Positions 1 through 64,000 of a DNA stretch of 64,000 bases are shown here, one piece after another. Location of the stretch: the IMG/VR virus record IMGVR_UViG_3300045988_117710. One strand, written 5' to 3'. Each line of letters begins with the position of its first letter. The first letter of the stretch is position 1. Origin of the DNA: a virus. Under the pieces are notes generated by a model that was given only the letters and a program-made list of their open reading frames with translations, was not told the origin of the DNA and did not search any database. The position numbers were made by a program, and so were the translations under genes.

Positions 1-1068
1 GGTTACAAAGATTTAGAGATTACAATTACTGCAGTAGATGATAATGGTACTCCTACTTCATTTACTCCAGAAACTTTCTATTCTGATAGTGTAATGTCTG
101 GAATCTATTCTACTGATGTACTTTCTACTAATTGGTTTAACTCAATAATTATTAGTAGTCCTGGTGCTGGTTATGAGGTTGGTGATACTTTCACTTTAGA
201 AAGTTTTCCTACAACTTCACCAGTGTTTACAGTAACTAGTGTTGATGGTAATGGTGCAATTCAAACTGTTAATCCAACAACATTCTCAACTAGTTCAAAT
301 ATGGGTGGTTCTTATTATGCTAGTGATATAGCTGGTAGAACTCCTGCAGTTATTTATGTTTCACCAAGTTCTGGTAATGCTGCTTTTGGTTTAAGATTCC
401 AAGTTGATTCTACTCCTAAGACACAAAATACTGAATTTGATTCATATATAACTGATTTAATCAAAGCTTTAGATGGAAGTTGGAATTCTGATATCGAAGC
501 ATTTAACTTTGTTCTTAATAAGAGAATTGATGGTAAGGTTGACCAAGTTGACTTTGATCAACATTTAGGTGATTTTGCAAATCCTCATAATGTTACTAAA
601 GAACAAATTGGTTTAGATGCTGTTGATAATACATCAGATATGGATAAGCCAATTTCTAAAGCAACTTTAGAAAGATTTCAATCTATTGATGCTCAATTAC
701 AATATTTACCTCGTTCTGTAGCAATATCTAAAGAAGGTTATGATAATTTAGTAACTAATATGTTATACAATTCTGATACTTTCTACTTTGTTACAAGAGG
801 TAATCCTCCATATAGTGTTTCATTTGCTATTTATAACGGTGGTTATGGATATAAGGTTGATGATACATTTACTATTATTGGTTCTTATAATCCTAACTTT
901 GAAGGTAAAGTTACAAAGGTAGATGCTAATGGTACTGTAGAAGAGTTTGTTATAACTAATCCATTATCTCAAGTAGACTTTGATATTTCTGGTATGTTCT
1001 CTACAACTTCTAGTGGTACAGGTTATGACTTAGTAATGTTAATAGGTTGTGAATTAATAAGTGGTTAG
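1..1068 (+). CDS. virion structural protein, 5'-truncated at the window edge
   Basis: The frame is open from nt 1 and in frame with ATG 94, so the gene starts upstream of the window. G/S/T/N-rich with repeated GxGY(K/E)VGDxFT modules. Confidence 0.5.
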   Translation, partial: GYKDLEITITAVDDNGTPTSFTPETFYSDSVMSGIYSTDVLSTNWFNSIIISSPGAGYEVGDTFTLESFPTTSPVFTVTSVDGNGAIQTVNPTTFSTSSNMGGSYYASDIAGRTPAVIYVSPSSGNAAFGLRFQVDSTPKTQNTEFDSYITDLIKALDGSWNSDIEAFNFVLNKRIDGKVDQVDFDQHLGDFANPHNVTKEQIGLDAVDNTSDMDKPISKATLERFQSIDAQLQYLPRSVAISKEGYDNLVTNMLYNSDTFYFVTRGNPPYSVSFAIYNGGYGYKVDDTFTIIGSYNPNFEGKVTKVDANGTVEEFVITNPLSQVDFDISGMFSTTSSGTGYDLVMLIGCELISG

Positions 1069-1077
1069 GAGGTATAA

Positions 1078-3000
1078 ATGAAAGCTTTTCAAACTATTGT
1101 TCCTGAAAATACAATTTCTCAATGGGTTAACGCATTTAACAATAATGCGTTAGCTTCATCTGACCATACTTTCTATCTTGGTGAGATTTTATTTAGTTCT
1201 GTTCTTTATACAGGGAATGAGACTATTGGTAAAAGAAAGATAGATTTTGGTAAGGATATTTCAGTAGATTTTACTAATGTATATCCAGATGATGTTGTTA
1301 TTGATAATTGGTATGTGTATTTCAGAAACACTAATAAGATAGTATTTATTAATGATTTACATTTAGACTTAACAGATCCAACTAAGTATGATAGTTATAC
1401 TACCGATGATTTATACTTTGTATTTCTAAATTCTGATTTAGGATACCGTGTAAGTCATAGTCCTGTTCCTAGAGGAGAGGAAGCAAGACTATTTAGATTT
1501 GTTTGTAATGGTACTACTTTTTCACAAGTAATTGCAACATTTCCTCGTTTTGGTTATTTTGGTTCTAATGGTACTTACGAAGAAGTTCTAGGTTTTGATT
1601 TAAAACCAGTTCCTGCTTTATCTGTAGGTCTTAATGATGGTATTCTTGAGTATGATGGTGTTTCTTTTACTAATCATGTTAGACCAGATAGATTAATTCG
1701 TGAAGCTGAGTATCAAGAAGCATTTAGTGTTGTTAAAGGTGGTAAAGGTTATCGTACTGATGATGTTGTTTATATTGATAGCAATTATGTAGAAGTTACT
1801 GGTGTTAATCTAGATCCTGATGCTTGTAATGCGTGGGTTAGTGGTGAGTCTTATTCTTCTGGTGATGAAGCTTATATCGAAGATTTAGGTTTATATCGTT
1901 CTTTAATTGAAGATAATACAATTAAACCTGGTACAGATGCTAGTGCTTGGACTTTTATTGATTATGTAGGTGTTGTTACTTCTATTATTCGTTCTGAAAG
2001 TTCATCAGTTTCTACTTATGGTACAGGTCTTGAGATTGAATCAATCCAATCATATAAACCATGTAATATAATCTATAATACTAGAGAGAATGGTTTAGAC
2101 TTCGATAGTTCTTCTATTAATATTGATTCTAGTTCATGTTTAGATTACACAAATAATACTTATATTGAAATTCCTTATGGTAAGTTCTCTATTCAAAGAG
2201 TTATGTATGATTATCTTCAAGATACTTTAGTATTTCAATATGGTAATGCTTATTATGATTCTTTAGATGAAGCTGTAGATGCTATCTATTCAGTTGATTA
2301 TCCATTCCCATATGGAACTTATATCTTCCCTGTTCTTGGATTTATGTGTGTTAAGTCTGGATGTACTAATGTTATGGATGAAGAACAATGTAGATTCATT
2401 CAAATTCGTACTAGAACAAGTGATATTCGTGATACTGAATTACTTGCTACAGATGATTATGCAAGAGGTTTAATCGTTGATGCAATGAGATTAATTAAGG
2501 ATTTACAACAACAGATTAATGTACTTAGAGCTGATTTAGATTCTGCTAAGAAAAGATTAAGTGCACATACTTCTGATTATGCAAATCCTCATAGAACAAC
2601 TCCATGGAATTTAGTTAATGGATTCAATAAGGATAGTTGGTTAGATCCTAATACAGGAAATCCATGGAAAGTTGAAGATTTACCTTTACGTGAAGGTTCA
2701 CCTACTAAGGTTTATATTGATAAGGAAGTTGCAAAGATTAATACTACTATAACTAACTTAAAAGATATTTATGTTAAGAAGTCTGGTGATACAATGACTG
2801 GTACTTTAACTATTAATAAGGATTTGGCTTTAGTTGCTAATGGTACTTGTAATTTAGGTAGAGCTGGTATTGTAAGTGCTAACTCAGTTGGTGCAGTTAA
2901 GATTATGCCACAATTTATTGTATGTAATGGTTACTCATTCTTCGTTGGTGCTTTACCTGTAGGTGCTGATGCTAATAAAGCGTATGGTATTATGAAATAA
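1078..3000 (+). CDS. tail fibre-like structural protein
   Basis: AGGAGG RBS 7 nt upstream. 640 aa with a C-terminal coiled-coil segment (LQQQINVLRADLDSAKKRL), typical of fibre proteins. Confidence 0.5.
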   Translation: MKAFQTIVPENTISQWVNAFNNNALASSDHTFYLGEILFSSVLYTGNETIGKRKIDFGKDISVDFTNVYPDDVVIDNWYVYFRNTNKIVFINDLHLDLTDPTKYDSYTTDDLYFVFLNSDLGYRVSHSPVPRGEEARLFRFVCNGTTFSQVIATFPRFGYFGSNGTYEEVLGFDLKPVPALSVGLNDGILEYDGVSFTNHVRPDRLIREAEYQEAFSVVKGGKGYRTDDVVYIDSNYVEVTGVNLDPDACNAWVSGESYSSGDEAYIEDLGLYRSLIEDNTIKPGTDASAWTFIDYVGVVTSIIRSESSSVSTYGTGLEIESIQSYKPCNIIYNTRENGLDFDSSSINIDSSSCLDYTNNTYIEIPYGKFSIQRVMYDYLQDTLVFQYGNAYYDSLDEAVDAIYSVDYPFPYGTYIFPVLGFMCVKSGCTNVMDEEQCRFIQIRTRTSDIRDTELLATDDYARGLIVDAMRLIKDLQQQINVLRADLDSAKKRLSAHTSDYANPHRTTPWNLVNGFNKDSWLDPNTGNPWKVEDLPLREGSPTKVYIDKEVAKINTTITNLKDIYVKKSGDTMTGTLTINKDLALVANGTCNLGRAGIVSANSVGAVKIMPQFIVCNGYSFFVGALPVGADANKAYGIMK

Positions 3001-3015
3001 TAGGGAGGTGTGATT

Positions 3016-4035
3016 ATGGCATTATTACCAAATTACTCACCATTTTTTAAGTATAGAGGTTCCCATGATATTTACTCTTTAGGTTATAATACTCACTATT
3101 ATGATTGGACAAAGGGTGAAGGTACTACGGATTATATAGCTCACTTCATATATAATCCGCAGTCCACTAATGGTTCTACTGGTAAGATTATTAAGGGTGA
3201 CTTTTGTTTACATGGTGTTGCTAGTTGGAATACTAAATATGTTGCAGGTTATTCTGCTGAAGGTTCTTGGGGTATTCAAGTTAAGTTATGGTGTCATGAT
3301 AGAAGACTTGGTACAGATCCAACTAAATCAAATCAGTGGGTTGATAGAACTTCTTCATTAAGAATCACTCCTAATAATACTTGTATCAAGATGAATACTT
3401 ATTGGAATACCGAAACATTCCAAAGTGGTAGACCAATATATGGTATTTCTATTCACAAGAATGGAGAACATGTTACTTATGATACTAGTCAGTTAGTTGG
3501 TATGTCTGCTACAGCAATTATTGATAAACTTAAGAGTGAAGGATATCATGGTAATAGAGGTTTTGACCATGATCCATTCTATTTACCTGAACTTGTTGCT
3601 TATCGTTACCAATCTAATAATGGTAGTTGGAGTCCTTCTTCTAGTCACATTACTCCTTTTTATAGAGGTATCGTTAATATTAGTTATAATTCCTATACTC
3701 GTTCTAATACTAAGAAATCAACTGTTGATGGTGGTGGAGGAAATGAGTTAGAGTATAAATTTATCTTTGATAAGAACAATGGAGTTGGGTTAGATTATTT
3801 CAGACTTCAGTTCATTGTTGAAGGTATGAGTTGGTTCTTTCCAGAGAAACCAATATTTGCTGATTATAATAAGATAGACAATCCAATGTTATCAGTTCCT
3901 GATTTTTGTAATAGAAGTGATATTGTTAATTGGCCAGATAGATTCGATGCTATGTCTTATTACTATGATGGTTCTTGGAAGAAGTCTATTCCATTATTTA
4001 AGTTTTATGATGGTAGCAATTGGGTATGTTTTTAA
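3016..4035 (+). CDS. hypothetical virion protein
   Basis: GGGAGG RBS then ATG at 3016. The ORF-track start at 3010 is a GTG inside the spacer. Confidence 0.5.
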   Translation: MALLPNYSPFFKYRGSHDIYSLGYNTHYYDWTKGEGTTDYIAHFIYNPQSTNGSTGKIIKGDFCLHGVASWNTKYVAGYSAEGSWGIQVKLWCHDRRLGTDPTKSNQWVDRTSSLRITPNNTCIKMNTYWNTETFQSGRPIYGISIHKNGEHVTYDTSQLVGMSATAIIDKLKSEGYHGNRGFDHDPFYLPELVAYRYQSNNGSWSPSSSHITPFYRGIVNISYNSYTRSNTKKSTVDGGGGNELEYKFIFDKNNGVGLDYFRLQFIVEGMSWFFPEKPIFADYNKIDNPMLSVPDFCNRSDIVNWPDRFDAMSYYYDGSWKKSIPLFKFYDGSNWVCF

Positions 4036-4068
4036 TATATTATATAAGAGGCGATAAGGAGAGGTTAT

Positions 4069-7000
4069 ATGGCAATTTATAAGTCAAATATTTTACAAGC
4101 CACTGGTGCTGAAAGAATAACTGTTGCTGATGTAGATAGTGTTTATCTTGAACCTGGTTTACATTTCTTACCTGAAGTCTATACTGTAGTTATAGATGGT
4201 TTGAATAAAGATGTAGCTGTTGAGGGTTCTTCAAAGTTCACTTATGATGCTTGGGCAGTTATTTGTACTAATTCAAACAAAGCCGAACGTGGTGGTTATA
4301 CATCTTCAAGAATTCAGATTTGGATTCCAGTAGGTAATCGTGATAATAGCTCTCCTTACTATTTATCTGATACTAAGAACTATTTCTTTATAAGAATGAG
4401 AAATGGTGATTTACCTGGTGATGGTTGGGGTAGTTTTAGATTATTTGCTAGTGGTGAATCAGTTTCCTATGTAGGTACTGAAGAAGGTTTCTATTTAGTA
4501 GATAATAAAGACTTTAGATATCCTGTTATCCAATCTGATAATAGTAAGGCAGATAAAGTTTCTACTATTGTGGAAACAACTTTTGGTGGTACTAAGTACA
4601 AAGCTGGTGAGATTATACCTACAAGTTCTAAGTTTATTAATGCTCAGATTTTAGGTGTAGATGCTTCTGGTACTCCTACTAGAGTTGCTTTAACTAATAA
4701 GAATGTAACTGCAACTGAAGGTTCTGGTTGTACTATTACTATTGATATGCCAGATTTTAGTTTTATATCTGGTGCTAATTATTCAAAGAATGACATTATT
4801 CCTACAAGTGATGTTAATATAAATGCTAAGGTTTTAGCTGTTGATGAGTTTGGTACTCCTACAGAGTTAGTTCTTACAGAGTCACCAACTACTGCTACTA
4901 ATGGTTCTGGTTGTACAGTAACTATTAATAATTCAATTGTTGAAGTAGATAGATTTGGAAATCTTCGTGAGTCTAAACTTAAAGCATCTTTGATTGATTC
5001 TTACACATTTACTTATCAAGATTCTTATGTGTATGAACTTAATTTCGATGAATCTTATGATGAGTCTGAATTAGCTGCGGCTGGTTCTGATTATGGTTTT
5101 GGTTATACACCATTCTCATTTGAGAATTTTAATTATTCCTTAATTGATAAGTATACTGGTAAGGCAATTGAGAATGCTGAAGTTTCATTTAATACTTCTA
5201 AAGGTCCTTACATTCCTGCAGTTAATCCTGGTTCATTAATTTGGTATGGATTTGTTGATGTTAATGGTAAGGTTACTACAGAAGATGGTACAGGTTATAA
5301 GAATGGAGATAAGTTTACATTTGTTGTAGATGGTAATACTTATAATGGTACTGTTACTGATGCTTCTGCTCATCCTATTAAGATTTCTCATAATATTCCA
5401 TCAGGTCCTAGTGGAGCTCTTTGGAGTTTATCTGAAGGTGCTTATAGTACAACTAATACGAGTGGTACTGGTAAAGGTTTAAGAGTAATTATAACTCATT
5501 CAATTCCTGCACCTAATTATACAATTGATCCTAATCATGAGAATCCTGATATTCCAGATAAATGTTTAGTTTGGTCTGGGGTTAAGGCAATTACTAACGA
5601 GTCTATGACTAAGGTTGGTGTAATATTTATACCATTTACTATTTCATTTGACCAAACAATTAATGGTCAAATAACTCATATAGAAGAACATGGAACTGTT
5701 ACTGTTGTAGGTCTTTATGGTACTAAACCATATTGGATAGCTTCTAACTTTAATACAGTTTCATATAATACAACTTCTGCTGAGGGATGGGAAGTTGGTG
5801 ATGCATTTACAATTAATGTTTTAGGTGTTAAGTATCGTGGTCAAATTCTAGATACAACTACAGATCCTTATAACATTATTACTGATATTCCTCAAAGTTC
5901 TGACAAGAATATGACAGGACAATATATTGCAGTTTCTGATCCTGAAGATGCTGATAAGAAGAACCTAGTAGTTAATATTAACTCTGTTAACTCTCATACT
6001 TATAAGTTAGGTAATTCTTATGTTGATCCTCATGGTGGTTACGATCCTGCATTCTATTCTAACTCTCAAGTTGATATTCTATGTAATCAATTGAAGTTAC
6101 CAAATGGTACTGATTGGAATATTGTTGCTTATTCTGGAATTCATGATAATAGAGAGTTCAAAGAATTAGCAAGAACAACTACTATTAGTAATGATGCTAC
6201 TAAACGTTCTGATTATAAGATTCCAACTGAAGCTGCAATTGGTGATTGGGTAGAATCAAAGCTTGATAGTGATGTTGTTAAGAGTTTAGTTGCTGATTGG
6301 ACAGCAAGTGGTGAACAAATTCATTTAGTATTAAGTTCTGGTAAGGATGCTTCAGTTGTTACTGTTCCTTATGCAAGTTCAACTCAAGATGGTTTAATCA
6401 AGAAAGAGATGTATGACCAAATCAATCTTGACCATACTACTTTAGAGTCATTAAAAGGTTTAGATTCAATTGCTGCTAACTTAGGTAAGAAGAGTGAAAT
6501 TACACAAGCGAAGATGAATCAAGCTTGGGCTGCAGCTGGTAAGGGAAATCCTGTTGAAGGTAATAAGATTATCAATACATCTGAAGGTGATAACCAAGGT
6601 CACAACTGGATGTACTTAAATATGGGTGGAGTTGTTCAATGGTATGACATTGGTTCTGGTAATGTTGCAATTGCTACTAACTCAATGCAAGGTGTTGTAA
6701 TGGGAACTCCTCCAGATACTGAATATGATTACTTATCTGAAGTTGTTAAGCAAACTGGTTCAGCAGTTAACTTTATTAATGAAACTTTAACTACTTCATT
6801 AGCTGGTGCAACTGATTTTGAAGTTGTAGTTGACAATACAGATTCTGAAGGTAATATTACTGCTTATACTCTTAAGTATAAAAATGCAACTCCTCCTAGA
6901 GGTGTTCAAGAATTTATGCTTAGTGGTGTTTCATTTAAGAAGAATCATACAACTCCATTGTATTATACAAATGTTATAGTTTATGATTCGTCTGCTGCAA

Positions 7001-8259
7001 GTGGTTATGTTAATAAGGAATCATTTAAGATTAATGGTATTACTGGTGATTATAATGGTTATGTTATTAACTCATTTGTAAATCCACTTGAATGTATTTC
7101 TAATATTCCTGTTAAGACACCAACTAATATATCTGGTACTTATACAACTACTTCTACAAATGGTACTGGTGCTGGATTAAAGGTTGTTGTAGTATCTACT
7201 CCTTACTATGAAAGTGTAGATTTAAGATTAAATATTACTTCTTGGACTTTACCAAGTAATACAGTACAAATTGCTGATGCTGAAGGTCGTATGACTGTTC
7301 AAGGTGTTGCTACCTTAGCAGACCAAGTTACTTTCTTAAGAGAGAATAAAGCTGATAAAAAAGAGATTACAGTTACAAGTTCAGATTCTTCTATAGTTAT
7401 TACTAAGCCAGAAGGATTTGAAGATGATCCTAAATTTGATTTGAAGTTCAATTTATCTGGTTCAACTCAATGGGTTACATTGACAGGATTAATTGATGGT
7501 TTAACTTCTTCTTGGGATTTAACTAATTACTTCTCTGGTTTATCTACTAATAATACTGAATTCTATTACGGTGATGGTATTTTAATACCTGGTATTGACT
7601 ATACATTTGTAAGTTCAGTTCTAATTAATCAAGGTGGTGCTGGATATAAAGTTGGTGAAGTTGTAATGCTTGATAATGATTCATTACGTTCTGCCAAGGT
7701 TTTAGCTGTAGGTGCTGCTGGTCAAATTACTGATGCTGAAGTTACTACTGCATTACCTACTCCTACTGATGGTACTGGTGCTCAGTTATCTGCTCAATTC
7801 ATATTTACAAGTTTAAAAGAACCTTATATGAATTCTGCTAACAATAGAACATTTATGGCGAAAGCTGTTAAGTTATCATTGATTTCTGAATTATCTGGTG
7901 TGTCTGCTGTAGTAGACCCTACGAATACTATTAACTGTGGTGTTCAAGATAATACAGCAACAATTGGTTTAAATGTTCAAGCTGTGCTTAGAGCAAATAG
8001 TTCTCAACCATGTTATATTAACTTAGCTACTCCAACTCCTTCACCAAATATTGTTACTCAAGGTTCTATTGTTGGATTGTTACAACAGTTAACTAATAAT
8101 GTGGATTATATAATGAAGAATGCTGTATGGAAGTATAATACAAATGCAAATAAGATTGAAATTGCAATCCAAGATGCACCTGTTACTCCTAAAGCAAATA
8201 CTGATATCTTGAAGATTAGACCATCTGATTTAGGTCAAGATGCTAATCCATTAGGATAG
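4069..8259 (+). CDS. large virion structural protein (1396 aa) with internal domain repeats
   Basis: AAGGAGAGG RBS. Tandem ~60-aa repeats (IIPTS..GTPT..L(T/V)..TATxGSGCT(I/V)TI). Recurring GTGxGL(K/R)VV and GxGYKVG(E/D) modules. Confidence 0.55.
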   Translation: MAIYKSNILQATGAERITVADVDSVYLEPGLHFLPEVYTVVIDGLNKDVAVEGSSKFTYDAWAVICTNSNKAERGGYTSSRIQIWIPVGNRDNSSPYYLSDTKNYFFIRMRNGDLPGDGWGSFRLFASGESVSYVGTEEGFYLVDNKDFRYPVIQSDNSKADKVSTIVETTFGGTKYKAGEIIPTSSKFINAQILGVDASGTPTRVALTNKNVTATEGSGCTITIDMPDFSFISGANYSKNDIIPTSDVNINAKVLAVDEFGTPTELVLTESPTTATNGSGCTVTINNSIVEVDRFGNLRESKLKASLIDSYTFTYQDSYVYELNFDESYDESELAAAGSDYGFGYTPFSFENFNYSLIDKYTGKAIENAEVSFNTSKGPYIPAVNPGSLIWYGFVDVNGKVTTEDGTGYKNGDKFTFVVDGNTYNGTVTDASAHPIKISHNIPSGPSGALWSLSEGAYSTTNTSGTGKGLRVIITHSIPAPNYTIDPNHENPDIPDKCLVWSGVKAITNESMTKVGVIFIPFTISFDQTINGQITHIEEHGTVTVVGLYGTKPYWIASNFNTVSYNTTSAEGWEVGDAFTINVLGVKYRGQILDTTTDPYNIITDIPQSSDKNMTGQYIAVSDPEDADKKNLVVNINSVNSHTYKLGNSYVDPHGGYDPAFYSNSQVDILCNQLKLPNGTDWNIVAYSGIHDNREFKELARTTTISNDATKRSDYKIPTEAAIGDWVESKLDSDVVKSLVADWTASGEQIHLVLSSGKDASVVTVPYASSTQDGLIKKEMYDQINLDHTTLESLKGLDSIAANLGKKSEITQAKMNQAWAAAGKGNPVEGNKIINTSEGDNQGHNWMYLNMGGVVQWYDIGSGNVAIATNSMQGVVMGTPPDTEYDYLSEVVKQTGSAVNFINETLTTSLAGATDFEVVVDNTDSEGNITAYTLKYKNATPPRGVQEFMLSGVSFKKNHTTPLYYTNVIVYDSSAASGYVNKESFKINGITGDYNGYVINSFVNPLECISNIPVKTPTNISGTYTTTSTNGTGAGLKVVVVSTPYYESVDLRLNITSWTLPSNTVQIADAEGRMTVQGVATLADQVTFLRENKADKKEITVTSSDSSIVITKPEGFEDDPKFDLKFNLSGSTQWVTLTGLIDGLTSSWDLTNYFSGLSTNNTEFYYGDGILIPGIDYTFVSSVLINQGGAGYKVGEVVMLDNDSLRSAKVLAVGAAGQITDAEVTTALPTPTDGTGAQLSAQFIFTSLKEPYMNSANNRTFMAKAVKLSLISELSGVSAVVDPTNTINCGVQDNTATIGLNVQAVLRANSSQPCYINLATPTPSPNIVTQGSIVGLLQQLTNNVDYIMKNAVWKYNTNANKIEIAIQDAPVTPKANTDILKIRPSDLGQDANPLG

Positions 8260-8265
8260 GTTATT

Positions 8266-8296
8266 AAGAACAAGTGAAAGCTTGTTCTTTTCTTTT
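8266..8296 (+). terminator. intrinsic terminator
   Basis: 9-bp stem AAGAACAAG/CTTGTTCTT followed by a T-tract. Confidence 0.7.
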
Positions 8297-8305
8297 TCGT
8301 ATAAT
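8291..8305 (+). promoter_or_regulatory. promoter P1, TTTTTCGTATAAT type
   Basis: TCTTTTTCGTATAAT sits on the terminator U-tract. -10 at 8300-8305. Confidence 0.5.
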
Positions 8306-8350
8306 ATTACTAGAGTTATTAATTATCGATGACCACTTCAAAAGGTTTTG

Positions 8351-8365
8351 GTTGTTTCGTATAAT
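8351..8365 (+). promoter_or_regulatory. promoter P2 (tandem to P1) for the dam gene
   Basis: GTTGTTTCGTATAAT. -10 at 8360-8365, 18 nt before the ATG at 8383. Confidence 0.5.
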
Positions 8366-8382
8366 TTAGTGAGGTGTATATT

Positions 8383-9552
8383 ATGTCAGTGACAAAAGCA
8401 AAGTGTATTGGTTATTTAGGTACGAAGACAGGGATTGCGGATCCTATTTTTGCAACATTGGTTCAGAGAGAACAAGATTTAGAGAGTAAGAACTTCTATG
8501 ATTTGTTTGGTGGTGGAGGAAGTATGTCGTCTTTCTTTGCTGAAGCTGGTTGGAATGTTCTTTACAATGAGTTCAATAACAATATTAAGTCTTTATTTGA
8601 GTATGTTGTGTTAGATAAGTTACCTGATTCTTTTTGGACAAAGCCAGAGTGGGTTTCTAGAGAGAAGTTTAAGGATGTTGTAACTAATCAAAGCAAATAT
8701 GATCCTTGGTTTGTAGGTTATTGTCAAGCTTGTTGGTCTTTCTCTGGTACTCAAGATTCTTATATGTATGGTGATTTATATGAAGAGTATAAGAAATTAG
8801 TTCACGATTGTTATGTGTATTGGGAGAATGGTGAACCACAACAGGAAGCTGTAGATGCCTATAATAGACTTAAAGAAGTTATAGCTGGTCTTACTTTCTT
8901 TGGAGAGTCTTTACCATTTGAATCTGATTTACCTTTATTTAGAATGACTAGTTTAACTGAGATTAAGAATTGGGCAAATCAATCTCTTAAGGTTATGGTT
9001 GATATTTGGAATAGACATAATCCAGATAATAAATTTAAGACAGCACAAGAGTTGAATGCTTATCTTAAGAAGAATGCTAAGGGTTCACCAGAAGCACAAG
9101 ATTTCAATGTCCTATATACTTTTGTTCAATCTTTTGGTAGATTGGAGTGGAATTCGAAGTTAGTTTCTTTAGAACCTTTGAGAGGTATGACTAAGAATAC
9201 AACAGGTCAAATTACGTTCAAATGGGGCTCATATGATGAGGTTGATATTCCTGATGGTTCTTTGGTTTATTGTGACCCACCATATGCTAAAACGGCTTCT
9301 TATGCGTCTAATAGTGAGGGTGGATTTGACCATGGTAAGTTCTGGCAATGGGTTCGTGAGAAGTCTAAAACTTGTTCAGTTTATGTTTCTGAAGAGACTG
9401 CTCCAGATGATTTCTATTCTGTATTAGATATTCCTTTAGCAAGAGGTTTAGGTTCTGGTAAAGGTGATGGTACTAAGAAGATTGCCATTGAGAAGTTATT
9501 TGTTCATGAGTCAAAACTCACTGAAAAGGATAGACAAGATTTAGGTTTATAG
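8383..9552 (+). CDS. dam: Dam-family N6-adenine DNA methyltransferase
   Basis: Motif I FGGGGS near the N-terminus and motif IV LVYCDPPYA. These are collinear with E. coli Dam (VEPFVGAGS ... VVYCDPPYAP). RBS GTGAGGTG. Confidence 0.8.
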   Translation: MSVTKAKCIGYLGTKTGIADPIFATLVQREQDLESKNFYDLFGGGGSMSSFFAEAGWNVLYNEFNNNIKSLFEYVVLDKLPDSFWTKPEWVSREKFKDVVTNQSKYDPWFVGYCQACWSFSGTQDSYMYGDLYEEYKKLVHDCYVYWENGEPQQEAVDAYNRLKEVIAGLTFFGESLPFESDLPLFRMTSLTEIKNWANQSLKVMVDIWNRHNPDNKFKTAQELNAYLKKNAKGSPEAQDFNVLYTFVQSFGRLEWNSKLVSLEPLRGMTKNTTGQITFKWGSYDEVDIPDGSLVYCDPPYAKTASYASNSEGGFDHGKFWQWVREKSKTCSVYVSEETAPDDFYSVLDIPLARGLGSGKGDGTKKIAIEKLFVHESKLTEKDRQDLGL

Positions 9553-9597
9553 TTATATATTACAATAGTATGTTATAATGATATTGGAGGAGATATT

Positions 9598-10347
9598 ATG
9601 AACAAATTGTTTGAAAGTGTTGATAGTTTATTCTCAAGTAATTCTAGTGTTATTTTAGAAGCAGAGTTTATTCCTGCTACTTGGGATGATGCAATTGGTA
9701 CAAGTTATTTAACTGTAATTAATCCAGATATTAATCCTAATGATTTAGAGAAGGTATTAGGTCCTAGTCTTGGTCCTTCTAGTGATGGTAAGAGTGATTA
9801 TAATTGGATTGTTAAGTACAATGATGAAGTGTTTGCTGTATATGATTACAAGGGTGATCGTTGGCATATTGGTGGTGAAACTGATAGTAATGTCAATGGG
9901 TTTATTGAAGCCCTTACTAATGGTTTAAGTTCTTTATCTGAAGATGAAGAATCAAAGAGTGAACGTGGACATAGAGAGTTTTATGATTATATAGTTAATA
10001 CTATTAAGAATGGAGATTCTAAAAATGAGAAGAGACCTTGTACAGTATGTGATTTCTCAAATATAGAAATTGCTCCTTTTAATGAGAGTGATCCTTATTA
10101 TTTCAATATTATTTTCAAGAATATTCCTGATTCTTCAAACAACAAATATGTTGAGTCTTATTTAGTAACTAACTTTATAGAAACTGATGGTTATTACAAA
10201 CCTATCAATTCTATTACTTTGAGTGATGGTTCTTATATTCTTGATGTCGATACAAGAGTAGCTGATGAAACATTTAATACTGTTAAACCTTTTACAGCTA
10301 TTCTAGATGAGATTTATGATATTGTTTATAATAACAATATAGCTTAG
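9598..10347 (+). CDS. hypothetical protein (acidic)
   Basis: GGAGGA RBS, 249 aa. Confidence 0.6.
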   Translation: MNKLFESVDSLFSSNSSVILEAEFIPATWDDAIGTSYLTVINPDINPNDLEKVLGPSLGPSSDGKSDYNWIVKYNDEVFAVYDYKGDRWHIGGETDSNVNGFIEALTNGLSSLSEDEESKSERGHREFYDYIVNTIKNGDSKNEKRPCTVCDFSNIEIAPFNESDPYYFNIIFKNIPDSSNNKYVESYLVTNFIETDGYYKPINSITLSDGSYILDVDTRVADETFNTVKPFTAILDEIYDIVYNNNIA

Positions 10348-10364
10348 TAGAATGATAAGGAGGA

Positions 10365-11348
10365 ATGATGAAGTCAGATCAAGAGTTTTTCATTGAGAGA
10401 ATGTATAAATTCTTCAAATCAACTCTAGCTGAAAGTATGACTAAGGATGATCTTGATATCATTATTCATCTTATGTCATATGTTTTAGGTGATATTGATT
10501 TTGAAGCAACTAGAATGAAGTCCTATGTAGCGATTGATTTAACTCCTACTGATAGGATTCAACAATTATCTACGAATGTTGCTTTCCCATGGTCTAATGC
10601 TCTTACACCAGAGCAACAAAGACAATATGTTAAGTTATATCACTTGATTAGAAGAAGACGTGGGACTGTATGGGCAATCGAAAATCTTTGTAAGGTTTTT
10701 GGTCAAGATACAGCTTCTTATTATCAAGCAAGTGATTTACGTTCTGTTAAGCTTTTAGAGTATCCTTACAATTATACTGGAGATGCTCCATGTGATACTT
10801 TAAAGGATGAGAATGGTAAACCAATTCTAGATGAGAATGGTTGTACTATTCCAGATAAATCAAAACCATTAAAGTGGTGTTATTATCAATCAGGAGCACC
10901 TAAGTTTCCTGGTGATATGGTTTTAAGAATTCCACATATGACAACTATTCTTTATAATGAGATAGTTAATACAAAACTTGCTGGTACAAGATTATATTTC
11001 TTATTTTATTTTATGCAAGGTATTTTCCATTGTGCACCTAGTACAACTGGATTAAGTAATAGAAAGTTCTTCTTCGATCCTGCTTATGGTAAGGATTATT
11101 GGAAGATATCAGATTTACAAGCACCGGCTTGGGATAAGACTCCTACATCAATTATTATGTATATGGAGGATTATCAAGTAGGACATTATGTAGATAACTA
11201 TGAGGTTACTGCAAGTCAAATGTTCAAGGTTAAGACAGTTAAGCCATTTGATAAGGGATGGATTTTCCATGAGGTTAATACTCCAAATTATCGTGGTTAT
11301 ATTATTAGTTCTGAACAAATCGTTGATGACGAAGTTTTATATAATTAG
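10365..11348 (+). CDS. hypothetical protein
   Basis: AAGGAGGA RBS, 327 aa. Confidence 0.6.
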   Translation: MMKSDQEFFIERMYKFFKSTLAESMTKDDLDIIIHLMSYVLGDIDFEATRMKSYVAIDLTPTDRIQQLSTNVAFPWSNALTPEQQRQYVKLYHLIRRRRGTVWAIENLCKVFGQDTASYYQASDLRSVKLLEYPYNYTGDAPCDTLKDENGKPILDENGCTIPDKSKPLKWCYYQSGAPKFPGDMVLRIPHMTTILYNEIVNTKLAGTRLYFLFYFMQGIFHCAPSTTGLSNRKFFFDPAYGKDYWKISDLQAPAWDKTPTSIIMYMEDYQVGHYVDNYEVTASQMFKVKTVKPFDKGWIFHEVNTPNYRGYIISSEQIVDDEVLYN

Positions 11349-11367
11349 TTTAAGAGGAGAGTAGGTT

Positions 11368-12018
11368 ATGAGTACTTATATCACACCAGAGTTTCCTAAT
11401 GTAATTAAGACACAAGTTATTACATTGAAATCTAGACAAAGAAGAATGGTAGATTTCTATAATTTACCTGGTAGTTTCTATATGGCTTTTGGTAAGCAAA
11501 CTCCATGGAAGTCTGATACTGATCCTAATGTTAGTGATACTAATCCACCAGTACCAGATCCTAATCAACAATATATAAGTGAGTTGATTGGTCTTTGGAG
11601 AATTCAATGGAAGATGTATGCTAAGCCATTAATTAATCCAACTACTGAAGAGAAGAATAATCATATCAAGCCAATTTATAGTGGTGAGCAAATAATTGGT
11701 TATACAGATGGTGTTGAGGAATACAAGGGTGTTTACTATGCTTGTACATTGAATCAAGAGAAGGCACTTAATGAAGGTTATACTTGTGTAATGCTTTATG
11801 CTTATCTTGATAGAGATGATGTGTTCCCTGCAAATGTTACTTTCAGACAAACTGGTTTATATGTTCAATCTACAAAGACAGATTTATATATTCCTGCTAG
11901 TTCTTGGAATAACTATTCTGAAGATGATAAAGGTTATTTAGAGCTTATTTGTAATTGGAGACCTTATACTAGAAGTTCTGAAACAAGCGAAGAGTTCTTT
12001 TCGTTATTCTCATTTTGA
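11368..12018 (+). CDS. hypothetical protein
   Basis: AAGAGGAGAG RBS, 216 aa. Confidence 0.6.
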   Translation: MSTYITPEFPNVIKTQVITLKSRQRRMVDFYNLPGSFYMAFGKQTPWKSDTDPNVSDTNPPVPDPNQQYISELIGLWRIQWKMYAKPLINPTTEEKNNHIKPIYSGEQIIGYTDGVEEYKGVYYACTLNQEKALNEGYTCVMLYAYLDRDDVFPANVTFRQTGLYVQSTKTDLYIPASSWNNYSEDDKGYLELICNWRPYTRSSETSEEFFSLFSF

Positions 12019-12078
12019 TTATACTGGAAAGTATACTCTTTTTACTTTCTAAATTATATATTAATTTAGGAGGTTGTT

Positions 12079-12963
12079 ATGGGAGTGAAAGGAAGAAAGA
12101 TTTTACCAAAGTTAACATTAGAATTACTTAAAGAAGAGAGACCAGATATTGAAATACTAGGAGAATATATTAATAACTATACTAAACTTAAAGTCAGATG
12201 TAGTTGTGGAAACATTTATGAAGCAGCACCATCAACATTAAGGAAAGGCCATAAATGTATGAAGTGCTCTGGTAATAATAAGATAACATTAGATATTGTT
12301 CAAAAAGAACGACCAGATTTATTTATTGTTGAAGTTGTTAATGCCTATAATATTTATTATTTGTGTCCGACTTGTGGTACTAAATGTAAAACTTCATATT
12401 CTTGGTTAACTAATAAAGATGTTTCAAAGAGAACTAAAGGTTGTATTAAATGTCATACTTCAAGACTAGCAAAGTCTAAATTTTCTACTAAAGAGGAGCT
12501 TCAGAAGAAGTGTCCTGATATTGAGATATTAGGAGAGTATGTCGATTCCTATACACCAATTGAGTATAGATGTAGGTGTGGAGAAATTCATAAATCAAAG
12601 CCACAACATTTAACTCAAGGTAAGAGATGTGGACATTGTAAGAGGTATACAGGAGAAGAGGTTATTAAGGATTTTCTTAATAGTAATAGTATTTCTTACA
12701 TTAAACAGTATAGGTTTAAAGATTGTAGAGATAAATTACCTCTACCATTCGATTTCTACTTACCTGACTATAATATGTGTATAGAGTATGATGGACTTCA
12801 GCATTTTGAACAGAGGAAAGGTTGGACAGACTTAAGTGAAGTTCAGTTACATGATTCTATTAAGACAAATTATTGTAAGAGTAACAATATTACTTTATTG
12901 AGGATTTCTTATAGGCAATTAAGTGAAATACAAGATATATTAACAGAAACGTTCAAAAGTTGA
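12079..12963 (+). CDS. homing-endonuclease-like protein: three tandem zinc-ribbon repeats plus a C-terminal PD-(D/E)xK (Vsr/DUF559-like) nuclease domain
   Basis: Three ~65-aa repeats with CxCG...CxxC. C-terminus PLPFDFYLPDYNMCIEYDGLQHF matches the Vsr-like nuclease core. AGGAGG RBS. Confidence 0.5.
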   Translation: MGVKGRKILPKLTLELLKEERPDIEILGEYINNYTKLKVRCSCGNIYEAAPSTLRKGHKCMKCSGNNKITLDIVQKERPDLFIVEVVNAYNIYYLCPTCGTKCKTSYSWLTNKDVSKRTKGCIKCHTSRLAKSKFSTKEELQKKCPDIEILGEYVDSYTPIEYRCRCGEIHKSKPQHLTQGKRCGHCKRYTGEEVIKDFLNSNSISYIKQYRFKDCRDKLPLPFDFYLPDYNMCIEYDGLQHFEQRKGWTDLSEVQLHDSIKTNYCKSNNITLLRISYRQLSEIQDILTETFKS

Positions 12964-12984
12964 TTGAAATAATCAACTTTTTTA
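12958..12984 (+). terminator. intrinsic terminator
   Basis: 8-bp stem AGTTGATT/AATCAACT plus TTTTTT. Confidence 0.65.
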
Positions 12985-13104
12985 TATATTAGATTGAATA
13001 CCGAAGAGACAAGAAATACTTGTTATTCCAAATGGTTGAATTCAAAGTTAAAGAGTTGATTTGATATTCAGTAGATTTATTAATTATAGTATAGGAGAAA
13101 AGAT

Positions 13105-14499
13105 ATGTTAAAAACTAATCTTAACGAAAGTACTTTAATTAAAAAATATTCTCCAATTTTAGAATCAGTTGAAACTGGTTTAAAGAACTTAGGAAGAGAT
13201 GTTGCTGAATTCGATTCTTATAAGAAATATACTTTATCAAGAATCATGGAAAATGCTCAAAACTTAATTGAAACTTATTCAAAAAATAAGGCAATTATGG
13301 AAGCTGGTACTTTCCAAGTAAACAATGTTCCTGCTAAAAACCAATACTTAAAATTAACTGCTGCTGTTTATCCACAATTAGTAGCTGAAAATGTTGCTTC
13401 TGTTCAAGCAATGGAATATAAAGATGCAACTTGCTACTATTTAGGATATACTTATGGAGACAACAGAGGAGAAATCAAAGCTGGTGATTCTATAAGTACA
13501 GTATTCCAAGTTGGCCCAGATTCTGACAAATATGCTGCTTCTACAAGATATGCTTCTGAAGCTATCTCTCAAGAAGAATTAGTTGTTGAAGCTGGTGAAG
13601 CAAAACTTGCTTGGGGACCAGTTATTCCTGGATCAGTTGCTATCGATATTGATGGTACTGGTGCTACAATCGTAACTGATGACGGTTTAGGTGCATTATC
13701 TGACGGTGGTGCTATTGATTATGCTACTGGTACAATTACTGGTGCTACAATCGTTGAAGGTGCTAAAGCTGATTACAAACAAAATCTAGAATATGCCCCT
13801 GCTCAATTACCATCTGTTAGCTTAGATATTAAACCTTTATTCTTACATGCTAAACCTAAAGCATTAAGAACTGCTTATAGCTTAATTGGTGCATTCGATT
13901 TACAACAAACTCAAGGTTTAGATGCACAAAAATTATTAAGCAACTTAGCTACTGACGAATTAAGATGTGAAATCGATGGAGAAATCTTAAATGATATAGC
14001 TTCATTACCTGCTTCTGCTGCAGCTGGTGTAGTTACATGGAATATGGAAGTTCCATTTGGTATCAATAAGAAAGAACATTATGAAAGCTTATACTTCAAA
14101 ATTATTGAAGCTGGTTCAATCATCAAACAAGTTACTCGTAAATACGAAGGTAACAGAGTTATCGCTGGATTCAACGCTAACTATGTATTAAAAACTTTAG
14201 ATGAATTCAAAGCTGCTTCAACAAGAAATAGTGTAGGTCCTGTTGTTTCTGGTACTTTAGCTGGTGACTATACAGTTATCTATAACCCATATATTGGTGA
14301 AGATGATTTCACAGTATTATATCAAGGTCAAACATTTGACACAGCTTATATCTATGGTGTTTATATGCCTATCGTTTCTAGCCAATTCATTATGGATGAT
14401 ACTTTACTAGGACGTCAAGGATATGCTACAGAATACGCTAAATCATTTGTTAACCGTAAATATGTAGTTAAAGGTAAAATTACTCACAACGTTGCTTAA
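13105..14499 (+). CDS. putative major capsid (or major tail) protein
   Basis: 464 aa. Codon usage differs from neighbours (AAA/GAA/CAA/GCT-rich), consistent with high expression. Followed by a perfect 10-bp terminator. Confidence 0.4.
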   Translation: MLKTNLNESTLIKKYSPILESVETGLKNLGRDVAEFDSYKKYTLSRIMENAQNLIETYSKNKAIMEAGTFQVNNVPAKNQYLKLTAAVYPQLVAENVASVQAMEYKDATCYYLGYTYGDNRGEIKAGDSISTVFQVGPDSDKYAASTRYASEAISQEELVVEAGEAKLAWGPVIPGSVAIDIDGTGATIVTDDGLGALSDGGAIDYATGTITGATIVEGAKADYKQNLEYAPAQLPSVSLDIKPLFLHAKPKALRTAYSLIGAFDLQQTQGLDAQKLLSNLATDELRCEIDGEILNDIASLPASAAAGVVTWNMEVPFGINKKEHYESLYFKIIEAGSIIKQVTRKYEGNRVIAGFNANYVLKTLDEFKAASTRNSVGPVVSGTLAGDYTVIYNPYIGEDDFTVLYQGQTFDTAYIYGVYMPIVSSQFIMDDTLLGRQGYATEYAKSFVNRKYVVKGKITHNVA

Positions 14500-14580
14500 T
14501 TGTTGAGTAAAATATAAGTATCAATAACAAAATTTAATATTTTGGAGAAATATTTTATTAATTATTGCATAAGTAGTATC

Positions 14581-14612
14581 AAGAACACTCTATGAGTGTT
14601 CTTTTTATTTTG
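14581..14612 (+). terminator. intrinsic terminator after the putative capsid gene
   Basis: 10-bp perfect stem AAGAACACTC/GAGTGTTCTT plus TTTTTATTTT. Confidence 0.8.
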
Positions 14613-14673
14613 TTATAGTGTTAAGTAGTTATATATTTATATAGTTTAGATAGATTCTAAAGAGGAGGTGTTT

Positions 14674-17600
14674 ATGGCTTCTTATTATAGTAGTGATTCT
14701 TCTGTTAATTTAAAGAATTTTGGAAAGAAGGCCTATTTACAAGCCGATGTATCTTATTCACGTTCTGGTACTACTGGTTATAATGTAACAGTAGCAGTTT
14801 ATCTTAAAACACGTTCTACAAGTACTTCTTGTCCATTCTATTCTTATAGTTGTTATCAATATTGCTCTATTAATGGAGTAGAAAAACGTAATACAAGTAG
14901 TAGTAATCCAAGTTCAAGTTGGAGAGCTCGTGATGGAGTTCATTTGTGGTCTAGTACTCAATTTGTAGATCCGGGTGGACCTGCATATAGTTGTCCTTTT
15001 AGTGTTACTTATCGTGTTCCTTCTGGTACATATACTTTTAGTAGTCAACAAACTTTTTCTATTAGTAATTCAATAACTCTACCAGCTACTTGGGTTGCAC
15101 CAACTCAAACTTTCTTAACTTCAGCTACAAATACTACAACTAATAATACAAGTTCTAGTAGTAGAAGTTTTACTGATAATACCCACGCTTCTGGTAATAC
15201 TAGTTATGTAGGTGATTCTTTTAGTTATACTTGGGATAAGAATGACCAAGCAAATGTAGGTTCAAATGCTAATCCAGGTTCTTATGCTTATTTAGCTAGA
15301 AGTTCTTCTAATACGTCTGGTTCTGTTAATAATCACCCATCTACTGGTACAGATATTCATACTGCATGGGGATGGACTCATGGTGGAGATGATTTATATG
15401 TAGGTGGTTATACTTATACTGCAGTTCCTGCTGATGGTGGTAATTACTTATTAGCTTGTATGTATAAATATTATGCAGATTCTAATGGTAATGCATGTCA
15501 TTTTCATCAAGCAAATGGTCATTATATTCAAGCTATACCAACAATTTCTGCTACATATACTGTTAGGTCTAGAAAGCTTTATAGAAGTTCACCATCAACT
15601 GTAGTAGTTCAGTTATCTGCTATTTCTATTACAACTAATGGTTATAGGATTCATAGACGTAATAGTGATATGGGTATAGTTGAGTTTCATACTTGTACTG
15701 CTAATGGTTTCGCTTCAGCTACTAGAGGTTCTGCCGATAATGGTCAAACTTCAAATTATTCAATGTCAGGTAGAACATATCAACTTGTTTGGAAGAATGC
15801 TGCAGCAAGTAATGTTAGTGCTGGTACTTATACATCTGGAGTTTATTCTAGATATCAAAGTCCTAACTTAACAGCGGCATATACAACTGGACATGATTTA
15901 TATACTGTTTCTAATGCTTTAACTGTTGTTGATGGTTCTTTCTCAAAGATTGCTGCAAAGAACTTTAAGATAACTAATCCATCAAGTCAATATCCAACTT
16001 CTGCTTCAACTATGAATTTCTTATTAGGTTGGGAGTATAATGGTACACATAACAATGTTCGTGGTGATTATAGAATTGAACGTTCAACTGATGGTTCTAC
16101 TTGGGGTGTTGGTGGTATATCTGGTGGTACTGTTTATAAGGATTGGAGAGGATGGACAGTAGATACTGATTTATCTTCTACTGGATGGAGAATTGACCAA
16201 TCTGGCACTACTTATGTTTATGCTGATGTTCCTTTATCAACAACTGGATATTACTATAGGATTTCTTTAATCCCATCTAGTACAGATTCAGCAGGATATC
16301 AAATCTTCGGTGATCCTATTTATTTAGTTTCTGATAAGATTTATCGTGTTATTATTCCTGCAGTACCTAAGGTTAATTATTTAACAAGTATTTTACCTCC
16401 TATTGTTGGTATTGCTAATGATTTCTATTATAAATATCAGAATACATCTAATTGGGGTAACTTCTCACCTAATACTGATTTTGGACATATTAGAAGACAA
16501 TACTATGATGGTTCACATTATGAAGATTTAACAGATACTTCTAATATTACTGCTAGTGGTTATGTAGAAGGTGTATATTCAAAAACTGTTCCGAGTACTT
16601 CTACTGGTTCACTTTCTTTAAGAGTTAAGTCGTCTGTTAAGACAACTAATTGGAGTGATACAGAGTTTACTTCAGCACAATCTAATTATAAGTCTTTAGC
16701 ATTGATTGCTCAGAAGAAGTATTCTATTACAGCTTCTGATGTTGCAATTTCAACTCCATTAGCAACTACTTTATTAAGAAATATTCCATTTACTTTATCT
16801 TTACCTCGTAAAACTATTAATGGTAACTATTTAATTAATTCTGGTAGTATTTATGTAGATGGTACTAAGTCATCTGACTTTAATGATTTATCATATACAC
16901 TTGGTGATGTAGCTGGTTGGGGAACAACTTTTGTAGGTGGTAATACTACTTTAGGTTCTGATGGTGTTTGTACTTCTATATCTGGTGATAGGTCTATTTC
17001 ATTTGCTAATAAGAGTTGGTCTACAGATACTTTAACTAGAGGTGTTCATACTATTAAGGTAGATGTTGAAATTCTTACTTACTTTGATTCTGATGGTGTT
17101 AGAACTATTAATGGTACAAATTACAATTTACCTACTAACCATGTTCTATTTGGTTCTACTGGTGTGTTATCTTCTAATACATTAACTGTTGAGATTGGAG
17201 ATATTCCAGCTGCACCAACTATTAATATTCCAAATCCTCAATTCTTTAATGCAGGTCAAGAAAGAAAGTTAACTTGGACTTTCTCACCTAATGATTGGGG
17301 TGTTAATGATACAACTTATAATAATAGACATTATGATTATGAGTTATATAATCCAGCAGGTACTAAGATTCAATCAGGTACTATTGCTAAAGGAACTACT
17401 TCTCATACATATACATTTACTCCAAGTAATGCTGATTTAGGTTCTTATAAGTTTAGATTACGTCAAGTTAATGTTCTTGGTGTTTCTAATTGGGTTGAGT
17501 CTGAAATAGAAATTCAAAAGGCAATTGAGCCAACTACTTCTACTTTCTCAACTTCTGAAGTAATTGCCTTAGCTGATTGGGATTATTCATTATCAATTAA

Positions 17601-18804
17601 ACCTGGTAATAATGGTTCTTATAAACCAGTAACTACTGCTCCTATTGCTAGATATAAGATTGATGTTGTTCAGTTACCTAAGAACTTATATAATCCATCA
17701 TTTGCAGTATTTGATTCTAATTATATTACTGATGTAGGAAGTGGTTGGTATCATTTAGCTGCTGATAGAACAAGTGCAACTGGTGTAGATTATGCTGATT
17801 TCTGGACAAATTGGAATCAATATTTGAAAGCCAATACAGATTATACTTATGTACTTGAAGTTAGAAATGCTAGTGTTAATAGAAGTTTAATATTTGAATT
17901 AGGAGATACTGCTGCTCCTTCAGCTCAATTCTCTACAAACTTTGAGTTGATTGGTGATTCTGCTGATGAACTTAATGGAACACATTTCTTCTATGTTAAG
18001 ACTAAAGCTGATATGAAATCAACTTTATATAATAAGCATTGTGGTAGAGACTTTGTAACTTTACCTGCAGGATGTAATTATAGTTTAGATTTCAGAATCT
18101 CTATTATTGAAGGACATATTCCTGAAGATGAGTTCACTTATTCTGCTTATAAGAATCCTTATATAACAAATCTTACAGCTTGGACGAATGTAGGTAATGG
18201 TGCAAACATTTCTAGAAACTTAACTCATAACTTAAGTAATTATATTGATGGTTCTTATAGTCTTTATATTCCTTATGAGAGATACTATACAACATTCACT
18301 TCTAAAGAATCTCTTATTACTCAGATTATTCCACCTGAGATTCAAATTACTGATGCTAGTACTATTGAATGGGTTGGTACTGATAAGGCAGAGTTTAACT
18401 TTAAGATGTTTGTAGATATCTTTGGATGGTGTGGAACATGGAATGCTAATGAAAATCCACATACTGGTGGATGTTGGGCTGAGTATTCATTAGATTATGG
18501 TAAGACTTGGACAAGAGCTTATGATAATAAAGCGGATAGAGTTATTGAGATTCCACTTACTTGGTTAGATGAGATTTGGCTTCGTGGTTATGGTGCTAAT
18601 CCTGTTGATACTGATGATAAGTTTACTGTTGGTACAGATTCTAATGGTGATCCTATTAAGGTTGAGATTGTTAAGCATGATATGTATTCTTGTTATAAAG
18701 CATGGTTAGCTGAGAATGGTGGTGCTGAGGATTGGACAAGAAAGATTCATTTATCTCATAACAATACGAAAGAGAAGAAAATTCGCAAGATAACTAAGGA
18801 ATAA
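14674..18804 (+). CDS. large S/T/Y/G-rich virion protein, putative tail fibre or receptor-binding protein
   Basis: AGGAGG RBS with ATG at 14674; the track start at 14668 is a GTG. Length 1376 aa. Confidence 0.5.
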   Translation: MASYYSSDSSVNLKNFGKKAYLQADVSYSRSGTTGYNVTVAVYLKTRSTSTSCPFYSYSCYQYCSINGVEKRNTSSSNPSSSWRARDGVHLWSSTQFVDPGGPAYSCPFSVTYRVPSGTYTFSSQQTFSISNSITLPATWVAPTQTFLTSATNTTTNNTSSSSRSFTDNTHASGNTSYVGDSFSYTWDKNDQANVGSNANPGSYAYLARSSSNTSGSVNNHPSTGTDIHTAWGWTHGGDDLYVGGYTYTAVPADGGNYLLACMYKYYADSNGNACHFHQANGHYIQAIPTISATYTVRSRKLYRSSPSTVVVQLSAISITTNGYRIHRRNSDMGIVEFHTCTANGFASATRGSADNGQTSNYSMSGRTYQLVWKNAAASNVSAGTYTSGVYSRYQSPNLTAAYTTGHDLYTVSNALTVVDGSFSKIAAKNFKITNPSSQYPTSASTMNFLLGWEYNGTHNNVRGDYRIERSTDGSTWGVGGISGGTVYKDWRGWTVDTDLSSTGWRIDQSGTTYVYADVPLSTTGYYYRISLIPSSTDSAGYQIFGDPIYLVSDKIYRVIIPAVPKVNYLTSILPPIVGIANDFYYKYQNTSNWGNFSPNTDFGHIRRQYYDGSHYEDLTDTSNITASGYVEGVYSKTVPSTSTGSLSLRVKSSVKTTNWSDTEFTSAQSNYKSLALIAQKKYSITASDVAISTPLATTLLRNIPFTLSLPRKTINGNYLINSGSIYVDGTKSSDFNDLSYTLGDVAGWGTTFVGGNTTLGSDGVCTSISGDRSISFANKSWSTDTLTRGVHTIKVDVEILTYFDSDGVRTINGTNYNLPTNHVLFGSTGVLSSNTLTVEIGDIPAAPTINIPNPQFFNAGQERKLTWTFSPNDWGVNDTTYNNRHYDYELYNPAGTKIQSGTIAKGTTSHTYTFTPSNADLGSYKFRLRQVNVLGVSNWVESEIEIQKAIEPTTSTFSTSEVIALADWDYSLSIKPGNNGSYKPVTTAPIARYKIDVVQLPKNLYNPSFAVFDSNYITDVGSGWYHLAADRTSATGVDYADFWTNWNQYLKANTDYTYVLEVRNASVNRSLIFELGDTAAPSAQFSTNFELIGDSADELNGTHFFYVKTKADMKSTLYNKHCGRDFVTLPAGCNYSLDFRISIIEGHIPEDEFTYSAYKNPYITNLTAWTNVGNGANISRNLTHNLSNYIDGSYSLYIPYERYYTTFTSKESLITQIIPPEIQITDASTIEWVGTDKAEFNFKMFVDIFGWCGTWNANENPHTGGCWAEYSLDYGKTWTRAYDNKADRVIEIPLTWLDEIWLRGYGANPVDTDDKFTVGTDSNGDPIKVEIVKHDMYSCYKAWLAENGGAEDWTRKIHLSHNNTKEKKIRKITKE

Positions 18805-18818
18805 TTATATATTTGATT

Positions 18819-18860
18819 AGAGTACTTTGGGTGTCACCTCCTCAGGGTACTCTTTTATTT
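18819..18860 (+). terminator. intrinsic terminator (long loop)
   Basis: AGAGTAC/GTACTCT stem followed by TTTTATTTT. Confidence 0.45.
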
Positions 18861-18893
18861 TGACTATTTTTATCTTAATGGTTGATTTTTCTT

Positions 18894-18910
18894 TTTCTTT
18901 GTCGTATAAT
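18894..18910 (+). promoter_or_regulatory. promoter, TTTCTTTGTCGTATAAT
   Basis: -10 at 18905-18910. Confidence 0.5.
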
Positions 18911-18930
18911 ACTATCGAGAGGTGATATAT

Positions 18931-19293
18931 GTGAGTAGTTTCGATACAGATAAGATGTATACAGAGTTGAATAGACTTTTAGATACCTATTCATTTTCTG
19001 AATTGATGTGGTTGTTTAGAAATATTACTTATGACCAAATTAAATACTTTTCTGAAGATAGTAAGGGAGTTATTTATGATGGTTCTTATTCTAGGGAAGT
19101 AATAGAACAGGCAACTGATTTTCAACGTAAGATTTCGACTTATGCAGATCTTATGAATCAATCTATTTCAAATCATAGAGAGTTTGATAGGGATTATTTA
19201 AAGCAATATGAGTATGCTGGACCTTATCTTAATATTATCGAGAGTTTGAAAGAGAGAATCAATTTTTTGGAAGGTGTTGAGGAAGATGACTAG
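18931..19293 (+). CDS. hypothetical protein
   Basis: GTG start after a GAGAGGTGA RBS, downstream of the promoter at 18905-18910. First gene of a three-gene operon. Confidence 0.45.
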   Translation: MSSFDTDKMYTELNRLLDTYSFSELMWLFRNITYDQIKYFSEDSKGVIYDGSYSREVIEQATDFQRKISTYADLMNQSISNHREFDRDYLKQYEYAGPYLNIIESLKERINFLEGVEEDD

Positions 19294-20488
19294 TGTGGCA
19301 AAGAGTTATCAGTTTACTTTAACTGATAAGTATGTTTCAAGTTGGGGTTATTTAGAAGGTATTCGTGAGTTATTACAGAATGCCTATGATTATGGTAATT
19401 ATGATATTTCTTTTGGTTCTGATTCTATTGTTATTAAGAATTATAATGATAAGATTCAAATTAAAACTTTGTTGATGGGTTATGGGACAAAGACCAATGA
19501 TAAGAATTCTATTGGTGGATTTGGTGAAGGTTTTGTTTTAGCTCTATTGGTTCTATTAAGACAAGGATTTCAAGTTCATATAGAGAATGCTGATGAAGTA
19601 TGGATTCCTTATTTCCAAGAGAGTGAAGAGTTTAATAATGAGAGATTATTCCATATCAATGTTTTAGAGAGTGAAAGTCCAACTGATGATTTGTCTATTA
19701 TTGTAAGTGGTTTTAGTCCTGAACAATTGAATTCTATTCAAGATGAGTTCTTAGGTTTACAAGGAGATTATTCTTCTATTAAGACTTTATATGGTGAAAT
19801 TCTTACTGATCCTAATCAGAAAGGTAAGATGTATGTTGAAGGTTTACCTATTACTACTGATAGAGATTTTGAGTATGGATATAACTTTAAAGCAGAGTAT
19901 GTTATCCTAGATAGAGATAGGAAAGATATTAATCATAAGGAACTTAAGAAGATTACTTCTATGGCAATTGTTCATATGGAGGAAGATAATTTTGATTTTG
20001 TAGATAGTATTGTTGATTCTGGTAAGGAAGATATTTATGCTTTTAATCATAAGGAGATAGAGCTTCCTAAAACTTTTGTTGATAAGTATTCAGACCATTT
20101 AAAGAAGAAGTTTAGTGTTGCTGATACATCAGTTGTTGTTAATAAAACTGATGAGAAGGTTATTAAGGAACTTGAGGATATGGGTGAAGAAGTTGTTACT
20201 GTTGATAGGAAGATTTATGCAGATATTATTAATGAGACTTCTGAATATTCTTATGATAAATATCAACAAGCATCTAAAACTGTTAGTAGTAGAAGTAAGG
20301 TAGATGATGCTTGGATTTATTTTAGAAATAGTACTTATAGTGATTTGTTAGATTGGTTAAAGAAATATGAGTCATTGCTTTCTGAAGAAGCAATTGAAGA
20401 GTATAAGAGTATTATGGAATATAATGAACCTTATTTATTTGAGTTAATTCGTGATGAGGTTTTAGGTGATTCTGATGGGGCGAAATAG
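19286..20488 (+). CDS. GHKL-family (Bergerat-fold) ATPase
   Basis: N-box ELLQNAYDYG and G2-box GGFGEGF. ATG at 19286 after GGAAGGTG; the track start at 19274 is a GTG. Confidence 0.5.
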   Translation: MTSVAKSYQFTLTDKYVSSWGYLEGIRELLQNAYDYGNYDISFGSDSIVIKNYNDKIQIKTLLMGYGTKTNDKNSIGGFGEGFVLALLVLLRQGFQVHIENADEVWIPYFQESEEFNNERLFHINVLESESPTDDLSIIVSGFSPEQLNSIQDEFLGLQGDYSSIKTLYGEILTDPNQKGKMYVEGLPITTDRDFEYGYNFKAEYVILDRDRKDINHKELKKITSMAIVHMEEDNFDFVDSIVDSGKEDIYAFNHKEIELPKTFVDKYSDHLKKKFSVADTSVVVNKTDEKVIKELEDMGEEVVTVDRKIYADIINETSEYSYDKYQQASKTVSSRSKVDDAWIYFRNSTYSDLLDWLKKYESLLSEEAIEEYKSIMEYNEPYLFELIRDEVLGDSDGAK

Positions 20489-21155
20489 GTTCCCAATTGG
20501 GCTTAAATTTCATCATTTAACGGTTATTGAGTATTTGGGTTCACAGGGTGATAAGAATCGTCACACTCGATATAAATGCCTTTGTGATTGTGGTAAAGAG
20601 GTTATCATTCTTTCTCAACATATTGGTAAGCAGAAGAGTTGTGGGTGTGTTCCTCGAAACAATCATAGATACAAATCGTATAATGTTTCAAAGGAGGATA
20701 GTATGAAATTAGTTCGTGAAGCTGCTTTTGAAACAAATTCAAGTAGTACTCATAGTATTACTATGTGTTCTGGATCTGTTTTCGATGATTGGAAGGATGG
20801 TAAGTTAGTTTTTCTTGAAGATGAGGACAAGTTCTTTGTTAAGGGTAGTCGTGAGTTAAGAGATTGGTATGCTAGGTGTGTTTTACGTTATAAGTGTACT
20901 TATGATTGGGATACTAAATTGTATTCAGATGGATCTGCAACTTATACTGAAGATGAGCTTTTCTGCCAAGAGAGATTAGATTCTGTTTCTGAAGAAGATA
21001 TTTCAGAGTATAGAGAAGATGATTGGTATGCATGTCCACTTTCTTACAGTGAGTGGGTTGACTATCGTGGTGAAGGTTATGAGTTATATGAAGAACGTAA
21101 TACCTTTGATGGTGCAGATGTTGTAGCATTTGGTTACTATGGAAATGATTATTAA
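20466..21155 (+). CDS. zinc-ribbon protein fused to, or co-encoding, a member of the FETNSSS-N-terminus family
   Basis: N-terminal half has CxCxCG...CGC. An internal AAAGGAGGA RBS followed by an ATG at 20704 begins MKLVREAAFETNSSSTHS, matching paralogues at 58520-60046. Confidence 0.5.
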   Translation: MILMGRNRFPIGLKFHHLTVIEYLGSQGDKNRHTRYKCLCDCGKEVIILSQHIGKQKSCGCVPRNNHRYKSYNVSKEDSMKLVREAAFETNSSSTHSITMCSGSVFDDWKDGKLVFLEDEDKFFVKGSRELRDWYARCVLRYKCTYDWDTKLYSDGSATYTEDELFCQERLDSVSEEDISEYREDDWYACPLSYSEWVDYRGEGYELYEERNTFDGADVVAFGYYGNDY

Positions 21156-21167
21156 TTTGTTTAATTA

Positions 21168-21200
21168 AAGTCAACAATATTGTTGACTTTTTCTTTTGTT
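21168..21200 (+). terminator. intrinsic terminator overlapping a downstream -35
   Basis: 9-bp stem AAGTCAACA/TGTTGACTT plus a T-tract. Confidence 0.7.
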
Positions 21201-21211
21201 TATCGTATAAT
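21183..21211 (+). promoter_or_regulatory. consensus sigma-A-type promoter TTGACT-N17-TATAAT for the PARP-like gene
   Basis: -35 at 21183-21188 lies in the 3' arm of the terminator hairpin. -10 at 21206-21211, preceded by CG. Confidence 0.65.
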
Positions 21212-21236
21212 AGAGACAATGAAAGAGGTAATGTTT

Positions 21237-22496
21237 ATGAAATTTGCAAAGTTAATTATGATTACTGAAGACAATCACAATAAAGAGTATATAATGACTC
21301 AGATTGATTCTTCAACATTTAAAGCTGAATGGGGTAGGGTTGGTTCTAGTTATCAATCAACTACTTATTCTATGTATGAGTGGGATAGTAAGTACAAATC
21401 TAAAGTTAAGAAAGGTTATAAGGATATATCAAATCTAGTTGAGAAGGTTACTGTAGATGGTGATGTTAAGACTTTACCTTATGACTATATTACTAATAAG
21501 TCTGTCAAGGATATTCTTAATAGATTGTATCAATATACTGATTCTTACTTAAAGGAAAACTACTTAGTTAATACTGTAGATGTTTCCAAAGCACAAATTG
21601 ATGAAGCTTATAAGATTATTGATGAGCTTGAAAGATTAGCTTATTCAAGACATTTAGATGTTCGTGAAGTTAATAGAAATTTAATTAAGTTATTTGAAAC
21701 AATTCCAAGACGTATGTCTAGAGTTAAAGATTATTTATGTGATGATTCTATTACTAAAGATAAGGTTGATGAAAAGATTCGTGCTGAGTTAGATATGCTT
21801 AAGACTATGTCAGATGCTGTTGAGTTAAGACTTAAGAAACAAGCTGCAAGTAAGAAGACTACTAAGGTTGAGAAGTTATCTGAATCTGAACAAAAGGATA
21901 AATTACTTGCTGATCTTGGATTAGTTGTAGAGGATGTAACTGATGAGGATATTAAGTTTATTAAGAAACAATTAGGTGAAAGTTCACACTTATTTAAGAA
22001 AGCTTGGAAGATTACTAATCCTGCTACTGAAAAGAGATTTAATGATTTAGTTGCTACTGATGATTTCAAAGGTAAGGAAGTTAAATATTATTGGCATGGT
22101 TCTAGAAATCAAAACTGGTATAATATTATTCAAACAGGATTAACTGCTAATCCTAAGGGTGTTAAGATTACTGGTAAGATGTTTGGTTATGGTATCTATT
22201 TTGCACCTAAAGCAAAGAAGAGTGTTAACTATACTTCTCTTGAAGGTTCTTATTGGGCAAGTGGTAATGATAAGAGTGGGTTCATGGCTTTATTCGAAGT
22301 TGCTATGGGTAATGTGTTAGATGTTTATGATCATCATTACTGGTGTTCAAGAACTAACAAAGAAGAGATGTGGAAACATAACAAGTGTCATACTTTATAT
22401 GCTCACGAAGGTAGAGGTTTCTTATACAATGATGAAGTTATTGCATATGATGATGCACAAGTTAATATTAAATATATAGTGGAGTTGAGTAGATAA
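21237..22496 (+). CDS. PARP-like ADP-ribosyltransferase (WGR domain plus PARP catalytic domain)
   Basis: WGRVGS motif near the N-terminus. C-terminus YWHGSRNQNW..TGKMFGYGIYFAPKAKKSVNY...LYNDEVIAYDDAQVNIKYIVEL is near-collinear with the PARP1 catalytic signature including the H-Y-E residues. Real ATG at 21237 (AAAGAGG RBS); the track ORF runs upstream through the promoter. Confidence 0.75.
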   Translation: MKFAKLIMITEDNHNKEYIMTQIDSSTFKAEWGRVGSSYQSTTYSMYEWDSKYKSKVKKGYKDISNLVEKVTVDGDVKTLPYDYITNKSVKDILNRLYQYTDSYLKENYLVNTVDVSKAQIDEAYKIIDELERLAYSRHLDVREVNRNLIKLFETIPRRMSRVKDYLCDDSITKDKVDEKIRAELDMLKTMSDAVELRLKKQAASKKTTKVEKLSESEQKDKLLADLGLVVEDVTDEDIKFIKKQLGESSHLFKKAWKITNPATEKRFNDLVATDDFKGKEVKYYWHGSRNQNWYNIIQTGLTANPKGVKITGKMFGYGIYFAPKAKKSVNYTSLEGSYWASGNDKSGFMALFEVAMGNVLDVYDHHYWCSRTNKEEMWKHNKCHTLYAHEGRGFLYNDEVIAYDDAQVNIKYIVELSR

Positions 22497-22598
22497 TGAA
22501 GAGAGATAAAGCTCTTTAAGTTTGATTAATTTATATATTATTTTAGGTGGTTTTAATTCTTTTTCCCACCTGACTTTCTTTTTCTTATTTTTTCCATT

Positions 22599-22624
22599 GG
22601 GTGGGGTTATCCCACTCTTTTTCG
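22599..22624 (+). terminator. intrinsic terminator
   Basis: GTGGG/CCCAC stem plus TCTTTTT. An additional AGGTGG/CCACCT hairpin lies at 22545-22571. Confidence 0.5.
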
Positions 22625-22630
22625 TATAAT
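22614..22630 (+). promoter_or_regulatory. promoter, CTCTTTTTCGTATAAT
   Basis: -10 at 22625-22630. Confidence 0.5.
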
Positions 22631-22647
22631 ATAGTAGGAGTGATTTT

Positions 22648-22929
22648 ATGATTTGTTCTAATTGTAAGAAGGACACAGCTCTGATGAATAAGGATTTATG
22701 TTTCGATTGTTTTCTTGCAAGTCAGGGAGAGTTTTCTAATAAGTTGTTTTGTCCTAGTTGTTTGAAAGAGACTACTTGTGTATTTGAGTATTCTGTTCAA
22801 GGGTTTCAGCATCGTAAGATTCATGAAGTATCTGGTGTGGTATATAAGGATTTTGATATCTTTGAAGATTACTATACTTGTCTTGAGTGTGACAAGCAGT
22901 TCACAGTTGTTAGGGAAGAAGAGAGATAG
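22648..22929 (+). CDS. zinc-ribbon protein
   Basis: Four CxxC pairs. RBS GTAGGAGTGA. Confidence 0.55.
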   Translation: MICSNCKKDTALMNKDLCFDCFLASQGEFSNKLFCPSCLKETTCVFEYSVQGFQHRKIHEVSGVVYKDFDIFEDYYTCLECDKQFTVVREEER

Positions 22930-23609
22930 TGAAATATTGTATTTTGTTTACTTTAGATCATGATTATTTAATCATTGGTTTTGATGGAACAGATTATGTT
23001 GCTTCTATAATTAGGACAGGGTGGAATCCCCATACTCTGTCTGCTATTAACTTTAACTTTTGTAATCCTGTGGATAAGAAGTTAATACCTAGGATTTTTA
23101 AAGACCATTATTGGACAAAGAAGAAGTTTTCAATTACTTTTCCAATTTCTTTTGAAGCGGATAGGAATGTCTACTTAGATAGACGTGGGATTCCTAGGTT
23201 TGATTTATTTGATGGTACTCATAAAGATTTTATAAGGAAGTTAGAACTTACTGGTTTTGATTTCACTTGTTTCAATCGAGAGATTTCCAATAGTGAGTTT
23301 GATGTGAATTTAGATTATTTGTTTTATGGCAAGAGTGTTCAGAGGAAGAGTAATTTGCTTTTGAATCTTTATAGAGAACGAAAGGTGAATTATTGTGTTG
23401 TTACTGATTTCTCTTTGGTTGATACAATTCCTGTTGGGTTTCATTTGGTTGTTTATATTGATTCTATGACTAAAGAGTTTCTAGAGTGGTTTAAGTTGGT
23501 CAAGGAGTCTGGTTCTTTTATTTCAATCATTTATACTTCTGATGATTATTCTATTTTAGATAAGAATCGTGCTATATTAGATAACTACCTAATACTACTG
23601 AAGTGTTAG
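22929..23609 (+). CDS. hypothetical protein
   Basis: GTG start overlapping the upstream stop. 226 aa. Terminator follows. Confidence 0.45.
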   Translation: MKYCILFTLDHDYLIIGFDGTDYVASIIRTGWNPHTLSAINFNFCNPVDKKLIPRIFKDHYWTKKKFSITFPISFEADRNVYLDRRGIPRFDLFDGTHKDFIRKLELTGFDFTCFNREISNSEFDVNLDYLFYGKSVQRKSNLLLNLYRERKVNYCVVTDFSLVDTIPVGFHLVVYIDSMTKEFLEWFKLVKESGSFISIIYTSDDYSILDKNRAILDNYLILLKC

Positions 23610-23621
23610 GTAGTTTTATTT
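23587..23621 (+). terminator. intrinsic terminator
   Basis: ACCTAA/TTAGGT stem plus TTTTATTTT. Confidence 0.5.
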
Positions 23622-23769
23622 TAATAACTAATACTAAACAATCAATAACATTAATTTTAATAAGGATATTATTAAACAAGAGAAAGACAAAGAGATTATG
23701 AATTCTGAATACAATCTTAAATAGATTATATATTTAATTAGATTATATTAGTGTTATAGGAGTTAGTTT

Positions 23770-24630
23770 ATGGCAAATTATTCAAGAAAAATGTTAGAAC
23801 AAGTTCCTGATCAGTTCGAGTTGAGTACAATCCTAACACCAACTATTAGTAACTTGATTCAAAATTATGCACCACCTAAAACTAGAACTATTAATGGTAA
23901 GTCCTTAGAAAATGATATTTGGTTGACAGCTGCAGACGTTGGAGCGAGAAGCAATGTATGGTTACCAACACCTGAAGAGATAGATACTTATAGATGTGTT
24001 TCACCAGATGGTGTACCTGGAAACTTTGTAGCATTTGGACCAGCAGGAAGCAAGACTTTAGTTGACAGTGGTAGAAACTATGATACTTGGTTACCTGCGA
24101 AGTATCTTCCAGCGAACAATGAAGAAGTACTTCAAGTTAATTCAACTGGTATTGTAAATTCAGTACCTCAAAGTACTTTGAGACAATATGTGTTCGAGTA
24201 TAGTGCAACTAAGAATTATGAGTTGGGTGAGAGCTTCTTTTATGGTAGCGGTACAGAGCTTGGTCTTTATACAACTACAGTTCCTCACTCTGCTGAAACA
24301 TTTAATGCGAGTCATAATAAGTTAATATCTAAAGTTGGTCTTAGTACTAATTTTATGGATTTCACTCTTACGACTCCTGTTAGTAGCAGTGCTTATATTT
24401 TAACTGGTACTCTACAACAACAATTACAAGGTTTATTAAATAATATTAAGAATTTACAAGATAGAGTTGAGTGGTTAGAGAATAATGCAGTCACTACAGA
24501 CAATTTCTCTAGTCCTGGTAAAACTGGATTGGCTTCTGGTAAGGTTAAGTTGAACGTAGGTACAAATCAAATTCAACCACAAACTGGATATTATATTGTA
24601 AGAATAGATCCAAATGAAATCCTATCTTAA
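23770..24630 (+). CDS. fibre-like structural protein
   Basis: AGGAG RBS. C-terminal coiled coil LQQQLQGLLNNIKNLQDRVEWLENN. Confidence 0.5.
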   Translation: MANYSRKMLEQVPDQFELSTILTPTISNLIQNYAPPKTRTINGKSLENDIWLTAADVGARSNVWLPTPEEIDTYRCVSPDGVPGNFVAFGPAGSKTLVDSGRNYDTWLPAKYLPANNEEVLQVNSTGIVNSVPQSTLRQYVFEYSATKNYELGESFFYGSGTELGLYTTTVPHSAETFNASHNKLISKVGLSTNFMDFTLTTPVSSSAYILTGTLQQQLQGLLNNIKNLQDRVEWLENNAVTTDNFSSPGKTGLASGKVKLNVGTNQIQPQTGYYIVRIDPNEILS

Positions 24631-24650
24631 TAGTTAGTGGGAGGTAATTT

Positions 24651-27266
24651 ATGGCTGAGATTGCTTTTAGTGCTACTTATGGTGATGGTTCTCCATCTTA
24701 TAAGGTTTCATACTCTGCCAATGTTTCTATGGCTTCTAATCCTGATGAGGATTATCCTACTGTAGTGTGGGCTGCAGGTAAATTGAAGTTAAAGTGTACC
24801 AAGAAGGATGGTGTGTTGAATGCTGACCCTTATATGATGGTTACTTCTTTTGGTAGAAGTATGTCTATTTCGAATCAAGCAGATGGGTTGGTTAATCCTA
24901 TTGGAAAGACAAAGTGTTGGAAGACATCACATTCTGCTGAAACTACTGTTTCTAAAAAGAACTTTGTTTGTAATGCAAAACCTTTTTATATGAAACAAGG
25001 TTCTTTATTATTTCCTTCTTGTTGGGCTGATACGAAGTTCTGGCGTGAGAAGTTAGGAGTTCAAGTTGGTGGTGCAAGTAAGGCCACTACTAGAACTTCT
25101 GATAGTTTTGAGATTCCTCATTTATGTATGTTTTATAGATATGGTGGAAGTACTTATAGTAGTACTTTCCCTAATACTGATAGAACTTTATATATTTCTA
25201 GTCCTTGGATGTATAAGCTTCAAGGTTCTGGTACTTATGCCGGTTGTCCTGGTACAACCTATGGTACTAGAAAGTTCACATTCAAGATTCCTGTTACAAC
25301 GAATTGTGCTGGGTATTTAATAGTTCATTTCTATGGTATGGATGGTGGATATCAGAGTACAGGTCATTCTGTAAAGATTCAGAAACATATTTCTGCATTG
25401 ACTTCTGGGTTAGTTGAAGTTAGTGGTTCTGCTTATTTTAAGCAAGGTCCTTATAATGTTTATACAGAGTTTTCACCAGATACTAGTACTCGTTTATTCT
25501 CATCTACTCCTGGTACAGTAACTGCATCCAATCCGGGATTTAGTTCATCTAAAGGTAAGGTGTTCTTCTATTATCCCGGTTCACCTTATTCACCTGCAAA
25601 CTCTGCACCTTCATTTAGTGTTACTAACACTACTTCTCAACAAGTTAGTACAGGACAAACAAAGAATGTTTCATTGAGAATTACTCTTAATGATAATGGT
25701 GTTTCTCGTTATTGGCTTAATAAGATGGTTTACAATGTAGACTTATATTGGAATGATGGAACTAAGATTGGTTCTTATACTGTTAATGATTCTGATATGA
25801 ATAATATGAATTCTCACAATACTAATTTTAGTACAACTGTTCAGATTCGTTCAAGTATGAGACAGAAGGATGAATATGTTTATTGGGTTGTATCTGGTTA
25901 TTCAGTAGATACAGCTGGTAAGACAAGATGGGGTACAACAAGAACTTCTGGTAAGGTTAACTTGTTCTGGGCTTACAATGAACCTGCGAAGGTATCATTC
26001 AATAGTGCAAGAATTTCTTCTAGTTCTGGTCCAAACTTTTCTAATAATAAAGCTCAATTATATTATGGTGGAACAACTCTTAACTTTGTTTTACAAGCTA
26101 CAATTAATGCTTGGGGAGATAGACCTGGTACAAGAACTTATGAGTTCTCACTTAATAGAAATGGTTCAGTAGTTAAGTGGTATGGTAGAAATACAACTTC
26201 TGATACTGGTACTAAGTCACATACTTATTCTTATACTGTTCCAGATAACTGGGTTGGTTCATCTGCTAATTTCACTGTTTACAAGCGTTTAGGAGATACT
26301 GAGTATTTAGCTTCTGGTGATCCAAAGAATCCAGCATTGGGTACAAACCGTGCTTCTGGTGGTACTATTAGTTTCTATGAAGTTATTGGTGGTGTATCTG
26401 GTATGATAGATATCAAACCATCTATCTTAATGGTTTCAATTCCATGTTCAGTATCTGGTACAGGATATTATGATAAGCAATCTAGTCAGAAGGTTCGATA
26501 TTATGTTGAAGTTTTTGATATAGATGCTGATAAGGTTGTTAATCAATATGTTCTTGGTAATACATCAGGTGATATTACTAAAGAGATTGCGATAGATTTA
26601 AGTTCATCAGATTTTACGGTTTCTGAACCACATCTATATGAACTTAGACTTAAGGCGGATGTTACAGAGTTACTTGGAAATGTTCATACATATACTTTCT
26701 ATACAACAACTCGTCAATCATTCATGCCACCTCAATATACTTTAACTCAGACAACAGATGAGTTATTACCACCTGTTTCTGATACAAGTTTATTGATTAG
26801 ACAGAAGGCAACGAATACTTATACTTATAAAGTTGATTATGATTTAGCTCTATCTACAAGTATTCTTTATATAGAATATTATTTAGCTTCTAGTCCTAAT
26901 GTTAAGCGTACGAAGACTGTAAATATTCTTCCTGCAGGTTATGCTGGTGGTACTTTCTATGGTCAGTATACTTTCCCTAATCCAAAGGATTTAGATCCTA
27001 GTGATCCTTTGTATGATCCTGAAGGTTTTGCATTAGGTACTAAGGTAACAGCTTGGGTGTCTAGTACATGGAACTTACCTGGTTCTACAAGTGTTTACAG
27101 TAATAGTTCTGGTAAGGTTCAATATAATGTTACTCCTACTAGATACATTTACTTCTTAACTAGAGGTATTGAGAATGAGCAATGGTTAAATACTGTTCAT
27201 AGTGTTACTCCTACTAGAGCAGATAAGAAATCTAAGAAGATATTTGTGGAGACAGATATTAGTTAG
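24651..27266 (+). CDS. large S/T/G-rich virion structural protein
   Basis: GGGAGG RBS, 871 aa. Confidence 0.5.
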   Translation: MAEIAFSATYGDGSPSYKVSYSANVSMASNPDEDYPTVVWAAGKLKLKCTKKDGVLNADPYMMVTSFGRSMSISNQADGLVNPIGKTKCWKTSHSAETTVSKKNFVCNAKPFYMKQGSLLFPSCWADTKFWREKLGVQVGGASKATTRTSDSFEIPHLCMFYRYGGSTYSSTFPNTDRTLYISSPWMYKLQGSGTYAGCPGTTYGTRKFTFKIPVTTNCAGYLIVHFYGMDGGYQSTGHSVKIQKHISALTSGLVEVSGSAYFKQGPYNVYTEFSPDTSTRLFSSTPGTVTASNPGFSSSKGKVFFYYPGSPYSPANSAPSFSVTNTTSQQVSTGQTKNVSLRITLNDNGVSRYWLNKMVYNVDLYWNDGTKIGSYTVNDSDMNNMNSHNTNFSTTVQIRSSMRQKDEYVYWVVSGYSVDTAGKTRWGTTRTSGKVNLFWAYNEPAKVSFNSARISSSSGPNFSNNKAQLYYGGTTLNFVLQATINAWGDRPGTRTYEFSLNRNGSVVKWYGRNTTSDTGTKSHTYSYTVPDNWVGSSANFTVYKRLGDTEYLASGDPKNPALGTNRASGGTISFYEVIGGVSGMIDIKPSILMVSIPCSVSGTGYYDKQSSQKVRYYVEVFDIDADKVVNQYVLGNTSGDITKEIAIDLSSSDFTVSEPHLYELRLKADVTELLGNVHTYTFYTTTRQSFMPPQYTLTQTTDELLPPVSDTSLLIRQKATNTYTYKVDYDLALSTSILYIEYYLASSPNVKRTKTVNILPAGYAGGTFYGQYTFPNPKDLDPSDPLYDPEGFALGTKVTAWVSSTWNLPGSTSVYSNSSGKVQYNVTPTRYIYFLTRGIENEQWLNTVHSVTPTRADKKSKKIFVETDIS

Positions 27267-27279
27267 AAAGGAGTACAAA

Positions 27280-27504
27280 ATGTTTGGTTTTGACTTTGAG
27301 GTGATTATCAAAACTTTTTTAACTATTCTTATTGCTTTAGGTATATGTGGGGTATGTTTTATTATATGTGCTTGTAATCTTTCTGCTCAAGAGTCTCGTC
27401 GTGAGGAGAGAAGAGAGATTGAGATGGCAATTAAGAAAGCTGAAGAGGAAGAATTGAGAGAAGAAATCAGAGCTGAGATTTTGAAAGAAATGGAAGACAA
27501 GTAG
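27280..27504 (+). CDS. small membrane protein (one TM helix plus a highly charged C-terminal tail)
   Basis: AAAGGAG RBS then ATG. FLTILIALGICGVCFIICA TM segment followed by an EERREIEMAIKKAEEEELREE tail. The track ORF starts 78 nt upstream, inside the previous gene. Confidence 0.5.
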   Translation: MFGFDFEVIIKTFLTILIALGICGVCFIICACNLSAQESRREERREIEMAIKKAEEEELREEIRAEILKEMEDK

Positions 27505-27587
27505 TTCATTTATCATATATTATTTTAGTGTATGAGTTCTTGGAGGTCTGCTATGATGACATCTCTATTAATTCAATTTATTATTTA

Positions 27588-27623
27588 GGCAAGGATTTTA
27601 GGGAAATCTTTGCCTTTTCTTTT
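27588..27623 (+). terminator. intrinsic terminator
   Basis: 10-bp stem GGCAAGGATT/AATCTTTGCC (one G-U pair) plus TTTTCTTTT. Confidence 0.7.
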
Positions 27624-27658
27624 GGTTTATGGTAGTTCTACAGTTTTAGGAGTGCTTT

Positions 27659-28606
27659 ATGGAACAAGAGATATTAAAAGAGTTAGGTGGTAAGTTGAAA
27701 TATCTTATTCGTAAGAAGAAATCATTTCAAGATATTTGTGAAGCTACTGGTCTTAAAGATTATGAGCTTTATGGTGTTGTTCAATTGCTTAAGCAACAAG
27801 GTGAACTTATTGATGTTGTTAATGGTGAGCTAGTTATTCTTAAAACTCCACCTAAGACTTCAGACATTTATACAGTCCCTACTATTTCTGAACATCTTAA
27901 GTTGTTGTTAATTAGTGATACTCATCTATGTAATAAATCTGATAGACTTGATATTCTTCGTTATCTATATGATAAGGCAGAGAAACAAGGTGTTAAGCAT
28001 GTTCTTCATTCTGGAGATTTTACTGATGGTTTATCTAATCGTCCTGAACAGATTTATGAACTTAAAGAACCATCTTATGAAGGTCAAGTTCAATATTGTG
28101 TAGATAAATATCCTAGGTTTAGTGGTAAGACTTATGTTATTCAAGGTAATCATGATGATTGGTGGTTTAAGAGATGTGGTTCAGAGATTGTTAAGGCAAT
28201 TGCTCAACAGAGAGATGATATTGTTTATCTAGGAGCTGATGTTGCTGATCTTCATATTGGTAAGCTTAAGTGTAGATTATTTCATGGTTCTGGCGGCTCT
28301 TCTTATGCAGTGTCTTATAAGATTCAGAAGTATTTAGATTCTATTCCTTTAGAAGAACGTCCTGATATTCTTCAAACAGGACATATTCATCGTGCTTTCT
28401 ATATGCATAATGTATCTACTCATTGTTTTCAAACAGCTTCTTTAGAAGATCCAACTCCATATAGTCGTTCTATGGGATTCCCTAATGATTTATCTTGTTG
28501 GTGGGTTGATGTTGATTTTGATAACAAGGGTAATCCTGTTATGATTCAACCTCAATTAGAAACTTTCCCTACTAAGAGATTAGTTAAATCTCGTTATAAG
28601 GGATAA
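27659..28606 (+). CDS. calcineurin-like metallophosphoesterase (SbcD/Mre11-like?) with an N-terminal wHTH-like region
   Basis: Motifs LISDTHL, HSGDFTDG and QGNHD. Confidence 0.55.
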   Translation: MEQEILKELGGKLKYLIRKKKSFQDICEATGLKDYELYGVVQLLKQQGELIDVVNGELVILKTPPKTSDIYTVPTISEHLKLLLISDTHLCNKSDRLDILRYLYDKAEKQGVKHVLHSGDFTDGLSNRPEQIYELKEPSYEGQVQYCVDKYPRFSGKTYVIQGNHDDWWFKRCGSEIVKAIAQQRDDIVYLGADVADLHIGKLKCRLFHGSGGSSYAVSYKIQKYLDSIPLEERPDILQTGHIHRAFYMHNVSTHCFQTASLEDPTPYSRSMGFPNDLSCWWVDVDFDNKGNPVMIQPQLETFPTKRLVKSRYKG

Positions 28607-28612
28607 TTATTG

Positions 28613-28641
28613 TTGACTTCTTAATTCTTTTATCGTATAAT
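28613..28641 (+). promoter_or_regulatory. consensus promoter TTGACT-N17-TATAAT
   Basis: -35 at 28613-28618, -10 at 28636-28641. Confidence 0.6.
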
Positions 28642-28666
28642 GTATTTAAGATAGGAGAGGGTAAGA

Positions 28667-29050
28667 ATGGAGAGAGATAAGTCAAATATTCCTTATGATG
28701 CAGATTTGAAGATAACACAATGTACTAGATTATTACATAGTGGGTTGAAGAAGTATAATCCATTATTGTATTCAGAGGTTATGAAGTATGTTAAAAGTAT
28801 GAAGTCAGAGAAGGGAATGCAAGAACACACTTTTAAGCTTTCTGAAGTTGATTCTCATATTCTTGGTGATTTATCTATTCAGCATTTAGGTAGTGTGATT
28901 TATTCTATTAGTTGTAAGGATGTTTTGTATGAGTATACTATAGTAGAACCTGTTGTTTATAAGGGAAGGTTCATTCCTGGTACTAAGTCAGCTCTTACAA
29001 ATAAGATTAAGTTTAAGATTGATTATTTACAAATGTGCGGTAAGCTTTAG
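28667..29050 (+). CDS. hypothetical protein
   Basis: TAGGAGAGGG RBS, promoter at 28613-28641. Confidence 0.55.
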   Translation: MERDKSNIPYDADLKITQCTRLLHSGLKKYNPLLYSEVMKYVKSMKSEKGMQEHTFKLSEVDSHILGDLSIQHLGSVIYSISCKDVLYEYTIVEPVVYKGRFIPGTKSALTNKIKFKIDYLQMCGKL

Positions 29051-29051
29051 G

Positions 29052-29078
29052 GAGATGTCAAACATCTCTTTTTCTTTT
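29052..29078 (+). terminator. intrinsic terminator
   Basis: GAGATGT/ACATCTC stem plus a T-tract. Confidence 0.65.
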
Positions 29079-29086
29079 CGTATAAT
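29069..29086 (+). promoter_or_regulatory. promoter, TTTTTCTTTTCGTATAAT
   Basis: -10 at 29081-29086, on the terminator U-tract. Confidence 0.5.
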
Positions 29087-29101
29087 ATAGAGGTGATATT
29101 C

Positions 29102-29269
29102 ATGATAGATAAGAGTAAGGTTCTTGATTATATTCAAGAGAGGTTAGATTTTCTAGAGAAGAATGTTGTTACTGATGGTGTTCATTCAGTTCCTATTAAT
29201 GGTCAGGTGATTGCTTTATTGGTTGGCATTAAGGATTATATCAATTCTTTAGAAGATTTATCAAAGTAG
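29102..29269 (+). CDS. small hypothetical protein (55 aa), not in the supplied ORF track
   Basis: Own TTTTCGTATAAT promoter at 29081-29086, AGAGGTGA RBS, clean ATG..TAG. Confidence 0.45.
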   Translation: MIDKSKVLDYIQERLDFLEKNVVTDGVHSVPINGQVIALLVGIKDYINSLEDLSK

Positions 29270-29302
29270 AATTATTTAGTAGTATTTTTGTAGGAGGTAT
29301 TT

Positions 29303-30979
29303 ATGGAATTTAATTTTGATTTATTAGATTTGTCTGTTCCTGCTTTTACTCTTAAGAAAGAGCAAGTAGATGCAATTAGGTTTTGTTTAGAAAGACCTAA
29401 TGCAGTCATGTCTTTACAGACTGGTTTAGGTAAGACTTGTTCTTCTATTGTTGTTGCAAGAGAGTTGATGAAGCAGTTTAGTAACTTACCATTGCTTAGT
29501 ATATTTATAGTTCCTAATGAAGCTCTTAAAGCTTTCAAGAAGGAGTTTAAGATGATGGGTATTTCTCATTCTACTTGGGAGAGTTCGAAGAAGACCCCAA
29601 GTAAGGGTGCAAGAGTTTTACTTATTACTCATACAGCATTAGTTAAGTATTTTGATGAGGTTCAAACTACTGTTAGAAGATTTAATTGTTTGGCTGTTGT
29701 TGACGAGATTCATAAGTTTAGTAATACAGCAAAGATGACTCAGTCTTTAGCAAAGTTACGCCCTTATTTCAAAAGGTTTTATGGTCTTACTGCTACGACA
29801 GTTAGAAATGATCCTATGTCTTTACATACAATTTGTAATTTGGTTAGACCTGGTTCTTTAGGTACTGAGGTTCAGTTTAAGACAAGATTCTGTACTACAA
29901 AGAAGAAGATGTTTAAGTATACAACCAAGACAGGTTATAAAGGTCAGAAGGAAGTTGTTGAGGTTACAGGATTTAATCCTGATACTCTAGATCAACTTAA
30001 TGCAATTACTGATGATATCATTATCACTCGTAAGCTTGAGTATAATTTAATGCTTCATAGTATTGATATTCCTTTAGAGAATGAAGTTTGGATGAATTAT
30101 AAGAGAGCTGGTGTTGGGGTTCGTCCTGTTAAGACTAAGACTGTTGAGAAGAAGGTTAAGGATTTGACTACTGGTTTGGATAAGATTACTTATGTTGAGG
30201 TTGAGGATAAGGATTCTTTAGCTTCTTGGGCTGTGAAGTTAATTGATTTACAGAAGTGTTTGGATAATTCTTCAGAGTTTTTTCCACAACTCCCATTTAC
30301 TAATAAGGAGCAGTATTTTCTTAATTGGGTGAAGAGGTTGTTTGATGAAGGACATATTCCTATTGTGTATTGTTTCTATTTAGATACGATTGAACGAATC
30401 AAGAGTTTATTATGGAGATATAAGGATCAGCTTCAACTTGAGGATGTATTTGTTATCTCTGGTCAAGTTGAGAAGAAGGAGAGAGCAAAGATTGAGGATA
30501 AGATTGCACCTAGAACGGTTACTATTATTAATCGTGCTGGTACTGTTTCTATTAATCTTCAGAAGGCAGATACTCTTATATTTTATAATATTCCATGGGC
30601 AATTGATGAGTATTTACAAGCAGTTGGTCGTATAACAAGAACTGATACGAAGTTTGATAGTCAACATATTTACTTTCTAGAGTATGAGGGTACTATTGAT
30701 AATTATCGTGTTATTAAGATTAAGAATCATCTTAATGCTGTTGAGCAGATTCAAGGAGATCAGTTAACAAGTTCTGATGGTATTAATTTATCTGCTAATG
30801 GTATGAGGGATGTTAAGAAGTTACTTCTTTGGTGCTTTAAGCAAGATAATCCTGTTACTAAGGATGAGTTACTTGCTAAGATTAGTTCCAAGAAATCAAA
30901 GAAGAGTAAGAAGGTAGAAATTTCTGATGAGAAGAAAGAGATTTTAAATGATATACTAGGAACTGGCAAGGATTCCTAG
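29303..30979 (+). CDS. SF2 DExH-box helicase
   Basis: Motif I GLGKT, motif II VVDEIH, motif III LTATT, motif VI QAVGRITR. AGGAGG RBS. Confidence 0.7.
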   Translation: MEFNFDLLDLSVPAFTLKKEQVDAIRFCLERPNAVMSLQTGLGKTCSSIVVARELMKQFSNLPLLSIFIVPNEALKAFKKEFKMMGISHSTWESSKKTPSKGARVLLITHTALVKYFDEVQTTVRRFNCLAVVDEIHKFSNTAKMTQSLAKLRPYFKRFYGLTATTVRNDPMSLHTICNLVRPGSLGTEVQFKTRFCTTKKKMFKYTTKTGYKGQKEVVEVTGFNPDTLDQLNAITDDIIITRKLEYNLMLHSIDIPLENEVWMNYKRAGVGVRPVKTKTVEKKVKDLTTGLDKITYVEVEDKDSLASWAVKLIDLQKCLDNSSEFFPQLPFTNKEQYFLNWVKRLFDEGHIPIVYCFYLDTIERIKSLLWRYKDQLQLEDVFVISGQVEKKERAKIEDKIAPRTVTIINRAGTVSINLQKADTLIFYNIPWAIDEYLQAVGRITRTDTKFDSQHIYFLEYEGTIDNYRVIKIKNHLNAVEQIQGDQLTSSDGINLSANGMRDVKKLLLWCFKQDNPVTKDELLAKISSKKSKKSKKVEISDEKKEILNDILGTGKDS

Positions 30980-30991
30980 TATTCGTATAAT
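30978..30991 (+). promoter_or_regulatory. promoter, AGTATTCGTATAAT
   Basis: -10 at 30986-30991. Confidence 0.45.
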
Positions 30992-31018
30992 TTAATAGTA
31001 GTATATGAGGAGATTAAT

Positions 31019-31351
31019 ATGATTAGGAGACATGATTTAGATAAGTTAACTAATCTTCTTGAAGGAATTCAGAAGGAAGGAATTAAGATTAATCGTGATG
31101 ATGAGCTCTCTAAAGTATTAACTGATATCAAAGGTTTAAGAACAGCAATTTATTTACAGACTTGTTCTGGTTTAGGGTATTTAGTTGATGGTACTTTTTA
31201 TAAGAGTGAAGAAGATATGATTAATATATTAGAAGGTTTTGATGGTGATATCGATGACTTGGCCACGAAGTTTGGTAGTGTTCAAACCTTTATTAGTACT
31301 GATTACTTATTAGAGTGGTTAGGAAGAATTATAGATGAGAACTTTAAATAG
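31019..31351 (+). CDS. hypothetical protein
   Basis: GAGGAG RBS, promoter at 30986-30991. Confidence 0.55.
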   Translation: MIRRHDLDKLTNLLEGIQKEGIKINRDDELSKVLTDIKGLRTAIYLQTCSGLGYLVDGTFYKSEEDMINILEGFDGDIDDLATKFGSVQTFISTDYLLEWLGRIIDENFK

Positions 31352-32222
31352 TGTTCTTGAAGAGTATCGTGGTAAGAAGGTTTTCTTAATAGATAACCTA
31401 TGGTATATGCATAAATGTTACAGTGTAATGTCTGATTTTCAGAATGCTGATGGTTATAAGACTGGTCATTTATATGGAATGGCGAATTTGATTACTAATA
31501 TTACAACTAATTTTGAAGATGCTTTGATTCTTATTTGTGAGGATTGTGGTTCTTCTGATAGGAAGCAGTTGGATGAGAGTTATAAAGCAAACAGACATCA
31601 AATGTTTAGTTTTCATTCTCTATTTAGTTTCGAACGTAATTTATTTCAAGATGTTCCTAATGTGTTCTTTTGTTATTCTGAAGGGTTTGAAGCTGATGAT
31701 GTATTGTTTTCAGTAAGTAGGATTAAGGATTATGATAATGAGTTTATTATTTTCTCTGGAGATAATGATTTATTACAAGCTTTAGATGATTCTACTAAGA
31801 TTGTTAGGAAGATTGTTGGAGATAGATTTACAATAGAAATTAATCAGGGTGATGATTATTATAACAAGACTTATGAGTCACTTTTACCATCACAGATTCC
31901 TGTGTTTAGAGCAATTGTTGGTGATAAGTCTGATAACTTACAACCTATTATTTATAGGTTTCCTAGAAAGGTTGCTAAGTTGTTTGCAAAGAATTATGAT
32001 TCTCAATCCGATGATGGTGTTTCTGAACTTTCAGAGAAGGAAAGAAATTTATACAATCAAGTTCCTTTGTGTGATAGGTTTCATAACAATTTAGATATTA
32101 TGAGATTGAAGCCAGTTGATTGTTCTATTCGTGATAAAGATTATAAGTATACATCTAGAGATGTTGCAGGATATTTACAGTTATTTAAGTTTAGAGATTA
32201 TTTAATAAAGAGAGGGTGGTAA
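31335..32222 (+). CDS. 5'-3' exonuclease / flap endonuclease (T4 RNase H / FEN family)
   Basis: FEN-like motifs GHLYGMANLI, ADDVLFSV and FSGDNDLLQALDD. Confidence 0.65.
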   Translation: MRTLNSVLEEYRGKKVFLIDNLWYMHKCYSVMSDFQNADGYKTGHLYGMANLITNITTNFEDALILICEDCGSSDRKQLDESYKANRHQMFSFHSLFSFERNLFQDVPNVFFCYSEGFEADDVLFSVSRIKDYDNEFIIFSGDNDLLQALDDSTKIVRKIVGDRFTIEINQGDDYYNKTYESLLPSQIPVFRAIVGDKSDNLQPIIYRFPRKVAKLFAKNYDSQSDDGVSELSEKERNLYNQVPLCDRFHNNLDIMRLKPVDCSIRDKDYKYTSRDVAGYLQLFKFRDYLIKRGW

Positions 32223-32225
32223 GTA

Positions 32226-32417
32226 ATGGAATATACAGTTATTCTAAAAGATAAGACTTTGAGATATAACAATAAGAAAGATATAGCTACTTTCTTTGGT
32301 GTTTCTGAACAAACAGTGGAGTCTTGGTTGTTAGGTAAATGTAAACCTAAAAAGAAGTTTAATATTGTTCAAGTATATGTTGATGGTTTACTTATTTTAG
32401 ATTTCACTGGGAGGTAA
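32226..32417 (+). CDS. small HTH DNA-binding protein
   Basis: IATFFGVSEQTVESW helix-turn-helix. GAGGGTGG RBS. Confidence 0.5.
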   Translation: MEYTVILKDKTLRYNNKKDIATFFGVSEQTVESWLLGKCKPKKKFNIVQVYVDGLLILDFTGR

Positions 32418-32422
32418 GATTG

Positions 32423-32692
32423 ATGAGAGATGATGTTTTTAGAGTTTCTACAAGTACAGATCCAAGGAAGTTGGCTCAAGCTGTTATGAATAAGGTTCAG
32501 TTTAGTGTTAATACTCCTGTACTAAGTTGTTTGGGTGCAGGTGCAATTAACCAAGCTGTTAAAGCACTTTCTATTCTTATAGGTATGGGTTCTACAATTG
32601 GTTTAGATATTTATTTCAAATCTCACTTTGAGGTTAGAGAATTAGATGGCGAAGAGAAGACTTTTATAAACTTCAAAGTTTATAAGATATAA
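32423..32692 (+). CDS. SpoVS-like (stage V sporulation protein S family) protein
   Basis: RVSTSTDP..LGAGAINQAVKALSILIG..LDGEEKTFINFKV is collinear with B. subtilis SpoVS (KVSAKSSP..IGAGALNQAVKAVAIARG..IDGEERTAIKLIV). GGGAGG RBS. Confidence 0.7.
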   Translation: MRDDVFRVSTSTDPRKLAQAVMNKVQFSVNTPVLSCLGAGAINQAVKALSILIGMGSTIGLDIYFKSHFEVRELDGEEKTFINFKVYKI

Positions 32693-32858
32693 GTCTTCTT
32701 TTTATATATTAATTTAGAAGTAAAGAAGTATTTTATTGTAGTATGTTTGTATTATGGAGTAGAAGAATTTATAGTTACTTTTGATAGGTGATTTTATAAT
32801 GGTTGATTTTCAAGGTCCTTCTATTTCATTTTGTTTAAAGTGATTAGGAGGACTTTTT

Positions 32859-34829
32859 ATGTTTTTCACAATTAATGACATTATCACTGGGAAGAAATAT
32901 AATGTAAATGTTATGTGGATTACATCTATGAAGAATGGTGATGATTCACAGTCTGCTCCTAACTTTGAGTTATTGTTGTATCAAGGTGACGGAGGACGTC
33001 CTTTGGTAGAATCATATGCTTCAGCTGCTGAGAGAAAGGAACGTAGAGATACTATTGTTGAAGCAGGTTCATTTTTCGAACTTAATAGTATTCAATACAA
33101 TCTTGTTTGGGTTCAGTCTGTTGCAAAGGTAAATGCTGGTGATCCATTATATGATGGTAACTTAGCACAGAAACCTGCTGTTTCTATTACATTTGCTAAT
33201 GGTAGAACTATTTATGGTCAGTTTGATACTGAACAAGCAAGAGATGAGTTCTATGACTTATTAATGGAGTCAATGCTTAGTGGTGGTTTAGTTCAAAGAG
33301 ATACTTTTGATGATTTTCCTAAGAAGGGGAATCCTGGATGTGTTTATCTAGCGAAGGATACAGGTATTACTTACTATTGGGATAAGGTTCTTAAGCAGTA
33401 TGTAACAACTGGTTCTGGTGGTCGTAAAGGTGTCTATGAGGCAATTAATGATTTACCTACTACTCTTGGTCAAGTGGTTACAATTAATAAGTCAGATTTA
33501 AGAGAATTGGTTAAGCCAACAGTTGATTTCATGGAGACTTCTGATGTAATTGATGATGAAGGTACTCGTGGTGTTATTATTGCTAATAATGATACTACTG
33601 TAGATATATGTATTATACCAGACAAAACTATTGATTCATTTAAGCAAGTCGCTACTGAAGCTGATTTACCAGAAACTGGGAAGACTAACATATTATTATA
33701 TGTTCAAGATATAGATGAGTTTAGAATTTGGGATGATAATGTACCTGGTTGGGTAGATCCATTCCATCCTATTAGATTTGAGAGTGATATTACTCCAGAG
33801 ACTGCTAGAACTAATACTCTTTATATTGATGAGACAGAAGCAAGATATACATCTGACAATGTTGAGTGGAAGTATATTACTTCTGAAGCAAGACCTTATC
33901 AGAAGGGTACTACTTACTATAAGGGAATGTTAGTCTATAGAGACAATATTTTAACTAAGGCAACAGTTACATTTAAGTCTAATGCAACAGTTAGTAAGAA
34001 TACTGCAGAAGCATTTACTTATGACTTAGATAAAGGAAATCTAGAAGTAATAATTGATGCTTACACTAGAACTAATGTAATGTATGATTTGTCTGACCAA
34101 CTTGATGAAGATACTCAAGAGTTTAATTTACCTGCAGGAGTAACTCCAGAACGTTCTGTTCTAGTATTCTATGCTGGTCAGTTATTAATAGAGGGTGTCA
34201 ACTACATTATCGATTACACTAATCAGAAGTTAAGATTATTGTTCGAAGAGGATCCAGATTCATTAGAAGATAGACATCTGACAATGATTATTGGTAACAT
34301 TGAAGCACCGGCTGGTGTTAGAACTGTTACTGGTATTATTCCTGGATTGGTTGATAATACAGATCCATTTAATCCTGTCATTGGTCATGATGATACTAAG
34401 ATTGATAAGAGTATTGCTAATCGTCTTGTATCTAATACTGATGTTACAGAGGTAGATGGTGCTGTGGATATGACTTTCACTTATGCAGATACTGATGATG
34501 GTTCTATTTCTGCTAAGAAGGTTATATTCAAAACACCAAATGATAATATTAAGTTTAAGGTTAATAATGTAACACCTCAAATCAGAGAGATTGAAATTTC
34601 TGCATTTGGTGCTGCAGAGGTAACTGAACGAGCTATTACATTTGATGGTACTTCTAGGGAGTTTGATTTACCTATTAATGTTGATACTACTAGACCTTTA
34701 GTAGTTATGATTAATGGGTTAGCATTAACTTCTGGTGAAGATTACGACTATGTTATAGTCGGAAATAAGATTAAGTTTACATATGTGTTTGAGGTGGATT
34801 CAAATGCTGTAATAGTAAACTTTAAATAG
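32859..34829 (+). CDS. virion structural protein
   Basis: AGGAGG RBS, 656 aa. Confidence 0.5.
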   Translation: MFFTINDIITGKKYNVNVMWITSMKNGDDSQSAPNFELLLYQGDGGRPLVESYASAAERKERRDTIVEAGSFFELNSIQYNLVWVQSVAKVNAGDPLYDGNLAQKPAVSITFANGRTIYGQFDTEQARDEFYDLLMESMLSGGLVQRDTFDDFPKKGNPGCVYLAKDTGITYYWDKVLKQYVTTGSGGRKGVYEAINDLPTTLGQVVTINKSDLRELVKPTVDFMETSDVIDDEGTRGVIIANNDTTVDICIIPDKTIDSFKQVATEADLPETGKTNILLYVQDIDEFRIWDDNVPGWVDPFHPIRFESDITPETARTNTLYIDETEARYTSDNVEWKYITSEARPYQKGTTYYKGMLVYRDNILTKATVTFKSNATVSKNTAEAFTYDLDKGNLEVIIDAYTRTNVMYDLSDQLDEDTQEFNLPAGVTPERSVLVFYAGQLLIEGVNYIIDYTNQKLRLLFEEDPDSLEDRHLTMIIGNIEAPAGVRTVTGIIPGLVDNTDPFNPVIGHDDTKIDKSIANRLVSNTDVTEVDGAVDMTFTYADTDDGSISAKKVIFKTPNDNIKFKVNNVTPQIREIEISAFGAAEVTERAITFDGTSREFDLPINVDTTRPLVVMINGLALTSGEDYDYVIVGNKIKFTYVFEVDSNAVIVNFK

Positions 34830-34847
34830 TTTAGAGGAGAAATTTAT

Positions 34848-36239
34848 ATGGCAACAACAAAAATCTCAGTCCAACAACTTTCAGAAAAGTTATTTAAGTT
34901 AGTTGGTAGAAATTATCTATTTACAGATAAGACAAATGTCACATTTGATGCAACTGAAAACACAATTACTAGATCTATGTTATTAAATGCTGACAATGTA
35001 GTTCCTACTTGGGAAGAAGTAGAAAGAGCTGCTATTGTATTTATAGTTGATTCTACAAAGAATACAATTAAAGCAACTGCAAAGATAACTGCTAAAGATT
35101 CTACAGCAGACAATGTTAAAGTTTTAGTTGATAATACTTCTACTGAAGTAAACGCTAAATTAAAAGAATTAGAAGAAAATATTAAGACTAACAAAACTAA
35201 TATTGAAACTAATGCTGCTAACATAACTACTAATGCAAATGATATTGATGCTTTAGAAGGTAGAATGGATACTGCTGAAGCTGACATTGATGCTTTAGAA
35301 GGTAGAATGGATACTGCTGAAGCTGATATACTTGCTAATGCTGGTAACATTACTCAAAATGCTGCTGACATTGATGCTCTAGAAGCAAGAATGGCTACTG
35401 CAGAAGGTAATATTACAACAAATACAAATAATATAGCAACTAATGCTTCTAATATTGCAACTAATGTATTAAATATTACTACTAATACAAATGATATTAA
35501 AGCATTGAAAGAAAAGACAGCTACTGAAGAAGCTGAATTAGATGCTTTAACTGAAAGAGTAACTAAGAATGAAACTGATATAGCTGAAAGAGTTACTAAA
35601 ACTGAAGCTGCTACTTTTGTTAAAGATATAGCTTATGATGCTACTACTTGCAAGTTTACTTTCACTATGTATGATGACTCTACTGAAGAAGTAGACTTAC
35701 CATTAGAAAGTACTGTTAAGGGTGGTCGTTATGATGCTGATACTAATACTTTAATACTTATTTTAAATGATGAAGCTGGTACAGAAATTGAAATTCCTGT
35801 TGAAGACTTAGTTGATATCTATACTGGTTCTGAAAATGACCAAATTAAAGTTGAAGTTTCTGCAGATTATATTGTTAGTGCTGCTCTTAAGACTGGTTCA
35901 ATTGATGAAACATTCTTTACTACAGCATTACAAGAAAGATTAAATGCCTTAGAAGCAAAAGATGTAGATTTACAAGAACAAATAGATGCAATTGATCCAT
36001 CTGTTGCTGCTAAGATTACTGGTATTGAATTAACACCAGATGGTCAAAAGACTACTTTCGATGTAGGATTCGAATTAGCTGAGACTGATATAGTTGATTT
36101 ATACTATAATGGGCTTAGAGAATTAGAAGGTAAAGGTTATACAGTAGATAGAACAGCAGGTTCTAATGGTTCAGTTACAACTTTATTTGATGTTCCTGCT
36201 GAAGTTGGAGATACTTTATACATCGAAGTTACTAGATAA
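34848..36239 (+). CDS. fibre protein with tandem coiled-coil heptad-like repeats
   Basis: Repeated (N/D)I(D/T)..A(N/L)E.RM.TAE. motifs, including an exact 42-nt DNA tandem duplication. A-ending codon usage. Confidence 0.55.
   Translation: MATTKISVQQLSEKLFKLVGRNYLFTDKTNVTFDATENTITRSMLLNADNVVPTWEEVERAAIVFIVDSTKNTIKATAKITAKDSTADNVKVLVDNTSTEVNAKLKELEENIKTNKTNIETNAANITTNANDIDALEGRMDTAEADIDALEGRMDTAEADILANAGNITQNAADIDALEARMATAEGNITTNTNNIATNASNIATNVLNITTNTNDIKALKEKTATEEAELDALTERVTKNETDIAERVTKTEAATFVKDIAYDATTCKFTFTMYDDSTEEVDLPLESTVKGGRYDADTNTLILILNDEAGTEIEIPVEDLVDIYTGSENDQIKVEVSADYIVSAALKTGSIDETFFTTALQERLNALEAKDVDLQEQIDAIDPSVAAKITGIELTPDGQKTTFDVGFELAETDIVDLYYNGLRELEGKGYTVDRTAGSNGSVTTLFDVPAEVGDTLYIEVTR
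35244..35327 (+). repeat. perfect-to-near-perfect 42-nt tandem duplication inside the fibre gene
   Basis: ATTGATGCTTTAGAAGGTAGAATGGATACTGCTGAAGCTGA(C/T) x2, encoding IDALEGRMDTAEAD x2. Confidence 0.85.
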
Positions 36240-36266
36240 TTCAATAGGAGAAAAGGAGTTTAATTT

Positions 36267-38741
36267 ATGCAAAAATTAAATAGACAACAACTTCCTGTAG
36301 ATGTATTAAATGAATTATATGGTAAGGCAAACCAAGTTTACGTAGATGAGAAGTTCAATGAATTCTCATCTGCGGTAAACTCAACATCATCTGACTCAGG
36401 TGACTATGCTATAATGCCTTTTAATAATGAAGCTCCTGTTGTATATACAATGCAAAACCGTAACATAGATAATGTTGAAATAGACGGTTCAGTAGGTTAT
36501 AAAGATAATCTACCTGGTGGTTATGTATTTACAGGTGCTGCTGATTCTTACAGAAATAAAACATTTAACCGTATCAAGGTATTCGTTAAAGTACCTGGAT
36601 GGGTTAGAATAGGTATTGTAAGAGGTACAGGTTATGGAATGGGTAAAGACCAAGGTGATGGTGTTGCAAGAGGTATATTCAAAGCCAATGCTAGATATGA
36701 TGCAACAGATGTGTATCCTTCATCATTGGTTAAGGGTGTTGAGGATTCAACAGCTGATGACCAAGCTCATGCAACATTAAAGAAATGGTTAGTAGTTCAA
36801 TATGCTGCTACTGTAGGTGTTCATGAGTACGATTTTGAAGATGAAATTATAACTTCACCATTTGAATACATTTATGAAGAGAGTAGATCAGGAGTTGCTG
36901 GGTTTGTTTATAATAAATCTGGAGCTGCTGTTACAACAGGTAATACAACAATTCCTAATGGGGTTGCTAACACAGGTTTAACATATCCAACAGCTGCAAT
37001 TTCAGCTACAAACCTTTGTGATGGTCAATATCCAATTTCTGATAATATGTTAGATACTTCTGCAAGATTAGCTTACTTTAATGAAAAATCAGCCAGAGGT
37101 GGTGGATATCATAGAAGTTGGACAGGTATTAAATATAACCAAACAGACAAAACAATAGATATATCTCAACATAGAGGTGACTTAAATATAGGTTTATATA
37201 GAAGAGGTGTTAGTGGTACTAAATATTTACAACCTGTTATTGAAAATGCCTTAACTAGAAATATATCAATAAGTGAAACTAATACTGGTCATATAAATGG
37301 ATATGGTCCTAAATATGAAGACCAACAATTATTAGCACAAACTGGAGCTAGAATATATGCTATTGAAGTAATCATAGCAGAACCTGGTGACTTATCATTC
37401 TTTGTATTTAGTTCTAATGATCCAGCTACTTGTAGAATATTAAAACACTTTACATTGAGAACAAGAGGTATAGGTAAGCAACTTATCCATTTACCTGAAG
37501 ATGTTATTTTACAAGAAGGAAACTGGTGTGGTGTAGAAGGTATTACACAAGCTGTTACTTTTAATAGACCTATAGCAAGTGAAGTATTCTCAAGTGGTAC
37601 TACATTAGCACAAGGTTATGCAGATACAGCAAAATTTGTTTATCGTGATCCATCTTCAGTAAAGAATTGGACATGTAAAGGTGATGATCCAACAGCAATT
37701 CAAGATTTAATACCATTTAGTTCAGCTACAGGTACTAGAAGTTCTGGATTCCAATTTTGGAAAGGTGTTCAATATATACCGGGAGCAAATGCAGGTGAAG
37801 GTTATGTTGATTTCACAAATGCATCTATAGTAGAAGACAATACAAACTACTTAAATATATGTCTAGTTGTAAGAGATGAACCAATATCTAAATTAGAAGA
37901 TTTATGGTGTTCTATTACAGGTGACTCAATATCTACTTATACAGGTGTTGTTTCAAAAGCAGATGATTACGGTATGACTTATCTTAATGCAGCTGGTAAT
38001 AACTCATGCTTTTATCCAAAGAATGCTAGTGGATTTACAAACTGTATTGATGCAACTTGGTGGGGAGCTTTAATTAAACAAACAAGAATGAGATTATTAA
38101 GAAACGATGCATGGTCAGGTTCAAGAGTATCTGGAACTGATTCAGATACATCATCAACAGCTTGTGCTTCTGATATAAGATCTGTATTGTTACGTAACAT
38201 TTCATTCCCAACATATGAACCAGTAAAAGAATCAGGTAAATATACACACCCATTTGGTACACCTGATATTGTATTTACTTGTATAGGTACAAATGACTTA
38301 GCAGGTGGGGTAACACCAGGATCTTATTCAAATGAACAACCTGCTGATATTTCAACAATATTAAGTGCATTTGAAAGAATGGTTGGTAAGCACAAAGCAA
38401 ACTATCCACAATCAATATTAGTATACTTTGTTCTACCAAGAGGTTCTAGTGTTTATCCATATACAAATGCAACAACTGGATTCTCAATAGCTCAAATGGC
38501 TGCTTCATTTGAATATATTGCAAAAGCAATGGGAGTATACTTTGTACCACTTTCATATTTCAATGCTTTAAATGCTAATGAAGCCAGTGCAACATTTGTA
38601 TGGACTCCAAATAGTGCTACACTTCATAAAAATAGTACAACATTTGATGGAGCAGTAACAACTGATAAATTACACCCATCAGCTACAGGACACCAAATCA
38701 TAGCAAACGCTTTACAAAGATTCTGTGAACAAATAGTTTAA
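36267..38741 (+). CDS. tail-associated protein with a C-terminal SGNH/GDSL esterase domain
   Basis: Block I ITGDSISTY, block III GTNDL and block V DKLHPSATGH in the C-terminal ~300 aa. Confidence 0.55.
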   Translation: MQKLNRQQLPVDVLNELYGKANQVYVDEKFNEFSSAVNSTSSDSGDYAIMPFNNEAPVVYTMQNRNIDNVEIDGSVGYKDNLPGGYVFTGAADSYRNKTFNRIKVFVKVPGWVRIGIVRGTGYGMGKDQGDGVARGIFKANARYDATDVYPSSLVKGVEDSTADDQAHATLKKWLVVQYAATVGVHEYDFEDEIITSPFEYIYEESRSGVAGFVYNKSGAAVTTGNTTIPNGVANTGLTYPTAAISATNLCDGQYPISDNMLDTSARLAYFNEKSARGGGYHRSWTGIKYNQTDKTIDISQHRGDLNIGLYRRGVSGTKYLQPVIENALTRNISISETNTGHINGYGPKYEDQQLLAQTGARIYAIEVIIAEPGDLSFFVFSSNDPATCRILKHFTLRTRGIGKQLIHLPEDVILQEGNWCGVEGITQAVTFNRPIASEVFSSGTTLAQGYADTAKFVYRDPSSVKNWTCKGDDPTAIQDLIPFSSATGTRSSGFQFWKGVQYIPGANAGEGYVDFTNASIVEDNTNYLNICLVVRDEPISKLEDLWCSITGDSISTYTGVVSKADDYGMTYLNAAGNNSCFYPKNASGFTNCIDATWWGALIKQTRMRLLRNDAWSGSRVSGTDSDTSSTACASDIRSVLLRNISFPTYEPVKESGKYTHPFGTPDIVFTCIGTNDLAGGVTPGSYSNEQPADISTILSAFERMVGKHKANYPQSILVYFVLPRGSSVYPYTNATTGFSIAQMAASFEYIAKAMGVYFVPLSYFNALNANEASATFVWTPNSATLHKNSTTFDGAVTTDKLHPSATGHQIIANALQRFCEQIV

Positions 38742-38754
38742 TGAGGAGGATAAT

Positions 38755-40194
38755 ATGGTCACTATAGAAAGAGAAACATATTACACATTAGACGAAATTA
38801 ACTCATTGATTAGTAACGGTCAAGTTGCCGCTGCTAATCAATGGGAAGTTTACGAACTTTCTTATAATAGTGGTTTTAGTGTTGGTTGGAACCTGTGTAG
38901 AATGTTTGTCAATAAACATACTGGAGCAGTAACGGGTATTCTTGGAATGGAAGGAATGTCTGGAAGTTCTAATAATACTATATTGACTAATAGTAACCTA
39001 GGTATTCATGCAGATATGAAAATAAAATGGCCTGGATTACAAGTCTATACTACAACTACATCAGCAGCTTCTGCGGCTACTAAGAAAGCAGCTAGTCTGT
39101 TTAATATTAGAGTAGAAACAGATGGGACATTTATAGGTCAAGGTCATGGTTTTACTAGATCTGAGCTCGAGACACATATAGAGAATTTCTTCTATATAGG
39201 TTCTAAATATGGTAAGATTACAACTGAGGATGCTAAACCAATTTATCTTCCAGAAGGTACATTTTATAATAAAAATGCAGTTGACCTATTAACTGGTAAA
39301 GCTTGGTTTAAATATACGGTACCTTTAAACTCAGAAGCATACACAGATGACTCGAGTTTAACCTTTTATAAAAATCTATGGTCAGCTGAGTGTATAGTTC
39401 AATATGATTTAAAACCAGTTACAGCAAACACATATCCGAGTATAAGTGTTCCTAATAGATTCATGCCTTACTTAAATTTAACTTTATATCCAAAGATTAG
39501 ATACCTATCACCTGCTTCATCTAACACTCAAGCAAAAGAAAGATGCTATATAAGATTAGGTGGGAATGAGTTTTATCTAGGTGGTGTTCCTTCAGGTACA
39601 ACCAGAATTACAGGTTCTAACTTCTATATAGGAGTTGAAGAGGGAGCTATAGGATTAGATACAGAAACTGGAAAAGGTTTATGGAATAGAGATGCATCTG
39701 TTCAAGTACCTTCAGCTGAAAATACTGTTTTTGGTAATTTAAGAGATAACAACATTAGTCGTGTAGATATCACAGGAATGATTGTTAGTGGATATGTTAA
39801 AAGAGATGGATACCAATGTCATGTTATCAGATCGAGAACAGGAATGGTTAATTTTGCTGCAGCTATGAAAGTAAATAGTACAACATTAGCAGATCCATTA
39901 TTCAATAATTTCACAGCTGCTTGGAGACCAAGTTATAAATACAGGAGATCTACAATAACAGCATCTGGAGTACAAACAGTATATTTTGCTTCACCATCAT
40001 TTATGTCACTGGTAGTAGATACTACTCCTAGTCATAGATCGTATACAGCAAATATATGTTTAAGAACCAACCAAACTAGCGGTGGAGATGATGCGAAGAT
40101 AAAAGCACCGTCTTACGGTACTACTGGAAATATTTCACCAACTGTCGGTAATAATCTAATATGGCAAGGTTGGTATTTAGCAGATAATACATAG
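38755..40194 (+). CDS. virion structural protein
   Basis: GAGGAGG RBS, 479 aa. Confidence 0.5.
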   Translation: MVTIERETYYTLDEINSLISNGQVAAANQWEVYELSYNSGFSVGWNLCRMFVNKHTGAVTGILGMEGMSGSSNNTILTNSNLGIHADMKIKWPGLQVYTTTTSAASAATKKAASLFNIRVETDGTFIGQGHGFTRSELETHIENFFYIGSKYGKITTEDAKPIYLPEGTFYNKNAVDLLTGKAWFKYTVPLNSEAYTDDSSLTFYKNLWSAECIVQYDLKPVTANTYPSISVPNRFMPYLNLTLYPKIRYLSPASSNTQAKERCYIRLGGNEFYLGGVPSGTTRITGSNFYIGVEEGAIGLDTETGKGLWNRDASVQVPSAENTVFGNLRDNNISRVDITGMIVSGYVKRDGYQCHVIRSRTGMVNFAAAMKVNSTTLADPLFNNFTAAWRPSYKYRRSTITASGVQTVYFASPSFMSLVVDTTPSHRSYTANICLRTNQTSGGDDAKIKAPSYGTTGNISPTVGNNLIWQGWYLADNT

Positions 40195-40202
40195 GAGGTA
40201 TT

Positions 40203-40499
40203 ATGGAAACTATTTATTGGACAAAGATTGAAAGGATTTTCGATTCTGAAAAGGAGATATGGGTATCTACTGATAAATATGAAATTATTAAGGAAGAAGA
40301 ACAAGGGTATGTTCCAGATGGTGACGGATTCCAAGTTAATATGAATGGTATCAGTTATGAAACATATCTAAAAGCACCAGAAAATTACCTTATAGTGTCC
40401 GGGGTTTTAATGGAAATCACTGAAGAGGAAGACTTAGAAGATTTACCTATTCCTGAAGATACTAATACAACAACTGATTCAGTTATAGATAATATGTAG
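40203..40499 (+). CDS. small acidic protein
   Basis: TAGGAGG RBS. Confidence 0.5.
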   Translation: METIYWTKIERIFDSEKEIWVSTDKYEIIKEEEQGYVPDGDGFQVNMNGISYETYLKAPENYLIVSGVLMEITEEEDLEDLPIPEDTNTTTDSVIDNM

Positions 40500-40587
40500 T
40501 TAATATTCAATTACTTTATATATTATTTTAGATATAAGTGTATTATGGGTACACGGTAATTTTAACAGATAAAATGGAGTTGCGCAT

Positions 40588-41169
40588 ATGAATGGTACTA
40601 AAACACCTTGGAATGATGTTTCTTCAATTTGGAAGAAGATTGCCGCAGTAATCGCCGCTGTAGGAGTTCTAGCAACTCTTACTGTTACTATATTTAAGAC
40701 ACCTGCTGATATTACCTATATTGTTTATGCTGTTCTTGGTTTGATTCTTTTAATGATTTCTTGGTATGTGGATAAACAAGCTTTTTATTCGCATAGAGAG
40801 TTGGTTGATTATGAGAATCAAGCAAGGGAGAAGATAACTAATGCTCTTGGAGATATTAGAGATTCTATTCATCAAGTTGATGAAGCTTCCAAGGATAGAA
40901 TTACTTCTTTTAATGATCGTGTTGACAAGATAATTGGTATTGTAGAAGATACTAGAAAGGATACTTTAAGAATTCAATTGCTTATCTTGATGAGAGAGGA
41001 CAATGACAATATAGATACTATTTTAAGGTTAGCAGAAACTTACTTTGTTAAGTTACAAGGCGATTGGTATATGACAAGTGAGTTTAGCAAGTGGGCGAAA
41101 GCTCATGATGTTATGATTCCAAATAATATTTGGGATTCTATTAAGGATCATGAAGATCTTAAGTCTTAG
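40588..41169 (+). CDS. membrane protein with two N-terminal TM helices (possible holin or holin partner)
   Basis: Hydrophobic segments IAAVIAAVGVLATLTVTIF and IVYAVLGLILLMISWYV. Confidence 0.4.
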   Translation: MNGTKTPWNDVSSIWKKIAAVIAAVGVLATLTVTIFKTPADITYIVYAVLGLILLMISWYVDKQAFYSHRELVDYENQAREKITNALGDIRDSIHQVDEASKDRITSFNDRVDKIIGIVEDTRKDTLRIQLLILMREDNDNIDTILRLAETYFVKLQGDWYMTSEFSKWAKAHDVMIPNNIWDSIKDHEDLKS

Positions 41170-41181
41170 GAGGGAGAATTT

Positions 41182-41520
41182 ATGAATGAATTTATTACTT
41201 GGGAAATGTTAGGGGATTTTGTTAAGTTAACTGGTATTGTATTAGCTACTACACAATTTGTTAAGAATGCACCTTTGATTAAGAAGATTCCTACTCAATA
41301 TTTATCTTGGTTAGTTTCATTTGTTTTAATTACTTTATTTAATATTCATACTTCTAATTTTACACCTATGGATATAGTGTTGTATGCTTTATCAGCAATG
41401 TTTATTGGAACTTCTGCTTCTGGTATTTATGATGTTGGAGGAACAAGTTCTGATAAGATAGAGAAGATTGCTACTAAGGTAAAAGATTTAATGAATGGAT
41501 CTTCTGAAGATACTAAATAG
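41182..41520 (+). CDS. holin-like protein
   Basis: 112 aa with two or three TM segments and a charged C-terminus. AGGAGGGAG RBS. Strong terminator follows. Confidence 0.45.
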   Translation: MNEFITWEMLGDFVKLTGIVLATTQFVKNAPLIKKIPTQYLSWLVSFVLITLFNIHTSNFTPMDIVLYALSAMFIGTSASGIYDVGGTSSDKIEKIATKVKDLMNGSSEDTK

Positions 41521-41528
41521 TTTTAGTT

Positions 41529-41557
41529 AAGAATGGCTTTTGAGTCATTCTTTTTTC
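41529..41557 (+). terminator. intrinsic terminator after the holin gene
   Basis: AAGAATGG/TCATTCTT stem plus TTTTTT. Confidence 0.65.
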
Positions 41558-41565
41558 GTATTAAT
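41549..41565 (+). promoter_or_regulatory. promoter variant, TTTTTTCGTATTAAT
   Basis: On the terminator U-tract. Confidence 0.4.
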
Positions 41566-41598
41566 ATATGTAATACTTTCACATATATTTTATATAAG

Positions 41599-41627
41599 TT
41601 GACTTTTTAATGATTGTATGGTATTAT
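41599..41627 (+). promoter_or_regulatory. promoter TTGACT-N17-TATTAT
   Basis: -35 at 41599-41604, -10 at 41622-41627. Confidence 0.5.
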
Positions 41628-41688
41628 TGTGAACAATTATGTATATTGTGAGTATTCTAGTACATAATATTAATTGAGGTGATTTAGT

Positions 41689-42372
41689 ATGGTAGAGTTT
41701 ATTGATATCAATATTACTAATTTTGTATTTAGGAAGGTTATTCGAAGTTTATCAAAGTTGAAGAAAGCTGGTTACTGTGTTGATTTCCCTATTAAGGGCA
41801 ATACTACTATGAAGAATTTACTTTCTAGTGATTATACTTCTATGTATAAGAATGAGAATGGTTTATTCTTAAGGGTTTATGTAACTACTGCAGAGAATCC
41901 TTCTGAAGAAGATATAATGGAGATTTTAGATTTAGAAGAAGCTTCTAAAGCGAAGAATAGAGTATTACGTGCCAATAGCTTGAAGAATAAGTGTTCTTTA
42001 TGTGGTGTTGGTATTAAAGGAAATAGTCGCTTATATAATAAGGAAGTAGTTTGTGAGCTTTGTTTTGCTCGTAAACAGCTTGAAATTGCGGATTATATTA
42101 GTCAATGGGTTAGTTCTATGGGTGATGATATTAAATCGCTTGACAGTGTGCCAGAACTGGCTGACAGAGGGTTCTATATCACACGTGATGGTAAGATGTA
42201 TGGAACTAAGTATAGATCCAAGGGTAAGACTTTCTTGGAGTATCCAATCGAGAAGAAGGTAGTCATTCATGATAATGGATTGAGGATCTGTTGTCTATGT
42301 AGAGCTTTGGATGATAATAAGAAAAACCTTTACTATAATGTAGACAAATTGGTTAGTGAATTATTTGTTTAG
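41689..42372 (+). CDS. zinc-finger protein
   Basis: CSLCG..CELC and CCLC motifs. Two upstream promoters. Confidence 0.5.
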   Translation: MVEFIDINITNFVFRKVIRSLSKLKKAGYCVDFPIKGNTTMKNLLSSDYTSMYKNENGLFLRVYVTTAENPSEEDIMEILDLEEASKAKNRVLRANSLKNKCSLCGVGIKGNSRLYNKEVVCELCFARKQLEIADYISQWVSSMGDDIKSLDSVPELADRGFYITRDGKMYGTKYRSKGKTFLEYPIEKKVVIHDNGLRICCLCRALDDNKKNLYYNVDKLVSELFV

Positions 42373-42380
42373 GAAAAGAA

Positions 42381-42416
42381 AAGCAACTTTTTGATGTAAA
42401 AGAGTTGCTTTTTTAT
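42381..42416 (+). terminator. intrinsic terminator
   Basis: AAGCAACT/AGTTGCTT stem plus TTTTTTATTTT. Confidence 0.65.
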
Positions 42417-42433
42417 TTTGTTTATCGTATAAT
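42416..42433 (+). promoter_or_regulatory. promoter, TTTTGTTTATCGTATAAT
   Basis: -10 at 42428-42433. Confidence 0.5.
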
Positions 42434-42472
42434 GGTTATAGTGAAAGGGATACATGGTGTCATGTATTATAG

Positions 42473-42727
42473 GTGGAATTTATGGAATTGAGAGATTTAG
42501 CTTTAAAGATGGGAGCAGTTAATATTGTTGTTAGTCATATCAATAGTGATTATTACAAGGACCATATTACAGTTGTTGTAAGTAATGACTTAGTTATGGA
42601 TTATGTTGGTAAGACTTATTCATTTATACCTCTAACTGAAAATGGTATGAATAAACAATTGGGAGCTGCTTCAGTTAGAAAGATTTTAGAAGCAATTAAG
42701 AATGAGCTTAAAGACAAATCATTCTAG
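42473..42727 (+). CDS. hypothetical protein
   Basis: AGGTGG RBS. Confidence 0.5.
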   Translation: MEFMELRDLALKMGAVNIVVSHINSDYYKDHITVVVSNDLVMDYVGKTYSFIPLTENGMNKQLGAASVRKILEAIKNELKDKSF

Positions 42728-42739
42728 GAGGTGATTTTA

Positions 42740-43159
42740 GTGAATACTGTTAAGAGATTAACTCGAGATGAGTTTTTGGAGATGAAGAAGGATTTCATTT
42801 CTGGATTAACTTGTGTGAGTGGTTGTGTTGGTAATCCTGATGATAGGAAGAAGGCAAACTTCAATGGTGTTTATGTGTTTCTGAAAGATGATGAGGTGTT
42901 TTATATTGGTAGTTGTTATTCATTAACTAGAACTATTGGTAAGGACCGTTTTCGTGAACATGAAGTTGGACATCATACTAATTCTTGTGTGTTAACACAT
43001 TTGATGGAGACTTATGCTTTAACCATTAAGCAGGCAAGAGAGATGTTTAACTCTGTAGAGTTTATAGCATTTAAGTGTGATCCGTTAGAGTTTCTTTTAA
43101 TGGATAATGTGCCTGGATTAATCAATAGTGCAGGTTATAAGAAAAGGATGGGAGTGTAG
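42740..43159 (+). CDS. GIY-YIG nuclease domain protein
   Basis: GVYVFL..DEVFYIGS..R..H motif. AGGAGGTGA RBS then GTG at 42740; the track start at 42731 sits inside the RBS. Confidence 0.55.
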   Translation: MNTVKRLTRDEFLEMKKDFISGLTCVSGCVGNPDDRKKANFNGVYVFLKDDEVFYIGSCYSLTRTIGKDRFREHEVGHHTNSCVLTHLMETYALTIKQAREMFNSVEFIAFKCDPLEFLLMDNVPGLINSAGYKKRMGV

Positions 43160-43161
43160 TT

Positions 43162-43365
43162 ATGAAGATGAGAAAGTATAATGTCAGAGGGTTGTTGAGA
43201 AGAGGGAATAGAGCAAAGCAATTTTCTTATAAGATTGAAGCTAGTTCTATCAAAGTAGCAGAGAGTTCTGTGAAGGCAATTGTATCTAATTATTGTAAGA
43301 CAGTTTATCCTAATTTGGATGAAGTTAAGTGTATCATTAATAAGAAGACTGTGAGGTGTGATTAA
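43162..43365 (+). CDS. small basic protein
   Basis: GGGAG RBS. Confidence 0.45.
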   Translation: MKMRKYNVRGLLRRGNRAKQFSYKIEASSIKVAESSVKAIVSNYCKTVYPNLDEVKCIINKKTVRCD

Positions 43366-43703
43366 TGGATAGAGTGTTCATTTATGATGGTTCTGATGGT
43401 CATAAGGAGTTAGCTATCAAGGTTACTACTGAAGAGTGTTTTAATTGGGGTGGTTTAGCTGTTTGTGATTTGTGTAATGAGGATTCAGATGGTTTCTTAT
43501 ATTTATGTCCTGAGTTAGGAAGCAATGCTTTATGTAGTAAGTGTTTTGAGGAACATAAGGGTAGAGTTAAGTTCTATCAAGAGGATGCACCTTATACTCT
43601 TAATAGTTTATTGAGTTATGCTAATAACTATGGATTAGAATTCTCTGATACTGATATGAAGACTATTCTTACTTATGTTGCTTTATTGAAGGAGGTTGTC
43701 TAA
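43365..43703 (+). CDS. Cys-rich small protein
   Basis: CDLC..C..C..CSKC. Confidence 0.45.
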   Translation: MDRVFIYDGSDGHKELAIKVTTEECFNWGGLAVCDLCNEDSDGFLYLCPELGSNALCSKCFEEHKGRVKFYQEDAPYTLNSLLSYANNYGLEFSDTDMKTILTYVALLKEVV

Positions 43704-43966
43704 TGTTTAAGTGTTATGATTGTGGTTATGTATTTGAAGAGCCAAAGCATTATTCAGAGGATAGAACTCCTGGTGGAGCATTTGAGGGTGGTTCTTTTAT
43801 AGAACATTTCACAGGATGTCCACAATGTGCTGGCGCCTATGATGAAGCCGTTGAGTGTGATGGTTGTGGTGAGTGGGCTTTCTCGAAGTATTTAGAAGCC
43901 ACTTGTGATGGTAATTATTGTGAAGCATGTATGGAAGAAATGGAGGTGGATGAAGATGAAGTATAA
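43703..43966 (+). CDS. zinc-ribbon protein
   Basis: CYDCGY, CPQC, CDGCGEW. GAAGGAGG RBS. Confidence 0.5.
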   Translation: MFKCYDCGYVFEEPKHYSEDRTPGGAFEGGSFIEHFTGCPQCAGAYDEAVECDGCGEWAFSKYLEATCDGNYCEACMEEMEVDEDEV

Positions 43967-44258
43967 TGTTGGTGATGAATTTATTTTACATACTTCTTTA
44001 GGAGATAAGGTAACTAAAATCGTTAATATTAAGTATGAGTTTGCTGATTATATTAAGGGTGGTCCTAAGTATGTTTCAGAGCAAGAGCTTGAAGGTTATA
44101 TGCTTTCTGGAGTTCTTAAGGAGTCTACTGAAGATAAGAAATTCTCTGATAAGGAGTTATTAGAGGTTGTACAGTATTTAGCGAACTCTGATAGATTTGT
44201 AGGTTTAAGTGTTAGTGATATCTTAAGAGAGGTAGGTGGCTCTGATGAGTTGGATTAA
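43956..44258 (+). CDS. hypothetical protein
   Basis: GGAGGTGGA RBS then ATG at 43956. The track ORF is extended upstream into the previous gene. Confidence 0.5.
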   Translation: MKYNVGDEFILHTSLGDKVTKIVNIKYEFADYIKGGPKYVSEQELEGYMLSGVLKESTEDKKFSDKELLEVVQYLANSDRFVGLSVSDILREVGGSDELD

Positions 44259-44466
44259 GAAGTTGTTTTGTAGACATCAATGGAGAGCTGTTCAGAAGAG
44301 AACTTCCAATCATTGTGATGATTATATTTACTTTTCAGATTTAGGGTTTTGGGATGATATCAAATATAAATGTGAGAAGTGTGGCAAGGAAAAGATTAAG
44401 ACTGTGGCAAATAGCAAACATCCTCTGTTACATGAATGGGAGGATTTAAATGACAAAGATAGATAA
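44245..44466 (+). CDS. zinc-ribbon protein
   Basis: GAGGTAGGTGG RBS, ATG at 44245. Confidence 0.45.
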   Translation: MSWIKKLFCRHQWRAVQKRTSNHCDDYIYFSDLGFWDDIKYKCEKCGKEKIKTVANSKHPLLHEWEDLNDKDR

Positions 44467-45010
44467 AGAGCTTTATAAGATTTATGATGAAGCTTGGAGA
44501 GTTTTAGATGATTATAAGGAAGAGCTGTTGAAGTATAATGATACTTCTAGCTTGAAGAAGGCAATGTATAATATTGATTCAGTTGTTGTTAATAGGAGAT
44601 GTAATTCTAGGAGAGGTTGTTGTAAGCATTTAGATGGTAATACTGTTAAGGTTGAGCTTTCTGGTTATATGTTATCTTTACCAGAGAAGGAAGCAGTTAC
44701 TACAATGGTTCATGAGCTTCTACATTGTTTTAGAGATTCACGTGGTCATAGAGGTCAATGGTTATGGAGAGCCAATTTGCTTAAGAGTAGAACTGGGTTG
44801 AATATTACTAGGGTGAGAACCATTGAGAATGAGTATGAGTTGAGAAAAGATTATTATGAACAACGAGCTAGGAATCAAAGAGAATATAATATAGTTTGTA
44901 GATGTAAGAATTGTGGTTATGAGATTCGTAGAAGTAGGGAGACACAATTCACGAAGCATCCAGAGTTTTATAAGCATCCACAGTGTGGTGGAACTTTTGA
45001 AAGGGTTTAG
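44450..45010 (+). CDS. SprT-like zinc metalloprotease domain protein with a C-terminal zinc ribbon
   Basis: HELLHCF (HExxH) motif and C-terminal CRCKNCGY..C. Confidence 0.5.
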   Translation: MTKIDKELYKIYDEAWRVLDDYKEELLKYNDTSSLKKAMYNIDSVVVNRRCNSRRGCCKHLDGNTVKVELSGYMLSLPEKEAVTTMVHELLHCFRDSRGHRGQWLWRANLLKSRTGLNITRVRTIENEYELRKDYYEQRARNQREYNIVCRCKNCGYEIRRSRETQFTKHPEFYKHPQCGGTFERV

Positions 45011-45046
45011 GTTTTGAATTAACGTAGTAAAGATTGGAGGTGTGCT

Positions 45047-45448
45047 ATGAGAGTTAATGTCGGTGATGTGGTTTTGGCAAAGTATATGAATTTTGATGGT
45101 GAGATATCTTTTGGTTTATTCACGATTTGTTATCATGAGTGTTATGATAATCCTGTTTCTACTAATTTTACAGCTATTAAGGTTTGTACTAGATCTGGCT
45201 GTTATCAAATTAATTTACTTAAACGTTCTTTACCGTTTTTGGAACATGATTCGTTTTTAAACTGTAATATGCAATTTCGATTCAGAGAGGATCAGGTATT
45301 AAAGATTTGTGGTAGGTTAACACCTTACTATTGTAATAAGATGTTACAGCAAGTTATGAATTACAATTCTGCTATGAATAGACAATTGCAAGATTTAATT
45401 GGTGATGATATTTTTGAAGATTTGAAAGATAGAATTTCAAATAGTTGA
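45047..45448 (+). CDS. hypothetical protein
   Basis: GGAGGTG RBS. Confidence 0.5.
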   Translation: MRVNVGDVVLAKYMNFDGEISFGLFTICYHECYDNPVSTNFTAIKVCTRSGCYQINLLKRSLPFLEHDSFLNCNMQFRFREDQVLKICGRLTPYYCNKMLQQVMNYNSAMNRQLQDLIGDDIFEDLKDRISNS

Positions 45449-45458
45449 GGTGGTTTTT

Positions 45459-46634
45459 ATGAAAGAGTTTGTTATTAAGAATGAACTTATGATGTTCATT
45501 GAGGAGCATGAGGATTGGAAGGTTCTATTAGCTTCTGATCCTTATAATCTAATTATTAAGGAAGATGAGGATTTTCCTAATGTTTATTTATTCAAGTATA
45601 ATATGTTAGAGTCTGATATGTATCAGAAGATTTCCCAAGAAGCGAGAGGTTTAATAGTTGAGGTTTCTGAAGTAGCTGGTAGACGTGTGACTAAGATGTT
45701 AGCACATTCTTTTGATAAGTTCTTTAACTATACTGAACCTCAAGGTGTTATGGTTCTAGAGAATTTCAATTGGGATAATTATAGTTTCCAAGAGAAGAGA
45801 GATGGATCTCTTATGAGATTGTGGTTCTATAAAGATAAGTGGGTTGTATCTAGTTCTGGTACTATTGATGCTCATAAAGCCAATATTCAGATTCCTAGTG
45901 TAGGTTATAATTCATTTGGTGATATGTTTGATGCTATTATTAAGAAGTATGATGTTGATTTTGATTCTTTAGATAAGGGGATAACTTATTCATTTGAGAT
46001 GACTTCACCAGACAATAAGATAGTAGTTGATTATGACTCTGATGAGCTTACTCTTATTGGTATGAGAGTTAACAAGTTGAATATGGAGCTTGATCCTATA
46101 TCTTTTAATCCATTTAAGGATATTAAGGTTGCTGAGAGATTTGAGTTTACTTCTCTTGATGATGCTTTATCTATTATTAATAATAGAACGAATTTTGAGG
46201 GCTTGGTTTTGGTTGATTCTAGTTTCAATCGTGTTAAGATTAAGACTGAGGAGTATTTAGCTTTAGCAAAGATGTCTGACATGGCAAGTTCTGATAGAGG
46301 TATCTTAAGGATGATTCTAGCTGGTACTATAGATGATGTTGCAAATCGATTACCACATTTACAACCACGAATTGATATCGTTAAGGGTTTTGTGGAATCA
46401 GAAATTACTAATATTAAGCAGTTGATTAGTACTGTTGATTTTACTCAAGATAGAAAGACAATTGCTCTATCAGTTAAGGATAGTCCTTATGCTAGGTTTG
46501 TATTTCCATTGATTTCTAATCCTGATCAGGATGTTATTGGAGCTTATTTTGTGTCTGATAACTTGGAGAAGATTTACAAATCTTATAAGGAAAGGTTCAA
46601 TTTAAGTGAAGAAACTGAAGAAGAAGTCATATAA
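45459..46634 (+). CDS. RNA ligase, T4 Rnl1 (RnlA)-like
   Basis: Nucleotidyltransferase motif I KRDGSL (T4 Rnl1 has KEDGSL). GAGGTGG RBS. Confidence 0.6.
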   Translation: MKEFVIKNELMMFIEEHEDWKVLLASDPYNLIIKEDEDFPNVYLFKYNMLESDMYQKISQEARGLIVEVSEVAGRRVTKMLAHSFDKFFNYTEPQGVMVLENFNWDNYSFQEKRDGSLMRLWFYKDKWVVSSSGTIDAHKANIQIPSVGYNSFGDMFDAIIKKYDVDFDSLDKGITYSFEMTSPDNKIVVDYDSDELTLIGMRVNKLNMELDPISFNPFKDIKVAERFEFTSLDDALSIINNRTNFEGLVLVDSSFNRVKIKTEEYLALAKMSDMASSDRGILRMILAGTIDDVANRLPHLQPRIDIVKGFVESEITNIKQLISTVDFTQDRKTIALSVKDSPYARFVFPLISNPDQDVIGAYFVSDNLEKIYKSYKERFNLSEETEEEVI

Positions 46635-46651
46635 TAGTTGACTTCTTTTTT
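46623..46651 (+). terminator. intrinsic terminator overlapping a downstream -35
   Basis: GAAGTCA/TGACTTC stem plus TTTTTT. Confidence 0.6.
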
Positions 46652-46666
46652 GTTTTATCGTATAAT
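46638..46666 (+). promoter_or_regulatory. consensus promoter TTGACT-N17-TATAAT
   Basis: -35 lies in the terminator 3' arm. The 24 nt from the -10 onward are identical to 21206-21229. Confidence 0.65.
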
Positions 46667-46691
46667 AGAGACAATGAAAGAGGTGAATGTT

Positions 46692-47408
46692 ATGAAAGAC
46701 ATGCTTATGAATGAGTATAGTGTTTCAAAACTATTTGTTAAGAATAGTCCAACAAGTAGAATTAACAGCAGAGCGGATTTTGGTTATAAGGAAGAACATG
46801 TATGGGACATTGAGAAGTACCTATCTGATGAAGAGAAGTTAGAAATTATTGATTACCATACTGATGGGTTAGGTTCTTATATTCTAGATCTTATTAGAAA
46901 CTATCAAGTTGTAAGAGAGAATCCAGAGGTTCTTAAGAGAACAACTTATGGAGGGTTTAATAAGAATTCATTATTGAAGTGGTTGAATACAGCTGATCCT
47001 AGAAATGTATGTTCTAGAATTCTAACTCGTAGTTATCCTACTTATTGGATGTTCAAGAAGGAGTTTAGATTAACTGAGGATTGTCCTACAACTGACTATG
47101 GTTATAGGTTCTTATATACAGACCAACCTGTTGTTAGACAATGGTTTCATGATTTACTTAATAAGTTAAATAAGGAAGAGACTGAATGGTTTTTATTAAA
47201 TGATGAACATGAGGTTAAGATAAATAAGGTTAAGGATTTAGCTGATATTGTAGGGACTGACAATTTAAATAATCGTAAGTTATCTGACCTAGTTTGGAAT
47301 AATAAACGTGATGGTTTTACTGATGAAGAGTTGGATCGTTACATAGAAGTTTTAAGTGATATTGTTAATTATATGAATGAGAAGAAAGCTCAACTTGAGT
47401 TAATATAG
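46692..47408 (+). CDS. hypothetical protein
   Basis: Consensus promoter at 46638-46666 and a 5'-UTR identical to that of the PARP-like gene. ATG at 46692; the track ORF is extended through the promoter. Confidence 0.55.
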   Translation: MKDMLMNEYSVSKLFVKNSPTSRINSRADFGYKEEHVWDIEKYLSDEEKLEIIDYHTDGLGSYILDLIRNYQVVRENPEVLKRTTYGGFNKNSLLKWLNTADPRNVCSRILTRSYPTYWMFKKEFRLTEDCPTTDYGYRFLYTDQPVVRQWFHDLLNKLNKEETEWFLLNDEHEVKINKVKDLADIVGTDNLNNRKLSDLVWNNKRDGFTDEELDRYIEVLSDIVNYMNEKKAQLELI

Positions 47409-47420
47409 GAGGTAATGTAT

Positions 47421-47678
47421 ATGTCAAAAGTAAGTTTTATGTTAGGAAGTAATTTAGTATTTCAAATATCAAAGAGTAATTATATGTCTGCTAATCAGAT
47501 TGTGGATTTCTTAATGGAGCAAGGTTGTTTCACTCTTAAGAAAGACAATGTTATGAAGTCACTTGATAATATGTTATATTATGGTCGTGAGATTACAGCT
47601 GGTGAGTATGATTGTTTAACTGGTAAGGTTACATTAACAATCTCTGATGAGGTTTGGGAGGATCCATATGGATGTTAG
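47421..47678 (+). CDS. hypothetical protein
   Basis: AGGAGG RBS. Confidence 0.5.
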   Translation: MSKVSFMLGSNLVFQISKSNYMSANQIVDFLMEQGCFTLKKDNVMKSLDNMLYYGREITAGEYDCLTGKVTLTISDEVWEDPYGC

Positions 47679-47877
47679 AAGTTATACGAAGGATTTATTA
47701 AGGGAGCTTGGTGCTAAGGGATATATGATTGTCCCTTGCACACAAGAAGAGCAAGAGGAGATATTTACAACTTTGAGGTCTAATGGTAGATGTGCAAGAG
47801 CTGGTTATATCTATAATAAGGAACATGAGAAGATATTCTTTGTTCTAACAAAGAAGAGAAATAAGGTTGGTGCTTAG
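47668..47877 (+). CDS. hypothetical protein
   Basis: GGGAGGA RBS, ATG at 47668. Confidence 0.45.
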   Translation: MDVRSYTKDLLRELGAKGYMIVPCTQEEQEEIFTTLRSNGRCARAGYIYNKEHEKIFFVLTKKRNKVGA

Positions 47878-47878
47878 T

Positions 47879-48370
47879 ATGATTAAGATTAAGTATGGTG
47901 ATTTGTTAGATGCAACGGAAGATGTAATCTGTCATCAATGTAATGTTCAAGGTATCTTTGGTGGAGGTTTAGCTGCTCAGATTGGTAAGAGATGGCCACA
48001 ATGTGCTTTCTCTACTGAAGGGTTCGCTGAAGTATTTGGTTCTGGTGTTCTAGGTATGGTTCATTATTGGAAGACTCCTGATGGTAGAACTGTTTGTAAT
48101 TGTTTTACTCAGAGGGAGGATTTCACTACTGATTATTGTTTTCTAGAGAAAGCTTTTACAGAGATTCTTACAATTTGTAAGGAGAGTAATCTTTCAGTAG
48201 CAGTACCATTTCAGTATGGTTGTGGTATAGCTCATGGTGATTGGAATCAGGTATTAGATATCTTTACTAGGTTATCTACTGATATTGGTGTTGATATTAA
48301 TGTTTATTATTTGAAGGGAAGTGTTCAAGATGCCTCTAATAGTGAAGGACAAATATTTGGAGAAGAATAG
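47879..48370 (+). CDS. macro-domain (ADP-ribose binding / hydrolase) protein
   Basis: YGDLLDATEDVICHQCNVQGIFGGGLAAQI matches the macro-domain core (GDIT..DAIVNAAN..GGGV). Confidence 0.6.
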   Translation: MIKIKYGDLLDATEDVICHQCNVQGIFGGGLAAQIGKRWPQCAFSTEGFAEVFGSGVLGMVHYWKTPDGRTVCNCFTQREDFTTDYCFLEKAFTEILTICKESNLSVAVPFQYGCGIAHGDWNQVLDIFTRLSTDIGVDINVYYLKGSVQDASNSEGQIFGEE

Positions 48371-48575
48371 TTGGGTTATAGGTGATTTACTAACTGCTAG
48401 AGAAATGATTGATGTTATTGTTAGAGATTTAGAATCTAATGGTAGAACTCATGTAGATTATGTTCTAGAGAAGTTAGAAAGAGCAGAGAATATTTTAAAT
48501 AATATTAATGGGTTATGTTTAAGAAATTCTAATAAAGGAGTGAAGAAAGATGAAGACACAAGTTCAAGTAATTAG
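48330..48575 (+). CDS. hypothetical protein
   Basis: GAAGGGA RBS then ATG at 48330. Confidence 0.4.
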   Translation: MPLIVKDKYLEKNSWVIGDLLTAREMIDVIVRDLESNGRTHVDYVLEKLERAENILNNINGLCLRNSNKGVKKDEDTSSSN

Positions 48576-48978
48576 GACCTATGATAGAAGTGTTTTTGAA
48601 AAACAACTATCTGAAGCTTATGCAAGTAAGGATGTAGTTAATGTTAATACTCATACCGAGTCTTATTTCAATGGAAGGGATTTAGTTATCTATTATATAG
48701 CAATTGTGTTCTATAAGGAGAATGTTGGTGAGATTGCTTTAGTGAATAGGTCTAAGTCAGATATTCTAGTTAGTAATTTAGGATTAAATTCTAGAGCTTA
48801 TGGTGTGTTGGTTAGACATAATAGACATATGACTCTTGGTGATCTTGTTGATTTAATAAGATCTGGTAGTATTTATAAGATGAAGAATATTGGTGGTACT
48901 ACTGTAACTCAAATTAAGGAGAGATTAGTTGAGTTAGGTTTAGTTAAGGAGGAGAGTTCAAATGGCAAAGATAGATGA
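48550..48978 (+). CDS. protein with an RNA polymerase alpha-subunit C-terminal-domain-like (HhH) fold
   Basis: LGLNSRAYGVL..GDLVDLIRSGSIYKMKNIGGTTVTQIKERLVELGL is collinear with the E. coli alpha-CTD ([45 protein letters not shown]). Confidence 0.5.
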   Translation: MKTQVQVIRTYDRSVFEKQLSEAYASKDVVNVNTHTESYFNGRDLVIYYIAIVFYKENVGEIALVNRSKSDILVSNLGLNSRAYGVLVRHNRHMTLGDLVDLIRSGSIYKMKNIGGTTVTQIKERLVELGLVKEESSNGKDR

Positions 48979-49135
48979 GCTTAGAGAGATAGCGAAAGCA
49001 TATTGTAAGAAGATGGGTTATAAGTTTATATTCGCTAATGAATATAAGTTTGGTTTCGAGGATAAGCAAGGTGGTTTATGGACTTTAACTTATTTTGAAT
49101 TAGAATCTAAGTTGAAGGAAATGAATAATCAATAA
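48962..49135 (+). CDS. small hypothetical protein (57 aa), not in the ORF track
   Basis: AGGAGAG RBS, clean ATG..TAA. Overlaps the end of the previous gene. Confidence 0.4.
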   Translation: MAKIDELREIAKAYCKKMGYKFIFANEYKFGFEDKQGGLWTLTYFELESKLKEMNNQ

Positions 49136-49145
49136 TATTGGGTAG

Positions 49146-49158
49146 GTTATTCGTATAT
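49146..49158 (+). promoter_or_regulatory. promoter variant, TTATTCGTATATTA
   Basis: -10 TATATT at 49153-49158, immediately followed by a hairpin. Confidence 0.4.
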
Positions 49159-49159
49159 T

Positions 49160-49243
49160 ACAATGACAATTCTTTAGTTGTCATTTGTATGTCACGAGTA
49201 ACCCCATACTCAGTGAATAGCACTCTATACGAGTGCTTTTTTC
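49160..49243 (+). promoter_or_regulatory. structured 5' leader with a possible attenuator upstream of 49267
   Basis: Hairpin AATGACAA/TTGTCATT at 49162-49185, then the terminator hairpin at 49219-49243, both lying between the promoter and the RBS. Confidence 0.35.
49219..49243 (+). terminator. terminator or attenuator hairpin inside the leader of the phosphoesterase-ligase gene
   Basis: AGCACTC/GAGTGCT stem plus TTTTTT, 25 nt before the ATG at 49267. Confidence 0.6.
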
Positions 49244-49266
49244 GTATTTAAATTAAGGAGGTACCT

Positions 49267-50934
49267 ATGGTTAATGTTTTCTTTATTAGTGATTTACATC
49301 TTAATCATGGCAATATTATTGATTATTGTGATCGTCAGTTTAATAGTATTCAGGAGATGAATGATACTATTGTTAGGAATTGGAATAGTGTTGTAGGTCC
49401 AGATGATATAGTTTATTTTCTAGGTGATTTTGCTTTAGGTAGAGATGTAGATAAGGTTTATGAGGAGTATTCGAAGCTTCTGAATGGCACTATCTATTTC
49501 TTAAGAGGAAATCATGATAAGTCTAGATCTGTTGTATCTAGGTATTTTAATTTAATCGATACAGGTACGACTGTTTCTTATAATGATTCTCATTTCATTC
49601 TTTCCCATCATCCTTTATATGATTCAGAGATTCCTAAGGGATATGTTAATCTTCATGGTCATATTCACAATAACAAGTTGAGTAGGGTTTATGATTCTGG
49701 ATGTCATTTTAATGTTTCTGCTGATGTTACTGATTTCACACCATATTTCGTAAAGAATATTATAGATGATATTTCCTCTGGTTCTTTAGTTCCAAAGAGA
49801 ACTGGGGTTGATAGAGTTAGGAAGGATGATGGTAGTATGAGAAAGTTAGCTACAGTGCAAACTATTTTAAATGTTGAACCTATACCTGATGCTGATGCAA
49901 TTGAGGTTGTTACAGTTAAGGGTTGGAAGGTTGTTGTAAAGAAGGGTGAGTATCAAGTTGGTGATAAGGTAGTTTATTTCGAAATTGATTCACTTATTCC
50001 AAGAAGTTCAATAACAGAGTTTTTGATGGAAGATGAGTATATGTTGTCTGCTAGATTAAGAACTAGAAAATTAAGAGGTCAAGTATCTCAAGGTTTAGTT
50101 ATTTCTTTAGAAGATTCTCTTGTTATGGCTGAAGAGTTAAATGGTGCTGTTGAGTTATTTGATACTGATGATGGTACAGATGTTTCTGATTTACTTCATG
50201 TTGAGAAGTATGAACCACCTGTTACTTATGGTAACGAGGGTAGATGTGTTGCTTGGCCATTTACATTGACTAAAACTGATGAAGAGAGAATTCAAAATAT
50301 TCCTGAAGTTATTGATAAGTTGATCGAGAATGGAACTCATTTATGTATTTCAGTTAAGTTAGATGGTACTTCTATGACTGTAGTACATCAACCAGATGGT
50401 ATTCATGTAGCTGGTAGAAACAATGATTTTGATAAGACAGATGATTTTGCTTTCAATAATAAGTATTGGTCTACAGCTCGAAGATATGGTGTTACAGATG
50501 CTTTAGAAGAAGCCCATATAAATAATCCAGACAAATACTTTGCTGTTCAAGGTGAGTTAGTTGGTCCTGGTATTCAAGGTAATAAGATGAATTTATCAGA
50601 TTTGAATTATTATATCTTTAACTTATTTGTTTCTGAAGATGAATGCAGAACTTGGAAGAAGTTAGGTTATGAAGAATTAGTTCAGTTCTGTATTGATTAT
50701 GATCTTACTCATGTTCCTTATATTTATTCAGATTTCGAATTGAAGGCACATGGTTTAGTAGATGTTGATAGTATTCTTAAGTTTGCGGAAGGTACTTATA
50801 GAGATAATGCCGAGGGTTATTTCCCAAATGCTAAAGCCAATCAACAAAGAGAGGGGTTAGTGTTTAGAACTCTTGATCATCAATTCTCTTTTAAGGTTGT
50901 TAATAATATCTTCTTACTTAAGGGAGGAGAATAA
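49267..50934 (+). CDS. metallophosphoesterase fused to a nucleotidyltransferase-family (RNA/DNA) ligase domain
   Basis: N-terminal DLHLNHG, GDF and GNHD. C-terminal motif I KLDGTS. AAGGAGG RBS. Confidence 0.6.
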   Translation: MVNVFFISDLHLNHGNIIDYCDRQFNSIQEMNDTIVRNWNSVVGPDDIVYFLGDFALGRDVDKVYEEYSKLLNGTIYFLRGNHDKSRSVVSRYFNLIDTGTTVSYNDSHFILSHHPLYDSEIPKGYVNLHGHIHNNKLSRVYDSGCHFNVSADVTDFTPYFVKNIIDDISSGSLVPKRTGVDRVRKDDGSMRKLATVQTILNVEPIPDADAIEVVTVKGWKVVVKKGEYQVGDKVVYFEIDSLIPRSSITEFLMEDEYMLSARLRTRKLRGQVSQGLVISLEDSLVMAEELNGAVELFDTDDGTDVSDLLHVEKYEPPVTYGNEGRCVAWPFTLTKTDEERIQNIPEVIDKLIENGTHLCISVKLDGTSMTVVHQPDGIHVAGRNNDFDKTDDFAFNNKYWSTARRYGVTDALEEAHINNPDKYFAVQGELVGPGIQGNKMNLSDLNYYIFNLFVSEDECRTWKKLGYEELVQFCIDYDLTHVPYIYSDFELKAHGLVDVDSILKFAEGTYRDNAEGYFPNAKANQQREGLVFRTLDHQFSFKVVNNIFLLKGGE

Positions 50935-50935
50935 T

Positions 50936-51730
50936 ATGAAGTATTTATTTCACTTCGCTATGATGAAGGAGTGTCCTACTGAGTTTATTAAGTTACCAGA
51001 AGGTGTACATGATGATTTAAGTGGAGATGATATTGTAGGTTTATTTGATACCATTTATCCTAATATTAAGTTTTGGGTTTCTGGTGTTGGATGCAATAAT
51101 GTCCTTTATCCTGATTATGAAGTGGTTAATTATCTTAAGACTTGTGATTATGTTTATAGTTTTGGTTTATCTGGTTCTATTAATGATAATCTTAAAGTTG
51201 GAGATTTGGTTAATGTTCATAGTGTTAATAATCTAGATGTTAAGATGCCTGGGTATGGATTAGGTTGTACTGATGATTTTGATGCAGATTGTTTAGGTTG
51301 TTCAAAGTCTAATCTTACAGCTTTATCTGATTTTAATACTAGGGTTATCTGTTATACTTCTAATCGATTTGTTACGAAGGAGTATTTAGATTTCTTATTT
51401 GGTGATAATTCTGATGATAATTTAGATGATTTCTATGATGATGCTTTTAATGTAGCATTTGATGAGAATGTGATTACTTCTTTAGCTTTAGGTTTTATTG
51501 ATGAACCAAAGAAAGATTGTATAGTTTGTGAGATGGAACTATTCTATCTTAAGAAGTTTGTTGATATTATTAATAAGTCTTGTCCTGTATGTGCTTATAA
51601 GTTAGTTTCTGATATAGTATGTAAACCTGATAATTATGAAGAGTATGAAGGTTCTTTACAAACTCTATTATCTAGTTTACATTTTGCTGTAGGAGCTGCT
51701 GTTAAGGAGTTAGGTTCAGATGGAGAATAG
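50936..51730 (+). CDS. PNP/MTAN-family nucleosidase or phosphorylase-like protein
   Basis: VSGVGCNNV and FGLSGSIN..LKVGDLV resemble the SGIGKVNAA and GTAGGL..VGDVV motifs of MTA/SAH nucleosidases. GGGAGGAG RBS then ATG; the track ORF is extended upstream. Confidence 0.4.
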   Translation: MKYLFHFAMMKECPTEFIKLPEGVHDDLSGDDIVGLFDTIYPNIKFWVSGVGCNNVLYPDYEVVNYLKTCDYVYSFGLSGSINDNLKVGDLVNVHSVNNLDVKMPGYGLGCTDDFDADCLGCSKSNLTALSDFNTRVICYTSNRFVTKEYLDFLFGDNSDDNLDDFYDDAFNVAFDENVITSLALGFIDEPKKDCIVCEMELFYLKKFVDIINKSCPVCAYKLVSDIVCKPDNYEEYEGSLQTLLSSLHFAVGAAVKELGSDGE

Positions 51731-52220
51731 TATGAAGGTTCAGTTAGCAGATATTACTTTTGATTCATGTGTAGATGGTCCTGGGTTAAGAACTGTTGTG
51801 TGGTTGTCTGGGTGTTCTCATAGATGTCCAGAGTGTCATAATGAACGTTTACAGGATTTCCATTATGGTTATTCCATGGATGTTAATGAGTTAGTTGATA
51901 CTTTATCTAGTTCGAAGAGGATAACTTTCTCTGGTGGTGATCCATTGTTTCAAGTGAATGCTTTAGATGAGATTATTGGTTCTCTTGATCCAGAGACAGA
52001 CATTTGGATTTATACTGGTTTTACTTTAGATAAAGCCAAGGAGATTCTGATGGATAAGCCAAATCTTAGAGAGTCTGAATTTACTATTAAGTGTGGTAAG
52101 TTTGATAAGAGTCTTAAGGATCCTAGTTGTAAGTTTAGGGGTTCTAGTAATCAAAGGATTTATCATTATATTAATGGTATCTTTACTGATATCTCTGACA
52201 AGATTGATAATAGAAAATAA
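51720..52220 (+). CDS. nrdG: anaerobic ribonucleotide reductase activating protein (NrdG-type radical SAM activase)
   Basis: VDGPGLRTVVWLSGCSHRCPECHN, FSGGDPL and DPSCKFRGSSNQRIYHY are collinear with E. coli NrdG. Confidence 0.7.
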   Translation: MENSMKVQLADITFDSCVDGPGLRTVVWLSGCSHRCPECHNERLQDFHYGYSMDVNELVDTLSSSKRITFSGGDPLFQVNALDEIIGSLDPETDIWIYTGFTLDKAKEILMDKPNLRESEFTIKCGKFDKSLKDPSCKFRGSSNQRIYHYINGIFTDISDKIDNRK

Positions 52221-52221
52221 G

Positions 52222-52247
52222 GGAAAGTTTAGTTGACTTTCCTTTTT
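52222..52247 (+). terminator. intrinsic terminator after nrdG
   Basis: GGAAAGT/ACTTTCC stem plus TTTTT. The loop and 3' arm contain TTGACT. Confidence 0.6.
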
Positions 52248-52261
52248 ATTTATCGTATTAT
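52233..52261 (+). promoter_or_regulatory. promoter TTGACT-N17-TATTAT(AAT)
   Basis: -35 lies in the terminator loop/3' arm. Confidence 0.6.
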
Positions 52262-52279
52262 AATATAGAGGTGAATGGT

Positions 52280-52528
52280 ATGTATTCTCATAATTATAAA
52301 GGTTTACCTTATAAGCAAAGTGTTAAGCGATTTGAGAAGGATTATCGTATTAGATATTGTTTGTATGGTAAGTATTCCAAATGGAGAACTGCTTCTGGGA
52401 AGAAGATTCGAGTTAAGGATTTAGATTATCACCATTTAATTAATATTGTTAATTATTTTGGGAATACAAAGATTCGAAATGATTATCCATTTGTTTGGTA
52501 TAGATATGTGAAAGAGGTGGTATTGTGA
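52280..52528 (+). CDS. small hypothetical protein
   Basis: Consensus promoter at 52233-52261. AGAGGTGAA RBS then ATG at 52280. Confidence 0.5.
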   Translation: MYSHNYKGLPYKQSVKRFEKDYRIRYCLYGKYSKWRTASGKKIRVKDLDYHHLINIVNYFGNTKIRNDYPFVWYRYVKEVVL

Positions 52529-53565
52529 AGAAGTTCACAGCAACAGTTTTAATGGGTTATCCTGGTTCTGGTAAGACTAGAGCAAGTTCTTATAAGCATT
52601 TAAGAACTAATGATGCTTTATATCTATCTTCTGATGATTTAAGAGTAGAGATGTTTGGTTTCAGAGATCAGGAGCATAATAAGGAGTTATTCGAAGAGTT
52701 ATATAAGAGAGCAATCAATTATTCTGATAAGGGAGATGTTTTAATTGATTCTACAGCTCTTACTAGAAAAGATAGATTGAGGGTTATTGCAAAGCTTGGT
52801 AAGTACTTCAATATGAGATTAGTAGTAGTTGTCAGACCTATTTGGGAGATTGTGGAGGAGAATCAAATCAGAAAGGTTTCTAAACCTGAAGAGTATATTC
52901 CTGAACCAATCTTTAAACAGATTCTTGGTAGATTTCAATTACCTACTTATGATGAGGGTTGGGATGAGATTAGTTTTTGTTTCAATTCTTCTATTGAAGA
53001 ACATAATGATCCTAATCTATTATTAAAATGTTTTTATGATTTAGATAAGGTTGAAGATATTGCACATGATAATCCACATCATCCAGAGTCAATCAAGGAA
53101 CATGTTAATTATGTTTTAGGTAAGGTTAAGGAAGAGACATCAAGTTTTGTATTAGAGTCTATTGCTTATTATCATGATTTAGGTAAATTTTATGTTATTC
53201 AGTATAATGAAGAGAAAGGATATTCTCAATGTATTGGTCATGCAGCTGTTTCAGCTTATATCTATTTGACAGATTTCTTGATTAGGGCTGTTTTAGATTC
53301 TATTGAGAAAGATGACTTTACTAATCCTTTTAGTAATTTAGAGTTTCTTTTAATTTATTATGGAGTGTTCTATCATGATTATCCTTATTCATTTACTGAT
53401 TTTGAAGATATGGTTAGTTCTTTAAGTAAACCTAGTAAACCATTGATTCATTTATTTAAAAATCTTAATGATGGTTTAGTTGGTATTTCTATGAGAGAGT
53501 TTACAAGAATGTTAATAGATTTTAATTGTTATGATAGAATGAGGGAAGGTGATTCAGATGAATGA
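52525..53565 (+). CDS. bifunctional P-loop polynucleotide-kinase-like domain plus HD phosphohydrolase domain
   Basis: Walker A VLMGYPGSGKT. C-terminal H..HD motif (HHPESIKEH ... YYHDLGK). Confidence 0.55.
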   Translation: MKKFTATVLMGYPGSGKTRASSYKHLRTNDALYLSSDDLRVEMFGFRDQEHNKELFEELYKRAINYSDKGDVLIDSTALTRKDRLRVIAKLGKYFNMRLVVVVRPIWEIVEENQIRKVSKPEEYIPEPIFKQILGRFQLPTYDEGWDEISFCFNSSIEEHNDPNLLLKCFYDLDKVEDIAHDNPHHPESIKEHVNYVLGKVKEETSSFVLESIAYYHDLGKFYVIQYNEEKGYSQCIGHAAVSAYIYLTDFLIRAVLDSIEKDDFTNPFSNLEFLLIYYGVFYHDYPYSFTDFEDMVSSLSKPSKPLIHLFKNLNDGLVGISMREFTRMLIDFNCYDRMREGDSDE

Positions 53566-54358
53566 GAGTATTCTGAAGGCATTAGATATTCTTGAGTCTA
53601 GAGGATATAATGTAGTTTATTTAGGATATTATGGTGCTCATAATTATAATCTTAATGATGAGCAATCTGATTATGATTTTAAAGCCATTGTTATTCCTAC
53701 TCTTAAGCAGTTGATTAAGAGAGATGTTATTTCAACTACTATTGAGTGTGAGTTTGGTAATATTGATGTTAAGGATTTACTTACATTTACAACTAATATG
53801 AATAAGGGAAACTTTAGTTATATTGAGTCTTTACATTCTAATTACTTTTTAGACTTTGGAGAAGCTTTTCTAGGAATTTCTATTAGGGATTTGTTTAAGG
53901 ATGTTAAGGTTAATTGGATGTCTATGGTTGGTGCTATTTATGAGAAGAGAAAAGCTCTTACTCATGAGTATCCTAGTAAAACTGCAGAGTTTGAGAAGTT
54001 TGGTTGCGATCCTAAACAGTTCTTACAAGCAATTCGTTTGTTTGATATTCTTCGTAGAAGAAGTAAGGATGTTGAGAATTATAATAAGTCATTTGAGACT
54101 TATTCAGATGATGGAGTTCAGTTTGAGTTAGTTGAATTTGAATCTGAAGCAAGTAGTAGAAAGTATGAGTTTTCTCATCAGGATTTAATTGCTATGAAGA
54201 GAGGTTTATTAATGCCTCTAGATGAGACTATTAGAATATTTGATTATATTCAAGTTAAGGCAAGAGATTATATTTCTAAAGATTATAAGTTTGAACCTTT
54301 AGATTATACTGATGAGGTTATTGACTTATTAGTGACTTATTTTAAGAACAATTTATAG
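53558..54358 (+). CDS. Pol-beta-superfamily nucleotidyltransferase
   Basis: G[GA]x9SDYDF motif (YLGYYGAHNYNLNDEQSDYDF). GGGAAGG RBS then ATG at 53558. Confidence 0.45.
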   Translation: MNESILKALDILESRGYNVVYLGYYGAHNYNLNDEQSDYDFKAIVIPTLKQLIKRDVISTTIECEFGNIDVKDLLTFTTNMNKGNFSYIESLHSNYFLDFGEAFLGISIRDLFKDVKVNWMSMVGAIYEKRKALTHEYPSKTAEFEKFGCDPKQFLQAIRLFDILRRRSKDVENYNKSFETYSDDGVQFELVEFESEASSRKYEFSHQDLIAMKRGLLMPLDETIRIFDYIQVKARDYISKDYKFEPLDYTDEVIDLLVTYFKNNL

Positions 54359-54366
54359 GAGGATTT

Positions 54367-54969
54367 ATGTTAAAGATAGGATTTGTTGGTGCACCACAAA
54401 GTGGTAAGTCTAGTTTGATTGAGTATTTGAGAAATTTATTAAAGGATGAGTATCAAGTGGTTATTGCTGATGAGCCACCAACAATTCTTTTGAAGGTAGG
54501 GTTGGATCCTGCATCTGGAGTTATTTCTAGTTTGGATTTTCAGAAGGAGTGTTTATTAGAGTATCATAATGTTTATGAGAGAATTTCGAAGTATTCTAGT
54601 GTTTATTCTAACTCTGATAAACCTACAATTGTTTTAATGGATACTTTACCAGAGATTGGGAAGTGTTATCTTAATGATGAAGAGACTAAGGTGTGGGAAG
54701 AGCATTACAATCTTTTCTGGAGAAATAATGTTGTGTTTGAAACTTTCAAACCAGATATTATATTCAATCTTGAGTTATTACAAGGAGAGTTTTCTACTAA
54801 GGGTAATGCTGTTCGTAGAGACTTAGATGTTGAGTATATTCTTTCTATTGATGAGAAGATTTGCAATACTTATCCTTCTGCTATTAGATTAGCAAATGAT
54901 ATTGGTATCGAAGAAAGAGCCAATGAAGTAGCAGATATTATTGATTCTGCTTTAAGAAATCAAAATTAA
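54367..54969 (+). CDS. P-loop kinase, deoxynucleoside-kinase-like
   Basis: IGFVGAPQSGKSS..(20 aa)..ADEPP arrangement typical of the dNK family. Arg-rich lid VRRD. AGGAGGA RBS. Confidence 0.4.
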   Translation: MLKIGFVGAPQSGKSSLIEYLRNLLKDEYQVVIADEPPTILLKVGLDPASGVISSLDFQKECLLEYHNVYERISKYSSVYSNSDKPTIVLMDTLPEIGKCYLNDEETKVWEEHYNLFWRNNVVFETFKPDIIFNLELLQGEFSTKGNAVRRDLDVEYILSIDEKICNTYPSAIRLANDIGIEERANEVADIIDSALRNQN

Positions 54970-55004
54970 TTCGTATAGTTTAATTAGAAAGGTGGTATGA
55001 GTCC

Positions 55005-56984
55005 ATGTTAGATTATAATAGATTAGATATGGCAACCCTAAGATTGTTTAAGGGGTTATATGTTGATGAACCAAATACTGGTTCTAATATTTCAAGAGAT
55101 GAGGTAGTTAAGTTAGCTCTTAATGGGTTAATCTTTAATACTACTGTTCATTCTGATACAGCTGTTGATATAGCAATTAAACTTTATGGAAATAATCCAT
55201 ATAAGTTATCAAATACTTTTCATAAGGATTGGACTACTGTGGAGAATATTACTCCTGAAGAACATTATTTACAAACTTTTATTAGTTATATAACTACTTA
55301 TGGATATGATTCTTTAGGAATTCCTTATGATGAAAATCATTACATTATTCCTGATGAGATTATTCCTATTCCAGAGAATGTAGTTCCATTTAATTTTACT
55401 GTTATTAGTTCATTGAATTATGTAACATTATTAAATAGAGTTCATGCATTAGTTTCATCTGGTGTAGCTTTATCTCAACAACAAGTTGATGATGTATTGG
55501 TTATTATTAACTATTTACAGTTACCTATTGACTTCTCTATGGTTAAGAATAAAGAAGTTCGTTGTGTTCTTTGGTTAGGTATTACTGGTGATAAACCTTA
55601 TATCAATGTTGATGAATTCTTAAGAGTTTTAGTTTATACTACTCTACATCAAACATTATTAGTTCGTTCTTATAGAGATTATAAGGCAATTAGATTTGCA
55701 ATGAATTATTCTGATGAGACTAGAAGAAAAGTTGCTAAACTATTAGAAACTTATCAAAGACAATTTGGTATTGAGAATTTAGCAGGTTCTTTCTTACGTA
55801 ATAAGATGTTATTCCTAGCTTTCAAATGTGATGAGACTAAGGTTCTTATTAACAAGTTAAGAAGAGTTGCTGATAAGTATCATAGACCAATTAGTAATGC
55901 TAAATTAACTATGGATGATATCCTTCGTGCTGCGGAGAATAAGAATATATTCCAATTAGTTAAGTATTATAACTATTGTTTATCTATAATTAATCCTACT
56001 GAAGATAGAGTTTATGCTATTAGAAATGGTAAGAATTATTTAGCTAGTAATCCTAATTACAATAATTCTTCAGTTGCTAGAGATTTAGTTGTTCCACATT
56101 ATATGGATTTATCTAGAACTATTGTTACTAAGTTAGAAGAGTTACTTTCTAATTTGAAAGATAAGACATTTATTATACCTGAATATGTTGATTATAAAGT
56201 TCCATCATCTCTTAAGAGATTAGCATCTGGTGTTCCAGAAGGAACTATGATTAAGTTTAAGGAAGGAGATCCATTTGTTGTTGGTGTTTACTGGACAAAT
56301 CTTGAAGGTGACGATAATGAGAAGAACAGAGTGGATTTAGATCTTCATGCTAATTCAGTTAATAAGAGTATTGGATGGAATACTTCATTCAGAAATGACG
56401 AAGTTCTTTATTCTGGTGATATAGTAGATGCACCTATTAGTAAGGGTGGTGCTTCTGAAGCATTGATGTTTAGAAAAGTTACTGATCCTTATTTAGTTAC
56501 TTTAAATTCTTATAATCAAGCTGGTGTTATTTCTTATAAGTTTATCTTTGATGTTGAGGATGGGTTCAGAGCTTCTCATTCAACAGGATGGGATAGAAGA
56601 ACTCCAAATGGTTATATCTTTACACCAAATGCTAGAGTTCTTAATGCGAAGATTAAGAAAGATGGTTCTCAAAATACTTTAGGTTTAGTTATGAATGATA
56701 GATTCTATTTTATGAATTCATCATTATTCTCTGGTCATGTTACTGTTAAAAGTGATTTACTTAAGAGAGCTATTAAGTATTATGAAGAATCTCAAGCAAG
56801 AGAGTTAAGATTAAGAAGTTTACTAACATTAGTTGGTGCTAGAGTGTTTGATTCTTTTGAAGATTTAAAAGCTTGGGAAGATTTCCATGAAGTTGTTGTG
56901 GATACTAATACTGTAGTTGATTTATCTTTAGAAGCAATTACTGAAGATACATTTGTTCAGTTATTTACAATAGATGCTGAGTAG
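55005..56984 (+). CDS. hypothetical protein (659 aa)
   Basis: AAAGGTGG RBS. No recognisable motifs. Confidence 0.55.
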   Translation: MLDYNRLDMATLRLFKGLYVDEPNTGSNISRDEVVKLALNGLIFNTTVHSDTAVDIAIKLYGNNPYKLSNTFHKDWTTVENITPEEHYLQTFISYITTYGYDSLGIPYDENHYIIPDEIIPIPENVVPFNFTVISSLNYVTLLNRVHALVSSGVALSQQQVDDVLVIINYLQLPIDFSMVKNKEVRCVLWLGITGDKPYINVDEFLRVLVYTTLHQTLLVRSYRDYKAIRFAMNYSDETRRKVAKLLETYQRQFGIENLAGSFLRNKMLFLAFKCDETKVLINKLRRVADKYHRPISNAKLTMDDILRAAENKNIFQLVKYYNYCLSIINPTEDRVYAIRNGKNYLASNPNYNNSSVARDLVVPHYMDLSRTIVTKLEELLSNLKDKTFIIPEYVDYKVPSSLKRLASGVPEGTMIKFKEGDPFVVGVYWTNLEGDDNEKNRVDLDLHANSVNKSIGWNTSFRNDEVLYSGDIVDAPISKGGASEALMFRKVTDPYLVTLNSYNQAGVISYKFIFDVEDGFRASHSTGWDRRTPNGYIFTPNARVLNAKIKKDGSQNTLGLVMNDRFYFMNSSLFSGHVTVKSDLLKRAIKYYEESQARELRLRSLLTLVGARVFDSFEDLKAWEDFHEVVVDTNTVVDLSLEAITEDTFVQLFTIDAE

Positions 56985-57000
56985 TTTATAGGAGGTTCAG

Positions 57001-57363
57001 ATGTTTAGATTATTTTATAGAATTCAAGATTACTTTAGTAAGTATGAAAGACATATGAGAAGAGTTCGTAGATTCTACAATAATCCTGCCAAGGAAGAGA
57101 CTTGGAATCTGGACCTTCATATTGTTGAATTCTTAATTCCTCGTTTAGAGTTGTTTATTGAGGATTCAAGTAGGATAGTTGATTGGGATTCAGATGATGA
57201 ACATAGGAAAGTTAAAGATTATATTCCTATGATAGTATCTGATTTCCGATTCTATCTAGATAATTATGATTCTGATGATATTGGGGTTTGGAAGAAATCT
57301 CAAGAAAAGGTTAAAGAAGGGTTTAGTTTACTTTCCGAGATTTATTGTATGCTTGGATGGTAG
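57001..57363 (+). CDS. hypothetical protein
   Basis: TAGGAGG RBS. Confidence 0.55.
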   Translation: MFRLFYRIQDYFSKYERHMRRVRRFYNNPAKEETWNLDLHIVEFLIPRLELFIEDSSRIVDWDSDDEHRKVKDYIPMIVSDFRFYLDNYDSDDIGVWKKSQEKVKEGFSLLSEIYCMLGW

Positions 57364-57412
57364 TTTCTATTTATATATTAAATTAGTATATAGAGTTTAG
57401 AGGAGAAGGTAT

Positions 57413-57604
57413 ATGGCAGTTTTATATCAAGGATCCAATTTTGTGAAGTTTAATGAATTTAAGGATTCTGAAGGGAATATTCTTACTTTTGTTAAGAATA
57501 CAAAGAATGGTAAGTTATTTTCTACTAAGAATGGTTATGTAACTCTTACTGAATCACAAGCAAATAGTTTAGTGTTAAATAAGGGTAGTAAGAAAAGTAA
57601 ATAA
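57413..57604 (+). CDS. small basic protein
   Basis: AGAGGAGAAGG RBS. Confidence 0.5.
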   Translation: MAVLYQGSNFVKFNEFKDSEGNILTFVKNTKNGKLFSTKNGYVTLTESQANSLVLNKGSKKSK

Positions 57605-57629
57605 GCCAAATTGAAATGAGGTGTTTTGA

Positions 57630-58517
57630 ATGGTTTATGTAAATGGAAATGCAACTGTTTCTATTGATGACAATGGGAGAAGAGTTGTTGAGTGGCCAGA
57701 TGGTGAGGATTTAAGATTAGAGTATCCTTTAAGTATTGATTTAAATATTTCTAATAGATGTTCTAATGGCTGTACTTATTGTTATGCTGGTAATACTCCA
57801 ACTGGTAGGGTTGCAGATTTCTTGACAATGAATTACTTGGATGATATGTTAGCTGGTAGTGAGATTGCTATCAATATTCAATATCCTTTACCAGAGAATT
57901 TTGAGTTCTGGTTAGAGAAGATGAAGAAGCAAGGTGTAATTGTTAATGCTACTATTAATCAATTAGATTTTGAAAGAGATGAAGCTATTATTGATCAGGT
58001 AGCTGATTGGCAAGATAGAGGTTTATTACATGGTATAGGTATTTCATATCGAAGTAATAATTACATTTATGATAAGATAGGGAAACTTAAGAATGTTGTT
58101 ATTCATATGATTGTTGGTATTCATACTCTTGAAGAGATTAGAGCAATGTTATTGAATTATAATGTTTTAGTTCTAGGTTATAAGTTCAAAGAGCGTGGAA
58201 TTACTTATAGTCAAATGAATCAGTTTGTTTCTTCTAGTATTGAGATGTTAAAGCTTCGTGCTGACGAACTTCTTAAGAGTGTTGGTCGTGGGGTTTTATG
58301 CTTTGATACTAAGGCGGTTGAACAGCTTGAACTTAAGAATCATTTATCTGAAGAAGATTGGAATACTTATTATCAAGGTGATGAGGGAACAATTTCATTT
58401 TACATAGATGGTGTCAAAGGTACTTTTAATACTGATTCTCATACTAATGATGAACCAATTCCTATTGATGGAATGTGTATTAAAGATATGTTTAGAGTAA
58501 TAAGAGAGAAGGTGTAA
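57630..58517 (+). CDS. putative radical SAM enzyme
   Basis: CSNGCTYC (CxxxCxxC) cluster at aa 43-50. Confidence 0.4.
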   Translation: MVYVNGNATVSIDDNGRRVVEWPDGEDLRLEYPLSIDLNISNRCSNGCTYCYAGNTPTGRVADFLTMNYLDDMLAGSEIAINIQYPLPENFEFWLEKMKKQGVIVNATINQLDFERDEAIIDQVADWQDRGLLHGIGISYRSNNYIYDKIGKLKNVVIHMIVGIHTLEEIRAMLLNYNVLVLGYKFKERGITYSQMNQFVSSSIEMLKLRADELLKSVGRGVLCFDTKAVEQLELKNHLSEEDWNTYYQGDEGTISFYIDGVKGTFNTDSHTNDEPIPIDGMCIKDMFRVIREKV

Positions 58518-58519
58518 TA

Positions 58520-58996
58520 ATGAAGGTAGTTCGTGAAGGTGTATTTGAAACTAATTCAAGTAGTACTCATAGTTTAGTTTGTGCAAGAAGTATGAGTCCT
58601 GAAGAGTATGTTCCAAATAATTCAACTATTAAAGTTAAGTTTATTGATACTGATGATTTAACTTCTTTACGTACTTTAGCAGAGAAAGTTTCTTATTTAG
58701 TTTCTCATATTGTTAATGGTTATAAGTATAATGCAGCTACTTATGAGAATTTGATAGAAGATGTTAAGAATTCATGGTCTTTTAAGAAATTAAATTACTA
58801 TGTTGAAGAGCATTATAATAAAAGTATAGTATTTCCTGAATCCTATAAGGGAGATTTAGAGGAAATAGTTAATATCAATCATCAATTGATTGAGAGTGAT
58901 TTCGATTCTTTATGTAAAGATATTGTTAGTGAAGATAGAGATTACTTAGGTGAGATTTTATCACCAGATAAAAGTATTGATTTTGGAAGGGATTGA
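58520..58996 (+). CDS. FETNSSS-N-terminus family protein, paralogue 1
   Basis: Begins MKVVREGVFETNSSSTHSL. AGAGAGAAGGTG RBS. Confidence 0.6.
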   Translation: MKVVREGVFETNSSSTHSLVCARSMSPEEYVPNNSTIKVKFIDTDDLTSLRTLAEKVSYLVSHIVNGYKYNAATYENLIEDVKNSWSFKKLNYYVEEHYNKSIVFPESYKGDLEEIVNINHQLIESDFDSLCKDIVSEDRDYLGEILSPDKSIDFGRD

Positions 58997-59610
58997 TTTA
59001 TTTGAAAATTATTCGTGATGGTGTGTTTGAAACTAATTCAAGTAGTTCACATAGTTTAGTCATTAAGAAGAGAACTAAACCTAGGGTTAATGATATTCCT
59101 AGAGGTGTGGAATCATTTCTAGTTAATGAGTATGGTGTTTGTTGTTGCTCTGATGAGTCTGTTGATATTAATCGTCATTATACTCAAGTAGCGAAGTTAT
59201 CTTTTCTACTTAATATGTTAGCAACTGTTTGTAACTATTGTCAAGATTGGGATTTAATGTTTAAAGATTATTCTTATGATGACTATAGATCAGCAATCAA
59301 TAAATACGAGTATATGACTCAGTTCTGGGAAGAGATGATTAATTCACCATATTTTACAATTCTTCAAGATGTTGTATTTGAAGAAACAGGAACTCATATT
59401 GAGTTTGCTCGTCCTGATTCAGATGATATTCCATTCTATGATTGTGTTTATACTGATGATGGTGATGTGGATGAGTTATTAGGTTTTGATATCAAGAACT
59501 TTGATGCTGAATCTTATAAGAAGAGACTTAAAGAAATTCTATTTGATGAGGATATGGTAATTATTGATGCAAGTATTCCTTATGGAATAGAAGGTGATTG
59601 GGATGTCTAA
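58993..59610 (+). CDS. FETNSSS-N-terminus family protein, paralogue 2
   Basis: KIIRDGVFETNSSSSHSL. TTG or internal start overlapping the upstream stop, GGAAGGG RBS. Confidence 0.55.
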   Translation: MIYLKIIRDGVFETNSSSSHSLVIKKRTKPRVNDIPRGVESFLVNEYGVCCCSDESVDINRHYTQVAKLSFLLNMLATVCNYCQDWDLMFKDYSYDDYRSAINKYEYMTQFWEEMINSPYFTILQDVVFEETGTHIEFARPDSDDIPFYDCVYTDDGDVDELLGFDIKNFDAESYKKRLKEILFDEDMVIIDASIPYGIEGDWDV

Positions 59611-60046
59611 TAAGAAGATTCGTGAAGGTGTATTTGAAACTAATTCGAGTTCTAGTAATTCTTTATCAATTGAGTCTTGGAGAGATGATTTAGTGGTTCC
59701 AGAAAGATTATCTTATGTTGAGCTTGAGATGGGAAGAACTTTTGAACACAAGGGTTATGATGAAAGATTTACTGTTTTGTTAAGTCTTTGTGATTCTGCT
59801 GATGATGTGTTTAAGCTTTGTTACAAGTGTTATAAGTTTGGTGTTAAGGAGATAGTTTTACCTAATCCTGATAACTATACTTGTTATGGCAATTCTGATT
59901 ATATTCATGTTTCTGCAGGTGAGATAGATGATTCTGAATATGAACTTCGTGAATGTTTGAAAGATGATGAACTTCTTAAGGGTTGGTTGTTTAATCCAGA
60001 TTCTGAAGTATCTGGTCAAGATGATAATTATTTATGTGATTGGTAG
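59603..60046 (+). CDS. FETNSSS-N-terminus family protein, paralogue 3
   Basis: MSNKKIREGVFETNSSSSNSL. GAAGGTGA RBS then ATG at 59603. Confidence 0.55.
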   Translation: MSNKKIREGVFETNSSSSNSLSIESWRDDLVVPERLSYVELEMGRTFEHKGYDERFTVLLSLCDSADDVFKLCYKCYKFGVKEIVLPNPDNYTCYGNSDYIHVSAGEIDDSEYELRECLKDDELLKGWLFNPDSEVSGQDDNYLCDW

Positions 60047-60053
60047 TGATTAT

Positions 60054-60302
60054 ATGAAGGATTTTAAATTGAAGTGGTACAATTTTCTAGGATTCTTTCG
60101 TTCTGGTTTAGCAAAAGATGTTTTATTAGGATATAGGAAGAGTTCTGGTGAACCTGTTAAGTGTCCTCATTGTAAGTGCAAGAAGTTGGAGACTTATGAG
60201 ACTTTCAGACATGATCAGGGTTTTGTTGAAGAATATTGGGTTAGATGTAGTAAGTGTAAAGAACACGTTGGTACTTGGGCTTACGGATCTTGGATGTTAT
60301 AA
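60054..60302 (+). CDS. zinc-ribbon protein
   Basis: CPHCKC and CSKCKEH. The track ORF is extended upstream; ATG at 60054 follows the upstream stop. Confidence 0.45.
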   Translation: MKDFKLKWYNFLGFFRSGLAKDVLLGYRKSSGEPVKCPHCKCKKLETYETFRHDQGFVEEYWVRCSKCKEHVGTWAYGSWML

Positions 60303-60324
60303 GATGCTATAAAGCATCTTTTTA
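60302..60324 (+). terminator. intrinsic terminator
   Basis: AGATGCT/AGCATCT stem plus TTTTTATTT. Confidence 0.65.
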
Positions 60325-60335
60325 TTTCGTATAAT
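60319..60335 (+). promoter_or_regulatory. promoter, TTTTTATTTCGTATAAT
   Basis: -10 at 60330-60335. Confidence 0.5.
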
Positions 60336-60356
60336 GTTTTAGAAGGAGATGGTTAT

Positions 60357-60842
60357 ATGTATACGAATACTGAGATGTATCAACACGCGAAGTTAGAATT
60401 AGATAAGTTGTTAGAACTTGAGAGAAAGGATAATCTTAAACGTTCTGTAGAAGAGTTAGAGAACGAAGTTGCAATGTTTGATGGCAAGACTCCACAAGAG
60501 TTTATGAATGATGCTATTCTTAATGTTATTGCTTCTATCAATTCAGAAATTAATTCTTATAATTCTATGGATTATTTACTTAATACTGTTTATGATTTAG
60601 TTAAGTTTAGAAATCTTACACCACTTACTTTAGGAGATGAAGAGTGGGTTCATGTTTTAGATGATCCTGATAGAGGAAGTGTTTATCAGAATATTAGAAA
60701 CTTTGCAGTGTTTAAAGATGACAAGAATGGTGTATATCATTCTGATGGACAAGAGATGCTTAATATTGCTTGTGGTAAGTATCCAGAGTCTGGTGAAGTA
60801 ATGGAAGTTTATCAAGATAATGAAGGAGAGTCTAATGAGTAG
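60357..60842 (+). CDS. hypothetical acidic protein
   Basis: Promoter at 60330-60335, AGAAGGAGATGG RBS. Confidence 0.55.
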   Translation: MYTNTEMYQHAKLELDKLLELERKDNLKRSVEELENEVAMFDGKTPQEFMNDAILNVIASINSEINSYNSMDYLLNTVYDLVKFRNLTPLTLGDEEWVHVLDDPDRGSVYQNIRNFAVFKDDKNGVYHSDGQEMLNIACGKYPESGEVMEVYQDNEGESNE

Positions 60843-61131
60843 TTTTAATACAGATTGTAAAATCTTTAAGGAGTTCAAGGGTGAACTTCAAGTTGATGGG
60901 ATGAACATATATACTCCAGAAGTGGTTCAATTTCGTCTTTACACTGATCCAAATACTACAGATGGGTATTTGTTCTATGTGTTTCCAATAACTGCAGGAA
61001 TGGCTTTATTTGGGGATTATTTTGTGCTTAATCAGAAGGATTGTGTAGCTGTAATTACTAAGGGTGATATTGAAGATATGTTTAGAGGAACATTTACTCG
61101 TTCAATTACTGCTGACATTTATAATAATTAA
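60835..61131 (+). CDS. hypothetical protein
   Basis: AAGGAGAG RBS then ATG at 60835. Confidence 0.5.
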   Translation: MSSFNTDCKIFKEFKGELQVDGMNIYTPEVVQFRLYTDPNTTDGYLFYVFPITAGMALFGDYFVLNQKDCVAVITKGDIEDMFRGTFTRSITADIYNN

Positions 61132-61140
61132 TCGTATATT
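61131..61140 (+). promoter_or_regulatory. promoter variant, ATCGTATATTA
   Basis: Same variant as at 49150, again immediately followed by a strong hairpin. Confidence 0.35.
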
Positions 61141-61234
61141 AATAGTGAGGAGTGATCCTCACTATTTTACTAGTGGTGACACAGTTTATTGTATGTTTAG
61201 TAAGTTCACAGTGATGTGAAAGAGGAGTGATTTT

Positions 61235-61606
61235 ATGTTAGGTAATTTTATTGTAGATTTTTTAAATGATTCTTATACTTTTAGTAGACCACTTTCTAAT
61301 AAGGTTAGTGCTTATAAGAGAGACTATGAAGATAAGATAACTATTATTCAAGAAGCATATGGTGTTTCTGAAGATAATATTTCAGTTGAAGTTGTTAAGG
61401 AATATGGAGCTGCTTTTCTAAAGGTTAAGGGTTCTACTAAGAATGATGTTCTTAATGCAACTTTTGAGTTTAGCAATTCTTTTAGAATTGATCCTGATAC
61501 AATTAAGGAAATTAATTATAAGTCTAAAGATGGACTTCTTTATATAGATTTGGTTAAGAAAGAACCAGAGAAACCATCTATCAAAATTAGTAAGGTAGAA
61601 GAATAG
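61235..61606 (+). CDS. hypothetical protein (weak Hsp20/alpha-crystallin-like features)
   Basis: AAGAGGAG RBS. Beta-rich pattern ending LYIDLVKKEPEKPSIKI. Confidence 0.45.
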   Translation: MLGNFIVDFLNDSYTFSRPLSNKVSAYKRDYEDKITIIQEAYGVSEDNISVEVVKEYGAAFLKVKGSTKNDVLNATFEFSNSFRIDPDTIKEINYKSKDGLLYIDLVKKEPEKPSIKISKVEE

Positions 61607-61634
61607 AACTAGATGTCACCTCTAGTTCTTTTTA
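61605..61634 (+). terminator. intrinsic terminator
   Basis: 9-bp stem AGAACTAGA/TCTAGTTCT plus TTTTTATTT. Confidence 0.7.
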
Positions 61635-61645
61635 TTTCGTATAAT
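61629..61645 (+). promoter_or_regulatory. promoter, TTTTTATTTCGTATAAT
   Basis: -10 at 61640-61645. The leader TTTTAGAAGGA is shared with the 60335 promoter. Confidence 0.5.
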
Positions 61646-61667
61646 ATTTTAGAAGGAAGGAGTTTTT

Positions 61668-62036
61668 ATGCTTATTTCTAAAGAAAAGTTTGTGAGTATT
61701 ATGAATGAGCTTAAGGCAATGGATGATGCTTCTAATAGATTGTCTGATGCTTTAAGAGATTATGATAGTACTAGTGATTTTGGTGGTTTTAGTAATTTCA
61801 GAGCAATGGATGTTGCTATTGATTTATTAAATATTTTGGTTCAGGATTTTCCTGCAGAGTATGTTGGTTCTACCATTGAGTATTTCATTTATGATTTAGA
61901 ATGGGGAACAGCTTGGACAGAGGAGAGTATTACTGAAGCCGATGGTACTCCTATTAGACTTTCTACTGTTGAGGAGTTATATGATTATTTAGCAGAGAAT
62001 TATAGTGTAGGAGATGGAGATGAATCAGAGTCCTAA
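61668..62036 (+). CDS. hypothetical acidic protein
   Basis: Promoter at 61640-61645, AGAAGGAAGGAG RBS. Confidence 0.55.
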   Translation: MLISKEKFVSIMNELKAMDDASNRLSDALRDYDSTSDFGGFSNFRAMDVAIDLLNILVQDFPAEYVGSTIEYFIYDLEWGTAWTEESITEADGTPIRLSTVEELYDYLAENYSVGDGDESES

Positions 62037-62241
62037 GTATTTAGTTTATGTTACACAACAGGGTGTAACAGTTCTTGTTTCTTATGATGATATTCAAAGT
62101 CTGATGAAAGGTCAAGATATTCGTGTTGGTAATTCAGATGAGAGATATTATCTAACTATTATTACTTTTAAGAATGGTGTACAAGAACAACAAGCAGTGT
62201 CAGAATCTCAATGGAGATTTTGGGAAGAGGAGAATCGTTGA
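62020..62241 (+). CDS. small hypothetical protein
   Basis: GTAGGAGA RBS then ATG at 62020. Confidence 0.45.
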   Translation: MNQSPKYLVYVTQQGVTVLVSYDDIQSLMKGQDIRVGNSDERYYLTIITFKNGVQEQQAVSESQWRFWEEENR

Positions 62242-62459
62242 TGTTTGATGTTTCTAATGTTATAATAATGTTGTTATGTGTTTATTATCAAGAAGGTAAA
62301 AAGTTGGGTGAGATAGTAGATATTGGAGGAGCAAAGTTTAGGTTAGTTTTATCTGACCAACCTGTTGAGGAAGAACCTGGTGTTTCACTTTTCAGAATTG
62401 GTCCTGTGTCTACTATTGTTAAGTATTTCGAAGGATTGAATGATAATGGAGAAGTTTAA
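62241..62459 (+). CDS. small hypothetical protein
   Basis: GAAGAGGAGA RBS, ATGA stop/start overlap at 62241. Confidence 0.45.
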   Translation: MFDVSNVIIMLLCVYYQEGKKLGEIVDIGGAKFRLVLSDQPVEEEPGVSLFRIGPVSTIVKYFEGLNDNGEV

Positions 62460-63243
62460 GTTTTTTGTAGTTTCTGATGTTCATGGACATTACTCGGAAT
62501 TACGTAGAGCTCTTAAGAGAGCAGGATTTAAGGTTACTGAACCTAGTCATAAGTTGGTTGTGGTTGGTGATTCTTTCGATCGTGGTAGTGAGTCTTATGA
62601 ATTGTATAAGTGGCTTTCTAAACTTATTAAGAAGGGGAAAGCAATTGTGTTGCGAGGTAATCATACCTATTTCTTTGAGTCTGTTCTTAATAAGACAGAG
62701 CGAGGATTTAATTTCCAACACAATGGTTTAGATAAGACAATAGATAGTTTTATGCATCAGACTAGAGCATTTGAGATGTTTCTATTGTTTAATAATTTAG
62801 AGTATAATCAAGAGAGTTTTGATAAGTTTATTTCTTATGTTTCTGATTCTATTCAGAAGGAGTTTCCTACTATTAAGGAAGAAATTGAAGCTCTACCAGA
62901 TTATTTCGAGACTCAGAATTATATTTTTACTCATGGGATCATATTCAATAATCAGGATTTCAGAAATACTCCTACGAGTTATTGGAGGAAAGAGAATCAT
63001 TGGGCAAAGCCAGAAGATTATGCAACTGGTTATTGGAATATGACTGGGAAGACTATTGTTGTAGGTCATTTGGATACTGAAACTATTAAGAGAGCTTTGA
63101 AGAGAAGAGAGCATCTAGAGTTAGTTCAGGATAGGCCTTATCATACTTTGTATGTTAAACAGTTTGATACTTTCTTTTTGGATGGTTGTACTATTTTAAC
63201 AAAGAGAATAAATGTATTGATTGTTGAAGATTTTATGGTATAA
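62440..63243 (+). CDS. PPP-family Ser/Thr protein phosphatase (lambda-phosphatase / ApaH-like)
   Basis: FVVSDVHGH, VVVGDSFDRGSES (GDxxDRG) and LRGNHTYF (GNHE-like) motifs. Confidence 0.6.
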   Translation: MIMEKFKFFVVSDVHGHYSELRRALKRAGFKVTEPSHKLVVVGDSFDRGSESYELYKWLSKLIKKGKAIVLRGNHTYFFESVLNKTERGFNFQHNGLDKTIDSFMHQTRAFEMFLLFNNLEYNQESFDKFISYVSDSIQKEFPTIKEEIEALPDYFETQNYIFTHGIIFNNQDFRNTPTSYWRKENHWAKPEDYATGYWNMTGKTIVVGHLDTETIKRALKRREHLELVQDRPYHTLYVKQFDTFFLDGCTILTKRINVLIVEDFMV

Positions 63244-63250
63244 TGTAAAT

Positions 63251-63264
63251 ATACTTCGTATATA
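63251..63264 (+). promoter_or_regulatory. promoter, ATACTTCGTATAAT, driving an ORF-free transcript
   Basis: -10 at 63259-63264. Confidence 0.45.
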
Positions 63265-63270
63265 ATATTA

Positions 63271-63685
63271 GTAGCATATGTTAGTTCCTTTTTAGTCTTA
63301 CTGGTCAAGAACTTACTAACCGCTACAAACATTACCTCTTAATGTAGAAGCTACTGCAAAAGAATGTTCCTTGTAGCAAATGTTAGCTGGGTTTACCCGG
63401 CGTATCAGTCCTTCGGGACAAGAATTACTGAAGTCCTATTATTCAATGAGGGAAGTCTAATAGGTTGGAGCTATTGAGAGTTCTGTAATCTTTGGGTTAC
63501 ATTCCGCAAGACCTTATTCTACTAATTCTGTTTTTGATTCAGCAAATGAGTGTTCCTTTTATGGAAAATGAAATGGGTTCAATGTCATTACACTCCGCTG
63601 AAGTTTATTTTGAACTTCCTATTGGAAGATGCTTACAACTACATTACGAAGTATTGTTAAGGCACACTTAGGTGTGTCTTTTTCG
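63271..63685 (+). ncRNA. candidate structured non-coding RNA (~415 nt)
   Basis: Bounded by the promoter at 63259-63264 and the terminator at 63662-63685. No ORF of 60 aa or more. GC content is locally higher than the surroundings, with several hairpins such as GTCC-TTCG-GGAC. Confidence 0.35.
63662..63685 (+). terminator. terminator ending the candidate ncRNA
   Basis: GCACAC/GTGTGTC stem plus TTTTT. Confidence 0.5.
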
Positions 63686-63691
63686 TATAAT
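63676..63691 (+). promoter_or_regulatory. promoter, CTTTTTCGTATAAT
   Basis: -10 at 63686-63691. Confidence 0.45.
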
Positions 63692-63714
63692 AATTTAGAA
63701 AGGAATCTAAAGTG

Positions 63715-63743
63715 TTGACTTTTATTTTCCTTTATTATATAAT
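63715..63743 (+). promoter_or_regulatory. promoter TTGACT-N17-TATAAT
   Basis: -35 at 63715-63720, -10 at 63738-63743. Confidence 0.55.
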
Positions 63744-63770
63744 TAACTTATCATTAGAGAGGTGAATGTT

Positions 63771-64000
63771 ATGAGAAAGTTAATGAGCAATGAGGATTGT
63801 ACATACTTATATGATAGGGAGAGTAAGTTATTATATGTTTCTTTATCATTTGAGGATCTTACTAATTTAGATACTTGTGAGGATTATTTTGTGGTTGATG
63901 TTTATAACTATACTGATGGTCCTGATGCTATTTCTGAATTAGTACATTTTTGTAAGGGTTTGGATAGTGTTGAAGATAGATATGAGTCTATTAGAAGTGT
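63771..64000 (+). CDS. hypothetical protein, 3'-truncated at the window edge
   Basis: Consensus promoter at 63715-63743. AGAGAGGTGAA RBS then ATG at 63771. Open to the end of the window. Confidence 0.5.
   Translation, partial: MRKLMSNEDCTYLYDRESKLLYVSLSFEDLTNLDTCEDYFVVDVYNYTDGPDAISELVHFCKGLDSVEDRYESIRS

Follow-up and report, generated by a model that had tools for sequence, protein, structure and literature searches.

Why do four small proteins encoded in one stretch of viral DNA begin with the same peptide of approximately 20 residues, and what acts on it? The stretch, hereafter the window, is the 64,000 nucleotides analysed from IMG/VR virus record IMGVR_UViG_3300045988_117710. Most likely, judging from sequence comparisons, this N-terminal tag is a putative site of binding or chemical modification by a radical-SAM (rSAM) enzyme. 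The initial annotation had described three tandem genes and a fourth copy sharing this N-terminus, and both the coordinates and the tag were confirmed, with the adjustment to the fourth copy given below:

58520-58996, + strand: p1, 158 aa, pI 4.8, putative type-A client, N-terminus MKVVREGVFETNSSSTHSL
59002-59610, + strand: p2, 202 aa, TTG start, pI 4.3, six Cys, putative type-A client, N-terminus (M)KIIRDGVFETNSSSSHSL
59603-60046, + strand: p3, 147 aa, pI 4.3, six Cys, putative type-A client, N-terminus MSNKKIREGVFETNSSSSNSL
20703-21155, + strand: p4, 150 aa, pI 4.2, putative type-B client, MKLVREAAFETNSSSTHSI ... VVAFGYYGNDY
20466-20702, + strand: HNH-endonuclease-like zinc-ribbon remnant, in frame with p4 with no intervening stop codon
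21243-22496: PARP-domain gene (PF00644, E = 1.3e-21), downstream of p4

Genes p1-p3 are tightly packed on the + strand, with an 8-nt overlap between the end of p2 and the start of p3; the mechanical ORF start of p2 is 58993. All four products are acidic (pI 4.2-4.8), as had been stated; one Cys-rich protein had been mentioned alongside, and p2 and p3 have six Cys each. The fourth gene, p4, is 37 kb away from the rSAM operon and directly upstream of the PARP-domain gene. Its end had been placed correctly at 21155, but its start is 20703 rather than 20704. It had also been reported as lying inside, or fused to, a zinc-ribbon ORF. The two are indeed in frame, and the read-through is kept in the relatives P0025 and P0041; yet p4 has its own Shine-Dalgarno sequence (AAAGGAGG, 7 nt ahead of the ATG), and its homologue P0033 lacks the extension. 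The zinc-ribbon remnant, which matches phrog_374 (E = 1e-15) over residues 4-120 of the 229-aa ORF, is probably not part of the tagged family.

A tag conserved as protein

The consensus common to p1-p4 is MKxIRxGVFETNSSS[ST]HS, in which R5, F9, E10, T11, N12, S13-15 and S18 are identical in all four proteins; p3 is atypical in that Asn replaces a His conserved in 98% of the family. The tag is encoded by the following segments:

58520-58582, + strand: tag of p1, first 21 codons (DNA pattern match)
59002-59064, + strand: tag of p2 (DNA pattern match, identity comparison)
59603-59671, + strand: tag of p3, with two additional N-terminal residues (DNA pattern match, identity comparison)
20703-20765, + strand: tag of p4 (DNA pattern match, identity comparison)

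A degenerate DNA pattern for R-x3-FETNSSS, scanned across the window, matched only these four sites, and none of 100 dinucleotide-preserving shuffles contained a match. In the wider family the logo reads M-K-x-I-R-x-G/N-V-F-E-T-N-S-S-S-T-H-S-L/I-x-I, and the spacing from a start codon to the Phe is exactly 8 or 9 codons in 461 of 479 distinct members. Hence the tag is strictly N-terminal.

The similarity extends to the DNA, as had been noted with a figure of about 85%: over a 44-nt core, identity to p1 is 82-91%, and pairwise identities span 32-40 of 44 positions (73-91%). This had led to the proposal that the common 5' segment is a recombination cassette through which C-terminal modules are shuffled, and the identical Ser codons in the tags of p1, p2 and p4 (TCA-AGT-AGT) would fit such exchange. 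So would the pattern of Ser codon classes, which is common to 26% of pairs of type-A and type-B genes (the two classes described below) within a locus, relative to 13% between loci; this approximately twofold excess within genomes hints at occasional conversion of 5' ends. However, 74% of the within-locus pairs differ, and TCN and AGY codons occur in all eight combinations at the three invariant Ser across the family. Hence the tag is conserved at the level of protein, not DNA. Moreover, instead of shuffled modules there is a small number of conserved body classes, the order of which is fixed as A-B-rSAM, and a mismatched stretch of 44-60 nt is short for efficient homologous exchange. A cassette is therefore an extremely improbable explanation of the tag.

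Two classes of body behind the tag

The remainder of each protein had been described as unrelated between copies, which is true of p4, but not of p1-p3. With the tag removed, the bodies of p1-p3 are divergent homologues (type A), and that of p4 is unrelated to them (type B). Comparison of the p1 and p2 subfamily profiles aligned 135 columns (E = 5e-20), and still aligned 110 columns once the tag was cut off (E = 1.9e-5). A type-A HMM, built from tag-less type-A bodies with the window sequences left out, recovered the tag-less bodies of p1 (E = 4e-18), p3 (E = 8e-10) and p2 (E = 3e-7); p4 scored E = 0.15 with this HMM, as against 3e-15 with its type-B equivalent. Between types A and B, hhalign aligned the first 25 columns only (E = 4e-20), and removal of the tag reduced the probability to 1.9%. 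AF2 models of p1 and p2 are confident in the bodies (pTM 0.80-0.81), and place secondary-structure elements in broadly the same order. The counterpart in p1 of the TGND motif of canonical type A is its C-terminal ...FGRD.

The claim that the N-terminus is portable, heading different bodies, is thereby upheld, as it introduces type A, type B and a type-A member with an inserted 7-blade beta-propeller. The tagged family comprises approximately 2,940 clusters at 50% identity, with a median length of 162 aa (range 100-260 aa) and a median pI of 4.6. It was also correct that the motif belongs to no described domain: Pfam, NCBIfam and PADLOC contain no family for p1-p4 or for canonical A and B members, and sequence and profile searches of the PDB (alignments A3, A4, A7 and A8) found no significant match and no detectable fold relative. 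PHROG 28997, of unknown function, is matched weakly by p1-p3 (E = 9.5e-5 to 1.3e-4) and p4 (E = 0.018), the p3 and p4 matches barely exceeding the tag. Among GenBank phages, neither blastn of the region nor tblastn of p1 gave a match; a 35-aa tag query alone retrieved Lak and Ma-LMM01. A literature search on the tag motif, phage or viral radical SAM, and rSAM in Ma-LMM01 or megaphages returned nothing relevant. A further suggestion, that the tag is a delivery domain of polymorphic effectors, fares poorly, as there was no toxin or immunity content and no PADLOC match, and the bodies belong to conserved families within an operon of fixed layout.

In the AF2 models, the most conserved part of the sequence is the least confident, with residues 1-14 of p1 and 1-24 of p2 mostly below a pLDDT of 50. 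This would fit an exposed peptide that requires a partner, although a modelling failure could also explain the low values. A different view of the tag starts from the bodies. Canonical type A contains further invariant polar residues and motifs (GW, Y, DH, GNDN and KGN), its invariant positions being R7, E12, N14, S15-17, H19, Y58, H107 and N140-D141-N142. The spread of these residues suggests type A has an enzyme or ligand site of its own, to which the tag perhaps contributes. The tagged proteins could then be enzymes or ligand binders themselves. In this case, the E, N, S, S, S and H of the tag would make up a loop for catalysis or for binding a metal or phosphate, acting in type A alongside DH and GND, and the rSAM would be no more than a neighbour in their pathway, as the producer or consumer of a small molecule or modified nucleotide common to both. 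The enzyme-like dispersal of invariant residues favours this, as does the position of H17/19, which abuts the first confidently modelled strand. Yet the same loop heads the unrelated type B, where no residue outside the tag is invariant, and AF2 leaves it unpacked against the domain; DH and GND are missing from many type-A paralogues (p2 among them), whereas the tag is never lost; and neither fold nor sequence matches any known enzyme. A shared pathway of this kind is consequently unlikely.

Linkage to a radical-SAM gene

The gene directly upstream of p1, which went unremarked in the initial annotation, is the key to the family:

57630-58517, + strand: rSAM enzyme, 295 aa, with the motif CSNGCTYC (CX3CX2C); first gene of the operon
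60054-60302, + strand: small basic zinc-ribbon ORF closing the operon, with weak Zn-ribbon Pfam matches
60301-60320, + strand: terminator-like hairpin with a T-run, the sole terminator-like site in 57000-60900

The rSAM gene ends 2 nt before p1, and the hairpin is likely the end of an rSAM-p1-p2-p3 operon. The window rSAM matches phrog_16999, "Fe-S oxidoreductase" (E = 8e-29), and only weakly matches PF04055 (19.4 bits, below the cut-off of 29.5), a domain that 34 of 40 aligned homologues match at E <= 0.01 (best E = 2e-10). The CX3CX2C motif is intact, and its C44, C48 and C51 are the only Cys invariant, or even nearly so, among the 40 homologues; hence the enzyme has neither SPASM domain nor auxiliary cluster. 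Matches to NCBIfam maturases were confined to the N-terminal SAM-cluster region and far under the cut-offs, and weak similarities extended to peptide and protein maturases, MoaA, viperin and activases. The rSAM genes of some phages contain inteins, which are typically found in important, conserved proteins.

Tag and rSAM are each a nearly obligate companion of the other. Firstly, among loci selected solely by the tag pattern, an rSAM homologue adjoined the tagged ORFs on the same strand at 61 of 78 IMG/VR viral loci and 56 of 67 GTDB genome loci, mostly at E < 1e-75; many of those lacking it lie on short contigs, or were matched close to a contig end. Secondly, when 80 loci were fetched by rSAM homology alone, 78 had between one and six FETNSSS ORFs within approximately 3 kb on the same strand, and the other two are truncated contigs. 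The commonest arrangement is A-B-rSAM (66 of 198 loci), with both types present at 131 of the 198. Tagged genes remote from an rSAM also occur, namely p4 and the single-copy loci L037, L039, L042 and L060. As had been anticipated of related phages, copy number is variable, from one to nine tagged ORFs per phage. In two samples (L024 and L025) enzyme and tagged protein are fused in frame, with the C-terminus of the rSAM running straight into ...RRVVRHSLFETNSSS; internal copies of the tag thus occur in rSAM::client fusions, and also in client::client fusions.

The module is widespread, with more than 500 rSAM loci in IMG/VR. Its carriers include the Lak megaphages (five tagged ORFs come after the rSAM in Lak-A1), the group of the Microcystis phage Ma-LMM01 (where gp130 is paired with gp128, an "Fe-S oxidoreductase"), and numerous phage contigs from gut and rumen; the tag is also present in gut phages from genome bins of Firmicutes and Bacteroidota. 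From cyanophage to Lak megaphages, the E-T-N-S-S-S-T-H-S of the tag, plus R5, is nearly invariant. A search for a universal third gene of the module found no other gene conserved in more than approximately 20% of loci. Recurrent neighbours, each at 8-18% of loci, are Thg1, RNA ligase, an AAA_33/HD kinase, the RlaP nucleotidyltransferase and a class-V aminotransferase.

These distributions bear on the earlier comparison with the capsid-targeting sequence of T4 internal proteins (IPI-III and Alt), likewise a short conserved N-terminal peptide on dissimilar small phage proteins. The tag would then be cut by a prohead protease after ...VFE, and the proteins packaged and injected. The strictly N-terminal position is as expected, G-V-F-E formally resembles the hydrophobic-x-Glu sites of the T4 prohead protease gp21, and these are small acidic proteins adjoining a homologue of the anti-defence protein Tad3. 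However, the linked gene encodes an rSAM, rather than head or protease functions; the tag, at approximately 20 aa, is longer than the T4 sequence (approximately 10 aa), and its conservation runs 8-10 residues beyond the putative cleavage site, through TNSSSTHS; it is invariant across lineages with unrelated morphogenesis modules; and it is tolerated internally in fusions. Capsid targeting is therefore very improbable.

Candidate chemistry of the tag

There is an approximately even chance, on sequence evidence, that p1-p4 are clients of the rSAM encoded at 57630-58517, with the tag as the putative site of recognition or modification. The tag would be a flexible peptide at the start of folded acidic proteins of at least two unrelated classes, A and B, which the enzyme would physically recognise. 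We infer that modification of a tag residue by 5'-deoxyadenosyl-radical chemistry, rather than mere docking, would follow, the invariant R5, F9, E10, N12, S13-15 and H17 being candidates for that residue. One maturase would serve all the tagged proteins of a genome. Several features count against modification. No RRE, SPASM or twitch domain is recognisable in this rSAM, and most peptide-modifying rSAMs carry one of these; type A has invariant residues outside the tag; some tagged genes are distant from the rSAM; and the recurrent RNA-repair neighbours (Thg1, RNA ligase, PNK-like kinase and RlaP) would also be compatible with RNA as the substrate of the rSAM.

Known systems offer partial parallels. 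As in RiPP rSAM systems, an rSAM sits beside one to nine tandem genes that have a conserved N-terminal peptide and differing downstream parts, with one enzyme for many clients and, here, occasional enzyme::client fusions. Unlike RiPP precursors, which are short peptides, the putative clients are proteins of 100-260 aa with bodies confidently folded by AF2 into at least two conserved classes, and it is the conserved part itself that resembles the chemical site. The rSAM also differs in having CX3CX2C only, with no SPASM or twitch Cys and no recognisable RRE, and the genomes that encode the system are those of large phages, with no linked protease or exporter. The sulfatases matured by anSME, which converts Ser or Cys to formylglycine, are similar in that a single rSAM maturase acts on many folded paralogues at a short Ser-containing N-terminal motif; by analogy, modification could turn the residue into a catalytic group. 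Yet FETNSSS[ST]HS contains no P-x-R, and thus not the (C/S)xPxR motif; the tagged proteins, at approximately 160 aa and in two unrelated classes, do not have the sulfatase or alkaline-phosphatase fold; and the two auxiliary clusters of anSME are absent. Glycyl-radical activases (PFL-AE acting on PFL, and phage T4 NrdG acting on NrdD) are likewise single-cluster rSAMs of approximately 300 aa that target a flexible part of a folded protein, and NrdG/NrdD is a phage precedent. However, the tag has neither an invariant Gly (only 89 of 203 members have Gly at position 7) nor RVxG, the site is N-terminal rather than C-terminal, and there is no GRE barrel.

The same linkage and fusions could instead reflect a holoenzyme. 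Its non-catalytic or specificity subunits would be types A and B, with an unmodified tag as the docking strand by which they attach to the rSAM or to one another, and the paralogues would steer one rSAM towards various targets (host proteins, RNA or nucleotides, for example). The A-B-rSAM operon does resemble a three-subunit enzyme, a common tag on divergent bodies follows the logic of an adaptor, and the RNA-repair and cysteine-desulfurase-like neighbours could indicate the real substrate. Docking peptides usually co-evolve and drift, however, whereas ten near-invariant polar residues are more typical of a chemical site, and the strongly acidic bodies are poorly suited to binding nucleic acids. 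A holoenzyme is hence possible, but on balance doubtful.

A broader proposal can be made, tentatively and at somewhat below even chance: that large phages, from cyanophage to the 550-kb Lak, encode an undescribed maturation system in which a single-cluster rSAM modifies a universal Ser-rich tag. The product might be a cross-link, an epimerised or oxidised Ser, or a protein-derived cofactor. Such a system would represent "RiPP-like" chemistry on whole folded proteins, with approximately 3,000 client clusters and at least two unrelated folds. What is defined here is a large, entirely unannotated phage module, consisting of one rSAM and its tagged putative clients, the logic of which is directly testable. 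If the tag is modified, a new protein modification by radical-SAM enzymes would come to light, together with two client domains lacking detectable structural relatives, and an rSAM subfamily so far annotated just as "Fe-S oxidoreductase" would gain a role. The tag, being short and invariant, is a ready handle for genome mining and, as the synthetic peptide MKVVREGVFETNSSSTHSLVCA, a ready substrate for biochemistry.

The zinc-ribbon ORF at 60054-60302, at the downstream edge, is an uncertain member of the module; an 83-aa ORF occupies the equivalent position in locus L001. No tRNA genes were found in the window. The surroundings of the tagged genes, with Tad3, PARP and RNA-repair functions, suggest a role in host takeover or counter-defence, or an RNA-repair and anti-defence island.

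The tag and the bodies behind it

Four genes in the window encode proteins sharing an N-terminal tag, the first three tightly packed on one strand:

58520-58996, +: p1, 158 aa
59002-59610, +: p2, 202 aa, counted from the TTG agreeing with the family start
59603-60046, +: p3, 147 aa
20703-21155, +: p4, 150 aa

The mechanically called ORF of p2 opens at 58993; the TTG at 59002 was preferred as fitting the family start. All four N-termini conform to M-K-x-[IV]-R-[ED]-x-x-F-E-T-N-S-S-S-[ST]-[HN]-S, and the core of the initial annotation, a four-copy shared N-terminus, is correct: R-x3-F-E-T-N-S-S-S, as a degenerate DNA pattern, matched exactly these four sites in the window, and none of 100 dinucleotide-preserving shuffles. 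The 44-nt tag core is 73-91% identical among the copies. The proteins are also acidic as described (pI 4.2-4.8), and consistent with the motif having been recognised as no described domain, no Pfam family matched any of them, each having a weak match to PHROG 28997, of unknown function. The p3 tag (59603-59671) has Asn in place of His (SSSSNS), a residue that is His in 98% of the family, and two additional N-terminal residues; p3 may be a decoy, or a copy that cannot be modified.

The C-termini had been described as unrelated between copies, which is true of p4, but not of p1, p2 and p3, which are mutual homologues by profile and HMM comparison. Both p1 and p2 head well-conserved subfamilies (70 and 23 sequences, respectively), which align over 135 columns (E 5e-20), and over 110 columns after cutting the first 20-22 residues (E 1.9e-5). 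The tagged proteins of 230 fetched loci, 479 of them distinct, fell into two large groups when clustered with the first 24 residues removed.

Body types behind the tag, with E-values of the window proteins against each HMM
Type A: 253 members; about 179 aa; p1 4e-18, p2 3e-7, p3 8e-10, p4 0.15
Type B: 134 members; about 125 aa; p4 3e-15; p1, p2 and p3 not significant

The types have only their first 25 columns in common (E 4e-20), and hhalign without the tag returned a probability of 1.9%. Hence the tag sits on unrelated bodies, with the division falling between p1-p3 and p4.

Canonical type A proteins, which include gp130 of Microcystis phage Ma-LMM01 and one of five tagged ORFs in the Lak-A1 megaphage, have further invariant motifs (GEFGWE, K-x-S-Y-L, G-Y-[IV]-D-H, T-G-N-D-N and a C-terminal Y-Y-K-G-N); p1 retains N-H-Q, and ends in F-G-R-D. 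In type B the tag alone is invariant, accompanied by a conserved C-terminal V-V-A-F-G-x-Y-G-x-D. Conservation in the alignments also reaches the extreme C-terminus: canonical type A proteins finish with YYKGN-COOH, and those of type B with AFGxYG[YN]D[GY]-COOH. One 452-aa type A protein (L068:5903-7261, also in L069) carries a seven-blade beta-propeller insert, made up of seven repeats that are nearly identical and about 45 aa each, between the part containing the tag and GEFGWE and the C-terminal part containing DH, TGNDN and YYKGN.

AF2 models built from the subfamily alignments have confident bodies for p1 (pLDDT 83.8, pTM 0.81) and p2 (pLDDT 83.7, pTM 0.80), with broadly similar orders of strands and helices, and neither solved structures nor BFVD models offered a detectable match to the type A body. 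In contrast to the bodies, the residues conserved best (1-14 in p1, 1-24 in p2) were modelled mostly at pLDDT below 50: the tag behaves like an exposed peptide, although this low confidence could also be a limitation of the modelling.

Selection on the peptide and linkage to a radical-SAM gene

Across 203 distinct tags, R5, F9, E10, N12 and S13-15 are invariant, with T11 and H17 each at 98%, and in 461 of 479 members the Phe codon comes exactly eight or nine codons after a start codon. It is conceivable that these residues form a catalytic loop, with the tagged proteins being enzymes and the radical-SAM protein acting elsewhere in the same pathway, though we consider this rather unlikely. The earlier proposal of a recombination cassette in the shared 5' DNA is the least probable reading of all, as the three invariant Ser are encoded by both TCN and AGY codons, and each of the eight possible combinations occurs (27-99 members each), meaning that selection acts on the peptide, not the DNA. 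The codon-class pattern was nevertheless equal in 26% of A-B pairs within loci, compared with 13% between loci, and p1, p2 and p4 all use TCA-AGT-AGT; gene conversion of 5' ends may possibly occur on occasion, but is not the organising principle.

The three type A genes of the window follow a radical-SAM gene in a compact operon, giving the arrangement rSAM-A-A-A, with p4 37 kb away:

57630-58517, +: radical-SAM protein (CSNGCTYC; phrog_16999 'Fe-S oxidoreductase', E 8e-29), stopping 2 nt ahead of p1
60301-60320: terminator-like hairpin, the sole one of the region, after a small zinc-ribbon ORF

Gaps or overlaps from the radical-SAM gene through p1-p3 to the zinc-ribbon ORF are at most 8 nt. 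PF04055 was found in 34 of 40 homologues of the radical-SAM protein, and only three Cys are invariant in their alignment, implying that a SPASM or twitch cluster is absent; weak similarities, to peptide maturases, MoaA, viperin, QueE and activases, are all generic.

This linkage recurs in other phages. Searching with the 35-aa tag (tblastn) matched Lak megaphages, at three to five places per genome, and the Ma-LMM01 group. In Lak-A1, a 295-aa radical-SAM homologue (CREMCQFC) directly precedes the five tagged ORFs, and in Ma-LMM01 gp130 is two genes from gp128, a radical-SAM 'Fe-S oxidoreductase'. The intervening gp129 is phage ProQ C-terminal-like (PF24203, E 7e-15), while gp131, annotated as 'histidyl tRNA synthetase', matched no Pfam family. 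Among loci fetched through the tag, a radical-SAM homologue was adjacent on the same strand in 61 of 78 from IMG/VR, and likewise in 56 of 67 from GTDB, whose contigs belong mostly to gut and rumen MAG bins. Conversely, when 80 loci were chosen from 521 IMG/VR relatives by radical-SAM homology alone, 78 had same-strand FETNSSS ORFs no more than about 3 kb away, and the other two are truncated contigs. Copy number varies as anticipated, from one to six in these loci and up to nine in GTDB contigs. Every other gene is confined to about 20% of loci or fewer.

A proposed maturase with many clients

On this evidence, the phage module has two to three components: one single-cluster radical-SAM protein, and tagged proteins belonging to two or more classes that are unrelated to each other. 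All that these classes have in common is a strictly N-terminal, nearly invariant and probably flexible peptide of 20 residues. Tag modification is the most economical mechanism, and we assign it about even odds: the radical-SAM enzyme would recognise this peptide and then modify it, acting as one maturase for many clients. Both types occur together in 131 of 198 loci, with A-B-rSAM the commonest order (66 of 198). Alternatively, with perhaps half the likelihood of tag modification, the tag would only dock the components of an A-B-rSAM holoenzyme, in which the paralogues would determine the target. In two independent samples the radical-SAM protein and a client are fused in frame (L024/L025:7104-8465, ...NLSKQ-RRVVRHSLFETNSSS), with a radical-SAM part of about 297 aa and the tag at residue 306, without its own Met; tandem client fusions also occur.

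We class the system among radical-SAM enzymes that have protein clients of their own. Known systems pairing one maturase with many clients, namely anSME and sulfatases, GRE activases and their clients, and RiPP maturases with tandem precursors, resemble the module, but it belongs to none of them. Although its workings are like those of a radical-SAM maturase and its clients, it is not a RiPP system, as there is no SPASM, RRE or short precursor; nor an anSME/sulfatase pair, as the (C/S)xPxR motif and sulfatase fold are missing; nor a GRE pair, as the tag has no invariant Gly. The initial annotation's comparison with the capsid-targeting sequence of T4 internal proteins is very improbable, given that the tag is not linked to head genes. 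An exhaustive HMMER search (E <= 1e-3) found 2,940 client clusters at 50% identity, among which there was no Pfam domain or name; no names were found for the radical-SAM relatives either, and the tag motif is unmentioned in the literature searched. The components are an uncharacterised radical-SAM subfamily and two client domains without detectable relatives.

Genomic neighbours

20466-20702, +: HNH-endonuclease-like zinc-ribbon fragment (phrog_374, E 1e-15)
21180/21243-22496, +: PARP catalytic-domain gene (PF00644, E 1.3e-21; phrog_23333), directly downstream of p4
49267-54969, +: RNA-repair-like set upstream of the module: phosphoesterase and RNA ligase fusion (phrog_547/968), AAA_33/KTI12-like kinase (PNK-like), RlaP-like nucleotidyltransferase and AAA_28 protein
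60357-60842, +: homologue of Tad3, a type I Thoeris inhibitor (PF25185, E 2e-20, above the gathering cut-off), just past the operon terminator
61235-61606, +: weak similarity to Hsp20/alpha-crystallin (PF00011, E 8e-4, narrowly short of the cut-off)

The suggestion that p4 lies inside or is fused to a zinc-ribbon ORF was partly borne out: the fragment reads into p4 in frame without a stop codon, as is also the case in the relatives P0025 and P0041, yet p4 has its own ribosome-binding site (AAAGGAGG), and the relative P0033 lacks the extension. A PARP gene is also directly upstream of a type B client in the related contig L001, making type B and PARP neighbours in this phage clade; the window's PARP protein has an N-terminal EWGRVGS stretch of WGR-like appearance. 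L001 additionally has a Tad3 gene a few kb from the module. Across about 230 loci, genes related to the RNA-repair-like set (Thg1, RNA ligase, kinase/HD and RlaP) recur close to the module in 19-42. The Tad3, PARP and RNA-repair genes may hint at a role in host takeover or counter-defence, although such neighbours are not universal. A class-V aminotransferase gene (cysteine-desulfurase-like; PF00266, E 3e-60) is near the module at L132:3000-4166 and in 36 other loci, and could provide the radical-SAM enzyme with Fe-S or sulfur. In two loci (L017:3650-5662 and L192:3629-5704), the radical-SAM gene is split by inteins with a LAGLIDADG homing endonuclease (PF14890, PF14528).

Follow-up and report, generated by a model that had tools for sequence, protein, structure and literature searches.

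A predicted noncoding RNA gene of a large phage built from three copies of one structural module

The species 1 and 2 RNAs of phage T4 (rnaC and rnaD) are small stable RNAs that, according to the annotation, lie inside the tRNA gene cluster and have no assigned function. GOLLD and ROOL are large structured RNAs of Firmicutes phages and prophages, often located beside tRNA genes and likewise of unassigned function (PMC5737381, PMC12286853); both form homo-oligomers (PMC12286853). In phage K (Herelleviridae), the abundant noncoding RNAs lnc001 and lnc002 are found beside tRNA genes (PMC9241854). Noncoding RNAs also occur among RNA-repair genes, as in the rsr-rtc operon (rsr-yrlBA-rtcBA), where YrlA and YrlB accompany genes that include an RNA ligase (PMC7790460), and the set of RNA ligase, kinase, and phosphatase constitutes a large-phage tool kit against tRNA attack (PMC7824862). 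Here, we analyzed a locus in a 64,000-nucleotide stretch of viral DNA (the window; IMG/VR record IMGVR_UViG_3300045988_117710). Positions 63271 to 63683 of the plus strand very probably constitute a real structured noncoding RNA gene (approximately 410 nt, transcription predicted) of a new modular family, to be counted among the few orphan structured RNAs that phages carry.

The locus, its predicted transcription, and its conservation

The locus occupies the gap that separates a calcineurin-type metallophosphatase gene (62440 to 63243, plus strand) from a gene starting at 63771 that is incomplete in the window, as it extends beyond the window edge. In relatives, the gene after the gap encodes a 103-amino-acid protein without an assigned family (Pfam and PHROG searches gave no match) and is followed by the gene for a 450-amino-acid ATP-dependent ligase. 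The original prediction placed a promoter at 63259 to 63264; the position holds, and the sequence is corrected from TTCGTATAAT to the promoter-like element TTCGTATATAAT (63255 to 63266, plus strand), a variant of the phage-wide TCGTATAAT motif in which the hexamers TATATA and TATAAT occupy 63259 to 63264 and 63261 to 63266, respectively. With at most one mismatch, TTCGTATAAT has 27 sites in the window against 7.0 ± 2.6 expected, an approximately 4-fold excess, and 0 of 100 shuffles reached 27. About 17 intergenic plus-strand sites of TCGTATA lie a short distance 5′ of ribosome-binding sites, often directly after a terminator, and three of them also have a TTGAC −35 box. This enrichment and intergenic placement indicate a genome-wide promoter-like element, and the placement leads us to regard the TCGTATAAT motif as the standard promoter of this phage. 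In the element that borders the unit on its 5′ side, TCGTATAT and further positions are invariant in all eight homologs, and the spacing predicts a transcript start at about 63270 to 63271, the first base of module 1.

At the other end, a predicted intrinsic terminator (AAGGCACAC-UUAG-GUGUGUCUU plus a U run, 63659 to 63683, plus strand) closes the unit; its hairpin (63659 to 63680) adjoins a TTCGTATAAT element at 63682 to 63691, in agreement with the terminator hairpin that had been proposed near 63662 abutting the next promoter, and a near-consensus sigma-A-type promoter lies farther downstream (63715 to 63743). The unit of every homolog closes with a terminator hairpin and U run, the sequence of which is different in each, and directly after it the next gene is preceded by its own TTCGTAT promoter motif. 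With an invariant promoter motif, terminators that are nonhomologous but always present, and a separate promoter motif for the next gene, the unit is predicted to be independent. The elevated GC content and the loss of the G-over-C skew that had been noted from the sequence were both reproduced, with a GC fraction of 0.38 to 0.40 in the unit versus 0.27 to 0.35 in the flanks and a GC skew of 0.02 to 0.10 versus 0.25 to 0.50.

The window contains two RNA-repair genes encoding ligases, a T4 Rnl1-type RNA ligase (45450 to 46634) and a phosphoesterase-OB-RNA-ligase fusion (49267 to 50934), as well as further metallophosphatases and a P-loop kinase of the AAA_33/KTI12 families (52525 to 53565), which we take to be of the kind expected for a polynucleotide kinase. 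Pfam scans of 51 window ORFs detected neither an RNA-binding domain nor a TROVE (Ro) domain. A homolog of the Thoeris inhibitor Tad3 is encoded 2.4 kb upstream of the RNA unit.

A metagenomic protein search with the phosphatase recovered contigs of uncultivated relatives (L001 to L007, L158, L159, L164, and the partial L165), and in all of those whose contig extends past the phosphatase gene, a gap of 390 to 585 nt follows it. These gaps can be aligned over their whole length, nhmmer finds one unit per locus, and the unit is kept in seven further distinct sequences (flanking protein 58 to 99% identical). The comparison thus comprises eight distinct full-length sequences (the window, L001, L002, L003, L005, L158, L159, and L164), three of which are mutually close. 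The locus had no DNA similarity to any of 50,697 GenBank phage records, no cultured relative was found among the phage records compared, and the phosphatase relatives of cultured Enterococcus, Listeria, and Staphylococcus phages are only 27 to 29% identical. Searches of IMG/VR with the phosphatase protein and with a 31-nt exact pattern returned no relatives, nor did an exact protein look-up; in more distant phosphatase relatives (39 to 41% identity), the gene is followed by no such gap, and the module is absent.

The absence of any ORF of 60 amino acids or more in the segment was borne out narrowly, the longest having 59 amino acids and a TTG start (63492 to 63671). A conserved small protein in relatives, which had been named as one outcome that would speak against an RNA gene, was not found; ORFs shift in place, frame, and length among the eight sequences, and L164 has none of at least 25 amino acids. 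The lengths of 69 of the 87 indels are not divisible by three, and the substitutions lack a 3-base periodicity, the variable columns being evenly distributed over codon positions. The unit carries no conserved ORF, and coding is excluded.

Architecture of the three modules and its covariation

The predicted RNA (63271 to 63683, plus strand) consists of three copies of a single structural module. The motif GCANA-N5-GTTCCTT, each copy of which forms the 5′ half of a module, occurs three times in the unit (63274, 63356, and 63542) and once elsewhere in the 64 kb, with one mismatch (0.6 expected). The layout, common to 26 instances, starts with a closing helix P1 of about 5 bp that ends in ..GC/GC.. 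and leads into an asymmetric internal loop, with AWAU on the 5′ side opposite a single C on the 3′ side. Helix P2 (GNNNGU/ACNNNC) follows with 6 bp, its four N pairs covarying freely, and an invariant core of GUUCCU (5′ side) and UUAC (3′ side) frames a variable apical insert, which is tolerated at one site and ranges from 24 to approximately 136 nt. The invariant nucleotides are located in or beside two internal loops on a stacked helix of 11 to 14 bp.

Module 1 spans 63271 to 63326, with P1 at 63271 to 63275/63322 to 63326, loop AUAU (63276 to 63279) opposite C63321, P2 at 63280 to 63285/63315 to 63320, GUUCC at 63284 to 63288, UUAC at 63313 to 63316, and an insert of 26 nt; its two helices (helices 1 and 2) are 100% paired, and five pairs have compensatory changes. 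It is followed by the linker hairpin ACAUUA-CCUCU-UAAUGU (63329 to 63345) with an anti-Shine-Dalgarno-like loop, ACCUC, which is found only in the closer relatives (window, L001, L002, and L005), other sequence standing in its place in L003, L158, L159, and L164.

Module 2 (63354 to 63510) is an expanded copy. Its P1 (helix 3) is invariant (CUGC, 63354 to 63357; GCA(A)G, 63506 to 63510), AAAA stands opposite C63505, P2 occupies 63362 to 63367/63499 to 63504, and the core comprises GUUCC (63366 to 63370) and UUAC (63497 to 63500); P2 (helix 4) is 100% paired, with compensatory changes in three of its six pairs. The apical insert of 128 nt contains four extra hairpins (Pa to Pd) as well as an invariant GUAAU element. 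Pa (GCUGGG-UUUA-CCCGGC, 63386 to 63401) is present in all eight sequences with different stems, including GUCGGG/CUCGAC, GUUGGGA/UCCCAAC, GUCCGGU/AUCGGAC, and GUUGGC/GCCGAC. Pb (GTCCTTCGGGAC, GUCC-UUCG-GGAC, 63408 to 63419) is the UUCG-loop hairpin singled out among the multiple hairpins of the original prediction; all eight sequences keep a hairpin there, of unrelated sequence, with the tetraloop UUCG, GAAA, GCAA, or AUAA, or with other loops in L002, L005, and L159. Pa and Pb could not be aligned by MAFFT, their unrelated stems standing at the same place in all eight sequences. Pc (CCUAUUA...UAAUAGG, 63435 to 63464) has a conserved 16-nt loop, UUCAAUGAGGGAAGUC, and compensatory changes in four of seven pairs (helix 6, 92.7% paired), and Pd (GGAGCU...AGUUCU, 63467 to 63484) in four of six pairs (helix 7, 91.1% paired, many of them G-U pairs). 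The GUAAU...(G)UUAC element (63485 to 63500) may fold on itself as a local hairpin, or its partner may be AUUAC (63425 to 63429); because both partners are invariant, covariation is neutral between the two.

Module 3 (63539 to 63601) has P1 at 63539 to 63543/63597 to 63601, loop AAAU opposite C63596, P2 at 63548 to 63553/63590 to 63595, GUUCC at 63552 to 63556, UUAC at 63588 to 63591, and an insert of 33 nt, with compensatory changes in 7 of the 11 pairs of helices 8 and 9. The 3′ tail (63602 to 63658), which includes the hairpin CUUCC-UAUU-GGAAG (63615 to 63628), is not conserved, being nearly missing in L005 and carrying a 57-nt insertion in L001. Over 38 nt at their 5′ ends, modules 2 and 3 share 71% identity, which points to duplication, and a plain hairpin replaces the 5′-most module in L158, L159, and L165, so that the number of modules varies even within the clade.

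Covariation in related phages, which had been suggested as a check, supports this structure on the plus strand. In a hand-written nine-helix model on alignment A3, 93.9% of cells are in standard pairs, compared with 31.6 to 48.6% when partners are slid by 1 to 3 columns, and 25 of the 50 pairs show changes on both sides over the eight sequences, compared with 4 to 8 after sliding. In 500 column shuffles, none of five structure measures was reached; this control ignores phylogeny, and the slid controls, which the nine-helix structure clearly beats, are the fairer comparison. RNAalifold, applied to the first alignment, found compensatory changes in 15 of 34 predicted pairs. Folding energy (z = −2.5 for the plus strand, −2.8 for the minus strand) does not discriminate between the strands and is on its own weak evidence; the structure is demonstrated by covariation, and its chance origin is excluded. 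The many G-U pairs, which become A-C mismatches on the opposite strand, indicate that the RNA is read from the plus strand, in agreement with the orientation of the promoter and terminator.

Recurrence of the module and comparison with known RNA classes

The pattern of module 3 was found in three IMG/VR contigs of 174 to 192 kb from one metagenome. L406 and L408 have two tandem modules in a predicted RNA of approximately 150 nt with a promoter-like sequence and a terminator-like hairpin plus U run, L407 has one module after a TTCGTATAGTAATATTAG start, as in the window RNA, and one-module versions are of approximately 150 nt. L407 is syntenic with positions 50.7 to 57.4 kb of the window (40 to 77% amino acid identity), the one-module RNA lying in that neighborhood, and its phage is thus a relative of the window phage. 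On the same 181-kb contig, a second locus (L115) has two modules within a cluster of nine tRNA genes and a tmRNA gene, one of them located approximately 36 nt after tRNA-Leu(taa) and the other ending approximately 15 nt before the tmRNA. L406 has no detectable protein in common with the window, and its modules lie among topoisomerase II, ThyX, and NAD-ligase genes.

Over 16 short modules, 99.4% of the cells of P1 and P2 are paired, with 48 double-change cells, statistics that are partly built in, since the instances from outside the clade were chosen with a pairing filter. Independent support comes from the homolog set and from the match to L115b of the covariance model R1, whose family is defined by P1, the AWAU/C loop, P2 (NNNNGU/ACNNNN), and the GUUCCU...UUAC core. 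True modules score 50 to 70 bits with R1; in the window, module 1 reaches 55.8 bits (E value, 1.3e-11) and module 3 reaches 68 bits (E value, 6.9e-15), and both belong to the family by score. Module 2 is out of reach of R1 because of its 128-nt insert and was assigned by direct reading and covariation. R1 recovered the insert-bearing module L115b, which had not been used in training, with an E value of 1.6e-6 and otherwise had no match in 323 kb; its only matches in 0.97 Mb of unrelated DNA from phages and metagenomes were three of 18 bits, all of them at loci retrieved by means of part of the motif. In pattern searches, GCAAATNNNTGTTCCTTT and CCNATTATTCAATGAG gave mostly chance matches, although GCAAATNNNTGTTCCTTT brought in L115; GGTTNG...GCAAGANC had none in viral or metagenome contigs and one chance match in Pedobacter; GTAAT...TTACA...GCAAGA had at least 120 matches per collection, all of them chance or a conserved marine-phage protein gene; and the final, relaxed version of the module pattern contributed nothing further except false positives in coding DNA. 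The large phages that carry the module fall into at least two groups, have T4-type or Thornevirus-like gene sets, and probably infect Firmicutes.

The whole window was compared with Rfam 15 (4,227 models) by Infernal, as had been recommended, with no match at gathering thresholds; at E values of up to 10, the region from 63100 to 63800 gave six chance-level matches of at most 22 bits against thresholds of 39 to 80. The original prediction could not fit tRNA, tmRNA, or RNase P signatures by eye, and this was confirmed by program. ARAGORN found no tRNA or tmRNA in the window, L001, or L002, a valid test given that the same tool finds the nine tRNAs and the tmRNA of L115, and no Rfam RNase P model matches. 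The GAGGGAAGUC element of the Pc loop resembles what we take to be the CR-I of RNase P; it is situated in the loop of a hairpin, and the sequence that would have to pair with it, GCUUACAAC, belongs to the nonconserved tail, which is nearly missing in L005.

Other candidates were rejected likewise. The GOLLD and ROOL models of Rfam do not match, the context being similar and homology nil. A ToxI-like RNA of a type III toxin-antitoxin system would consist of near-identical direct repeats in tandem ahead of a ToxN/AbiQ-type toxin gene; a tandem repeat is absent here (the copies share 71 to 80% identity over 20 to 38 nt, and their stems covary), and the downstream 103-amino-acid protein has no Pfam or PHROG match. 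The Y RNA and YrlA models of Rfam have no match in the window, and none of its 51 scanned ORFs has a TROVE domain. R1 run with filters off on T4 positions 66000 to 76000, the rnaC/rnaD region, stayed at chance level (at most 12 bits), and R1 and motif searches found no module in either of the phage K lncRNA loci. Nor was a module found in the whole 181.6 kb of Listeria phage LIS04, the nearest cultured phage by capsid protein (35% identity). At the level of motifs, the module is not a T-loop (position 5 is U, not A) or a kink-turn (no conserved G-A pairs); a tRNA-Lys anticodon-loop mimic (CUUUUAU) has a closing stem in few copies only, and loop-loop pairing of the Pc loop with UUCCUU fails in L005 and L159. 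No defining feature of any tested known family was found, and the module, together with the three-module RNA, constitutes a new RNA family.

Proposed function and likeness to known systems

The original prediction of an independently transcribed structured noncoding RNA of about 415 nt is supported by conservation, promoter and terminator motifs, the lack of an ORF, and covariation, with transcription itself being predicted; the threefold repetition of a module and its recurrence in other phages go beyond that account. The module, carried once, twice, or three times by related and unrelated large phages, appears to be the functional unit. It is conserved, tolerates inserts, occurs in one to three copies, makes up predicted transcripts of modules only (window and L406), and can be sited among tRNA and tmRNA genes, and from this, we infer that the module itself is the product. 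In the explanation that we favor, with a probability of about 0.5 for the whole, the locus is a stand-alone three-module RNA gene of a new family that likely acts in trans as a docking RNA. For the docking function itself, our proposal is tentative and stands at somewhat less than even odds: the RNA would act in trans as a stable RNA, each copy offering an identical internal-loop/core surface to which one molecule of a common partner, most plausibly a protein, would dock. It would thereby serve as a multivalent scaffold or decoy linked to phage functions in tRNA, tmRNA, and RNA repair. By the logic of sponge and scaffold RNAs, copy number would serve avidity or dosage. The analysis establishes the conservation, secondary structure, noncoding character, modular repetition, and distribution of the RNA; the start and end of the transcript, its stability, its action in trans, and the nature of the partner are all inferred. 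The tie to tRNA and RNA repair is suggested by gene neighborhood only, the L406 copy lying among genes of DNA metabolism.

A rather improbable extension of this proposal is that the module is a new kind of phage RNA effector. As a multivalent decoy or scaffold, it would sequester a host protein whose substrate is tRNA, tmRNA, or damaged RNA, such as a defense nuclease directed at tRNA, or it would organize the repair enzymes of the phage. If so, the module would be an RNA anti-defense or repair cofactor gene that phages have multiplied and moved around their genomes.

Among the alternatives, a cis-acting leader is unlikely. Such an RNA, riboswitch-like or similar to the put/EAR-type antiterminators (HK022 put), would control read-through of its own terminator into the genes for the 103-amino-acid protein and the ATP-dependent ligase. 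The order of promoter, structured RNA, terminator, and genes in the window, L406, and L407 would suit it, as would modules that begin at or near the predicted transcript start, and since terminators stand between most gene cassettes of the phage, antitermination would be useful. In the window and L002, the 5′ arm of the terminator can also pair weakly with the GUGUUCC strand of a module; however, this alternative pairing is not conserved, the terminators are nonhomologous in sequence and lie at variable distances, and the downstream gene has a promoter motif of its own directly after the terminator in every homolog. In addition, the two modules in the tRNA/tmRNA cluster have no terminator to control, and no Rfam riboswitch, EAR, or leader family matches. 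The same pairing and promoter evidence speaks against a riboswitch or attenuator leader.

It is quite unlikely that the modules are processing or stabilizing cassettes for nucleases of the RNase III, Y, or P type, cutting or protecting the adjoining tRNAs, tmRNA, and mRNAs. In stacking two helices around an asymmetric internal loop, each module is similar to phage RNase III sites such as those of T7 and SP82, and two modules directly flank a tRNA and a tmRNA. Against this, there is no cargo beside the modules in the window and L406, where the predicted transcript consists of modules only, and the invariant sequence core exceeds the needs of RNase III. R1 likewise had no match in SPO1 positions 1 to 50000 (best, 10.8 bits; E value, 2.4), the region that presumably holds counterparts of the SP82 Bs-RNase III sites.

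Two further possibilities are very improbable. Tandem small-molecule aptamers, serving as a sponge or sensor, for instance of a nucleotide signal of host immunity, would account for the concentration of invariant nucleotides in the internal loops of repeats, as in tandem riboswitch aptamers, and the Tad3 homolog might be taken to point the same way; its link is one of proximity only, however, the known aptamer families do not match, and there is no expression platform. A self-assembling RNA-only particle like ROOL and GOLLD would be in keeping with a phage-borne RNA that has its own predicted transcription, conserved hairpin loops able to kiss, and, in a relative, a position beside tRNA genes, but conserved complementary loop pairs were not found, the ROOL and GOLLD models do not match, and the RNA is smaller and simpler, existing also in one-module versions of about 150 nt. 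That a small protein is encoded by the short ORFs of the window copy (59 or 37 amino acids, for example) is scarcely credible, as these lack a preceding Shine-Dalgarno sequence and conservation of position, frame, or length, indels are mostly not multiples of three, there is no codon periodicity, and RNA helices explain the compensatory changes.

Few large, well-folded orphan RNAs are known, and new classes of them have generally led to new biology. Here, the gene neighbors point to a contest over the translation apparatus during infection, in which, to our knowledge, only protein and tRNA players have been recognized so far. With its short length (55 to 65 nt), the module is suited to direct biochemistry, and R1 can be used for virome annotation; even if the function turned out to be ordinary, such as a processing signal, it would still be a new family of Rfam grade.

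Several known systems resemble the window RNA in part. T4 rnaC and rnaD are alike in context, since the phage has a T4-type capsid protein and its 181-kb relative carries two modules at a comparable site in a tRNA cluster; however, rnaC has a tRNA-like T arm that the module lacks, there is no relation in sequence or structure, and the window RNA is a three-module transcript outside a tRNA cluster. GOLLD and ROOL are pseudoknot-rich, single-copy architectures of approximately 600 to 800 nt, whereas the window RNA is a simple module repeated, which also exists in one or two copies. In phage K, one lncRNA lies two genes from a NinI-like phosphatase (PMC9241854) of the same family as the one encoded just before the window RNA; the place is analogous, and the RNAs are not homologous. 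The lncRNAs lnc001 and lnc002 are 635 and 1,154 nt long and without a defined structure. Y RNAs resemble the module in having a closing stem with a conserved bulged helix, which in the Y RNA docks a protein, and a variable apical part, but their conserved nucleotides are other than those of the module, which has no tRNA-like domain. The units of the window RNA, two-helix modules of 55 to 170 nt with no GGA hairpin loops on the plus strand, also differ from those of CsrB/RsmZ-type sponges, which nonetheless provide the model for the proposed multivalent docking, with several copies of a short structured binding unit in each transcript.

3′ tail and terminator of the RNA

The 3′ tail of the RNA, the proposed structured noncoding RNA built from three copies of one module, is expendable or variable. 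In L001, the closest relative, whose flanking protein is 99% identical, a 57-nt insertion splits the CUUCC-UAUU-GGAAG hairpin within this tail (L001 4630-4690, aligned to window 63615-63628). The terminator 3′ arm and its U run resemble the module 5′ core GUGUUCCUUUU in most homologs (e.g., GUGUGUCUUUUU and AGUGUUCUUUUU); the terminators compared with this core were those of window 63672-63683 and of the relatives' contigs L003, L005, L158, and L164. In L005, it is the terminator 5′ arm, instead of the 3′ arm, that resembles the module core, and such resemblance is absent from the window's other terminators. The terminator of the RNA may be derived from a half-module.

Related loci and matches to the scan pattern

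Two loci, L407 and L115, lie on one 181-kb relative contig. L407 carries a one-module RNA on the reverse strand (~6740-6900 in reverse-complement coordinates), in which an outer helix is formed by the 5′-end GGAGG paired with AUCACCUCCUUUC; the latter is identical to the anti-Shine-Dalgarno sequence with which Firmicute 16S rRNA ends. In L115 (IMGVR_UViG_3300045988_172743), which contains two modules, nine phage tRNA genes are clustered with that of a tmRNA whose tag is AKIKNFVAKVKSAFVAAPAVA. The pattern used in scans for further copies of the RNA, GTAAT-N8-TTACA-N4-GCAAGA, also matched many marine phage contigs (loci L286-L365 and many metagenome loci); these matches represent a highly conserved protein-coding stretch (...GNGTNYNPQEALNMFFQTGS...) unrelated to the RNA.

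Promoter-like motif and other genes of the window

TCGTATAAT is a genome-wide promoter-like motif, found at ~17 intergenic sites on the + strand of the window (for instance, 8297, 8357, 22622, 29078, 30983, 60327, 61637, and 63683). It is usually preceded by a terminator and T-rich DNA and followed 10-30 nt later by a ribosome-binding site; a TTGAC -35 box is present at only 3 of these ~17 sites, and the motif possibly marks a distinct temporal promoter class.

The Thoeris inhibitor Tad3 has a homolog in the window (60357-60842; PF25185, E 2.2e-20), located 2.4 kb upstream of the RNA and surrounded by small uncharacterised genes. The product of 21180-22496 contains the catalytic domain typical of PARP (PF00644, E 1.1e-21). 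In the linker hairpin of the RNA (63329-63345, loop ACCUCUU), 12 nt are perfectly reverse-complementary to the probable ribosome-binding region of this gene, AAGAGGTAATGT (21223-21234), a complementarity that may reflect either chance or regulatory pairing.

RNA-repair-type genes and phage affiliation

RNA-repair-type genes are densely present in the window, comprising a T4 Rnl1-type RNA ligase (45450-46634), a metallophosphoesterase-OB-fold-RNA-ligase fusion (49267-50934), a P-loop kinase of the AAA_33/KTI12 type (52525-53565), and two further metallophosphatases (27659-28606 and 62440-63243). The major capsid protein (13105-14499) is of the T4 Gp23 type (PF07068), and its nearest cultured relatives, those of Listeria phage LIS04 and Bacillus phage SP-15 (Thornevirus), share 35-36% identity; on this sequence comparison, the phage is therefore classed as a deep-branching large myovirus, probably with a Firmicute host.
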